Below are positions 1 to 1,197 of a stretch of 1,197 nucleotides of DNA, piece by piece. The stretch is from a phage. Location: the sequence record OR846210.1; one strand, given 5' to 3'. Within the stretch, counting starts at the first letter, position 1; the number at the start of each line of letters is the position of its first letter. The notes below the pieces were generated by a model. The model had not been told where the DNA came from. It saw nothing but the letters and a program-made list of their open reading frames with translations, and made no database searches. Both the position numbers and the translations under genes were made by a program.

Positions 1-181
1 CGATTAATCTATAATCCAGTTTTTTTCTGTTTTTTTGAACCATAGATATACATCTCATTTGCCAGACGCTACCAAAATAAAAAATTAAGACGGCGATTGT
101 TATTGGCCTGCATAAGTAATCGATATAATAAAAATTCATTACTGCGAATAATCTCATGTCGCCAGTATTTCCGTAATCCAT
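1..181 (-). CDS. speculative small hydrophobic protein, N-terminal part; frame continues beyond window start
   Basis: The minus-strand frame is stop-free from position 259 to position 2, where the window ends (86 codons), despite ~29% GC. First ATG at 181..179 gives MDYGNTGDMRLFAVMNFYYIDYLCRPITIAVLIFYFGSVWQMRCISMVQKNRKKLDYRLI..., with a transmembrane-like stretch followed by basic residues. The only Shine-Dalgarno-like element (AAGGA) is too close to the ATG (1-nt spacer). Y/F/I/N/K-rich composition is also what chance translation of AT-rich DNA gives. Confidence 0.2.
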   Translation of the reverse strand, partial: MDYGNTGDMRLFAVMNFYYIDYLCRPITIAVLIFYFGSVWQMRCISMVQKNRKKLDYRLI

Positions 182-402
182 TTCCTTTTTTAGATATGGA
201 AAATAATAAGCAATGTAAGAGTTTGATTTTTTCTTCCTCCAATGAAGAAAGCTAGATTGTTAAATAAATGTTATTATCGTGGGGGGTTCACGTATCAATT
301 GGTAAAAATACTATAAGATGGTTTTTTATAATACTTCATTTGCTATGCAAACTGAACATTTGATGCTAAAAAATAATAAAGGGTATTACTTTAATTCAAC
401 AC
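1..402. other. AT-rich (~29% GC) segment with phased A/T tracts; probable intergenic or horizontally acquired DNA
   Basis: Hand count gives 117 G+C in positions 1-400. Homopolymeric T7 runs at 20-26 and 30-36, A-rich tracts at 74-85 and 366-380, and several TATAAT-like hexamers. Composition changes abruptly at ~400-430, exactly at the 3' end of the coding block. Confidence 0.5.
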
Positions 403-423
403 CGCCGGGCTTTATACCCGGCG
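403..423 (-). terminator. candidate intrinsic terminator hairpin downstream of the 151-aa gene
   Basis: Perfect inverted repeat cgccggg (403-409) / cccggcg (417-423) with a 7-nt loop (ctttata), 7 nt beyond the TGA stop on the minus strand. The following minus-strand sequence is AU-rich (GUGUUGAAUUAAAGUAAUACCCUUUAUUAUUUUUU), but the U-run is displaced ~20 nt from the stem, so this is not a textbook terminator. Confidence 0.4.
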
Positions 424-429
424 AGAGAT

Positions 430-885
430 TCAACAATCGTATTGCCAGCTACTAACTAAGGCATAAAGGTGGCTGGGGGAGTAGCGCCAGCTATCGTTTA
501 GTCCGAGAAATTCAGCGCAAAACTCGCTGCAAAACAGTTTATCTTTGCGCTCCCGGTTATACAGCGCGATACCGAGCGCGCCCTGCCAGTCATAGCGTTT
601 GCCGTTATGTTTGCGGAAAAAGGCCTCCACTTCCGGCAACGTGGCCTTTAACGGTAGCTTATCCCACTTATCGTCCGGTAACGGTATTATCTTTCCCCGC
701 ACGCCGCGATCGCGAAACGATGCAGAGTAGCAGAGGTATTCATTACCGCCGTGCGCCACCGCCAGTTCACAGTGAGAGTAGATACCGCGCGTGACTTTGC
801 GCGTGAGCCAGTCGGCAAACCTGGCGATGCCGCGATACTCCGATCGCCCCTTATAGCAAGCGAGCCAGACGGTGGTTTGACTCAT
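430..885 (-). CDS. hypothetical Cys/His-rich protein, 151 aa; possible circularly permuted papain-fold (NlpC/P60-superfamily, YaeF/YiiX/LRAT-like) hydrolase
   Basis: Complete ORF from ATG (885..883) to TGA (432..430) with enterobacterial-type codon usage (ccg, ctg, gcg, cgc frequent). Start overlaps the upstream stop as ATGA. No N-terminal hydrophobic signal sequence; net positive charge by my count. Functional guess rests on His38 in YSHCELAVAHGG and Cys119 in FCSEFCAEF, which resemble the His-then-Cys order of permuted NlpC/P60 enzymes. This is motif recollection only. Confidence 0.75.
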   Translation of the reverse strand: MSQTTVWLACYKGRSEYRGIARFADWLTRKVTRGIYSHCELAVAHGGNEYLCYSASFRDRGVRGKIIPLPDDKWDKLPLKATLPEVEAFFRKHNGKRYDWQGALGIALYNRERKDKLFCSEFCAEFLGLNDSWRYSPSHLYALVSSWQYDC

Positions 886-1197
886 GGCTGCCAGCCTGAT
901 GAATAGTCGTAGTCGAGCACTTCCTGGATATCCCCCAGCGCTTCTACCGCCGCAATATGCCGCTGCGCGTTGGCAAACAGGCGCATATCGTGATCCATAG
1001 TGACGGTTTCAAACTGCGCGGCGATGTCGTTGGTCAGTTTAATCAAACCGTTATTTTTGGTCTGCCACATTAACCCTGCCGGAATCTGCTTTGCCTGACC
1101 CATTCTGGTGAGTGACATTTGCTGAATACGGCTGTTAGCATCGCTGTGGAAATGGTTGCCGTCGATAACGATATAATCGGTGGTAACGGTGTCGCGG
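882..1197 (-). CDS. hypothetical protein, 5'-truncated by the window edge (C-terminal ~105 codons visible); function unknown
   Basis: The track ORF 882..1118 (78 aa) starts at an ATG with no purine-rich Shine-Dalgarno in the preceding ~20 nt (minus-strand upstream reads gctaacagccgtattcagcaa). The same frame stays open to position 1196 with no stop, reading ...RDTVTTDYIVIDGNHFHSDANSRIQQ before MSLTRMGQ... Codons there are typical enterobacterial preferred codons (acc, gtt, atc, gac, ggc, aac, ttc, cac, agc, cgt, cag). The stop TGA (884..882) overlaps the next gene's ATG (885..883). Confidence 0.6.
   Translation of the reverse strand, partial: RDTVTTDYIVIDGNHFHSDANSRIQQMSLTRMGQAKQIPAGLMWQTKNNGLIKLTNDIAAQFETVTMDHDMRLFANAQRHIAAVEALGDIQEVLDYDYSSGWQP

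What the first reader, a model, noticed from the sequence alone, without database searches (positions are those of the whole stretch)
1..259. Unexpectedly long stop-free frame on the minus strand inside AT-rich DNA, encoding a hydrophobic peptide
At ~29% GC, stop codons should occur in roughly 9% of codons under a simple composition model, so 86 consecutive stop-free codons would be expected with a probability of only about 10^-3 to 10^-4 per frame (my rough estimate). The translation from ATG 181 contains a transmembrane-like stretch (PITIAVLIFYFGSVW) followed by basic residues (QKNRKK), like a small inner-membrane protein. The frame runs off the window start, so only the N-terminal part is visible if it is real. 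It could be an unannotated small membrane protein, or a pseudogene remnant or chance frame.
Basis: seen in the sequence. Interest (0 to 1): 0.5.

Follow-up and report, generated by a model that had tools for sequence, protein, structure and literature searches.

The report
Off-frame ORF in dead acetyltransferase gene
The long stop-free frame is real, but it is the shifted (+1) reading frame of the broken front end of a prophage-borne sugar acetyltransferase gene in Salmonella; it is not a conserved small membrane protein, so the finding is ordinary.

Summary
Minus-strand codons in phase with position 259 run stop-free for 86 codons, and an ATG sits at 181. The frame ends only two codons past the window start, so the ORF is 62 aa.

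The window is Salmonella enterica DNA from the cargo end of the defective prophage Def4 (STM4196-4219).

Positions 1-242 (minus) are the 5' remnant of a roughly 200-aa CysE/WcaB-like hexapeptide O-acetyltransferase, read in a different frame (TTG 242). That frame aligns with homologues from other Enterobacterales (BLASTP E=2e-30). Here it carries two TAG stops (69-71 and 9-11). A 635-bp deletion ending 46 bp left of the window has removed its catalytic domain.

- Start codon across 21 Salmonella alleles: ATG only in Kentucky-like alleles, GTG in most, GTT in two.
- Homopolymer indels break the ORF in six alleles.
- Substitutions in it are 3 synonymous to 19 non-synonymous.
- The peptide has only six near-identical Salmonella hits among 5.8 billion proteins and matches no family.
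- AGGA ends 1 nt before the ATG.

One oddity remains. The +1 frame is more open than codon permutation predicts (P about 3e-4 to 3e-3), but this is not conserved in 24 distant homologues.

Verdict: an ordinary by-product of a decaying gene.

The parts
1..259 (-). Stop-free frame of 86 codons in the window (88 in all).
   Evidence: Translation. Extension in L002 shows a TAA two codons beyond window position 1.
1..181 (-). ATG-initiated 62-aa off-frame ORF. The last two codons and the stop lie at window -7..0. It is annotated in a few S. Kentucky genomes as a hypothetical protein (CAH2864372.1).
   Evidence: The start codon is GTG or GTT in most other alleles and the frame is broken by indels in six alleles. 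AGGA ends 1 nt before the ATG. No Pfam, NCBIfam or PHROG family matches. Only six near-identical Salmonella hits exist among 5.8e9 proteins.
1..242 (-). 5' remnant of a CysE/WcaB/EpsC-like hexapeptide (LbH) O-acetyltransferase pseudogene. Codons 1-81 lie in the window and the remnant continues to codon 96 at window -46, where a 635-bp deletion junction lies. The frame is in phase with TTG 240-242.
   Evidence: The intact 201-aa ORF in S. Infantis SARB27 and in L010 is annotated as a hexapeptide transferase / serine acetyltransferase. The window translation aligns with the conserved N-terminal domain of homologues of about 190 aa, including the invariant RLA-EM motif (BLASTP 53% identity, E=2e-30 to an Obesumbacterium protein). 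The deletion was mapped. The LbH domain (residues 108-188) is entirely missing.
69..71 (-). In-frame TAG (W58*) in the acetyltransferase frame. It destroys the conserved WW of the FLFWWRLANEM motif.
   Evidence: The change is TGG to TAG and is shared only by L002, L014 and L015.
9..11 (-). Second in-frame TAG (W78*) in the acetyltransferase frame.
227..232 (-). A6 homopolymer (minus strand) at acetyltransferase codons 3-6. It is A5 in allele L017.
79..84 (-). T6 homopolymer (minus strand) with variable length among alleles (T4, T5, T6, T7).
   Evidence: P0160, 194 member sequences.
20..36 (-). A7-CAG-A7 double homopolymer (minus strand) with variable length among alleles (A5 to A8).
430..885 (-). 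Context only: intact 151-aa gene, homologue of STM4198 (phrog_1128, no Pfam family). It is the last GC-normal gene before the AT-rich cargo.
882..1197 (-). Context only: 3' part of the DUF4376 / tail-fibre-assembly-like gene (STM4199 homologue), running off the window.

Best explanation
Window 1-242 (minus strand) is the decaying 5' stump of a prophage cargo gene. The gene encodes a cytoplasmic left-handed-beta-helix (hexapeptide) O-acetyltransferase of the CysE/WcaB/EpsC type. It sits after the tail-fibre genes of the defective prophage Def4, next to a phage-type glycosyltransferase (STM4196).

In the lineage of this window, a 635-bp deletion removed codons 97-201, which is the whole catalytic domain, plus about 320 bp of downstream spacer. 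The stump then accumulated GC-to-AT substitutions, including two TGG-to-TAG nonsense changes.

It is open because, in the Salmonella version of the gene, none of the xTA/xTG codons of the N-terminal domain is followed by the base that would make an out-of-frame stop. Its ATG arose by a Kentucky-lineage G-to-A change, which is AGT to AAT in the old frame and GTG to ATG in the +1 frame. Its hydrophobic look comes from T-rich codons in AT-rich DNA. It is most likely not expressed as a functional protein.

Shown here: homology of the other frame, the deletion, the stops, non-conservation of the ORF, and its substitution pattern. Inferred: that the intact enzyme modifies a surface polysaccharide, and that the ORF is not translated.
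For: (1) Identity of the locus. The window is 100% identical to a Salmonella Kentucky-derived contig and 97.6% identical to S. Infantis SARB27. In SARB27 the homologous stretch is annotated as a hexapeptide-repeat transferase / serine acetyltransferase between STM4198 and the chromosome flank.

(2) The other frame is the real one. The 201-aa intact ORF has Hexapep and LbH Pfam hits, sub-threshold EpsC/CysE/WcaB NCBIfam hits, and phrog_2154. It has 429 homologues, and those of about 190 aa cover 92-97% of it. The window's translation in that frame aligns over residues 1-80 with invariant family residues, and the whole 96-codon remnant (continued 46 nt beyond the window start in L002) gives E=2e-30 against a 53%-identical Obesumbacterium protein.

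(3) The gene is dead here. There are two in-frame TAGs and a 635-bp deletion relative to the intact arrangement in L010, with a 2-bp microhomology junction at L002 1266/1267.

(4) Independent decay in sister lineages that share the same deletion. These carry G22*, E30*, W58* and W78*, together with -A, +T and +A homopolymer indels.

The start codon is ATG in 5 of the 20 alleles in that alignment (L013 was aligned separately), GTG in 13 and GTT in 2. The frame is broken in L014, L022 and L027 (+T), L012 and L016 (-A), and L028 (+A). The full 62-aa ATG-started ORF exists only in Kentucky-like alleles.

(6) Substitutions.

(7) The ORF stops 2 codons past the window start.

(8) No family matches the peptide, and there are only six near-identical Salmonella hits among 5.8e9 proteins.

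(9) The gene calls held for five complete or draft NCBI genomes place no gene between STM4198 and STM4196.

(10) AGGA ends 1 nt from the ATG. No promoter-like or terminator-like site lies in 1-460, and no Rfam family matches.

(11) The +1 openness is absent from 22 of 24 distant homologous genes.
Against: (a) Given the acetyltransferase's own codons, the +1 frame is more open than expected. Codon permutation gives P=6e-4 for the whole gene at 88 or more codons, 2.5e-4 for the N-terminal 96 codons, and 3e-3 for allele L030. The same null gave no P at or below 0.01 in 214 tests on 107 neighbouring ORFs. The openness is therefore an outlier, which I attribute to chance plus selection by the scan.

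(b) One distant homologue (L004) also has a 75-codon +1 run at its N-terminus (P=0.014).

(c) The ORF has been called as a hypothetical protein in some S. Kentucky genomes and appears on 45-77 contigs. This shows only that gene finders accept it.

(d) A deletion of STM4197 in S. Typhimurium was listed among 'reduced swarming only' mutants in a high-throughput screen (PMC4219756). STM4197 is probably the 96-aa chimeric ORF that shares the first 34 codons with this ORF. I did not see it discussed or complemented in the passages I read.

(e) No expression data were available for this serovar.
Confidence: 0.9

Rival explanations
1. The 62-aa ORF is a genuine, young (lineage-specific, de novo) small membrane protein of S. 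Kentucky. On this reading it arose when a G-to-A change created an ATG in the open +1 frame of the dead gene.
For: An ATG is present and the ORF is complete in Kentucky-like alleles on 45-77 contigs. The hydrophobic core is followed by basic residues, with a 19-residue Kyte-Doolittle mean of 1.57. The Kentucky-lineage changes raise hydrophobicity compared with other alleles (1.2-1.3).
Against: AGGA ends 1 nt before the ATG, and no promoter-like site lies in 1-460. The otherwise identical allele L014 is frameshifted at codon 34. All eight Kentucky-lineage changes are GC-to-AT and non-synonymous in both frames, as expected from mutation pressure in unconstrained DNA. The hydrophobic run is 15 residues and falls below the classical 1.6 threshold. 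The neighbouring STM4196-STM4197 spacer is reported as transcriptionally silent in S. Typhimurium (PMC11018118).
Confidence: 0.04
2. The +1 frame is a conserved overlapping (overprinted) gene inside the N-terminal part of the acetyltransferase gene, and the stump has kept it.
For: The +1 frame is open more than codon permutation predicts (P 3e-4 to 3e-3), on a null that behaves well on 107 other ORFs. Homologue L004 shows a 75-codon +1 run in the same place.
Against: In 22 of 24 distinct distant homologues the longest +1 run is 26-51 codons, with P between 0.06 and 0.9. In intact Salmonella alleles the changes that are synonymous in the acetyltransferase frame (R51R twice, N53N, K82K) are all non-synonymous in the +1 frame, for example V31 to D or A within the hydrophobic stretch. 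The start is GTG without a Shine-Dalgarno sequence in all intact alleles. No protein family exists for it.
Confidence: 0.02
3. The open +1 frame matters because the gene is a slippage-prone (contingency-type) locus. Indels in its A and T runs move ribosomes between the two frames, and a stop-free +1 frame lets paired indels restore the catalytic domain.
For: Tract lengths vary among 21 alleles: A5-A6, T4-T7, and A5-A8 in two runs. Database proteins P0005 and P0002 begin in the +1 frame and end in the acetyltransferase frame.
Against: The three compensated alleles were chosen through a protein search that favours long ORFs, which is an ascertainment bias. The four intact alleles found by a DNA pattern search have no indels. 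The scrambled segments include the invariant WWRLANEM motif. Runs of 6-7 bases are short for high-frequency switching (general knowledge). Some indels may be assembly errors. In this window the catalytic domain is deleted, so no switching could matter here.
Confidence: 0.04

Closest known systems
CysE/WcaB/EpsC-like hexapeptide (left-handed beta-helix) O-acetyltransferases, annotated 'serine acetyltransferase' in Salmonella (e.g. EHB39174.1, SeHA_C4533); phage family phrog_2154
   Same: The frame in phase with TTG 242 encodes the conserved N-terminal helical domain of this family. It is 53% identical to an Obesumbacterium member (E=2e-30) and has the invariant R-L-A-x-E-M residues. The intact Salmonella alleles carry the Hexapep/LbH domain.
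   Different: In this window only codons 1-81 are present (96 in the strain). There are two in-frame TAG stops and the whole LbH catalytic domain is deleted. It is a pseudogene remnant, not a member that can function. Even intact alleles score below the NCBIfam equivalog cut-offs, so the substrate is unknown.
Defective prophage Def4 of S. Typhimurium LT2 (STM4196-STM4219), a P2/Mu-like tail-gene remnant carrying gtrABC
   Same: The gene order is the same: tail fibre, DUF4376 / tail-fibre assembly, STM4198, acetyltransferase remnant, STM4196 glycosyltransferase-like gene (PMC3591323; PMC2137926).
   Different: Nothing differs in kind. The alleles differ only in the state of decay of the acetyltransferase gene.
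Spurious 'hypothetical protein' calls on off-frame ORFs inside pseudogenes
   Same: The 62-aa ORF is deposited as a hypothetical protein in a few S. Kentucky genomes (CAH2864372.1). Related 58-, 96- and 122-aa ORFs of other alleles are chimeras of the two frames and of the deletion junction.
   Different: The +1 frame is longer than codon permutation predicts.
Small inner-membrane proteins of enterobacteria (single-pass peptides of under 70 aa)
   Same: The size is similar, and there is one hydrophobic stretch followed by basic residues.
   Different: There is no conservation of start, frame or sequence. There is no Shine-Dalgarno sequence at a working distance and no family, and the hydrophobic run is marginal at 15 residues.

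Membership tests
CysE/WcaB-like hexapeptide O-acetyltransferase (for the DNA at 1-242, frame of TTG 242) | N-terminal helical domain with the conserved F-x(8)-L-x(3)-W ... R-x(9)-R ... WWRLANEM-x(3)-G pattern | tested here: met
   Alignment A2. BLASTP of the 96-codon remnant against P0010 gives 49/92 identities, E=2e-30.
CysE/WcaB-like hexapeptide O-acetyltransferase (for the DNA at 1-242, frame of TTG 242) | Left-handed beta-helix made of hexapeptide repeats (catalytic domain) | tested here: not met
   It is present at residues 108-188 of intact alleles. It is removed by the 635-bp deletion in this strain, where the remnant ends at codon 96.
CysE/WcaB-like hexapeptide O-acetyltransferase (for the DNA at 1-242, frame of TTG 242) | Uninterrupted reading frame | tested here: not met
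   TAG at window 69-71 (W58*) and at 9-11 (W78*). The feature is therefore filed as a pseudogene remnant of the family, not as a member.
   The uncharged run PITIAVLIFYFGSVW is 15 residues. The best 19-residue Kyte-Doolittle mean is 1.57 here and 1.2-1.3 in other alleles, with V31D in four alleles. No dedicated topology predictor was available.
   The sequence is 5'-CTAAAAAAGGAA-ATG, so AGGA ends 1 nt before the ATG. The start is GTG or GTT in 15 of 20 alleles.
   Frameshifts occur in L012, L016, L014, L022, L027 and L028, and a two-indel shift in L013.
   There are 3 synonymous and 19 non-synonymous substitutions in the ORF span over 20 alleles. The sample is small but shows no excess of synonymous change.
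   There is only indirect literature evidence: the STM4196-STM4197 spacer is called transcriptionally silent in S. Typhimurium (PMC11018118).
Overlapping (overprinted) gene | Alternative frame open and constrained across the host gene's homologues | tested here: not met
   The longest +1 run is 26-51 codons in 22 of 24 distinct homologues. Changes that are synonymous in the host frame are non-synonymous in the +1 frame.
Simple-sequence contingency (phase-variable) locus | Length polymorphism of a homopolymer inside the coding region | tested here: met
   Tract lengths are A5-A6, T4-T7 and A5-A8 among 21 alleles.
Simple-sequence contingency (phase-variable) locus | Reversible on/off switching within a clonal population | not testable with these tools
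   This needs deep sequencing of single-colony cultures or reporter fusions. Tracts of 6-7 bases are short for this (general knowledge).

The most novel reading that the evidence does not exclude
The unusually stop-free +1 frame of the Salmonella acetyltransferase N-terminus is not an accident. Together with four slippage-prone A/T runs, it would let the prophage gene hop between two frames, so that paired indels yield enzymes with alternative N-terminal segments (as in L017-L019). Alternatively, it could encode a young overprinted peptide that survives in the Kentucky stump.
Probability: 0.04. Interest if true: 0.45.

Novelty: not a real feature. Interest (0 to 1): 0.1.

Why it matters
It matters mainly as a caution. 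In AT-rich horizontally acquired DNA, a long stop-free frame with a hydrophobic translation can be the shifted frame of a real or formerly real gene.

The locus also illustrates step-wise decay of prophage cargo in Salmonella. One shared deletion was followed by independent nonsense mutations and homopolymer indels in different serovars. Gene finders then turn the debris into different 'hypothetical proteins' of 58, 62, 96 and 122 aa.

If the low-probability frame-hopping idea were true, it would be an unusual form of simple-sequence variation in Salmonella. Nothing here requires it.

Tried and rejected
- E. coli genomes: megablast of the window found nothing, so the window is not from E. coli.
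- Peptide families: Pfam, NCBIfam and PHROG scans of the 62-aa peptide found no family.
- RNA and signals: Rfam at a permissive threshold gave only a chance-level hit (Hrs12, 22 bits against a gathering score of 70, E=0.79, at 395-468), which I rejected. The promoter/terminator scan of 1-460 found nothing.
- Solved structures: searches for the two neighbouring proteins gave only chance hits.
- Conserved overprinted gene: I took this seriously because the codon-permutation test was significant and the null was well calibrated. I rejected it after 24 distant homologues failed to show the same openness.
- Sequencing errors: I considered that the homopolymer indels are assembly errors. This is unlikely for +T (L014, L022, L027 and a 194-member S. 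Typhimurium protein cluster) and for -A (L012 and L016 from independent assemblies, with 33 similar places). It remains possible for alleles seen only once.
Equating STM4197 with the remnant ORF is therefore an inference.

Full report
**1. The observation**

On the minus strand, the frame in phase with position 259 has no stop through 86 codons. From the ATG at 179-181 it reads MDYGNTGDMRLFAVMNFYYIDYLCRPITIAVLIFYFGSVWQMRCISMVQKNRKKLDYRLI. The other two minus frames have several stops. GC of 1-259 is 30.9%.

From base composition a stop is expected in 8.2% of codons, so 88 open codons at one fixed place have P=5e-4. That figure ignores the number of places and frames available. In 5,000 shuffles of the whole 734-nt AT-rich spacer of the strain, a run of at least 88 codons in any of six frames appears in 5% (mononucleotide) to 9% (dinucleotide) of cases. 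An ATG-ORF of at least 62 aa appears in 10-16%.

**2. Where the window comes from**

- The window has no match in E. coli.
- It is 100% identical to a contig from a Salmonella Kentucky sample (OR850896, L002; window position 1 = L002 1313).
- It is 97.6% identical to S. Infantis SARB27 (L001).
- The annotated context is the end of a defective P2/Mu-like prophage: baseplate, tail fibre, DUF4376 / tail-fibre-assembly gene, STM4198, with gtrABC further in.
- The literature calls this prophage Def4, STM4196-4219 (PMC3591323; PMC2137926).
- GC drops from 52-60% to 27-31% at about window position 400, where the phage structural genes end and the cargo begins.

**3. Extending the frame**

**4. What the DNA really is**

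In S. Infantis the same stretch belongs to an annotated hexapeptide-repeat transferase ('serine acetyltransferase'). It lies on the minus strand but in another frame. The open frame is 201 codons from a TTG equivalent to window 240-242, and the annotated start is an internal ATG equivalent to window 113.

- That protein has Hexapep and LbH Pfam domains at residues 108-188.
- It has sub-threshold NCBIfam hits to EpsC, CysE and WcaB, and it matches phrog_2154.
- It has 429 database homologues. Those of about 190 aa from Obesumbacterium, Citrobacter, Escherichia, Buttiauxella and Orbaceae cover 92-97% of it, so the N-terminal 80 residues are a genuine part of the family.
- The window translated in that frame aligns with them over residues 1-80 and keeps the invariant family residues. 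The 96-codon remnant, 81 codons of it inside the window, gives 53% identity and E=2e-30 against the Obesumbacterium protein.
- In the window this frame carries two in-frame TAGs, W58* at 69-71 and W78* at 9-11.

**5. The deletion**

The intact arrangement is seen in L010: STM4198, acetyltransferase, spacer, 242-aa STM4196. Compared with it, the window's strain lacks L010 2661-3295, which is 635 bp. The junction has 2-bp microhomology at L002 1266/1267, or window -46/-45. Only codons 1-96 of the acetyltransferase remain, and the whole catalytic beta-helix is gone.

The same junction is present in L012-L016, L022, L024, L025, L027 and L028. The deletion is therefore older than the differences among these alleles.

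**6. Relation of the two frames**

Its codon position 1 is position 2 of the old codons.

**7. Test in relatives**

I aligned 21 Salmonella alleles: 10 intact-type and 11 deletion-type. They came from NCBI genomes, Logan assemblies, IMG/VR and a metagenome.

| Start | Alleles |
|---|---|
| ATG | L002, L015, L014, L022, L027 |
| GTG | 13 alleles, including every intact-type allele |
| GTT | L012, L016 |

- A +T in the T-run (window 79-84) breaks it in L014, L022 and L027.
- A -A in the A-run (window 30-36) breaks it in L012 and L016.
- A +A breaks it in L028.
- Two opposite A-run indels shift it in L013.

L014 is otherwise identical to the window. The complete ATG-started 62-aa ORF is confined to Kentucky-like alleles.

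**8. Substitution pattern**

|---|---|---|
| Intact-type, leaving aside three columns that are alignment artefacts of L018's indels | 5 : 2 | 1 : 5 |
| Deletion-type | 4 : 12 | 2 : 14 |

- In intact alleles, the changes R51R (twice), N53N and K82K are silent in the enzyme.
- The 12 non-synonymous changes in deletion-type alleles include four independent nonsense mutations: G22*, E30*, W58* and W78*.
- Selection therefore acts on the acetyltransferase frame while the gene is whole, and on neither frame afterwards.
- All eight changes specific to the Kentucky lineage are G-to-A, G-to-T or C-to-T on the coding strand. One of them created the ATG.

**9. Other checks on the peptide**

- It matches no Pfam, NCBIfam or PHROG family.
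- It has six hits among 5.8 billion proteins, all near-identical Salmonella ORFs of 40-96 aa.
- The exact sequence exists as a 'hypothetical protein' in a few S. Kentucky genomes (CAH2864372.1), in a cluster of six.
- The gene calls held for five NCBI genomes with the deletion-type arrangement place no gene between STM4198 and STM4196.
- Upstream of the ATG the sequence is CTAAAAAAGGAA, so AGGA ends 1 nt before the start.
- No promoter-like or terminator-like site lies in 1-460, and no credible Rfam match was found.
- The hydrophobic run is 15 residues. The best 19-residue hydropathy mean is 1.57 here and 1.2-1.3 elsewhere.

**10. The one thing that is unusual**

Permuting the codons of the intact gene gives a mean longest +1 run of 34 codons. 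P=6e-4 for 88 or more codons. Within the N-terminal 96 codons P=2.5e-4 for 82 or more. For allele L030 P=3e-3. The cause is that 17 codons end in TA or TG, yet none before codon 83 is followed by the base that would complete a stop.

The null is not lax. On 107 other ORFs from the fetched loci, 214 tests gave no P at or below 0.01. So the openness is a true outlier at roughly the 1-in-1,000 level.

It is not a property of the family. In 22 of 24 distinct homologous genes (43-57% identical) the longest +1 run is 26-51 codons, with P between 0.06 and 0.9. The exceptions are L004 (75 codons, same place, P=0.014) and L103 (133 codons elsewhere in the gene, P=0.05).

A genome holds several thousand genes with two sense off-frames each, so a few such outliers per genome are expected. 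A scan that looks for long open frames will pick them up. I therefore treat it as chance plus selection by the scan, and I record it as unexplained in the strict sense.

**11. Side observation**

The 5' part of the gene holds four A/T runs (window 227-232, 79-84, 30-36, 20-26) whose lengths differ among alleles. Three intact-type alleles at another prophage site next to lysC and mor (L017, L018, L019) each carry two indels summing to a multiple of three.

This could hint at slippage-driven variation made tolerable by the open +1 frame. However, these alleles were chosen through a protein search that favours long ORFs. The scrambled parts include the invariant WWRLANEM motif. The four intact alleles found by DNA pattern search have no indels. 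I give this reading about 4%.

**12. Literature bearing on function**

- The spacer between STM4196 and STM4197 is used as a neutral insertion site in S. Typhimurium because it is 'transcriptionally silent' (PMC11018118).
- A ΔSTM4197 mutant is listed among 49 'reduced swarming only' mutants in a screen. I did not see it discussed or complemented in the passages I read (PMC4219756).
- That STM4197 is the remnant ORF is my inference from gene order. The record's note is cut off.

**13. Verdict**

The stop-free frame exists, but it is the +1 frame of a truncated, twice-stopped acetyltransferase pseudogene at the cargo end of prophage Def4. It ends just outside the window. It is not conserved in start, frame or sequence, and it has no translation signals or relatives. 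It is not a real gene with about 0.9 confidence. Interest is low.

Noticed in passing
window 20-36, 79-84, 227-232 (minus strand A7-CAG-A7, T6, A6); loci L012-L014, L016-L019, L022, L027, L028: Homopolymer lengths in the 5' part of the acetyltransferase gene differ among Salmonella alleles (A5-A6, T4-T7, A5-A8). Three otherwise intact alleles (L017-L019) carry paired indels that sum to a multiple of three and keep one long ORF. This could be slippage-driven variation or an ascertainment effect.
   Followed up: partly
window 1-259 minus strand; L010 2372-2660: The +1 frame of the Salmonella acetyltransferase N-terminus is far more open than codon permutation predicts (P 3e-4 to 3e-3). The null gave no P at or below 0.01 in 214 tests on other ORFs. 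One distant homologue (L004, Escherichia sp.) has a 75-codon +1 run in the same place, and 22 others do not.
   Followed up: yes
window 1-242: All eight substitutions specific to the Kentucky-type allele are G-to-A, G-to-T or C-to-T on the coding strand, and all are non-synonymous in both frames. Divergence from S. Infantis is about 5% in 1-259 against about 1.5% in the rest of the window (my estimate from the alignment and the 97.6% overall identity). This is consistent with AT-biased mutation in unconstrained DNA.
   Followed up: partly
L002 279-1007 (minus), about 300 bp left of the window start: The neighbouring 242-aa gene (STM4196, Q8ZKK9) has no Pfam or NCBIfam family but matches phrog_1962 'glycosyltransferase' (E=7e-100) and contains a DID motif. 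With the acetyltransferase and gtrABC, the prophage seems to carry several surface-sugar-modifying cargo genes.
   Followed up: partly
window 430-885 (minus): The 151-aa STM4198 homologue is intact and very widespread in Salmonella (listed in 14,933 blocks of the collection's index). It has no Pfam, NCBIfam or solved-structure relative. It matches phrog_1128, whose label 'enoyl-CoA hydratase/carnithine racemase-like' covers only part of a 381-position profile. Its function is unknown.
   Followed up: partly
window 403-423: A GC-rich inverted repeat (CGCCGGG, 7-nt loop, CCCGGCG) lies 7 nt downstream of the STM4198 stop on the minus strand. It has no T-run, so the terminator scan did not report it. 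It sits exactly at the GC-content step between the phage genes and the AT-rich cargo.
   Followed up: no
L001 7428-7489 and L002 152-213: S. Infantis SARB27 lacks the STM4196 gene altogether. Its homology to the Kentucky-type contig resumes only at a 62-bp stretch left of the cargo. The cargo end of Def4 therefore exists in at least three deletion states: acetyltransferase plus STM4196, acetyltransferase only, and stump plus STM4196.
   Followed up: partly
window 240-242 and upstream (minus strand): Even intact Salmonella alleles lack an ATG at the family's usual start (homologues begin MKIKLL; Salmonella has TTG-GAG-GAA-GAA-AAA-ATC-AAA). Gene finders therefore start at an internal ATG (158 aa), which drops 43 conserved residues. 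The true start codon of the intact gene is unclear.
   Followed up: no

What the first reader, a model, noticed from the sequence alone, without database searches (positions are those of the whole stretch)
395..435. Abrupt base-composition boundary coinciding with the gene end and hairpin
GC content moves from roughly mid-50s % in the coding block to about 29% within a few tens of bp, exactly at the stop codon and hairpin. Such sharp boundaries commonly mark junctions between DNA of different evolutionary origin or strongly AT-rich regulatory regions bound by nucleoid proteins.
Basis: seen in the sequence. Interest (0 to 1): 0.4.

Follow-up and report, generated by a model that had tools for sequence, protein, structure and literature searches.

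The report
Prophage-remnant gene end meets AT-rich cargo
The sharp GC drop is real and marks where the last tail-module gene of a known Salmonella prophage remnant (Def4) and its hairpin abut an AT-rich, H-NS-bound cargo segment holding a decayed sugar-acetyltransferase gene; this is an ordinary, already understood kind of genome seam.

Summary
The best single GC change point lies after base 399: 29.1% GC to the left, 53.9% to the right (LLR 33.8; highest of 500 shuffles 7.8). It sits at the outer foot of an 8-bp stem-loop (403-423), 30 nt past the stop codon (430-432) of a minus-strand gene.

The window is Salmonella enterica, at one end of the known defective prophage Def4 (STM4196-STM4219). 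The GC-rich side holds the STM4199 and STM4198 homologues, the last genes of the tail-fibre module. The AT-rich side is a cargo segment: a promoter region plus the 5' remnant of a hexapeptide acetyltransferase gene. That remnant has two stop codons and is truncated here, but the gene is intact in serovar Infantis. STM4196 follows just outside the window.

In other genera, homology runs through the hairpin and stops at its foot. What follows is GC-normal DNA or a different AT-rich glycosyltransferase cassette. In E. albertii and one viral contig the cassette is flanked by two copies of the hairpin.

Published ChIP-exo data for S. Typhimurium 14028s place one of the stronger H-NS regions over this AT-rich island. 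A preprint calls the neighbouring STM4196-STM4197 intergenic region transcriptionally silent.

The parts
882..1197 (-). 3' part (C-terminal ~105 aa) of the STM4199 homologue, a DUF4376 tail-fibre-assembly-like protein. Its stop overlaps the next gene's start (ATGA at 882-885).
   Evidence: Pfam DUF4376 E 2.6e-7 and 6.7e-12 for the full 201-aa ORF in L002. PHROG 1807 'tail fiber protein' E 7e-28. Annotated as STM4199 in the Infantis record.
430..885 (-). STM4198 homologue, 151 aa, the last gene of the Def4 tail-fibre module. GC 54.4%, GC3 0.64. Stop codon TGA at 430-432.
   Evidence: ORF list. 'locus tag STM4198' in AFYI01000007.1. PHROG 1128 E 2.6e-60, no Pfam or NCBIfam hit. The exact protein is present in 14,933 collection blocks, always after J-I-H-DUF4376. 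AF2 model pLDDT 84; top Foldseek hit 3kw0, a cysteine peptidase, E 8e-4.
403..423 (-). GC-rich stem-loop (CGCCGGGU-AUAAA-GCCCGGCG on the minus-strand RNA), 6 nt after the stop. It is the last conserved element of the phage-side module and a probable transcript 3'-end/terminator structure that lacks a U-tract.
   Evidence: Fold z = -3.5. The stem is conserved in 12 distinct versions from several genera, with variable loops and one compensatory G-C to A-U pair. In 724 kb of fetched loci the motif occurs only right after STM4198 homologues, plus a second copy after the GT cassette in L054 and L078-81. The consensus terminator scan does not call it.
399..400 (.). Composition change point and homology breakpoint (the seam).
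   Evidence: Change-point analysis. Downstream sequences diverge immediately after the hairpin between genera.
114..399 (.). AT-rich (about 28% GC) non-coding stretch between the hairpin and the acetyltransferase start. It is the probable promoter region of the cargo gene and lies inside an H-NS-bound region in S. Typhimurium.
   Evidence: GC values. H-NS_Region_547 and RpoD_Peak_2025 of PMC11770342 map here by approximate coordinate transfer of +-100 bp. No Rfam family reaches a meaningful score. No strict sigma-70 consensus match.
1..113 (-). 5' remnant of a WcaB/CysE-like hexapeptide O-acetyltransferase gene (ATG at 111-113). It is a pseudogene here, with stop codons at 69-71 (codon 15) and 9-11 (codon 35). 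About 45 bp beyond the window's left edge it is truncated and replaced.
   Evidence: Translations of the window, L002 and the intact 158-aa Infantis gene. NCBIfam EpsC/CysE/WcaB-type hits and Pfam Hexapep for the intact gene. Homology to Infantis ends at L002 1267.

Best explanation
The GC step is the seam between two modules of different ancestry inside the Salmonella defective prophage Def4.

Right of the seam (GC about 54%) is the end of the tail-fibre operon. It holds the STM4199 and STM4198 homologues, closed by a conserved GC-rich stem-loop. That stem-loop most likely forms the 3' end of the operon's transcript (inferred).

Left of the seam (GC about 29%) is a 'moron'-type cargo segment acquired separately. 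It has an AT-rich promoter region followed by a hexapeptide sugar O-acetyltransferase gene, which is a dead remnant in this strain. The glycosyltransferase-like STM4196 follows just outside the window.

The slot immediately after the hairpin is a recurrent cargo position. It is empty in some genera and filled with different AT-rich transferase genes in others. In E. albertii and one viral contig the cassette is bracketed by two copies of the hairpin.

Because the cargo is far more AT-rich than the 52% GC host, it is coated by H-NS and largely silent. H-NS occupancy is shown by published ChIP-exo in a close relative. The silencing is reported for the neighbouring STM4196-STM4197 intergenic region. 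Repression by H-NS as the cause is inferred.
For: Identity of the locus. The window is 100% identical to the S. Kentucky contig OR850896.1 and 97.6% identical to S. Infantis SARB27, where the genes carry STM4198 and STM4199 tags and sit after the V-gtrABC-W-J-I-H genes. The same layout is seen in six Salmonella chromosomes. Def4 is named in PMC5322425 and PMC3591323. The downstream 242-aa protein is identical to LT2 Q8ZKK9.

Seam. The change point is at 399/400. In Phytobacter, Superficieibacter and about 15 IMG/VR contigs (73-83% protein identity) the hairpin follows the stop codon. After it come unrelated 53-62% GC DNA or other cargo of 32-39% GC.

Empty versus filled site. L049 and L004 read STM4198-hairpin-convergent gene. 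L054 and E. albertii L078-81 read STM4198-hairpin-[about 940 bp, 39% GC cassette with an STM4196 homologue]-hairpin-convergent gene or its remnant. Twenty bp of L049 match L054 twice.

Cargo nature. The intact acetyltransferase has GC 34.8% and STM4196 has 38.4%, with GC3 0.29-0.32 against 0.64 for STM4198. Both match PHROG families; STM4196 matches 1962, 'glycosyltransferase', in the moron category. A pair with 54% and 58% identity lies inside the tail-fibre region of a Mu-like Salmonella prophage.

Chromosomal empty site. All 5,426 complete E. coli genomes lack the window's DNA. In the one E. coli locus inspected, lysC lies directly next to yjbD.

H-NS. Regions 546 and 547 (4431235-4433185) have in-vitro intensities of 1.78 and 2.62 RPPM. 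Most regions in the first listed part of the table are 0.5-1.5.

Silent site. The STM4196-STM4197 intergenic region is used as a neutral insertion site because it is 'transcriptionally silent'.
Against: The hairpin lacks the U-tract of a canonical intrinsic terminator, and the scan does not call it. Termination is therefore inferred, not shown.

Within Salmonella, the AT-rich 450 bp is always linked to STM4198. In one variant (L083) the whole block, both sides of the seam together, is replaced. The seam is therefore not a breakpoint in recent Salmonella history.

The H-NS coordinates were transferred to the window by landmark distances (+-100 bp), not by sequence alignment. Region 547 appears to spill about 0.2-0.3 kb into STM4198.

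No enrichment of the published high-affinity H-NS motif was found.

An RpoD ChIP-exo peak lies in the AT-rich stretch, so it is not wholly inert.

No hairpin copy or other repeat was found bracketing the Salmonella acetyltransferase cassette itself.
Confidence: 0.8

Rival explanations
1. The seam is the prophage-chromosome boundary (an att site). The AT-rich DNA would be ordinary Salmonella chromosome flanking the remnant.
For: STM4198 is the last recognisably phage-type gene, and the tail-fibre module is at the end of the remnant. In Superficieibacter and Phytobacter the hairpin is directly followed by non-phage-looking genes: a nucleotidyltransferase-like gene, an SPFH protein and RtcR.
Against: The AT-rich segment is absent from all complete E. 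coli genomes, and in the one E. coli locus inspected lysC and yjbD are adjacent. Its genes belong to phage protein families and recur inside another prophage. STM4196 is listed as a Def4 marker alongside STM4198, STM4205 and STM4213. An STM4196 homologue sits in the same slot in E. albertii and in L054. No att-like direct repeat was looked for across the whole element.
Confidence: 0.05
2. The low GC is simply what intergenic DNA plus a decaying pseudogene drifts to under AT-biased mutation, with no foreign origin needed.
For: The left part of the window is non-coding or pseudogene. It diverges faster between serovars than the coding side: 96.2% against 98.2% identity to Infantis.
Against: The intact acetyltransferase gene in Infantis is already 34.8% GC with GC3 0.32. 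The intact STM4196 is 38.4% GC with GC3 0.29. The 58% identical homologue in another prophage sits in a stretch that is 31-35% GC. The AT-richness therefore predates the decay. The step is also too abrupt, about 10 nt, for drift alone.
Confidence: 0.05
3. The AT-rich tract is primarily a selected regulatory region, with curved or UP-element-rich promoter DNA and an H-NS nucleation site that controls the downstream cargo genes. The step would reflect function rather than ancestry.
For: An RpoD ChIP-exo peak (Peak_2025) and a strong H-NS region map to it. Both change between culture and macrophage, with log2FC -1.36 and -0.89. Candidate -35/-10 pairs can be read on the minus strand, for example TTGATA-16-TAATAA at about 298-271 (read).
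Against: The gene it would control is dead in this strain. The strict promoter consensus scan finds nothing there. The H-NS motif is not enriched. The AT-richness extends through the coding sequences of the cargo, not just the promoter. This reading is compatible with the main explanation rather than an alternative to it.
Confidence: 0.1

Closest known systems
Def4 defective prophage of Salmonella enterica (STM4196-STM4219; 'BTP6' in D23580), nomenclature of Casjens 2011 as used in PMC5322425
   Same: Same genes in the same order: V, gtrABC, W, J, I, H, STM4199, STM4198, then STM4196. Same chromosomal interval next to yjbD/rluF/pepE. STM4198 and STM4196 proteins are identical to those in many Salmonella genomes.
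   Different: Nothing essential. The window is a serovar-level copy, identical to a Kentucky contig. The papers do not discuss this particular seam, the acetyltransferase remnant or the hairpin.
Phage 'morons' / lysogenic-conversion cargo (Hendrix-Juhala concept), such as the gtrABC and oac O-antigen modification cassettes
   Same: An extra gene with a different base composition, inserted between elements that are adjacent in related phages. It sits at the end of a late operon next to the tail-fibre genes and encodes sugar-modifying-type enzymes. In the E. albertii/L054 version it ends with a hairpin.
   Different: The proteins are soluble hexapeptide-acetyltransferase and STM4196-type enzymes of untested substrate, not Gtr or Oac membrane proteins. 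In this window the gene is a pseudogene. A 20-bp hairpin duplication flanking the cassette is not part of the classical description.
H-NS xenogeneic silencing of AT-rich horizontally acquired DNA in Salmonella (Navarre 2006; Lucchini 2006, PMC1550270)
   Same: DNA about 20 percentage points below genome GC. It is occupied by H-NS in ChIP-exo, and the neighbouring STM4196-STM4197 intergenic region is reported as transcriptionally silent.
   Different: Derepression in an hns mutant was not checked for these genes. The occupancy was mapped here only approximately.
Rho-independent terminator / bidirectional terminator between convergent genes
   Same: A GC-rich 7-8 bp stem with a 5-nt loop directly after a stop codon. 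In other genera it is shared with a convergent gene whose last three codons and stop lie inside it.
   Different: There is no U-tract on either strand in Salmonella, and the consensus scan does not call it.

Membership tests
Def4 prophage remnant (Salmonella) | Gene order ...V-gtrABC-W-J-I-H-STM4199-STM4198-(STM4197)-STM4196 | tested here: met
   Annotation of AFYI01000007.1 with STM tags. Called genes in L018-L023. The 242-aa protein is identical to LT2 Q8ZKK9.
Def4 prophage remnant (Salmonella) | Chromosomal position in the yjbD-lysC interval | tested here: met
   The yjbD/rluF/pepE side is seen in L001 and L018-L022. In the E. coli locus inspected, lysC lies directly next to yjbD. The lysC side of the Salmonella element was not fetched.
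Phage moron / cargo cassette | Present between elements that are directly adjacent in related phages or prophages | tested here: met
   L049/L004 (empty) against L054/L078 (filled with the STM4196-type cassette). Salmonella carries a different filling, the acetyltransferase.
Phage moron / cargo cassette | Base composition distinct from the surrounding phage genes | tested here: met
   29% against 54% GC, and GC3 0.29-0.32 against 0.64.
Phage moron / cargo cassette | Own promoter | tested here: inconclusive
   RpoD_Peak_2025 of PMC11770342 maps to about window 260-375 by landmark transfer. The strict consensus scan finds no site.
Phage moron / cargo cassette | Own terminator | tested here: inconclusive
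   A second hairpin copy follows the GT cassette in L054 and L078-81. None was found after the Salmonella acetyltransferase in Infantis.
H-NS-silenced xenogeneic DNA | AT content well above the genome mean | tested here: met
   29-34% GC against 51.5% over the 25-kb locus.
H-NS-silenced xenogeneic DNA | H-NS occupancy in vivo | tested here: met
   Published ChIP-exo regions 546 and 547 in 14028s. The transfer to window coordinates is approximate (+-100 bp) and in a different serovar.
H-NS-silenced xenogeneic DNA | Derepression when H-NS is removed | not tested
   Supplements of PMC1550270 and PMC4223078 are not held or contain no data for these genes.
Intrinsic (Rho-independent) terminator | GC-rich stem-loop directly after the gene | tested here: met
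   8-bp stem, z = -3.5, conserved across genera.
Intrinsic (Rho-independent) terminator | U-rich tract immediately 3' of the stem | tested here: not met
   The minus-strand tail is GUGUUGAAUU, and the scan reports 0 terminator-like sites.

The most novel reading that the evidence does not exclude
The 20-nt GC-rich hairpin after STM4198 may be more than an operon end. It could be a specific joint at which AT-rich sugar-transferase cassettes are inserted or excised with duplication of the hairpin. That would make it a small hairpin-bounded cassette slot at the end of P2/Mu-type tail-fibre operons, exchanged between prophages of Salmonella, Escherichia albertii and other Enterobacteriaceae.
Probability: 0.2. 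Interest if true: 0.4.

Novelty: already known. Interest (0 to 1): 0.15.

Why it matters
It matters little beyond housekeeping. The result shows that a composition step flagged by eye corresponds to a real module joint in a well-known Salmonella prophage remnant. It also shows that the AT-rich side behaves as expected for foreign DNA, being H-NS-bound and apparently largely silent.

Three by-products are useful:
- The 'gene' annotated in this AT-rich stretch (STM4197 / STM14_RS22045) is probably (not verified) an out-of-frame ORF laid over a dead acetyltransferase gene.
- The slot after the hairpin carries different surface-sugar-type transferases in different lineages, which may bear on serovar-specific surface modification.
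- The GenBank record 'Salmonella phage S.Kent 1-2-1' (OR850896.1) is a piece of this chromosomal remnant.

Tried and rejected
- Megablast of the window against 5,426 complete E. coli genomes gave no match.
- Searching the two halves separately in the phage collection at low stringency, hoping for different hit sets, found the same two Salmonella records for both.
- Rfam at E <= 1 gave only a meaningless 22-bit Hrs12 hit against a gathering score of 70.
- The sigma-70 and terminator consensus scans found nothing in 1-450.
- The high-affinity H-NS motif TCGATAAATT with up to 2 mismatches gave 3 matches against 2.2 expected.
- The repeat search found only a 12-nt pair that is probably chance.
- Pfam and NCBIfam gave no family for STM4198 or STM4196. 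A PDB sequence search for STM4198 found nothing.
- H-NS data were not available from two papers: the Lucchini 2006 supplements are not held, and the Ali 2014 supplement has no gene table. STM locus tags are absent from the ChIP-mini tables, which use STM14_RS tags.
- I considered calibrating 14028s coordinates on the gtr promoter using RpoD peaks 2026/2027. I rejected it because those peaks fall inside gtrC by the other calibration.
- I considered the plus-strand 45-aa ORF 318-455, which crosses the hairpin, as a gene. I rejected it: there is only a sub-threshold Pfam hit (E 0.039, below cut-off), and it spans the seam.

Full report
**1. The observation**

The window splits cleanly in two. A likelihood-ratio scan for one GC change point puts it after base 399, with 29.1% GC to the left and 53.9% to the right. 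The LLR is 33.8, whereas 500 shuffles gave a mean of 2.5 and a maximum of 7.8. In 30-nt windows GC jumps from 17% (370-399) to 63% (400-429).

The only long ORF next to the step is on the minus strand, 430-885, with its stop codon at 430-432. Six nucleotides after that stop, the minus-strand RNA can fold into CGCCGGGU-AUAAA-GCCCGGCG (403-423). The 66-nt segment folds better than all but 1 of 200 shuffles, with z = -3.5.

The description is therefore right. The step sits at the outer foot of the hairpin, 30 nt past the stop.

**2. Where the window comes from**

It is 100% identical to OR850896.1, a 6-kb unverified 'Salmonella phage S.Kent 1-2-1' contig. It is 97.6% identical to S. Infantis SARB27.

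The Infantis annotation tags the two minus-strand genes as STM4198 and STM4199. Upstream of them lie the tail fibre gene (STM4200), I, J, W, gtrC/B/A, V, D, X, U and the tape-measure gene. Six Salmonella chromosomes that carry the identical STM4198 protein show the same order. Downstream they have a 242-aa gene, an SBF-family transporter, yjbD, rluF and pepE. The 242-aa protein is identical to LT2 Q8ZKK9, so I take it to be STM4196.

This is the defective prophage Def4. E. coli has none of this DNA. In the one E. coli locus I inspected, lysC lies directly next to yjbD.

**3. The GC-rich side**

Bases 882-1197 encode the C-terminus of a DUF4376 tail-fibre-assembly-like protein. Bases 430-885 encode STM4198, which belongs to PHROG 1128 and has no Pfam or NCBIfam family.

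An alignment of 31 homologues shows invariant YSHCE and CSE motifs. An AlphaFold model (pLDDT 84) has as its only significant PDB match 3kw0, a Bacillus cereus cysteine peptidase (E 8e-4, TM 0.53). From my own knowledge, 3kw0 belongs to the permuted-papain YiiX-type group. The PHROG label 'enoyl-CoA hydratase-like' therefore looks like a misnomer. This is a side point.

**4. The AT-rich side**

In Infantis a 158-aa hexapeptide acetyltransferase starts at the position equal to window 113, on the minus strand. It gives WcaB/CysE/EpsC-like hits, all below the equivalog cut-offs.

In the window the same reading frame has stop codons at codons 15 and 35. About 45 bp beyond the window's left edge, homology to the intact gene ends, and very AT-rich DNA leads to STM4196. 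Window 1-113 is therefore a dead gene fragment, and 114-399 is its former upstream region.

The AT-richness is not a product of decay. The intact acetyltransferase is 34.8% GC (GC3 0.32) and STM4196 is 38.4% GC (GC3 0.29). STM4198 is 54.4% GC (GC3 0.64).

**5. Is the seam a joint between DNA of different origin?**

I fetched 14 loci from species-representative genomes and 54 viral contigs that encode STM4198 relatives.

- All loci with at least 90% identical protein and downstream sequence available are of the Salmonella type. They have the hairpin followed by the same AT-rich sequence.
- Loci with 73-83% identity (Phytobacter, Superficieibacter and many IMG/VR contigs) keep the hairpin directly after the stop, but what follows is unrelated.
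  - Most have 53-62% GC DNA that is the end of a convergent 261-267-aa gene. That gene's last three codons and stop lie inside the hairpin.
  - L046 and L056 have a 39% GC stretch leading to an ORF that looks like a family-1 glycosyltransferase, read by eye and not scanned.
  - L054 and E. albertii have an AT-rich spacer and an STM4196 homologue.
- The stem is conserved while the loop varies. One pair shows a compensatory G-C to A-U change.

The clearest case is L049 against L054. Their flanks are 85-89% identical, and 20 bp of L049, the hairpin, match L054 twice. The two copies lie on either side of a roughly 940-bp, 39% GC cassette. In 724 kb of fetched DNA the hairpin motif occurs only after STM4198 homologues and, as a second copy, after that cassette in L054 and E. 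albertii L078-81.

A 54%/58% identical STM4196-plus-acetyltransferase pair also sits inside the tail-fibre region of an unrelated Mu-like Salmonella prophage. There too it forms a 31-43% GC patch.

The AT-rich DNA is therefore mobile phage cargo, and the hairpin foot is where it joins the tail module.

**6. A caveat on 'variably present'**

Within Salmonella, the first 450 bp or so of AT-rich DNA always accompany STM4198.

In one variant (L083), the tail-fibre C-terminus, STM4199, STM4198, the hairpin and the acetyltransferase remnant are all replaced together by another fibre/chaperone set. STM4196 stays in place. The right breakpoint of that replacement coincides with the point where the acetyltransferase is truncated.

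Infantis keeps the acetyltransferase but lacks STM4196, and has a different neighbouring operon. The seam is thus an old joint inside a block that now moves as a unit.

**7. Nucleoid protein binding**

Table S1/S2 of PMC11770342 (ChIP-exo, S. Typhimurium 14028s) lists three H-NS regions in this neighbourhood:

| Region | Coordinates | Assigned gene(s) | In-vitro intensity (RPPM) |
|---|---|---|---|
| H-NS_Region_546 | 4431235-4432344 | RS22040 | 1.78 |
| H-NS_Region_547 | 4432368-4433185 | RS22045 | 2.62 |
| H-NS_Region_548 | 4433438-4434487 | RS22050-65 | 0.62 |

Region 547 falls to 1.55 RPPM in macrophages. Most regions in the first part of the table are 0.5-1.5 RPPM.

I could not align sequences, so I transferred coordinates by landmarks. 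I used the two RpoD peaks in the pepE divergent promoter region and the distances in L018. I cross-checked with the lysC promoter peak and the 20.4-kb length of Def4. This puts the STM4198 stop at about 4432937, +-100 bp.

On that basis, regions 546 and 547 cover the 1.5-kb AT island with 0.2-0.3 kb of spill on each side. The gap before region 548 falls in the GC-rich STM4198/STM4199 block. RpoD_Peak_2025 falls at about window 260-375.

Independently, a preprint states that the STM4196-STM4197 intergenic region is transcriptionally silent and uses it as a neutral marker site.

**8. Mechanism**

- Shown: the composition step, the gene content, the pseudogene state, the cross-genus homology breakpoint, the empty and filled sites with hairpin duplication, and published H-NS occupancy in a close relative.
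- Inferred: that the hairpin ends the late-operon transcript (it lacks a U-tract); that H-NS is the cause of the silence; and that the cargo enzymes modify a surface polysaccharide.

**9. Verdict**

The feature is real and well explained, and of a kind described many times: phage cargo next to tail-fibre genes, with xenogeneic silencing of AT-rich DNA. It lies in a prophage remnant that is already named and catalogued. The only mildly new element is the hairpin-bracketed cassette slot.

Noticed in passing
window 1-113 (minus strand); L002 1228-1425; L001 11637-12113: The hexapeptide acetyltransferase is intact (158 aa) in S. Infantis SARB27. In the window strain it has stop codons at codons 15 and 35 and is truncated after about codon 53. 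The 62-aa ORF that some annotations call here (window about 1-181, out of frame) overlaps this remnant and is probably spurious. STM14_RS22045 'membrane protein' may be the same ORF.
   Followed up: partly
L054 5462-5480 and 6419-6437; L078 5793-5811 and 6751-6769: The hairpin after STM4198 is present twice, 18/19 identical in E. albertii. The two copies bracket a roughly 940-bp AT-rich cassette with an STM4196 homologue. The empty site (L049, L004) has one copy. The convergent 261-267-aa gene ends inside the hairpin (last codons R-R-A-stop).
   Followed up: partly
L082 6001-7277: An STM4196 homologue (54% identity) and a hexapeptide acetyltransferase (58% identity) lie side by side as a 31-43% GC patch inside the tail-fibre region of a Mu-like prophage in another Salmonella genome. 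This suggests a recurrent two-gene cargo set.
   Followed up: partly
L083 3755-4740: This Def4 variant (Logan ERR6046159) has no gtr genes between V and W and a different fibre C-terminus plus a Caudo_TAP chaperone. It lacks STM4199, STM4198, the hairpin and the acetyltransferase remnant but keeps STM4196. Its right breakpoint coincides with the acetyltransferase truncation point (L002 1266/1267).
   Followed up: partly
window 430-885 (STM4198 homologue): The family has invariant YSHCE and CSE motifs. The predicted fold's only significant PDB match is the cysteine peptidase 3kw0. The source names 'enoyl-CoA hydratase' (PHROG 1128 and some NCBI records) look wrong. In more distant relatives (Serratia L006) the gene lies before the tail-fibre gene, not at the operon end.
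   Followed up: partly
L002 (OR850896.1), whole record: The GenBank record 'Salmonella phage S.Kent 1-2-1' (6,035 bp, coverage 3x, UNVERIFIED_ORG) is a piece of the chromosomal Def4 remnant, running from J to STM4196 plus a REP-like element. It is probably host DNA carried over in a phage preparation rather than a phage genome.
   Followed up: no
L002 150-212; L001 11427-11490: A REP-like GC-rich palindromic element (…GGATGACGCGCCTGCGTCGCCATCCGGCA…) marks the far edge of the AT-rich island in both the LT2-type and the Infantis arrangement, although the genes beyond it differ (SBF transporter against a DeoR-Cof-PTS operon).
   Followed up: no
S. Typhimurium 14028s 4432368-4433185 and 4432768-4432817 (approximately window 1-680 and 260-375): In PMC11770342 both H-NS occupancy (log2FC -0.89) and the RpoD peak (log2FC -1.36) over this stretch are lower in intracellular bacteria than in culture. 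No explanation was sought.
   Followed up: no
L078-L081 about 6770-8600: In E. albertii the second hairpin is followed by a remnant of the convergent nucleotidyltransferase-like gene and then AT-rich family-1 glycosyltransferase fragments. The element lies at the same yjbD/rluF site as in Salmonella, so the remnant seems to have travelled with flanking DNA from another context.
   Followed up: no

What the first reader, a model, noticed from the sequence alone, without database searches (positions are those of the whole stretch)
430..885. 151-aa Cys/His-rich protein with a possible permuted papain-like catalytic signature
The protein has His38 in a strand-like context (GIYSHCELAVAHGGNEY) and, about 80 residues later, Cys119 at the start of a helix-like motif (LFCSEFCAEFLG). 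A catalytic His N-terminal to a Cys followed by Ser and a hydrophobic helix is the arrangement of circularly permuted NlpC/P60-superfamily enzymes (YaeF/YiiX, LRAT-like). Additional Cys at positions 10, 39, 52, 122 and 151 could instead form a metal site. Small papain-fold enzymes on accessory DNA often act as amidases, deamidases or acyltransferases, so the target would be interesting.
Basis: partly seen in the sequence, partly recalled or inferred. Interest (0 to 1): 0.6.

Follow-up and report, generated by a model that had tools for sequence, protein, structure and literature searches.

The report
Phage YiiX-like permuted cysteine hydrolase

Summary
The ORF exists at window 430-885, on the minus strand, and encodes 151 aa. 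It corresponds to STM4198 of a Salmonella Mu/P2-like prophage remnant. The extra cysteine is Cys123, not Cys122.

- **Sequence:** profile comparisons link the family to YiiX/C92 through Alteromonas phage V22 gp28.
- **Catalytic residues:** across 122 diverse homologues the only invariant columns are His38, Tyr98 and Cys119, which match the His, oxyanion Tyr and Cys of YiiX.
- **Other cysteines:** they are not conserved, so a metal site is unlikely.
- **Difference from YiiX:** the canonical third-residue Glu is missing. An invariant Glu40 at His+2 may replace it.

No Pfam or NCBIfam model reaches threshold. The label "enoyl-CoA hydratase" has no support. In 67 of 78 viral loci the gene abuts the upstream gene on the same strand, with a 4-nt ATGA overlap in 50; 51 of the 60 upstream proteins scanned match the tail-protein family phrog_2837, whose DUF4376 domain marks tested tail-fibre chaperones. 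The chemistry is well supported. The biological target is unknown.

The parts
430..885 (-). Complete 151-aa ORF (stop codon at 430-432) encoding a stand-alone permuted NlpC/P60 (YiiX-like) cysteine enzyme; equivalent to STM4198
   Evidence: ORF list; annotation of the 97.6% identical S. Infantis locus; fold matches; purifying selection, dN/dS 0.07-0.10
772..774 (-). Codon of His38, the predicted general base (motif Y-S-H-C-E at the start of a beta-strand)
   Evidence: 99% conserved and invariant in A4; aligns with the catalytic His of 3kw0 and YiiX; catalytic residues of those enzymes taken from PMC3142127
766..768 (-). Codon of Glu40 (His+2), a family-specific acid and a candidate replacement for the missing canonical third residue
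   Evidence: 98% conserved. Glu at His+2 goes with no Glu on the next strand in 194 sequences; Gly at His+2 goes with a Glu on the next strand in 26 sequences. The catalytic role is inferred, not shown
592..594 (-). Codon of Tyr98 (motif G-K-x-Y-D), equivalent to the oxyanion-hole Tyr115 of YiiX
   Evidence: Invariant; the GKxYD motif aligns with GKPYD of YiiX; the role of the Tyr is taken from PMC3142127
529..531 (-). Codon of Cys119, the predicted nucleophile (motif F-C-S-E at the N-terminus of a helix)
   Evidence: 98% conserved and invariant in A4; aligns with the CSE motif of 3kw0, YiiX and YaeF; helix 119-126 in the model
882..885 (-). ATGA overlap: the start codon of the enzyme gene overlaps the stop codon of the upstream tail-fibre chaperone gene, which implies translational coupling
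   Evidence: ORF coordinates 882..1118 and 430..885; the same 4-nt overlap occurs in 50 of 78 related viral loci
882..1197 (-). 3' part of the upstream gene (STM4199 equivalent): the C-terminal part, aligning with the DUF4376-bearing end of tail protein / tail-fibre assembly chaperones
   Evidence: Translation; phrog_1807 at E 1e-38 and phrog_2837 at E 5e-30; DUF4376 found in the upstream proteins of related loci; DUF4376 proteins are experimentally tested fibre chaperones
404..422 (-). 7-bp G+C hairpin 8 nt after the stop codon, at the boundary between late-operon DNA (GC 0.54) and AT-rich DNA (GC 0.31). It may mark the end of the operon, but it has no T-run
   Evidence: RNA fold of window 380-435, which also contains a second stem, -20.2 kcal/mol, z -3.6; no canonical terminator found; composition

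Best explanation
The ORF encodes a small, single-domain, signal-peptide-less cysteine enzyme with the circularly permuted NlpC/P60 (papain-like) fold. It belongs to a large phage-borne sister group of the YaeF/YiiX (MEROPS C92) family.

**Chemistry (inferred by homology).** Cys119 sits at the N-terminus of a helix and acts as the nucleophile. His38, on the neighbouring strand, activates it. Tyr98 stabilises the oxyanion. The reaction goes through a thioester acyl-enzyme that is resolved by water (hydrolase) or by an acceptor (acyltransferase). The canonical Glu that orients the His in YiiX is absent. Glu40 (His+2), or Ser54/Ser56, probably takes that role.

**Substrate (inferred).** Characterised permuted relatives act on fatty-acyl linkages, so the likeliest substrate is an acyl amide or ester: a lipid, lipoprotein, lipopolysaccharide or acylated protein.

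**Expression and biological role.** The gene is the last cistron of the phage late (tail) operon. It is translationally coupled to the DUF4376 tail-fibre chaperone gene, so the protein is made late in infection together with the fibre and chaperone. I think it is most likely an accessory enzyme of the host-recognition module. It could act on the fibre-chaperone complex or on the acylated envelope molecules the fibre meets. This last step is conjecture.
For: **Fold**
- The AF2 model has pLDDT 81.6 and pTM 0.81.
- Foldseek's top four hits are the 3kw0 chains.
- BFVD hits include a protein named 'Permuted papain-like amidase, YaeF/YiiX, C92'.

**Sequence**
- The profile hits 3kw0 at E 9e-5 with both motifs aligned.
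- Against YiiX the YSH, GKxYD and CSE motifs align. Against YaeF, E is 3.6e-5.
- Against V22 gp28-like proteins the probability is 96.7% and E 4e-10. That group matches YiiX at 94% probability and E 1e-7, and many of its members carry PF05708.

**Catalytic residues**
- His38, Tyr98 and Cys119 are the only invariant columns in 122 diverse sequences.
- They map onto Cys128/His49/Tyr115 of YiiX as defined in PMC3142127.
- dN/dS is 0.07-0.10.

**Lipid bias of permuted relatives**
- A fatty acid is bound in YiiX.
- Tox-Act1 and TseH have phospholipase activity.

**Operon context**
- The ATGA overlap is present in the window.
- 67 of 78 IMG/VR loci have a same-strand upstream ORF with a gap of 5 nt or less, and 50 have the exact 4-nt overlap.
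- The upstream proteins match phrog_2837 in 51 of 60 cases, DUF4376 in 36 of 60 and Caudo_TAP in 10 of 60.
- The same pairing occurs in Haemophilus SuMu, Moraxella Mcat7, a phage contig encoding an SU10-type adaptor protein, and Alteromonas V22.
- The ORF's GC content (0.54) matches the upstream tail gene (0.52), not the AT-rich DNA downstream (0.31).
Against: - No Pfam or NCBIfam model reaches threshold. Only 1 of 32 members touches PF05708, at E 0.073.
- The canonical Glu of YiiX maps to Ser54 or Ala55.
- I could not measure active-site geometry.
- There is no biochemical or genetic data for any member.
- The fibre of V22 folds and binds host cells when co-expressed with the chaperone alone, without gp28. 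Phage A5 has the same fibre module but shares no gp28 homologue. The enzyme is therefore not needed for fibre folding.
- In Ralstonia phage RP12 the gene stands alone on the opposite strand from its neighbours.
- Co-variation with the chaperone's C-terminal half can be explained by physical linkage alone.
Confidence: 0.78

Rival explanations
1. A lysogenic-conversion 'moron': a cargo gene expressed from the prophage that remodels the host envelope, for example by deacylating or acylating lipid A, lipoprotein or phospholipid. Its benefit would be superinfection exclusion or host fitness, with no role in the virion or in fibre assembly.
For: - The gene is the very last one before variable DNA.
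- In this prophage remnant it lies next to an AT-rich acetyltransferase gene, and gtrABC sits in the same tail block.
- In RP12 it is a lone gene on the opposite strand.
- It is dispensable for fibre function in V22 and absent from A5.
- Permuted NlpC/P60 enzymes act on lipids.
Against: - The 4-nt ATGA overlap with the chaperone gene occurs in 50 of 78 loci, and no promoter-like site lies upstream.
- GC content equals that of the late operon.
- The gene is also present in V22 and in the Ralstonia RP12-type jumbo phages; that these are strictly lytic is my own reading, not a tool result.
- The protein has no signal peptide, so it could only reach cytoplasmic or inner-leaflet substrates.
Confidence: 0.15
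2. A cell-wall or lysis accessory enzyme. Like canonical NlpC/P60 endopeptidases, it would cut peptidoglycan stem peptides or the Lpp-peptidoglycan link, helping lysis or DNA injection.
For: [quoted passage not shown]
- In Pseudomonas phage pAN and metagenomic locus L087 the gene lies just upstream of lysis genes, respectively a 'lysis protein' and a faint GH108 match.
Against: - No signal peptide, SAR or transmembrane segment is visible in the sequence or the model, and there is no cell-wall-binding domain.
- All ~270 homologues retrieved are single-domain proteins, nearly all of 130-200 aa (longest 232).
- The closest structures, YiiX and 3kw0, have a narrow hydrophobic S1 pocket unsuited to peptides.
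- Proximity to lysis genes is expected for any last gene of a structural operon.
Confidence: 0.06
3. A cysteine-ligated metal-binding protein (a zinc or iron site built from Cys10/39/52/123/151), with the His/Cys pattern being coincidental.
For: - The window protein has six cysteines.
- The PDB title of 2if6 calls YiiX a 'metalloprotein'.
- A few weak Pfam hits (E > 0.02) to Cys-rich families appear among members.
Against: - Cys10, 39, 52, 123 and 151 are conserved at only 6, 73, 76, 61 and 3%. Cys39 is often Val and Cys123 is often Val or Ile.
- The fold is alpha/beta papain-like, not a zinc ribbon.
- The ions in 2if6 were remodelled as calcium.
Confidence: 0.02
4. An enoyl-CoA hydratase / carnitine racemase-like metabolic enzyme, as labelled in PHROG 1128 and in several NCBI records.
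For: The label appears in phrog_1128, in SuMu gp51, Pasteurella phage Pm86 and Ralstonia RP12, and in Pasteurellaceae genome records.
Against: - There is no hit to any crotonase-family Pfam model, even at E <= 10.
- At 151 aa the protein is shorter than the roughly 250 aa I recall for crotonase domains (my own knowledge, not checked here).
- The fold search returns only papain-like structures.
- The label traces back to 'similar to' notes in H. parasuis records, so it is a propagated annotation.
Confidence: 0.01

Closest known systems
YaeF/YiiX family (Pfam PF05708 Peptidase_C92): E. coli YiiX (PDB 2if6) and B. cereus BcPPNE (PDB 3kw0)
   Same: - Same order and sequence context of the S-H, G-K-x-Y-D and C-S-E motifs.
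- The same three residues (His, Tyr, Cys) are invariant.
   Different: - The protein is 151 aa, against 202 aa for YiiX and the 189-197-residue 3kw0 chains, and it has no signal peptide.
- It fails the PF05708 threshold.
- The Glu at His+15 is replaced by Ser or Ala, and a Glu appears at His+2.
- It carries its own invariant motifs: S-x-S-x-R-D-x-G-V-R-x-K and W74.
- It is phage-borne and tied to the tail-fibre chaperone gene.
Alteromonas myovirus V22 gp28 ('permuted papain-like amidase') and its relatives
   Same: - A small stand-alone protein (136 aa) encoded immediately after the DUF4376 fibre chaperone gp27, with a 1-nt overlap.
- Homologous to the window family (probability 96.7%, E 4e-10).
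- No function has been tested for it either.
   Different: - It keeps the YiiX-type arrangement: Gly at His+2 and Glu on the next strand.
- The Cys motif is C-[FY]-E rather than C-S-E.
- Many members reach PF05708.
- Identity to the window protein is only about 15-19%.
T6SS effectors TseH (PDB 6v98) and Tox-Act1
   Same: - Phospholipase activity has been demonstrated, which supports an acyl-linkage chemistry for the clade.
   Different: - They are secreted toxins that act in the periplasm and come with immunity proteins.
- The window protein has no secretion signal, no conserved immunity-like neighbour and no PADLOC hit.
- The structural similarity is much weaker than to YiiX.
LRAT / PLAAT (H-rev107) acyltransferases and picornavirus 2A H-box/NC proteins
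   Same: - They use a thioester acyl-enzyme mechanism (my own knowledge of the family).
   Different: - The Cys motif is C-S-E, not N-C-E-H-F.
- There is no second His as third residue and no C-terminal membrane anchor.
- The similarity is far lower than to YiiX.
Phage lambda tail assembly protein K (from memory; not tested here)
   Same: A phage tail-module protein that carries an NlpC/P60-type cysteine peptidase domain. It is a precedent for papain-like enzymes in tail gene clusters.
   Different: The lambda K domain has the canonical Cys-before-His order and is fused to an MPN/JAB domain. It sits among tail-tip genes, not after the fibre chaperone.

Membership tests
Permuted NlpC/P60 superfamily (PPNE sensu Xu et al. 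2011) | Papain-like alpha/beta core with circular permutation: the catalytic His precedes the catalytic Cys in sequence | tested here: met
   [not shown]
Permuted NlpC/P60 superfamily (PPNE sensu Xu et al. 2011) | Cys at the N-terminus of a helix, His at the start of a beta-strand, and the two juxtaposed in 3D | tested here: inconclusive
   The secondary-structure positions are met: strand 38-46 and helix 119-126.
YaeF/YiiX family (PF05708, MEROPS C92) | Score at or above the Pfam gathering threshold (27 bits) for PF05708 | tested here: not met
   The window protein gives no PF05708 hit at E <= 10. One of 32 homologues hits at E 0.073. Controls: YiiX 167.8 bits, YaeF 44.6 bits, V22 gp28 19.8 bits
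YaeF/YiiX family (PF05708, MEROPS C92) | Conserved catalytic Cys, His and oxyanion Tyr (YiiX Cys128, His49, Tyr115) | tested here: met
   Cys119, His38 and Tyr98 align to them and are the only invariant columns in A4
YaeF/YiiX family (PF05708, MEROPS C92) | Acidic third residue (Glu64) on the strand after the His strand | tested here: not met
   The equivalent position is Ser54 or Ala55. Position 55 is Ser 79% / Ala 21% and position 54 is Ser 91%. None of the 194 sequences with Glu at His+2 has the x-E-[AS] motif
YaeF/YiiX family (PF05708, MEROPS C92) | Hydrophobic S1 tunnel that binds a fatty acyl chain | not testable with these tools
   This needs coordinates or biochemistry. The feature is described for YiiX in PMC3142127
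LRAT / H-rev107 family | N-C-E-H-F Cys motif, a His-His-Cys triad and a C-terminal membrane anchor | tested here: not met
   [not shown]
Canonical NlpC/P60 (PF00877) peptidoglycan endopeptidases | Cys N-terminal to His; PF00877 match | tested here: not met
   The order is His before Cys, and there is no PF00877 hit
Enoyl-CoA hydratase / crotonase superfamily (the database label) | Crotonase-fold domain (my recollection: Pfam ECH families, about 250 aa) | tested here: not met
   No such Pfam hit at E <= 10. The fold is papain-like. The protein is 151 aa
Cys-ligated metal-binding proteins (zinc ribbon and similar) | A conserved set of 3-4 ligand Cys/His residues | tested here: not met
   Only Cys119 is conserved above 90%; the others are at 3-76%
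Known anti-phage defence proteins (PADLOC) | Match to a PADLOC model | tested here: not met
   0 families at E <= 1

The most novel reading that the evidence does not exclude
The enzyme is a previously unrecognised catalytic component of phage host recognition. It would be made in step with the DUF4376 chaperone and would dock on the chaperone's conserved C-terminal domain, which in Mu-type phages stays on the fibre tip. From there it would do one of two things. It could acylate, deacylate or clip the fibre-chaperone complex, for example to release the 'chaperone cap'. Or it could ride on the virion and remodel acylated receptor molecules (lipid A, lipoproteins) at the cell surface. The swap of the catalytic acid from the neighbouring strand to His+2 would then mark a new active-site variant of the papain fold.
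Probability: 0.15. Interest if true: 0.8.

Novelty: new variant of a known kind. Interest (0 to 1): 0.5.

Why it matters
This is a very large phage protein family. At least 3,880 clusters at 50% identity match it, and more than 560 loci were found in one viral collection. It has no Pfam or NCBIfam model, and PHROGs and GenBank give it a wrong metabolic name.

Assigning it to the permuted NlpC/P60 (YiiX-type) enzymes corrects that annotation. It also gives four residues to mutate: Cys119, His38, Tyr98 and Glu40.

The near-constant translational coupling to the tail-fibre chaperone raises a concrete, testable question: why do many phages of Gram-negative bacteria add an enzyme whose characterised relatives act on fatty-acyl linkages to the host-recognition module? 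The answer could matter for engineering receptor-binding proteins, where only the fibre and chaperone are usually transplanted. It could also help explain the still unknown function of bacterial YiiX and YaeF.

Tried and rejected
- **Direct family searches.** Pfam, NCBIfam and PADLOC scans of the protein gave nothing useful. A single-sequence search of the PDB gave only a chance hit at E 0.98.
- **Unavailable library.** The afdb50 fold library was not available, so I used BFVD instead.
- **Active-site geometry.** I could not measure the His38-Cys119 distance or test Glu40, because model coordinates are not exposed.
- **Virion proteomics.** The SuMu proteomics paper never mentions gp51. The V22 paper reports no virion proteome. 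So there is no evidence for or against virion association.
- **True C92 proteins in phages.** A tblastn of YiiX against the phage collection found a single unannotated record and gave no context information.
- **Domain fusions.** I looked for fusions as 'Rosetta stone' hints to the target. Essentially every homologue is a stand-alone protein of 130-200 aa. The few longer ones look like mis-called starts or frameshifts.
- **Terminator.** No canonical intrinsic terminator follows the gene; there is only a hairpin without a T-run.
- **Co-variation with the chaperone.** The enzyme travels with the chaperone's C-terminal 100 residues (mean 91% identity when the enzymes are at least 90% identical). 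The chaperone's N-terminal 90 residues are mosaic (47%). I do not count this as evidence of interaction, because adjacency alone explains it.
- **Rejected readings.** The metal-site idea and the enoyl-CoA hydratase label are both rejected (see the rival explanations).
Full report
**1. The observation**

The window contains a 151-codon ORF at 430..885 on the minus strand (ATG at 885-883, stop at 432-430). His38 and Cys119 are correctly numbered. There are only four histidines.

The gene is real and under selection.
- 39 homologues were found, with E-values down to 1e-100.
- A family profile matches 3,880 clusters at 50% identity with E <= 1e-3, and 1,654 with E <= 1e-10.
- dN/dS is 0.07-0.10 against orthologues whose synonymous sites are close to saturation.

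**2. Where it sits**

The window is 100% identical to a 6-kb unannotated record called 'Salmonella phage S.Kent 1-2-1'. It is 97.6% identical to the S. Infantis SARB27 chromosome. In that chromosome the ORF is annotated as a hypothetical protein equivalent to STM4198 of strain LT2.

It is the last gene of a Mu/P2-like tail block. In transcription order the block reads: tape measure, gpU, X, D and V homologues, an inserted gtrABC cassette, then W, J and I homologues, the tail fibre (STM4200), STM4199 and finally STM4198. A microarray study treated STM4198-4217/4218 as a putative phage-related cluster that varies between serovars.

The ORF's start codon overlaps the stop codon of the upstream gene by four bases, ATGA at 882-885. 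The ORF's GC content is 0.54, close to the 0.52 of the upstream gene. The DNA downstream has a GC content of 0.31. No sigma-70-like promoter is found upstream of the ORF and no canonical terminator follows it. A 7-bp G+C hairpin lies 8 nt after the stop codon.

**3. What the protein is**

Direct scans find no Pfam or NCBIfam family. PHROGs places it in phrog_1128 (E 2.6e-60), labelled 'enoyl-CoA hydratase/carnithine racemase-like'. Nothing else supports that label. There is no crotonase hit at E <= 10 for the protein or for 31 homologues. The name can be traced to 'similar to' notes in Haemophilus records.

An alignment of 32 homologues (A1) has these invariant residues: Tyr11, Thr32, Tyr36-Ser-His38-Cys-Glu40, Ser56, Asp59, Gly61-Val-Arg63, Lys65, Trp74, Tyr98-Asp99, Gly102, Cys119-Ser-Glu121, Pro137 and Leu140.

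The A1 profile hits one solved structure above noise. This is 3kw0, the B. cereus YiiX-family 'cysteine peptidase', at E 9e-5. Two aligned stretches cover the S-H motif and the C-S-E-F motif.

An AlphaFold2 model built on A1 has mean pLDDT 81.6 and pTM 0.81. In it His38 is the first residue of strand 38-46 and Cys119 is the first residue of helix 119-126.
- **Foldseek against the PDB:** the top four hits are the four chains of 3kw0 (probability 1.00). Aichivirus 2A is the next papain-like hit.
- **BFVD:** the hits are uncharacterised caudoviral proteins, plus one named 'Permuted papain-like amidase enzyme, YaeF/YiiX, C92 family'.

**4. Homology chain to the C92 family**

- Profile against single sequences gives YiiX at E 0.0046, with YSH, GKxYD and CSE all in register. 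It gives YaeF at E 3.6e-5 over the Tyr-Cys half.
- The literature search turned up Alteromonas myovirus V22. Its CDS-28 was annotated 'permuted papain-like amidase' and lies immediately after the DUF4376 fibre chaperone gp27.
- V22 gp28 scores 19.8 bits (E 9e-4) against PF05708, below the gathering threshold of 27. Many of its close relatives carry a precomputed PF05708 hit.
- Profile-profile comparison of the window family with the V22-like group gives probability 96.7% and E 4e-10.
- The V22-like group against YiiX gives probability 94.2% and E 1e-7.

The window protein therefore belongs to a sister group of the YaeF/YiiX family. It is connected to that family by an intermediate phage clade.

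**5. Active site**

Xu et al. 2011 (PMC3142127) define the catalytic residues of this family. In 3kw0 they are Cys154, His49, Glu64 and Tyr127. In YiiX they are Cys128, His49, Glu64 and Tyr115. Those authors also found a fatty acid in the hydrophobic S1 tunnel of YiiX. They proposed an amidase acting on a fatty acyl-peptide bond, or a related acyl-transfer reaction.

In the alignments above, His38 maps to the His, Cys119 to the Cys, and Tyr98 (in G-K-x-Y-D) to the Tyr. In a 122-sequence alignment spanning both phage subfamilies, the only invariant columns are His38, Tyr98 and Cys119.

The canonical Glu is not conserved. It maps to Ala55 in the HMMER alignment or to Ser54 in the hhalign alignment. 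Those positions are Ser 79% / Ala 21% and Ser 91% respectively. The family instead has a 98%-conserved Glu40 two residues after the His. YiiX, 3kw0 and the V22 group have Gly at that position.

A crude motif count over the 268 proteins retrieved gives this split.

| Residue at His+2 | Glu on the next strand | Sequences |
|---|---|---|
| Glu | absent | 194 |
| Gly | present | 26 |

Only 2 sequences have both. I read this as a possible relocation of the His-orienting acid. It is a single phylogenetic event and has not been checked in 3D, so it remains a hypothesis. PPPDE1 is a precedent: it lacks the canonical third residue and uses a Glu-held water instead.

The other cysteines are poorly conserved: Cys10 6%, Cys39 73%, Cys52 76%, Cys123 61% and Cys151 3%. 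This removes the metal-site alternative.

**6. Conserved genomic coupling**

A scan of IMG/VR found more than 561 loci encoding relatives, and the best 80 were kept.
- I located the gene in 78 of them. In 67 the nearest upstream ORF is on the same strand with a gap of 5 nt or less. In 50 the overlap is exactly the 4-nt ATGA.
- Of 60 distinct upstream proteins, 51 match phrog_2837 ('tail protein'), 36 match Pfam DUF4376 and 10 match Caudo_TAP.
- DUF4376 is described as the conserved C-terminal domain of Mu-type tail-fibre assembly proteins. Co-expression experiments show that proteins carrying it act as fibre chaperones in Alteromonas phages and a Campylobacter prophage.

The same pairing occurs outside the close relatives.
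- Haemophilus Mu-like phage SuMu, gp50/gp51.
- Moraxella phage Mcat7.
- A metagenomic phage contig that encodes an SU10-type adaptor protein, where the enzyme is 41% identical and again overlaps by 4 nt.
- Alteromonas V22.

There are exceptions. Ralstonia jumbo phage RP12 has a lone gene on the opposite strand. Pseudomonas phage pAN and locus L087 have upstream proteins that are not recognisably DUF4376, with lysis genes downstream.

Downstream neighbours vary widely. The enzyme is therefore the terminal cistron of the tail operon. No homologue carries a fused domain.

**7. What it most likely does**

- **Supported by fold, motif and conservation evidence:** it is a catalytically competent Cys-His-Tyr enzyme of the permuted NlpC/P60 type. 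The protein itself has not been assayed.
- **Inferred from characterised relatives:** the reaction passes through a thioester acyl-enzyme, and the substrate carries a fatty-acyl amide or ester. [quoted passage not shown]
- **Shown by sequence:** it is co-translated with the fibre chaperone from the late operon.
- **From inspection of the sequence:** it has no export signal.
- **Conjecture:** its biological target belongs to the host-recognition process, either the fibre-chaperone complex or acylated envelope molecules.

Some evidence argues against an essential assembly role. The V22 fibre becomes functional in E. coli with gp27 alone. Phage A5 shares the fibre module but has no gp28 homologue. 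The enzyme is therefore an accessory.

The main rival is a lysogenic-conversion or envelope-remodelling cargo gene. The position at the operon end, next to gtr and acetyltransferase genes, favours that reading. The ATGA coupling and the matching GC content count against it. So does the gene's presence in V22 and in the Ralstonia jumbo phages, which I take to be strictly lytic; no tool result here states that.

**8. Comparison with the known, and novelty**

The kind of enzyme is known: permuted papain-like NlpC/P60, YiiX-like. One relative, V22 gp28, has already been given that name in passing. No member has been studied.

What is new:
- A very large phage family without a Pfam or NCBIfam model, widely mislabelled 'enoyl-CoA hydratase', is assigned to this fold.
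- Its active site differs: the canonical Glu is lost and a Glu is gained at His+2.
- It is near-constantly coupled, at the level of translation, to the DUF4376 tail-fibre chaperone.

I rate it a new variant of a known kind, of moderate interest. The open and interesting part is the target.

Noticed in passing
window 1-113, minus strand (amber codons at 69-71 and 9-11): This is the 5' end of an AT-rich (GC 0.31) hexapeptide-repeat acetyltransferase gene. The gene is intact (158 aa) in S. Infantis SARB27. In the window two Trp codons (Trp15 and Trp35) are replaced by in-frame TAG, so it is a pseudogene in this strain.
   Followed up: partly
window 382-422, minus strand: Two adjacent hairpins (a 7-bp G+C stem at 404-422, then a second stem at 382-403) start 8 nt after the stop codon of the 151-aa ORF. 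Together they fold at -20.2 kcal/mol (z -3.6). There is no T-run. They sit exactly at the break in GC content from 0.54 to 0.31. They could mark the end of the operon or the junction with acquired DNA.
   Followed up: partly
L001 17302-20137 (S. Infantis SARB27; STM4204-4206 equivalents): An O-antigen glucosylation cassette (GtrA-like protein, bactoprenol glucosyl transferase, a membrane protein) is inserted inside the baseplate/tail gene block of the same prophage remnant, between the gpV-like and gp25-like genes.
   Followed up: no
L002 (OR850896.1, 'Salmonella phage S.Kent 1-2-1', 6,035 bp): This record is flagged UNVERIFIED_ORG, is unannotated, and is 100% identical to the window. It looks like a fragment of the chromosomal prophage remnant (tail-fibre end plus flanking AT-rich DNA) rather than an independent phage genome.
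   Followed up: partly
P0011, P0013, P0016, P0020, P0023-P0025, P0028 (84-103 aa): Many database entries are truncated versions of the protein, 69-99% identical over about half its length. Several come from Salmonella and Enterobacter genomes. The gene may be decaying in some prophage remnants, although in the window it is intact. Some of these entries may instead be contig-end fragments.
   Followed up: no
IMG/VR loci L007-L086, upstream gene: The fibre chaperone is mosaic. When the enzymes are at least 90% identical, the chaperone's C-terminal 100 residues average 91% identity but its N-terminal 90 residues average only 47%. A recombination boundary therefore lies inside the chaperone gene, and the DUF4376 half and the enzyme gene travel together as a unit.
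   Followed up: partly
phrog_1128 and NCBI records (SuMu gp51, Pasteurella phage Pm86, Ralstonia RP12 ORF176, Pasteurellaceae genomes): The annotation 'enoyl-CoA hydratase/carnithine racemase-like', misspelling included, has spread through phage and bacterial records for this family. No profile or fold evidence supports it.
   Followed up: yes

What the first reader, a model, noticed from the sequence alone, without database searches (positions are those of the whole stretch)
882..1197. Upstream gene is probably under-called by the ORF track and continues past the window edge
The frame containing ATG 1118 remains open for all 26 upstream codons in the window and uses high-frequency enterobacterial codons. 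There is no ribosome-binding site ahead of ATG 1118 or the next in-frame ATG. The visible segment includes YIVIDGNHFHSDAN, which looks like a conserved-motif region. The true product is therefore likely well over 78 aa, and annotating it as a 78-aa protein would hide its identity.
Basis: seen in the sequence. Interest (0 to 1): 0.45.

Follow-up and report, generated by a model that had tools for sequence, protein, structure and literature searches.

The report
Window-truncated phage tail-fibre chaperone gene

Summary
Observation confirmed and interpretation supported. The minus-strand frame ending at TGA 884-882 is open to the window edge: 104 codons, 26 of them upstream of ATG 1118, and neither internal ATG has a Shine-Dalgarno sequence.

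The window is 100% identical to GenBank OR850896.1. There the frame continues for 97 more codons to an ATG that would sit at window coordinate 1487. That ATG is the first start after an in-frame TAA and lies 4 nt after the stop of a 589-aa P2 gpH-like tail-fibre gene.

The 201-aa product carries a C-terminal DUF4376 domain. NCBI already holds a 98%-identical Salmonella protein under that name, and RefSeq annotates the E. coli ortholog as a 201-aa CDS.

Its position after the fibre gene and experiments on other DUF4376 proteins (Alteromonas phage V22 gp27, Campylobacter CJIE1) make it a tail-fibre assembly chaperone.

The window holds almost exactly the conserved module. The N-terminal domain just beyond the edge is swapped as a cassette together with the fibre tip.

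The host element lies between lysC and yjbD in Salmonella and E. coli. It has tail, lysis and regulator genes only, so it looks tailocin-like.

A conserved 151-aa permuted papain-fold gene overlaps the chaperone stop. Interest is low.

The parts
882..1197 (-). The 3' 315 nt (codons 98-201 plus the TGA stop) of a 606-nt, 201-aa tail-fibre chaperone gene. This is essentially its conserved C-terminal DUF4376 module. The whole gene would span window coordinates 882-1487.
   Evidence: Translation. Full ORF in the identical contig L002 2194..2799(-). Pfam PF14301 DUF4376 scores E=6.7e-12 on the full protein and 6.7e-10 on the window fragment. PHROG 1807 and 2837 'tail' families also match.
1134..1175 (-). 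The conserved motif YIVIDGNHFHSDAN, residues 105-118 of the 201-aa protein, with an invariant F113-H114-S115-D116.
   Evidence: Alignments A1 (24 sequences) and A2 (91 sequences): FHSD is invariant, and D104, Y105, I106, I108 and H112 are at least 90% conserved. In the AlphaFold model the motif forms the first beta-hairpin (E105-108, E111-114) that follows the long helix 76-102.
882..885 (-). An ATGA overlap. The TGA stop of the chaperone gene (884-882) overlaps the ATG (885-883) of the next gene, which implies translational coupling.
   Evidence: ORF list and sequence. The same 4-nt overlap appears in every related locus examined.
430..885 (-). The downstream 151-aa gene (STM4198 homolog), last gene of the tail operon. 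Its product has a permuted papain-like (NlpC/P60-type) fold with an invariant His38 and Cys119.
   Evidence: No Pfam or NCBIfam hit. Alignment A3 shows an invariant YSHCE and CSE. A profile search gives PDB 3kw0 'cysteine peptidase' at E=9.1e-5. The AlphaFold model (pLDDT 81.6) finds 3kw0 as top Foldseek hit with probability 1.00.
403..423 (.). A perfect 7-bp GC-rich hairpin (CGCCGGG, 7 nt, CCCGGCG) 7 nt after the stop of the 151-aa gene, at the point where GC content drops from 54% to 31%. It may mark the end of the transcript or mRNA, but it has no T-tract.
   Evidence: Inverted repeat I5. The terminator scan found no canonical intrinsic terminator.

Best explanation
Window 882-1197 (minus strand) is the C-terminal half of a 201-aa tail-fibre assembly chaperone gene that the window boundary cuts. 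ATG 1118 is only an internal methionine, Met124.

Shown: the gene sits in the position of phage P2 gene G. It lies directly after the gpH-like tail-fibre gene, 4 nt from its stop, and directly before a 151-aa gene, which it overlaps by 4 nt. The surrounding element is P2-like and holds tail genes only. It lies between lysC and yjbD in Salmonella (STM4198-STM4219) and in E. coli.

Inferred mechanism: the protein has two modules. The variable, all-beta N-terminal domain (about residues 1-75, outside the window) recognises the C-terminal tip of its own fibre. The conserved helix/hairpin DUF4376 module (residues 87-193, inside the window) self-associates and helps the three fibre chains come into register and trimerise from the C-terminal end. 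After that the chaperone either leaves, as V22 gp27 does, or stays as a cap.

Shown: because the DUF4376 module and the fibre N-terminus are conserved, they act as flanks for homologous recombination. This exchanges the fibre tip plus chaperone N-domain as one specificity cassette.
For: Gene extent.
- The window is 100% identical to OR850896.1.
- The ORF there is 201 aa, and its ATG is the first start after an in-frame TAA, 4 nt after the fibre stop.
- 144 homologs were found. Many are exactly 201 aa, and those aligned share the same N-terminus.
- RefSeq annotates the E. coli ortholog as a 606-nt 'DUF4376 domain-containing protein'.

Family.
- PF14301 scores 46.2 bits against a cutoff of 25.
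- PHROG tail families 1807 and 2837 match at E of 1e-44 to 1e-46.
- One source names homologs 'phage tail fiber assembly'.

Gene context.
- The order gpV-gpW-gpJ-gpI-fibre-DUF4376-151aa is found in every locus examined.

Allele link to classical chaperones.
- The 233-aa allele at the same locus (STM4199 type) combines a Caudo_TAP / PHROG 105 'tail fiber assembly' N-terminal part with the same DUF4376 C-terminus.

Co-variation.
- Four N-terminal classes (201, 233, 217 and 188 aa) each pair with a different fibre C-terminus (Gly_rich_2; Collar; none assigned; Gp53-like_C).
- Against the window's source, the fibre N-terminus is 89-96% identical, DUF4376 74-92% and the 151-aa protein 76-98%.
- Across classes, the fibre C-terminus is only 8-17% identical and the chaperone N-domain only 6-22%.
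- DNA homology resumes at chaperone codon 94-104, which is 9-11 nt beyond the window edge for two of the three alleles of other classes.

Selection.
- dN/dS is 0.10 between the Salmonella and E. coli orthologs.

Structure.
- The AlphaFold model has pLDDT 93.9, with an all-beta N-domain and a helix-hairpin-helix-hairpin-helix C-domain.

Experiments on family members.
- V22 gp27 (DUF4376) is required for a functional fibre and is not part of the final complex (PMC7289586).
- A5 and V22 chaperones are predicted to form trimeric caps with beta-hairpin 'tentacles' (PMC10579305).
- The gene downstream of the Campylobacter CJIE1 H-fibre carries DUF4376 and is required for fibre function (PMC7882524).
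Against: - No experiment exists on this protein or on this element.
- Sequence and profile searches of the PDB found nothing.
- PHROG labels the families 'tail fiber protein' and 'tail protein', not chaperone.
- tblastn found no close homolog in 50,697 phage records other than the source contig and a Salmonella chromosome. The nearest were about 30-39% identical 'tail protein' or 'putative tail fiber assembly protein' genes of Moraxella and Acidovorax phages.
- The Salmonella element carries a gtrABC insertion between gpV and gpW and could be defective.
Confidence: 0.85

Rival explanations
1. The 78-aa ORF starting at ATG 1118 is a real, independent small gene, and the open frame upstream of it is incidental.
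For: It is what a mechanical ORF list returns for the window. The fragment alone still scores as DUF4376.
Against: There is no Shine-Dalgarno sequence before ATG 1118 or ATG 1103. The frame continues for 123 codons upstream of ATG 1118 in the identical contig. The upstream codons, including the FHSD motif, are among the most conserved in the family. Met124 itself is not conserved, being L or I in many homologs. The full-length, high-coverage homologs are 187-245 aa, and the shorter entries are mostly partial records.
Confidence: 0.01
2. The 201-aa protein is not a transient chaperone. It is a structural distal component of the fibre, either a tip adhesin or a cap that stays bound, as Mu Tfa and the T2/S16 gp38 adhesins do, and it contributes to receptor binding.
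For: PHROG 1807 and 2837 are labelled 'tail fiber protein' and 'tail protein'. The N-domain co-varies with the fibre tip, as expected for any tight partner. The literature reports that Mu Tfa remains bound to the fibre tip (as quoted in PMC7289586 and PMC7882524).
Against: The only DUF4376 protein tested biochemically, V22 gp27, separates from the mature fibre, which stays active (PMC7289586). The most conserved part is the DUF4376 module rather than a variable surface. That fits an assembly role better than a receptor-contact role.
Confidence: 0.12
3. The gene is a decaying relic of a dead prophage and no longer has a function.
For: The element has no head, integrase or replication genes. Older literature calls it a 'putative phage' region (PMC2137926). 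The Salmonella copies carry a gtrABC insertion inside the tail cluster. An acetyltransferase remnant lies next to it in the window.
Against: The reading frame is intact. dN/dS is 0.10 between the Salmonella and E. coli orthologs. Gene order and the 4-nt overlaps are the same in all loci examined. Fibre-tip and chaperone cassettes are still being exchanged. Regulator and lysis genes are retained. This is the pattern of a domesticated tail element, not of decay.
Confidence: 0.05

Closest known systems
DUF4376 tail-fibre chaperones of Alteromonas phages: V22 gp27 (195 aa, DUF4376 at 92-184) and A5 gp9
   Same: Same Pfam family (PF14301), at the C-terminus of a protein of about 200 aa. Both are encoded immediately downstream of the tail-fibre gene of a contractile-tail module. 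Both have an alpha-helical body with protruding beta-hairpins (here; PMC10579305 for A5 and V22).
   Different: The sequences are too distant for pairwise detection: tblastn at E<=1e-3 found no Alteromonas phage. The N-terminal domains are unrelated. The protein here sits in a chromosomal tail-only element of enterobacteria and has never been tested.
STM4199 of Salmonella Typhimurium LT2 and the S. Infantis SARB27 protein EHB39176.1 (233 aa), the allele at the same locus
   Same: The last 115 residues are 92% identical. The DNA is 97% identical from chaperone codon 94 through the 151-aa gene. The position is the same, and so is the ATGA overlap with STM4198.
   Different: The N-terminal domain is unrelated (6% identity) and in STM4199 is Caudo_TAP / PHROG 105-like. 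It partners a different fibre tip: a 486-aa fibre with a Collar domain, against a 589-aa fibre with a glycine-rich C-terminus here.
Classical Tfa chaperones: Mu gpU/U', P2 gpG and lambda Tfa (Pfam Caudo_TAP, PF02413)
   Same: Same genomic position after the fibre gene, similar size (175-200 aa), and the same logic of a fibre-specific domain joined to a conserved domain.
   Different: There is no detectable homology. The 201-aa protein has no Caudo_TAP hit. Mu U and U' are Caudo_TAP over their whole length and have no DUF4376 hit. hhalign probability is 0.4%. The Mu Tfa structure was not among the listed fold-search hits. The statement in PMC7882524 that Mu U carries DUF4376 is not supported by these tests.
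C-terminal intramolecular chaperone domains of the phage T5 L-shaped fibre and the K1F endosialidase (Peptidase_S74 type)
   Same: By the account in PMC10579305, DUF4376 chaperones resemble these domains: a helical core that trimerises, with beta-hairpin 'tentacles' that embrace the fibre.

Membership tests
DUF4376 (Pfam PF14301) | Sequence scores above the Pfam gathering threshold | tested here: met
   The full protein scores 46.2 bits against a cutoff of 25 (E=6.7e-12, residues 87-193 on profile positions 3-104 of 106). The window fragment scores 39.8 bits and the 78-aa ORF 31.5 bits.
DUF4376 tail-fibre chaperones (V22 gp27 type) | A protein of about 200 aa with DUF4376 at the C-terminus, encoded immediately downstream of the tail-fibre (receptor-binding protein) gene | tested here: met
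   The protein is 201 aa with the domain at 87-193. Its ATG lies 4 nt after the stop of the 589-aa Phage_tail_fib / Phage_fiber_2 protein. The arrangement is the same in all related loci.
DUF4376 tail-fibre chaperones (V22 gp27 type) | Required for production of a functional fibre and absent from the mature fibre | not testable with these tools
   Known only for V22 gp27 (PMC7289586) and, for the requirement alone, for the Campylobacter CJIE1 gene (PMC7882524).
Caudo_TAP (Pfam PF02413; Mu U, P2 G, lambda Tfa) | Sequence or profile similarity to the family | tested here: not met
   The 201-aa protein has no PF02413 hit at E<=0.1. hhalign of its family profile against Mu U gives probability 0.4%. 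Mu U and U' score 127-128 bits as positive controls. The 233-aa allele does have a partial Caudo_TAP N-terminal hit (29.7 bits).
Intramolecular chaperone / Peptidase_S74 domain | Sequence or fold similarity to the T5 or K1F C-terminal chaperone domain | tested here: inconclusive
R-type tailocin (phage-tail-like bacteriocin), for the host element | A cluster of contractile-tail, baseplate and fibre genes with a regulator and a lysis cassette, but without capsid, packaging, replication or integration genes | tested here: met
   In E. coli A10, between lysC and yjbD, the genes are: Mor activator, holin, lytic transglycosylase, membrane protein, Gp37, sheath, tube, tail assembly protein, tape measure, U, X, D, V, W, J, I, fibre, DUF4376 and the 151-aa gene. 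This E. coli locus also carries two opposite-strand genes (nucleotidyltransferase and slipin) before yjbD. S. Infantis has the same content, STM4198-STM4219, plus gtrABC.
R-type tailocin (phage-tail-like bacteriocin), for the host element | Production of bactericidal tail particles | not testable with these tools
   I found no paper in the searchable library describing particles from this locus.

The most novel reading that the evidence does not exclude
The conserved tail-only element between lysC and yjbD in Salmonella and E. coli (STM4198-STM4219 in LT2) may be a functional R-type tailocin. On this reading its target range is diversified by exchanging a two-gene cassette, the fibre tip plus the chaperone N-domain. 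The exchange happens by recombination between the fibre repeats and the invariant DUF4376 module that the window captures.

The always-coupled 151-aa permuted papain-fold protein would then be a third, so far unrecognised, component of tail-fibre modules. Its family has 3,880 representatives at 50% clustering and no Pfam or NCBIfam hit for any member scanned. It is also found after a side-fibre/200-aa gene pair in a Pasteurella lambda-like prophage.
Probability: 0.3. Interest if true: 0.5.

Novelty: already known. Interest (0 to 1): 0.15.

Why it matters
For annotation, this is a window-edge artefact. The gene is 201 aa, not 78 aa. NCBI holds a 98%-identical Salmonella protein and RefSeq annotates the E. 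coli ortholog, both named 'DUF4376 domain-containing protein'. Calling it from ATG 1118 would delete the domain that I infer carries fibre specificity.

The biological value lies in the surroundings, not in the finding itself. The window happens to hold the conserved recombination anchor of a swappable fibre-tip and chaperone cassette. The same variability underlies the use of STM4200 as a Typhimurium-specific PCR marker (PMC6201931). The element it belongs to has the architecture of a tailocin that has not been characterised, as far as I could find.

Tried and rejected
- Megablast of the window against 5,426 complete E. coli genomes found no match. The E. coli orthologs are too diverged at DNA level: 71% amino-acid identity, with blastn identity of about 73-76%.
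- phmmer and profile searches of the PDB with the chaperone gave nothing significant. The best hit was a transcriptional regulator at E=0.36.
- I tested the published statement that Mu gpU contains DUF4376 and rejected it.
- NCBIfam gave no hit for the chaperone, the 151-aa protein or the neighbouring 242-aa protein.
- The Rfam scan of the window found nothing near threshold. The promoter and terminator scan found no terminator and one promoter-like site, which is no more than chance.
I used the 98%-identical P0001 instead.
- Literature searches on STM4198-STM4219 locus tags and on tailocins gave no functional study of this locus. I found only comparative hybridisation, PCR-marker and screening papers. 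The E. coli ST131 'tailocin' paper (PMC9205054) describes other regions, and I could not link it to this locus.
- dN/dS between the two closest Salmonella copies is uninformative because there are too few substitutions.

Full report
**What is in the window.** On the minus strand, the frame that ends with TGA at 884-882 is open all the way to the window edge. It holds 104 sense codons (1196..885) and no stop. The 20 nt upstream of ATG 1118 (CTAACAGCCGTATTCAGCAA) and of the next in-frame ATG at 1103 (AGCAAATGTCACTCACCAGA) contain no Shine-Dalgarno-like sequence. The other two frames of that strand carry several stops each. GC3 is 63% against GC2 of 37%. Only the codon-usage remark was not scored against a codon table.

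**Where the gene really starts.** The window is 100% identical to positions 3527-4723 of GenBank OR850896.1, a 6-kb unannotated contig labelled 'Salmonella phage S.Kent 1-2-1' and flagged UNVERIFIED_ORG. It is 97.6% identical to a chromosomal contig of S. Infantis SARB27.
- In the identical contig (L002, window = 1313..2509) the ORF runs from L002 2799 to 2194. That is 606 nt and 201 aa, or window coordinates 882..1487.
- Reading the sequence, the ATG is preceded by an in-frame TAA seven codons upstream, with no other start codon between them.
- The ATG lies 4 nt after the TGA of the preceding 589-aa gene, and GGTGA overlaps that stop codon.
- 144 homologs were found. Dozens are exactly 201 aa, and those aligned start with the same MTxYxYYxP.
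- RefSeq annotates the E. coli ortholog as a 606-nt 'DUF4376 domain-containing protein'.
ATG 1118 encodes the internal Met124, a position that is L or I in many homologs.

**What the protein is.**
- Pfam places DUF4376 (PF14301) at residues 87-193 (46.2 bits, cutoff 25). The window fragment alone scores 39.8 bits and even the 78-aa ORF scores 31.5 bits.
- PHROG families 1807 and 2837 (category 'tail') match at E of 1e-44 to 1e-46.
- The upstream neighbour is a P2 gpH-type fibre with Phage_tail_fib, four Phage_fiber_2 repeats and a weak, just sub-threshold match to the glycine-rich domain (Gly_rich_2) at its C-terminus.
- In all related loci the gene order is gpV-gpW-gpJ-gpI-fibre-DUF4376-151aa. 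The gene therefore occupies the position of P2 gene G.
- Two experimental precedents exist for DUF4376 proteins in this position. Alteromonas phage V22 gp27 is required for a functional fibre and separates from the mature fibre (PMC7289586). The gene after the Campylobacter CJIE1 H-fibre is required for fibre function (PMC7882524).
- For the A5 and V22 chaperones, AlphaFold-Multimer models suggest a trimeric helical cap with beta-hairpin 'tentacles' (PMC10579305).

**Relation to classical Tfa proteins.** One paper states that Mu gpU carries DUF4376 (PMC7882524). I tested this. Mu U and U' are Caudo_TAP (PF02413) over their whole length (127-128 bits) and have no DUF4376 hit. Profile comparison of the DUF4376 family with Mu U gives probability 0.4%. 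The 201-aa protein has no Caudo_TAP hit. It therefore works like a Tfa but is not a member of that family. The 233-aa allele at the same locus (STM4199 type) is informative: it joins a Caudo_TAP / PHROG 105-like N-terminal part to the same DUF4376 C-terminus. This shows that DUF4376 serves as an alternative conserved C-terminal module in the same functional slot.

**Cassette structure.** The same chromosomal locus holds at least four alleles.

| Chaperone length | Fibre length | Fibre C-terminal domain |
|---|---|---|
| 201 aa | 584-589 aa | glycine-rich C-terminus (weak Gly_rich_2 match) |
| 233 aa | 486 aa | Collar |
| 217 aa | 493 aa | none assigned |
| 188 aa | 457 aa | Gp53-like_C |

Relative to the window's source, identity splits cleanly.
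- Conserved parts: fibre N-terminus 89-96%, last 115 residues of the chaperone 74-92%, 151-aa protein 76-98%.
- Swapped parts, across classes: fibre C-terminus 8-17%, chaperone N-domain 6-22%.

At DNA level, homology between classes stops within or after the fibre repeats (fibre codons about 254-366). It resumes at chaperone codon 94, or 104 for one allele. Codon 94 corresponds to window coordinate about 1206-1208, only 9-11 nt beyond the window edge. The window thus contains almost exactly the conserved module. The specificity-bearing half lies just outside it. dN/dS between the Salmonella and E. coli orthologs is 0.10 in both halves, so the gene is under purifying selection.

**The host element.** In E. 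coli A10 the cluster lies between lysC and yjbD. It comprises a Mor-family activator, holin, lytic transglycosylase, a membrane protein, Gp37, sheath, tube, tail assembly protein, tape measure, U, X, D, V, W, J, I, fibre, the DUF4376 protein and the 151-aa protein. There are no capsid, packaging, replication or integration genes. S. Infantis has the same content (STM4198-STM4219) at the same site, plus a gtrABC operon between V and W. This is the architecture of an R-type tailocin. I found no paper describing particles from this locus. The literature I could search calls it a 'putative phage' region (PMC2137926) and uses its variable fibre gene STM4200 as a Typhimurium-specific PCR target (PMC6201931). 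The fibre-chaperone-151aa stretch matches 199 of 5,426 complete E. coli genomes.

**The downstream gene.** The 151-aa gene (window 430-885, minus strand) starts with an ATG that overlaps the chaperone's TGA (ATGA at 882-885).
- It has no Pfam or NCBIfam hit.
- An alignment of 32 homologs shows an invariant Y-S-H-C-E (His38), D59, G-V-R and C-S-E (Cys119).
- A profile search of the PDB finds 3kw0, 'cysteine peptidase', at E=9.1e-5, aligning both motifs.
- An AlphaFold model (pLDDT 81.6) has 3kw0 as top Foldseek hit (probability 1.00, TM 0.56), with much weaker (E about 0.5) hits to the Aichivirus 2A protein among the later matches. This is a permuted papain-like (NlpC/P60-type) fold with His before Cys.
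- The family is large: 3,880 representatives at 50% clustering with E<=1e-3. Ten of them also lack any Pfam hit.
- A 45%-identical homolog sits in the same relative position, overlapping the gene before it, after a side-fibre/200-aa gene pair in a Pasteurella lambda-like prophage.
- Some databases name members 'enoyl-CoA hydratase', which looks like an annotation error.

**Verdict.** The thing found is an ordinary annotated gene cut by the window, so novelty is 'already known' and interest is low. The more interesting, still unproven, reading concerns the surroundings: a conserved tailocin-like element whose specificity cassette recombines at the DUF4376 module, with an uncharacterised papain-fold third gene.

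Noticed in passing
window 430-885 (minus strand): A 151-aa gene (STM4198 homolog) overlaps the chaperone stop by ATGA. It has no Pfam or NCBIfam hit, but it has an invariant His38 and Cys119 and a permuted papain-like fold (PDB 3kw0, profile E=9.1e-5; Foldseek probability 1.00). The family is large (3,880 representatives at 50% clustering) and some members are misnamed 'enoyl-CoA hydratase'. A homolog occupies the same position after a fibre/200-aa gene pair in a Pasteurella lambda-like prophage (L016).
   Followed up: yes
L015 (E. coli A10) 7192-22832; L001 plus L020 (S. Infantis, STM4198-STM4219): The element holding the window lies between lysC and yjbD in both species. It contains only a Mor activator, a holin and transglycosylase lysis cassette, and P2-like tail, baseplate and fibre genes. 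There are no head, integrase or replication genes. This is R-type tailocin architecture, and I found no paper describing it as such.
   Followed up: partly
L002 2518-3863 against L001 (just beyond window position 1197): A cassette of about 1.35 kb, holding the fibre C-terminus and the first 93 or so codons of the chaperone, is replaced between serovars. Both flanks are 95-97% identical. At least four such cassettes exist at this locus. This probably explains why STM4200 works as a serovar-specific PCR marker.
   Followed up: yes
window 1-429: This is an AT-rich stretch (31% GC against 52-54% in the two genes). The minus-strand ORF at 69-242 is the N-terminal remnant of the hexapeptide acetyltransferase gene that is intact in S. 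Infantis (L001 7637-8242). In the window's source, homology to that gene ends about 47 bp left of the window, and a different 242-aa gene with no family hit follows (L002 279-1007).
   Followed up: partly
window 403-423: A perfect 7-bp GC hairpin (CGCCGGG / CCCGGCG, 7-nt loop) lies 7 nt after the stop of the 151-aa gene. It has no T-tract and was not called as an intrinsic terminator.
   Followed up: partly
L002 (OR850896.1), whole record: The 6-kb record labelled 'Salmonella phage S.Kent 1-2-1' (UNVERIFIED_ORG, coverage about 3x) is collinear at 96-98% identity with Salmonella chromosomal contigs, apart from a short divergent stretch inside the fibre gene. The match runs past the end of the tail element into flanking DNA. 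It is probably host chromosomal DNA rather than a phage genome.
   Followed up: partly
L003-L005 3150-5985; L001 13302-16137: In Salmonella a gtrABC O-antigen glucosylation operon is inserted between baseplate genes V and W of the tail cluster, in the same orientation. The E. coli copy lacks it.
   Followed up: no
L007 (phage Mu) 2976-3503 and 3532-4065: Mu U and U' are Caudo_TAP proteins with no DUF4376 hit. This contradicts the statement in PMC7882524 that the Mu U gene encodes a DUF4376 domain.
   Followed up: yes

What the first reader, a model, noticed from the sequence alone, without database searches (positions are those of the whole stretch)
880..887. ATGA stop/start overlap indicating translational coupling of the two genes
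The upstream gene ends ...GGC TGG CAG CCA TGA and the 151-aa gene starts at the ATG embedded in the same ATGA (882-885). The 151-aa gene has only a weak Shine-Dalgarno-like element (AGGCUGG). This arrangement usually means co-expression at fixed stoichiometry and functionally linked products, such as enzyme plus partner, toxin plus antitoxin, or two subunits.
Basis: seen in the sequence. Interest (0 to 1): 0.4.

Follow-up and report, generated by a model that had tools for sequence, protein, structure and literature searches.

The report
Tail-fibre chaperone gene overlapping cysteine-enzyme gene
The four-base ATGA overlap is real but ordinary; it joins a phage tail-fibre assembly chaperone gene to a small, unstudied cysteine-enzyme gene, and the two sit side by side in prophages of many bacterial families, so they very probably work together.

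Summary
Observation confirmed. On the minus strand the upstream gene ends GGC TGG CAG CCA TGA (896-882) and the 151-aa gene starts at the ATG inside it (885-883). The Shine-Dalgarno match is weak (-4.3 kcal/mol).

The upstream gene is a tail-fibre assembly chaperone (STM4199 orthologue: Tfa N-domain plus DUF4376). The 151-aa gene (STM4198 orthologue) is a circularly permuted NlpC/P60 (YiiX/YaeF-like) Cys-His enzyme. Databases call it "hypothetical" or, probably wrongly, "enoyl-CoA hydratase". No Pfam or NCBIfam model covers it.

They are the last two genes of the tail operon of a P2-like, tail-only element in Salmonella.

The pair is conserved in both directions:
- 64 of 68 diverged lineages of the enzyme have an upstream same-strand ORF, nearly all of tail-fibre-assembly type; 59 of these overlap or abut it.
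- 32 of 34 chaperone lineages are followed by the enzyme.

The exact ATGA is kept in only 26 of 68. Both genes are under purifying selection.

A toxin-antitoxin reading is rejected. Translational coupling and fixed stoichiometry remain inferred. The enzyme's substrate is unknown: the fibre/chaperone complex or host envelope lipid.

The overlap is routine. The conserved chaperone-enzyme module is a modest, testable lead.

The parts
882..1197 (-). 3' part (last 104 codons plus TGA stop at 884-882) of the upstream gene. It is a tail-fibre assembly chaperone, the orthologue of Salmonella STM4199 (233 aa: Tfa N-domain plus C-terminal DUF4376). The gene runs off the window's right edge.
   Evidence: Translation. 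Pfam DUF4376 scores 39.8 bits against a cut-off of 25 on the window fragment. The full-length SARB27 orthologue has DUF4376 at 117-225 (52.7 bits) and Caudo_TAP at 69-131 (29.7 bits against 22.1). PHROG 105 'tail fiber assembly' gives E=1e-43 on residues 2-132. By tblastn, residues 2-111 are up to 50% identical to lambdoid and P2-like Tfa and 33% identical to T4 gp38.
882..885 (-). ATGA stop/start overlap: ATG of the 151-aa gene at 885-883, TGA of the chaperone gene at 884-882.
   Evidence: The same 4-nt overlap is annotated in S. Infantis SARB27, E. coli 23CRST029, and phages Pm86, AFS-2018a and vB_PstS-pAN.
891..897 (-). Weak Shine-Dalgarno-like AGGCUGG. Its GGC-UGG core is the pair of codons for the invariant Gly-Trp at the chaperone's C-terminus.
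   Evidence: Duplex energy -4.3 kcal/mol, matched or beaten at 26% of coding positions. G230 and W231 are invariant in the partner alignment A4, with a conserved YDYSxGW motif.
430..885 (-). 151-aa gene (STM4198 orthologue): a circularly permuted NlpC/P60 (YiiX/YaeF-like) Cys-His enzyme. Predicted catalytic residues: His38 (codon 774-772), Tyr98 (594-592), Cys119 (531-529). Stop at 432-430.
404..422 (-). G+C-rich 7-bp hairpin (CGCCGGG/CCCGGCG) 8 nt after the stop of the 151-aa gene. It is a possible weak terminator or transcript-end structure at the end of the tail operon.
   Evidence: The 61-nt stretch folded (window 380-440) has minimum free energy -21.9 kcal/mol, z = -3.7 against shuffles. 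There is no clean U-run, and the consensus terminator scan did not call it.

Best explanation
The ATGA is the junction between the last two genes of a phage tail operon.

The upstream gene encodes a tail-fibre assembly chaperone. It combines the classical Tfa N-terminal domain with a C-terminal DUF4376 domain, and it lies directly after the tail-fibre gene. The downstream gene encodes a 151-aa cytoplasmic enzyme with the circularly permuted NlpC/P60 fold (YiiX/YaeF-like). Its active site would be His38, Cys119 and Tyr98, the chemistry of thiol acyl-enzyme hydrolases and acyltransferases.

Both genes are read from one late transcript. The downstream start has only a weak ribosome-binding site, formed by the chaperone's own invariant Gly-Trp codons. 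In this Salmonella element, ribosomes finishing the chaperone at TGA therefore most likely re-initiate at the overlapping ATG. The enzyme would then be made only when, and roughly in proportion as, the chaperone is made.

The two genes travel together as part of a fibre - chaperone - enzyme host-recognition cassette in Mu-like, P2-like and siphovirus prophages. I infer that the enzyme is an accessory of the fibre/chaperone system. It most probably acts on the fibre-chaperone complex, by trimming, releasing or acyl-modifying it. Less probably it acts on a host envelope lipid.

Shown: the gene identities, the fold, the conserved residues, the synteny in both directions, and purifying selection. 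Inferred: re-initiation coupling, stoichiometry, catalytic activity and substrate.
For: Junction and weak SD.

Partner identity:
- Pfam DUF4376 and Caudo_TAP.
- PHROG tail-fibre-assembly families.
- N-domain homology to lambdoid and P2 Tfa and to T4 gp38.
- DUF4376 proteins are experimentally required or assisting tail-fibre chaperones in Alteromonas V22 and A5 and in Campylobacter CJIE1 (PMC7289586, PMC10579305, PMC7882524).

Enzyme identity:
- Profile hit to 3kw0 at E=9e-5.
- AF2 model pLDDT 84.
- The invariant SH, YD and CSE motifs correspond to Ser48-His49, Tyr127 and Cys154-Ser155 of BcPPNE (PMC3142127).

Operon context: tail fibre, then chaperone, then enzyme in Salmonella, E. coli, SuMu, AFS-2018a and Mcat7; in Pm86, vB_PstS-pAN and AP1 the chaperone-like ORF then enzyme order is the same, but the gene before it is not annotated as a fibre. 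No minus-strand promoter-like site lies in the 316 nt upstream. A hairpin follows the enzyme gene.

Conservation:
- 59 of 64 lineages with a partner have a junction between -32 and +14 nt.
- 122 of 125 loci, or 32 of 34 partner clusters, have the enzyme right after the chaperone.
- dN/dS is 0.06-0.10 for the enzyme and 0.04-0.15 for the partner.
- The pair is retained in a tail-only element that has no capsid or integrase genes.
Against: - No experiment or computation here shows coupling. The junction RNA is not unusually structured (z=+1.6), so there is no sign of a start codon masked by structure. Many relatives have a stronger SD (median -6.6 kcal/mol) or non-ATGA junctions, and 5 of 64 have gaps of 27-234 nt.
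- The enzyme is more conserved (mean p-distance 0.52) than the partner's C-terminal domain (0.77), and the two co-vary only weakly (r=0.25-0.39).
- 13 of 64 partners belong to other tail-fibre-assembly families rather than DUF4376. This argues against a tight one-to-one protein interface.
- The Alteromonas phages whose DUF4376 chaperones were studied experimentally do not appear among the organisms with a homologue of the enzyme, so the enzyme is not generally required for that chaperone class.
- In E. coli 23CRST029 the fibre gene is a pseudogene while the pair is intact.
- A Ralstonia jumbo phage carries the enzyme with no partner.
- The third catalytic (polar) residue could not be placed (alignment).
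Confidence: 0.6

Rival explanations
1. The 151-aa enzyme is a 'moron': a lysogenic-conversion or superinfection-exclusion function. It would act on host envelope lipids, LPS/LOS or lipoproteins rather than on the fibre. It rides next to the fibre/chaperone genes only because receptor-related exclusion genes are co-transferred with receptor-binding modules, as cor and llp are in T1/phi80-like and T5 phages (general knowledge).
For: - PHROGs places the family (phrog_1128) in the category 'moron, auxiliary metabolic gene and host takeover'.
- Where members of the permuted NlpC/P60 group have a known or suggested activity, it concerns lipids. YiiX crystallised with a fatty acid (PMC3142127), LnsA N-acylates lipoproteins (PMC7387801), and the PLAAT/LRAT proteins and MARTX RID are acyltransferases.
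- In Salmonella the gene lies at the element's edge, beside other surface-modifying cargo: gtrABC and a hexapeptide acetyltransferase.
- The pair stays intact where the fibre gene has decayed.
- The enzyme is more conserved than the variable fibre chaperone, as expected if its target is a conserved host molecule.
- An H. parasuis association study listed the gene among accessory genes linked to clinical isolates (PMC4532294).
Against: - No promoter of its own was detected, and the start overlaps the chaperone's stop, so the gene should be expressed late with the tail genes and not from the repressed prophage.
- In several phages it is not at a genome end but inside the structural or lysis region.
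- There is no signal peptide or membrane segment in the sequence (read directly from the sequence).
- Linkage to the chaperone is close to obligate in both directions, tighter than is usual for morons.
Confidence: 0.25
2. The overlap is plain genome compaction. The two genes are neighbours in a dense late operon, each is translated from its own initiation signal, and they have no specific functional relationship.
For: - ATGA overlaps are the commonest overlap class in compact phage operons (general knowledge). Other neighbouring tail genes in the same element also overlap or abut (coordinates).
- The junction geometry is not fixed in relatives: -4, -8, -11, 0 and +3, with larger gaps in 5 lineages.
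- Many relatives have a usable SD.
Against: The adjacency survives across Enterobacteriaceae, Pasteurellaceae, Neisseriaceae, Moraxellaceae, Pseudomonas and Acidovorax, and across myovirus and siphovirus backbones in which the surrounding genes differ. It holds from either gene as the starting point. Random neighbours in mosaic phage genomes do not stay together like this.
Confidence: 0.1
3. The pair is a type II toxin-antitoxin or other two-gene defence module, with the 151-aa protein as a papain-like toxin and the upstream protein as its antidote.
Against: - The upstream protein is a 233-aa tail-fibre assembly chaperone with Tfa and DUF4376 domains and no DNA-binding domain.
- The pair is embedded at the end of a tail operon directly after the fibre gene.
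- No PADLOC model matches either protein.
- No minus-strand promoter-like site was found upstream in the window.
Confidence: 0.02

Closest known systems
[quoted passage not shown]
   Different: It is much smaller (151 aa against 180-214). Identity is only 18-21%. No Pfam hit was listed up to E=1 for the window protein, and only 2 of 39 relatives reach E about 0.007. The position of BcPPNE's third catalytic residue, Glu64, is not conserved here. It lies in a conserved phage tail-fibre context, which is not described for YiiX or YaeF.
Tail-fibre assembly chaperones with DUF4376 (Alteromonas phage V22 gp27 and A5 gp9; Campylobacter CJIE1 protein downstream of the H-fibre) and classical Tfa (lambda Tfa, P2 G, Mu U, T4 gp38)
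   Same: The upstream gene has the DUF4376 domain and the Tfa N-domain. It lies immediately downstream of the tail-fibre gene, as these chaperones do.
   Different: The Alteromonas phages with studied DUF4376 chaperones do not appear among the organisms whose genomes hold a homologue of the 151-aa enzyme. The subfamily here, with a YDYSxGW C-terminus, is almost always followed by one.
Translationally coupled overlapping gene pairs (ATGA/termination-reinitiation, e.g. trpE-trpD and trpB-trpA of E. coli; general knowledge)
   Same: Same strand, stop codon overlapping the start codon, and a poor independent ribosome-binding site for the downstream gene.
   Different: Coupling is untested here. 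The exact geometry is conserved in only 26 of 68 lineages.
Lambda tail-tip protein gpK (MPN plus canonical NlpC/P60 domains; general knowledge)
   Same: It is an NlpC/P60-superfamily protein encoded among phage tail genes, and its substrate is likewise unsettled.
   Different: gpK has the canonical, non-permuted topology, is fused to an MPN domain, and belongs to the tail-tip complex rather than to the side-fibre/chaperone cassette. No sequence or fold match to it was seen here.

Membership tests
Translationally coupled overlapping gene pair | Same-strand genes whose stop and start codons overlap | tested here: met
   ATG at 885-883 and TGA at 884-882 on the minus strand.
Translationally coupled overlapping gene pair | The downstream gene lacks a strong ribosome-binding site of its own | tested here: met
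   The best anti-SD duplex is -4.3 kcal/mol and interrupted. 26% of coding positions in the window score as well or better.
Translationally coupled overlapping gene pair | No promoter between the genes, so a single transcript | tested here: inconclusive
   The consensus scan finds no minus-strand sigma-70-like site in 882-1197. The scan is crude, and late phage promoters (Mor/Ogr-type) are not covered.
Translationally coupled overlapping gene pair | Translation of the downstream gene depends on translation of the upstream gene | not testable with these tools
   This needs a reporter fusion with and without an upstream nonsense codon.
Permuted NlpC/P60 (YaeF/YiiX-like, Peptidase_C92) | Papain-like NlpC/P60 core fold | tested here: met
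Permuted NlpC/P60 (YaeF/YiiX-like, Peptidase_C92) | Circular permutation: catalytic His before catalytic Cys, with Cys at the N-terminus of a helix | tested here: met
   His38 is invariant. Cys119 is invariant in A1 and present in at least 90% of A3. Both align with His49 and Cys154 of 3kw0. The model has a helix at 119-126.
Permuted NlpC/P60 (YaeF/YiiX-like, Peptidase_C92) | Conserved signature Tyr and a polar third triad residue | tested here: inconclusive
   Tyr98 is invariant and lies 21 residues before the Cys (27 in BcPPNE), but its equivalence was not checked in 3D. The column aligned to Glu64 of BcPPNE is Ala/Ser here. The neighbouring Ser56, Asp59 and Glu40 are invariant candidates.
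Permuted NlpC/P60 (YaeF/YiiX-like, Peptidase_C92) | Match to Pfam PF05708 above its gathering score | tested here: not met
   No PF05708 hit up to E=1 for the window protein. Only 2 of 39 relatives hit, at E about 0.007. I therefore file it as a distinct, unmodelled family of the same superfamily and not as a Peptidase_C92 member.
Permuted NlpC/P60 (YaeF/YiiX-like, Peptidase_C92) | Thiol-dependent hydrolase or acyltransferase activity | not testable with these tools
   This needs biochemistry, for example activity-based probes and a C119A control.
Tail-fibre assembly chaperone (Tfa / DUF4376) | Pfam DUF4376 and Caudo_TAP above their gathering scores | tested here: met
   DUF4376 scores 39.8 bits (cut-off 25) on the window fragment. 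On the full-length orthologue DUF4376 scores 52.7 bits and Caudo_TAP 29.7 bits (cut-off 22.1).
Tail-fibre assembly chaperone (Tfa / DUF4376) | Encoded immediately downstream of the tail-fibre gene | tested here: met
   STM4200-type fibre (Phage_tail_fib, Phage_fiber_2, Collar), then STM4199, then STM4198 in SARB27. The same order occurs in SuMu, AFS-2018a and Mcat7.
Tail-fibre assembly chaperone (Tfa / DUF4376) | Required for folding or trimerisation of the cognate fibre | not testable with these tools
   Known only for homologues in other phages (PMC7289586, PMC7882524).
Type II toxin-antitoxin pair | A small autoregulated two-gene operon with an antitoxin that binds DNA or neutralises the toxin | tested here: not met
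   The upstream protein is a Tfa/DUF4376 chaperone. The pair is the 3' end of a tail operon. There are no PADLOC hits.
Enoyl-CoA hydratase / crotonase (the name given in PHROGs and GenBank) | Crotonase-fold (ECH) domain | tested here: not met
   No ECH family appears in the Pfam scan up to E=1. The fold is NlpC/P60. The name looks like a propagated misannotation.

The most novel reading that the evidence does not exclude
The 151-aa protein is a third, enzymatic component of a class of phage and tailocin tail-fibre assembly systems. It would be a trans-acting Cys-His enzyme that covalently processes the fibre or its DUF4376/Tfa chaperone cap, for instance by cleaving off or acylating it. Fibre maturation in thousands of prophages of Enterobacteriaceae, Pasteurellaceae, Neisseriaceae and Moraxellaceae would then depend on an enzyme-catalysed step that has not been described.
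Probability: 0.2. Interest if true: 0.7.

Novelty: new variant of a known kind. Interest (0 to 1): 0.35.

Why it matters
The overlap is textbook gene organisation and would not matter by itself. What it points to is more useful.

- A large family of small permuted NlpC/P60 enzymes has no Pfam or NCBIfam model: about 3,900 clusters at 50% identity at E<=0.001, and 1,655 at E<=1e-10. Annotations call it "hypothetical" or "enoyl-CoA hydratase".
- This family is tied almost obligately to tail-fibre chaperone genes across very different prophages.
- Tail-fibre and chaperone cassettes are what is swapped when phages, tailocins and pyocin-type particles are retargeted. An overlooked third gene in the cassette could explain failures of heterologous fibre expression.
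- The substrates of bacterial YiiX-like enzymes are poorly understood. A phage context with a clear phenotype (fibre function, adsorption) would give a handle on them.

Tried and rejected
- Rfam found no RNA family in the window up to E=0.1.
- NCBIfam and PADLOC gave no hits for either protein.
- The consensus promoter/terminator scan found nothing on the minus strand, so it is only weak support for a single transcript. The hairpin after the gene lacks a U-run.
- I tested whether RNA structure masks the start codon. The junction folds no better than shuffles (z=+1.6), so that mechanism is not supported.
- A mirror-tree test for co-evolution of enzyme and partner was significant but weak (r=0.25-0.39). 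It does not support a tight co-evolving interface.
- The SuMu virion proteomics paper was read to see whether gp51 is in particles. It does not mention gp50 or gp51, and its identifications were made by homology, so it is uninformative.
- Literature searches for STM4198-4201, DUF4376, YiiX/C92 and 'carnithine racemase' found no functional study of this protein or of the pair.
- The mixed partner alignment A4 was too diverse for a locus search and was split into A5 and A6.
- The idea that the two ORFs are one frameshifted gene was rejected. Each is conserved separately, and they are joined by many different junction types.
Full report
**1. The observation**

Both genes lie on the minus strand. 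The plus strand reads TCAT at 882-885. The minus strand from 899 to 882 reads TCA GGC TGG CAG CCA TGA, so the upstream reading frame ends ...Y-S-S-G-W-Q-P-stop. The ATG at 885-883 opens a 151-codon ORF, 430..885(-).

This ATG is the first start codon after the in-frame stop. The protein contains no other Met, and the next alternative start (a GTG) lies beyond the invariant His38, so the start assignment is secure.

The Shine-Dalgarno-like AGGCUGG at 897-891 pairs poorly with the 16S 3' end. The duplex is interrupted and scores -4.3 kcal/mol, and 26% of positions in the window's coding sequence do as well or better.

A lone ATGA overlap is the commonest kind of gene overlap in bacteria and phages (general knowledge) and is not remarkable in itself.

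**2. What the two genes are**

The window is 100% identical to a GenBank record labelled 'Salmonella phage S.Kent 1-2-1' (flagged UNVERIFIED_ORG). It is 97.6% identical to the S. Infantis SARB27 chromosome, where the genes correspond to STM4199 (233 aa) and STM4198 (151 aa) of strain LT2.

*The upstream protein.*
- The window fragment carries Pfam DUF4376 at 39.8 bits (cut-off 25).
- The full-length orthologue carries DUF4376 at residues 117-225 and Caudo_TAP at 69-131.
- Residues 2-132 match PHROG 105 'tail fiber assembly' at E=1e-43.
- By tblastn, residues 2-111 are up to 50% identical to the Tfa proteins of lambdoid and P2-like phages and 33% identical to T4 gp38.
- The gene sits directly after a tail-fibre gene with Phage_tail_fib, Phage_fiber_2 and Collar domains.
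- DUF4376 proteins encoded after fibre genes have been shown experimentally to be fibre chaperones in Alteromonas phages V22 and A5 and in a Campylobacter CJIE1 prophage (PMC7289586, PMC10579305, PMC7882524).

The upstream gene is therefore a tail-fibre assembly chaperone.

*The 151-aa protein.*
- It has no Pfam or NCBIfam match.
[quoted passage not shown] Nothing supports that name: there is no crotonase domain.
- An alignment of 31 homologues (A1) shows invariant Y36-S37-H38-C39-E40, S56, D59, G61-V62-R63, Y98-D99 and C119-S120-E121. His38, Glu40, Ser56, Trp74, Tyr98 and Asp99 stay invariant in a more diverse set.
- The profile hits the B. cereus 'cysteine peptidase' 3kw0 at E=9e-5, with the SH and CSEF motifs aligned.
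- An AlphaFold2 model (pLDDT 84, pTM 0.82) matches 3kw0 by Foldseek at probability 1.0.
- In Xu et al. 2011 (PMC3142127) the catalytic residues of 3kw0 are Cys154, His49, Glu64 and Tyr127. Here His38, Cys119 (at the start of helix 119-126) and Tyr98 correspond. The column of Glu64 is not conserved, so the third triad residue is unresolved.
- Only 2 of 39 relatives touch Pfam Peptidase_C92, at E about 0.007.

The family is therefore a distinct, unmodelled branch of the YiiX/YaeF-like group. It is large: 3,892 clusters at 50% identity at E<=0.001 and 1,655 at E<=1e-10. Among the 150 best hits, which are the only ones listed, nearly all are stand-alone proteins of 135-180 aa. The nearest viral structures in BFVD are uncharacterised phage proteins.

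**3. Context**

In Salmonella the pair ends a P2-like tail gene cluster. The order is tail fibre, I, J, W, an inserted gtrABC, V, D, X, U, tape measure, tube, sheath, then an SLT transglycosylase, a small membrane protein and a Mor-family activator. The cluster lies between yjbD and lysC, and no capsid, integrase or replication genes are annotated in it. It is a tail-only, tailocin-like element.

After the 151-aa gene comes a G+C-rich hairpin at 404-422 (z=-3.7), though without a U-run. A 316-bp spacer of about 30% G+C follows. No minus-strand promoter-like site lies in the 316 nt upstream of the ATG.

In 210 of 5,426 complete E. coli genomes the same pair occurs at about 76% nucleotide identity. 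In the one examined it lies next to yjbD, as in Salmonella, with the same 4-nt overlap. RefSeq names the two genes 'hypothetical protein' and 'DUF4376 domain-containing protein'.

**4. Is the pair conserved?**

*Annotated phages.* Mu-like SuMu, AFS-2018a and siphovirus Mcat7 show fibre, then a ~190-205-aa chaperone-like protein, then the enzyme. Pm86, Pseudomonas vB_PstS-pAN and Acidovorax AP1 show a ~150-200-aa chaperone-like protein followed by the enzyme, but the gene before it is not annotated as a fibre. Annotated 4-nt overlaps occur in Pm86, AFS-2018a and pAN. Only a Ralstonia jumbo phage has the enzyme alone.

*Starting from the enzyme.* I analysed 166 loci from IMG/VR and GTDB genomes.
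- The distance between the upstream stop and the enzyme's start is -4 in 83 loci.
- After clustering the enzyme at 70% identity (68 clusters), the distance is -4 in 26, -8 in 10, -11 in 7, another overlap in 7, and 0 to +14 in 9.
- It is 27-234 nt in 5 clusters. No partner is found in 4, two of them at contig ends.
- Of 64 partners, 32 match Pfam DUF4376 and 51 match a profile of the STM4199-type C-terminal domain.
- Seven of the 13 partners that do not match that profile were scanned against PHROGs. Six fall in other tail-fibre-assembly-type families (phrog_8258, phrog_2618), and the Pseudomonas phage pAN partner matches only an uncharacterised family.

*Starting from the partner.* Two partner alignments retrieved 128 viral loci. 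Of the 125 that are informative, 122 have the enzyme immediately downstream. That is 32 of 34 clusters at 70% identity.

*Selection.* Both genes are under purifying selection. dN/dS is 0.06-0.10 for the enzyme and 0.04-0.15 for the partner's C-terminal domain.

**5. How it most likely works**

*Shown.* The two genes are co-directional, overlap by ATGA, sit at the 3' end of a tail operon, and are inherited together.

*Inferred from the weak SD.* Ribosomes terminating at the chaperone's TGA re-initiate at the overlapping ATG, so the enzyme's synthesis is tied to the chaperone's. The SD-like GGC-UGG is simply the codons of the chaperone's invariant Gly230-Trp231, within a conserved YDYSxGW motif. 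Relatives with -8 or -11 junctions use GGAUGGAG from the same codons.

*Limits on the coupling inference.* The junction RNA is not unusually structured (z=+1.6). Relatives often have a stronger SD (median -6.6 kcal/mol). Coupling is therefore probably helpful rather than obligatory across the family.

*The enzyme's role.* I favour an accessory role in the fibre/chaperone system, acting on the fibre-chaperone complex. Three observations support this:
- the two-way synteny;
- the late-operon position;
- retention in a tail-only element.

*The main rival.* The enzyme could be lipid-directed and modify the host envelope, staying linked to the receptor-binding cassette as cor and llp are. Several observations favour this:
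- the lipid-related chemistry known or suggested for members of the permuted group: fatty acid bound in YiiX, LnsA, PLAAT and RID;
- the enzyme being more conserved than its partner, with weak co-variation;
- its survival beside a decayed fibre gene in one E. coli strain;
- the absence of the Alteromonas phages, whose DUF4376 chaperones were studied experimentally, from the organisms with a homologue.

A toxin-antitoxin reading is rejected.

**6. Comparison with what is known, and novelty**

The overlap is a standard case of a possibly coupled gene pair. The chaperone is a member of the Tfa/DUF4376 class.

The enzyme works like a YiiX/YaeF-type permuted NlpC/P60 protein, but it fails the Pfam membership test. 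It is best called a new family within that superfamily.

In the searchable literature I found no study of STM4198, STM4199 or their homologues as a pair, and no description of a cysteine enzyme linked to tail-fibre chaperones.

I therefore rate it as a new variant of a known kind. Interest is modest: the reported feature is routine, but it exposes a widespread, misannotated and experimentally tractable gene pair.

Noticed in passing
window 1-113 (-), compared with L001 7637-8113: The window's left end is the 5' part of the hexapeptide-repeat acetyltransferase gene that follows the pair in S. Infantis SARB27 (159 aa there). In the window's allele two Trp codons have become stops (TGG to TAG at window positions 70 and 10). 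The ORF therefore stops after 14 codons, and the gene looks like a pseudogene in this strain.
   Followed up: partly
window 114-429: A 316-bp spacer of only 28-34% G+C lies between the 151-aa gene and the acetyltransferase gene, against 52-61% in the two phage genes. No promoter, terminator or Rfam family was called in it. It may be a junction between horizontally acquired cargo and the tail cluster.
   Followed up: partly
L001 8429-17186 and L298 1-11483 (S. Infantis SARB27; STM4198-STM4219): The element that holds the pair, between yjbD and lysC, encodes a full P2-like contractile tail. It has sheath, tube, tape measure, baseplate and fibre genes, plus an SLT transglycosylase, a small membrane protein and a Mor-family activator. 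No capsid, integrase or replication genes are annotated, so it looks like a tailocin-like tail-only element. A gtrABC O-antigen glucosylation cassette is inserted between baseplate genes V and W.
   Followed up: partly
L297 (E. coli 23CRST029, NZ_AP045796.1 148272-163028): The same element sits beside yjbD in this E. coli genome, and the pair occurs in 210 of 5,426 complete E. coli genomes. Here the tail-fibre gene is annotated as two pseudogene fragments while the chaperone-enzyme pair is intact. The cargo beyond the pair differs: a slipin-family protein and a nucleotidyltransferase-domain protein replace the Salmonella acetyltransferase.
   Followed up: partly
OR850896.1 (L002), whole 6,035-bp record: The record deposited as 'Salmonella phage S.Kent 1-2-1' (UNVERIFIED_ORG, unannotated, low coverage) is 100% identical to the window. 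It corresponds to the chromosomal tail-only element and its flank, so it is probably host DNA and not a phage genome.
   Followed up: no
PHROG 1128; GenBank records NC_019455.1 gp51 and MH238467.1 ORF70: [quoted passage not shown] No crotonase domain is detectable and the fold is NlpC/P60, so the name appears to be a propagated misannotation. An H. parasuis association study listed a gene with this name among virulence-linked accessory genes (PMC4532294).
   Followed up: partly
L236 and L245 (both on IMGVR_UViG_2802429650_000001); also L248 and L269: One viral contig carries two copies of the DUF4376 chaperone about 7 kb apart. One is followed by the enzyme and the other is not. L248 (a close relative of L245) and L269 are the only other chaperone loci without the enzyme. 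This might reflect alternative fibre cassettes, but it was not examined.
   Followed up: no
L007 3495-3932 (Ralstonia jumbo phage FLC1-1B gp184): A homologue of the enzyme (34% identity) stands alone in a 290-kb jumbo phage, on the opposite strand from its upstream neighbours and with no tail-fibre or chaperone gene nearby. It is the clearest exception to the pairing.
   Followed up: no
BFVD hit A0A8S5PP64: An 821-aa 'cysteine peptidase' of an uncultured myovirus contains a domain that structurally matches the 151-aa protein (probability 1.0). This fusion into a large protein might reveal the partner or target domain.
   Followed up: no

Follow-up and report, generated by a model that had tools for sequence, protein, structure and literature searches.

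The 1,197-nt stretch of phage DNA analysed here (the window) makes up the right end of Def4 (LT2 STM4196-4219), a prophage remnant of Salmonella, and forms the distal end of its tail-fibre (host-recognition) module; the two genes in it are the last of that module. The upstream gene is, by domain assignment, a tail-fibre assembly chaperone and belongs to the structural module; the downstream gene encodes a 151-aa protein with a predicted papain-like Cys/His fold. The favoured reading, with a probability of roughly 0.6, is that this enzyme is a lipid-directed accessory of the fibre module that is made together with the chaperone and stands outside the fibre-folding machinery. The result for the window is mostly clarifying: the candidate accessory cassette of the initial annotation turns out to be where a known prophage remnant ends, and no defence system was found.

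The distal end of the Def4 tail-fibre module

The window matches a contig of S. Kentucky (L002) at 100% identity and S. Infantis at 97.6%. The neighbours annotated in the latter are STM4198, STM4199, the tail fibre STM4200, gpI, gpJ, sheath, tube, tape measure and Mor, and the element is bounded by lysC and a chromosomal gene annotated STM4194/yjbD. The element is named Def4 in the literature, where it is described as a prophage remnant for which phage production is no longer possible, and array studies found it to be variable among serovars and divergent in Enteritidis. It contains gtrABC, and the enzyme gene is followed by an acetyltransferase in Infantis and by a glycosyltransferase (phrog_1962) in Kentucky. 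A megablast search of complete E. coli genomes returned no match to the window; E. coli proteins with 77% identity exist, although the locus is Salmonella-type at the DNA level. The proposal that the locus was horizontally acquired is thus borne out in the sense that it is prophage DNA, and the two genes are not core genes with well-characterised functions.

Both genes lie on the minus strand, one as a 151-codon open reading frame at 430-885 and the other as a frame that is open from 882 to the window end. The chaperone stop codon (TGA, 884-882) and the enzyme start codon (ATG, 885-883) share the sequence ATGA at 882-885 in the open reading frame coordinates. This 4-nt overlap agrees with the earlier description of two tightly coupled genes and is the layout expected for translational coupling of chaperone and enzyme. 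No promoter-like site for the gene pair was found on the minus strand. An autonomous moron, set apart from its surroundings with its own promoter and terminator, was rejected on the basis of the overlap with the upstream gene and the absent promoter-like site; the moron description does fit the neighbouring acetyltransferase gene, of which the dead 5' end lies at 1-113.

The part of the chaperone gene within the window (882-1197, minus strand; 104 codons and a stop) is homologous to STM4199 and continues past the window end. The initial annotation had described its product as a small protein, based on a 78-aa open reading frame (882-1118). This is the tail of a frame without a stop up to base 1197, and the small protein is an artefact of the window, because the frame stays open to that base and encodes 201 aa in the identical contig L002 (2194-2799); the window holds the C-terminal 104 residues. 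Pfam DUF4376 is matched at 39.8 bits by the window fragment and at 46.2 bits by the full protein (cut-off 25), and the chaperone also matches the PHROG tail families phrog_1807 and phrog_2837. Directly upstream on the same strand, L002 carries a 589-aa tail fibre (2804-4573) with Phage_tail_fib and Phage_fiber_2 domains. A protein of the same domain family, gp27 of Alteromonas phage V22, is a tail-fibre chaperone by experiment, and it is for V22 gp27 only that a need in fibre maturation has been shown. Mu Tfa, P2 gpG and T4 gp38 are likewise encoded immediately downstream of a fibre gene, and the window chaperone is also about 200 aa long; in contrast to these, it is assigned by its domain match to the DUF4376 class (V22 gp27 type) and not to Caudo_TAP. 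Comparison of Kentucky and Infantis indicates that the N-terminal part of the chaperone is variable and changes along with the fibre tip, whereas the C-terminal part is conserved, and the conserved block spans the chaperone C-terminal domain and the enzyme gene.

As first noted, a hairpin directly follows the gene pair: a GC-rich stem-loop at 403-423 (minus strand) begins 7 nt past the TGA stop of the enzyme gene. As RNA, the 56-nt stretch containing it folds at -20.2 kcal/mol (z = -3.6), and none of 200 shuffled sequences folds as well. Fourteen enterobacterial relatives retain it, one pair showing a compensatory change from G-C to A-U, and the flanks diverge immediately beyond it. A terminator scan found no canonical terminator and no T-run follows the stem-loop, so that a canonical intrinsic terminator was rejected. 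Fold and conservation make it probable that the late tail operon has its 3' end at this stem-loop, which would act either in termination or in stabilising the RNA.

Beyond the hairpin lie the approximately 400 bp of AT-rich DNA previously remarked upon, with a GC content of 0.24-0.33 across 1-400 (24-33%) against 0.48-0.64 across 450-1197. This DNA had been read as part of a signature of island or prophage cargo, but it says nothing about the gene pair; it belongs to a separate and now broken cargo gene. Comparison with S. Infantis identifies it as the dead 5' end (1-113, minus strand) and the upstream region (114-402, non-coding) of a hexapeptide-repeat acetyltransferase cargo gene. The stretch 114-402 aligns collinearly with S. 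Infantis DNA that lies ahead of an intact 158-aa transferase gene; this gene has Hexapep domains, and its start corresponds to window base 113. At two positions that encode Trp in Infantis, the window copy carries in-frame stops, and similarity ends 46 bp beyond the window start. At a permissive threshold, Rfam gave one chance-level match only (Hrs12, 22 bits against 70, E 0.79), and ARAGORN found no tRNA in the window.

Predicted fold, family and catalytic residues of the enzyme

The two genes had initially been considered unplaceable in well-known housekeeping families. The upstream gene, however, matches DUF4376 and tail PHROGs as described above, and the enzyme (430-885, minus strand; homologous to STM4198) is a member of phrog_1128 (E 2.6e-60). 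The 151-aa protein has no match in Pfam, NCBIfam or PADLOC, a Pfam search with 32 aligned relatives gave nothing above threshold, and neither window protein has a meaningful match in NCBIfam. The AF2 model (pLDDT 81.4, pTM 0.81) has PDB entry 3kw0 as its best Foldseek match (probability 1.00), and a search of the PDB with the family profile also recovers 3kw0 (E 9.1e-5) with the S-H and C-S-E motifs aligned. These model and profile matches place the enzyme in the YaeF/YiiX-like branch of the circularly permuted NlpC/P60 superfamily, nearest to YiiX of E. coli (PDB 2if6) and BcPPNE of B. cereus (PDB 3kw0). The original label of putative hydrolase was accordingly a fair guess for a protein predicted to have a papain-like Cys/His fold.

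The permuted order is evident from His38 (codon 772-774), which precedes Cys119 (codon 529-531), both aligned with the S-H and C-S-E motifs of 3kw0. In BcPPNE, the corresponding order is His49, Glu64, Tyr127, Cys154 (PMC3142127). His38, the predicted general base, is His in all 179 diverse family sequences and is aligned with the catalytic His of 3kw0 (residue identity from PMC3142127). Cys119, the predicted nucleophile within the motif F-C-S-E, is Cys in 174 of 179 and is aligned with the I-C-S-E-F motif of 3kw0. Tyr98 (codon 592-594; all three codons on the minus strand) is Tyr in 178 of 179 and is located after His and before Cys, like the tyrosine of BcPPNE and YiiX; from this residue order, it is a candidate equivalent of the conserved NlpC/P60 tyrosine (oxyanion or P1-carbonyl partner). 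YiiX and BcPPNE have an acidic residue (Glu64) as the third member of the triad; the window enzyme has Ala55 at the aligned position, and its family members have Ser (141) or Ala (38) there. Glu40, two residues past His38, is Glu in 175 of 179 and might be a stand-in. Cys39, which is beside His38, was ruled out as the catalytic cysteine, as it is Val in 36 of 179 members.

The enzyme shares with YiiX and BcPPNE the His-Tyr-Cys order, the S-H and C-S-E motifs and a small single-domain size, but it is approximately 30-40 residues shorter than the crystallised proteins, has only 17% identity to them and carries Ala or Ser at the Glu64 position. Moreover, the Pfam model Peptidase_C92 (PF05708) misses it at E values up to 1, and only one of the 32 close relatives matches this model (E 0.073). 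The enzyme is phage-encoded and fixed behind tail-fibre chaperone genes, a context not described for YiiX. Other superfamily members, including Tox-Act1 of Salmonella, TseH of V. cholerae, human PLAAT/LRAT and LnsA of S. aureus, are far more distant from the enzyme than YiiX; they are secreted effectors, membrane-anchored or eukaryotic, and have immunity partners or membrane-targeting parts, whereas the window enzyme has neither.

The database label of phrog_1128, enoyl-CoA hydratase, would imply a crotonase-type metabolic enzyme. This was rejected, as there is no crotonase match in Pfam and the predicted fold is papain-like. The label was traced to gp51 of phage SuMu and its H. parasuis homologue, and the legacy name appears in a gene list on virulence association in H. 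parasuis, in a passage that also ties fatty-acid metabolism to virulence. Correction of this annotation is directly useful.

The enzyme family comprises approximately 3,880 representative clusters (E up to 0.001; clustering at 50% identity), and the residual value of the locus lies in the 151-aa protein as a member of a large family without a Pfam or NCBIfam model. In its longer members (P0063, P0114, P0072, P0123, P0146, P0169 and P0153), the added length consists only of short extensions or insertions, and no partner domain could be recognised. The enzyme gene is under purifying selection, since its dN/dS is 0.05-0.13; in some Salmonella lineages, copies are truncated to 84-85 aa. No functional study of the family was found in literature searches (STM4198; YiiX with phage; tail-fibre assembly with NlpC; 'carnithine racemase' with phage). 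The enzyme alignment contains no signal peptide, membrane segment or cell-wall-binding domain, and a cytoplasmic location is proposed. Without a signal peptide or membrane segment, the enzyme could act on an envelope lipid only from the cytoplasmic face, from the virion or once the cell has lysed.

Linkage to tail-fibre-assembly genes in other phages

An adjacent open reading frame lies directly upstream of the enzyme gene on the same strand in 159 of 161 related loci. The commonest junction between chaperone and enzyme is a 4-nt overlap (66 cases). The upstream neighbour is of the DUF4376 type in 88 loci; of the other 68 neighbours, 40 match phrog_8258, 'tail fiber assembly protein', and phrog_188 (20) and phrog_105 (15) have similar labels. 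The chaperone-type neighbours span at least two unrelated families. The arrangement is found in myoviruses, siphovirus-like Moraxella phages and SU10-adaptor phages, and the same gene order is present in functional phages, namely SuMu, the Moraxella Mcat phages and the marine myovirus V22. The near-universal adjacency to unrelated chaperone families fits a role tied to the fibre or chaperone as well as it fits a role on lipid. The linkage is not obligatory, because a distant homologue in jumbo phage RP12 stands alone, on the opposite strand and not beside fibre genes. Additionally, phage A5 shares a related module from which the enzyme gene is missing, and in some phages the enzyme gene is just ahead of the lysis genes.

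A close parallel in gene order is V22, which was isolated as a plaque-forming phage, whereas Def4 is a prophage remnant. Its fibre gp26, DUF4376 chaperone gp27 and ORF28 are in the same order as in Def4, with the genes abutting. ORF28, a 'permuted papain-like amidase', has been listed as a 'protein catabolism' gene only; it is also a member of phrog_1128 (E 1.3e-19), aligns with the family profile at an hhalign probability of 95.8%, and reaches 19.8 bits against Peptidase_C92 (cut-off 27). It is approximately 22% identical to the window enzyme over 97 aligned columns, with the motifs H-C-G and C-Y-E in place of H-C-E and C-S-E. Similarly, gp51 of the Mu-like myovirus SuMu, which bears the legacy name, is 40% identical over 93% of the window protein and directly follows the tail fibre gp49 and the tail-fibre assembly protein gp50; in SuMu, the genes that come next are com and a methylase, not cargo for surface modification. 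The main text of the SuMu paper does not mention gp51.

Possible roles of the enzyme

In the favoured reading, the enzyme gene, having no promoter of its own, would share the transcript of the late tail genes. As the overlap suggests, ribosomes that finish the chaperone gene would go on to translate the enzyme, so that the two proteins would be made together. The catalytic residues are conserved, and the chemistry of the superfamily suggests that Cys119 would act as nucleophile, with His38 as base and Tyr98 as oxyanion partner, to form a thioester acyl-enzyme that would subsequently be hydrolysed or transferred to an acceptor. The likeliest substrate may be a host lipid or lipidated envelope component, on which the enzyme would act at a late stage of infection, in the service of the host-recognition module; this is the weakest step. 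A lipid is considered likeliest because characterised permuted members act on fatty-acyl linkages: lipid-directed chemistry is documented for permuted NlpC/P60 members (PMC3142127, PMC12994826, PMC7387801), the phospholipases Tox-Act1, TseH and PLAAT act on such linkages, and YiiX was crystallised with a fatty acid. It is nevertheless guesswork based on distant relatives that share 9-19% identity. The enzyme would be an accessory and not a part of the fibre-folding machinery, because V22 gp26 is functional with gp27 alone and the A5 module is without the enzyme.

Alternatively, the enzyme could be a peptidase or amidase with the tail fibre or its chaperone as substrate; it could, for instance, remove a chaperone 'cap' or trim the fibre tip after trimerisation. 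This is unlikely, though less so than the other alternatives considered here. Such an activity would explain the constant encoding and co-translation with a chaperone, and it draws on the position beside tail-fibre-assembly genes of at least two unrelated families in 159 of 161 loci, where stop and start codons mostly overlap, and on the conserved Kentucky/Infantis block, in which the chaperone C-terminal domain and the enzyme gene are linked. In addition, DUF4376 chaperones have been proposed in the literature as transient fibre caps, and YiiX and BcPPNE have been proposed to be amidases or peptidases (PMC3142127). However, V22 gp26 and gp27 alone suffice for binding to host cells, and gp27 leaves the fibre without a protease. 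The A5 module without the enzyme and the RP12 homologue away from fibre genes also argue against it, as does the preference of the permuted enzymes characterised so far for hydrophobic acyl groups.

A role as cargo that benefits the lysogen, either for the pair or for the enzyme alone, is improbable. It would involve receptor modification or superinfection exclusion, as with the gtr genes of Def4 or the acetyltransferase. The position at the end of the tail module is one where cargo accumulates, as illustrated by the acetyltransferase in Infantis, the glycosyltransferase in Kentucky and gtrABC within the element; PHROG assigns the family to the category 'moron, auxiliary metabolic gene and host takeover'; and purifying selection is seen despite the inability of the remnant to make phage. 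Nevertheless, the pair has no promoter-like site or intergenic space, the enzyme has no export signal, and the gene is present in V22, which was isolated as a plaque-former and for which no lysogen is described. The truncated copies in some Salmonella lineages also count against a benefit to the lysogen, and a nearby intergenic region of Def4 is reported to be transcriptionally silent in culture.

It is very unlikely that the enzyme is a classical NlpC/P60 cell-wall hydrolase, tail-borne or released at lysis, that cuts peptidoglycan stem peptides. Canonical members of the superfamily are gamma-D-Glu-mDAP endopeptidases, and the position just ahead of the lysis genes in some phages would be in keeping with such a function. 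In contrast, the topology here is permuted, and the nearest structures, YiiX and BcPPNE, have hydrophobic S1 pockets, unlike the peptidoglycan-cutting relatives (PMC3142127). The enzyme also carries no signal peptide or cell-wall-binding domain, and Def4 and SuMu each encode dedicated lysis enzymes already. Finally, the self-contained defence or anti-defence module suggested in the initial annotation is highly improbable: PADLOC gave no match at E values up to 0.01 for either protein or for the Kentucky cargo open reading frame, the fold is much closer to YiiX/BcPPNE than to PPPDE, the pair is not separated from the tail operon by a promoter-like site or a gap, and the neighbours are structural genes with no typical defence partners nearby.

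In a wider and rather doubtful reading, the enzyme would be a widespread third component, so far unrecognised, of the modules by which phages recognise their hosts, alongside fibre and chaperone. The chaperone linkage in 159 of 161 loci, the conserved catalytic residues and the approximately 3,880 clusters leave room for it. On the envelope that bears the receptor (LPS, lipoprotein or phospholipid), the enzyme may strip or transfer acyl groups, in which case progeny would not be trapped or entry would be eased; it may ride on the virion; or it may remove host-attached modifiers from tail proteins. Once found, the substrate could point to an accessory step, new to phage biology, in host recognition or release. 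Engineered receptor-binding modules, for example in tailocins and phages that have been retargeted, usually take over the fibre and chaperone alone.

The gene pair within prophage remnant Def4

The window is 100% identical to L002, an S. Kentucky contig of 6 kb that was submitted as an unverified 'phage', and 97.6% identical to S. Infantis SARB27 (L001), the annotation of which cross-references the LT2 tags STM4198 for the 151-aa gene and STM4199 for the gene upstream of it. Ahead of the pair in Infantis come tail fibre STM4200, gpI-like, baseplate J, gp25-like W, gtrABC, V, D, X and U, then the tape measure, tube and sheath genes, one for an SLT lysozyme and one for a Mor activator, and the element is bounded by lysC on one side and by a chromosomal gene annotated STM4194/yjbD on the other. 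This element is the prophage remnant Def4 (~20.4 kb), and the locus is already known, with STM4198 and STM4199 carried as 'hypothetical'. Def4 was reported in every S. Typhimurium genome that one study examined, and array studies found it variable among serovars and divergent in Enteritidis; it is accessory DNA, acquired horizontally. The horizontally acquired cassette proposed by the initial annotation is correct to this extent, but the AT-richness cited for it belongs to a separate cargo unit.

In the flagged interval, coding is confined to the minus strand. The 151-aa gene occupies 430-885 and the upstream frame ends at 882, with ATGA at 882-885 common to both, so that the tight coupling of the two genes is confirmed. 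In contrast, the upstream 'small protein' owes its size to truncation at the window edge, as its frame is open to base 1197 and encodes 201 aa in the Kentucky contig. Nor are the genes impossible to place in families: the upstream gene falls in the DUF4376 class, and the downstream product matches phrog_1128 and a known superfamily.

As retained in Infantis (L001 21585-39199), Def4 includes sheath, tube, tape measure, baseplate, fibre, chaperone, SLT lysozyme, small membrane protein and Mor activator genes, without head, portal, terminase, transposase or integrase genes. This content resembles that of an R-type tailocin cluster, and gtrABC has been inserted within the baseplate genes, between V and W. 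The Kentucky record (OR850896.1, 'Salmonella phage S.Kent 1-2-1', UNVERIFIED_ORG) comprises Def4 tail genes and cargo, and is more likely chromosomal DNA of the host than the genome of a phage.

The enzyme gene is the last gene of a tail-fibre module

The full chaperone gene (L002 2194-2799; 201 aa) lies directly after the tail-fibre gene, the product of which (589 aa) has Phage_tail_fib and Phage_fiber_2 domains. Pfam DUF4376 (cut-off 25 bits) scores 39.8 bits in the window fragment and 46.2 bits in the full protein, which also matches PHROG tail families. Another DUF4376 protein, gp27 of the Alteromonas myovirus V22, has been demonstrated experimentally to be an intermolecular tail-fibre chaperone, and the upstream gene is predicted to encode an ordinary member of this chaperone class. 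Between Kentucky and Infantis, the C-terminal ~105 residues of the chaperone are almost exactly alike and the N-terminal parts are unrelated; at the DNA level, similarity extends from 46 bp before the window to ~base 1208 and picks up again within the N-terminal half of the fibre. Such mosaicism is classic for host-range modules, the chaperone N-terminus and fibre tip being exchanged together. The unrelated segment (L002 2520-3813) covers the fibre C-terminal half and the chaperone N-terminal ~95 residues, between flanks of 94-97% identity. A glycine-rich domain forms the end of the Kentucky fibre (Pfam Gly_rich_2, 23.9 bits, barely below the 24.3 cut-off), and STM4200 serves as a Typhimurium-specific qPCR marker (PMC6201931).

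Gene order was compared at 80 loci from viral contigs and 79 from genomes that encode relatives of the 151-aa protein, plus annotated phages, which together gave 161 family genes with enough upstream sequence. An adjacent upstream ORF on the same strand, typically of 180-260 aa, was present for 159 of the 161; the commonest junction was the 4-nt overlap seen in the window (66 cases), and an 8-nt overlap came second (15 cases). The C-terminus was of DUF4376 type in 88 of the upstream neighbours, and the other 68 distinct neighbours were mostly in 'tail-fibre assembly protein' PHROGs (phrog_8258, 40; phrog_188, 20; phrog_105, 15). Among neighbours in the viral set, Pfam identified DUF4376 in 35/59 and Caudo_TAP in 8/59. 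For instance, the Mu-like myovirus SuMu encodes a fibre (gp49), an assembly protein (gp50) and a family member (gp51), and the same arrangement is found in Moraxella Mcat phages, P. stutzeri phage pAN, Pasteurella Pm86 and a 57-kb contig with an SU10-type adaptor. Similarly, ORF26, ORF27 and ORF28 of V22 encode the fibre, the DUF4376 chaperone and a 'permuted papain-like amidase', the last of which shares the PHROG of the 151-aa protein (E 1.3e-19), aligns to the family profile with 95.8% probability, and matches Pfam Peptidase_C92 only below threshold. Exceptions are jumbo phage RP12, in which a distant homologue is solitary on the opposite strand, and phage A5, which has a V22-like module but no enzyme gene. 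The 151-aa gene closes the tail-fibre module, and its start codon overlaps the chaperone stop codon. Hosts of the family belong to the Enterobacteriaceae, Pasteurellaceae, Neisseriaceae and Moraxellaceae, and their genomes often carry multiple copies; Bergeriella denitrificans (L113, L114, L120) and Spirabiliibacterium pneumoniae (L098, L112, L115) each have three separate copies, presumably in three prophages.

A permuted papain-like enzyme and its possible role

The 151-aa protein has no matches in Pfam, NCBIfam or PADLOC, and matches phrog_1128 at 2.6e-60. A word-indexed search found 39 relatives, and a full profile search recovered 3,880 representative clusters (E <=0.001), almost all of which are stand-alone proteins 135-170 aa long, with Y-S-H-C-E, R-D-x-G-V-R, Y-D and F-C-S-E invariant in the family alignment. 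An alignment-based AlphaFold2 model (pLDDT 81.4, pTM 0.81) has a permuted NlpC/P60-type fold, with which Foldseek concurs; further structural matches are TseH, Aichivirus 2A, PLAAT4, PPPDE2 and the MARTX RID domain, all of them permuted NlpC/P60-type papain folds. Independently of structure, the family profile matches the B. cereus BcPPNE sequence (3kw0) at E 9.1e-5, and the S-H and C-S-E motifs of the two coincide in the alignment. Across 179 diverse members, His38 is present in 179, Tyr98 in 178 and Cys119 in 174, matching the order His, Tyr, Cys that is diagnostic of permuted NlpC/P60 enzymes (PMC3142127). The protein is a conserved papain-like Cys/His enzyme of this kind, with Tyr98 as the candidate equivalent of the superfamily tyrosine. 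Cys39, which adjoins His38, is probably not catalytic (131/179, with Val in 36).

Although the superfamily is known, the enzyme differs from the YiiX/BcPPNE branch in lying outside the curated Peptidase_C92 model and in lacking the canonical acidic triad residue: Glu64 of YiiX and BcPPNE aligns with Ala55, a site that is Ser or Ala family-wide, although the near-invariant Glu40 might substitute for it. Strong purifying selection acts on the gene (dN/dS 0.05-0.13 for pairs whose proteins are 77-99% identical). In some Salmonella lineages, the enzyme is truncated to ~56% of its length (P0011, P0013; 84-85 aa), which suggests that the gene is decaying in part of the population even though intact copies have low dN/dS.

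The V22 relative was previously labelled a permuted papain-like amidase, and the enzyme is misnamed in PHROGs and GenBank, where the entries are phrog_1128, SuMu gp51 (L083 4944-5465), RP12 ORF176 (L169 4995-5438) and Pm86 ORF70 (L170 4001-4456). The phrog_1128 name occurs in a virulence-association gene list for H. parasuis, in a passage that also ties fatty-acid metabolism to virulence (PMC4532294). A literature search found no paper on systematic coupling of the enzyme to tail-fibre chaperones or on tests of its function.

Characterised permuted members act on fatty-acyl linkages (PMC3142127, PMC12994826, PMC7387801). YiiX crystallised with a fatty acid inside its hydrophobic S1 tunnel (PMC3142127), Tox-Act1 and TseH have phospholipase activity, LRAT and PLAAT act as acyltransferases or phospholipases, and LnsA participates in lipoprotein N-acylation. 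By analogy, the enzyme would form a thioester at Cys119, the acyl group then being hydrolysed or transferred; its most likely target would be a lipid or lipidated envelope component, and it may act late in infection as an accessory to the host-recognition module. The identity and architecture of the gene pair are held with high confidence, the lipid-directed role is itself rather doubtful, and the overall explanation as worded is given a probability of about 0.6. The leading alternative, a peptidase that would act on the fibre or on a chaperone 'cap', accounts well for the linkage to chaperone genes. However, the V22 fibre gp26 is functional in E. coli with gp27 alone, and the enzyme is therefore dispensable for fibre folding or cell binding; phage A5 has the V22 module in common but lacks the enzyme gene, and both weaken the peptidase. 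Less probable readings are cargo benefiting the lysogen, a peptidoglycan hydrolase, and a function in defence or anti-defence.

A conserved hairpin and the adjoining cargo

A stem-loop at 403-423 (minus strand), with a GC stem of seven to eight pairs and a five-base loop, begins 7 nt after the TGA stop. The 56-nt RNA stretch containing it folds at -20.2 kcal/mol (z = -3.6), a stability reached in 0/200 shuffles. The hairpin noted after the genes is thus real, but it has no T-run and is not called by a terminator scan. It is kept in 14 enterobacterial relatives (77-99% protein identity) with varying loop sequences, and one G-C pair is changed in compensation to A-U in two of them. Since sequences past the stem-loop are unrelated among the 14, the hairpin marks the module boundary and a hot spot of cargo exchange; it is a putative transcription terminator or 3'-end stabiliser. 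An Rfam match to the sRNA family Hrs12 across it (395-468, minus; 22.1 bits against a gathering threshold of 70, E 0.79) was treated as chance.

The AT-rich DNA described beyond the hairpin is indeed present, with GC of 0.24-0.33 across 1-400 compared with 0.48-0.64 across the genes. Bases 1-113 (minus) are the 5' end of a dead hexapeptide-repeat acetyltransferase gene, intact in Infantis (158 aa; L001 19637-20113), and 114-402 are its AT-rich upstream region; low GC is therefore a property of separately acquired neighbouring cargo and not of the flagged genes. Relative to Infantis, the window copy has two TGG-to-stop changes at Trp codons, and homology stops 46 bp past the window start. The rest of the Kentucky gene has given way to an ORF of 242 aa (L002 279-1007), which lies outside the window, ~300 bp past its start; the product matches phrog_1962 'glycosyltransferase' (E 7e-100) but nothing in Pfam. 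The cargo swapped directly past the conserved hairpin is thus acetyltransferase in one serovar and glycosyltransferase in the other, both transferase-type annotations, and gtrABC lies in the same element.
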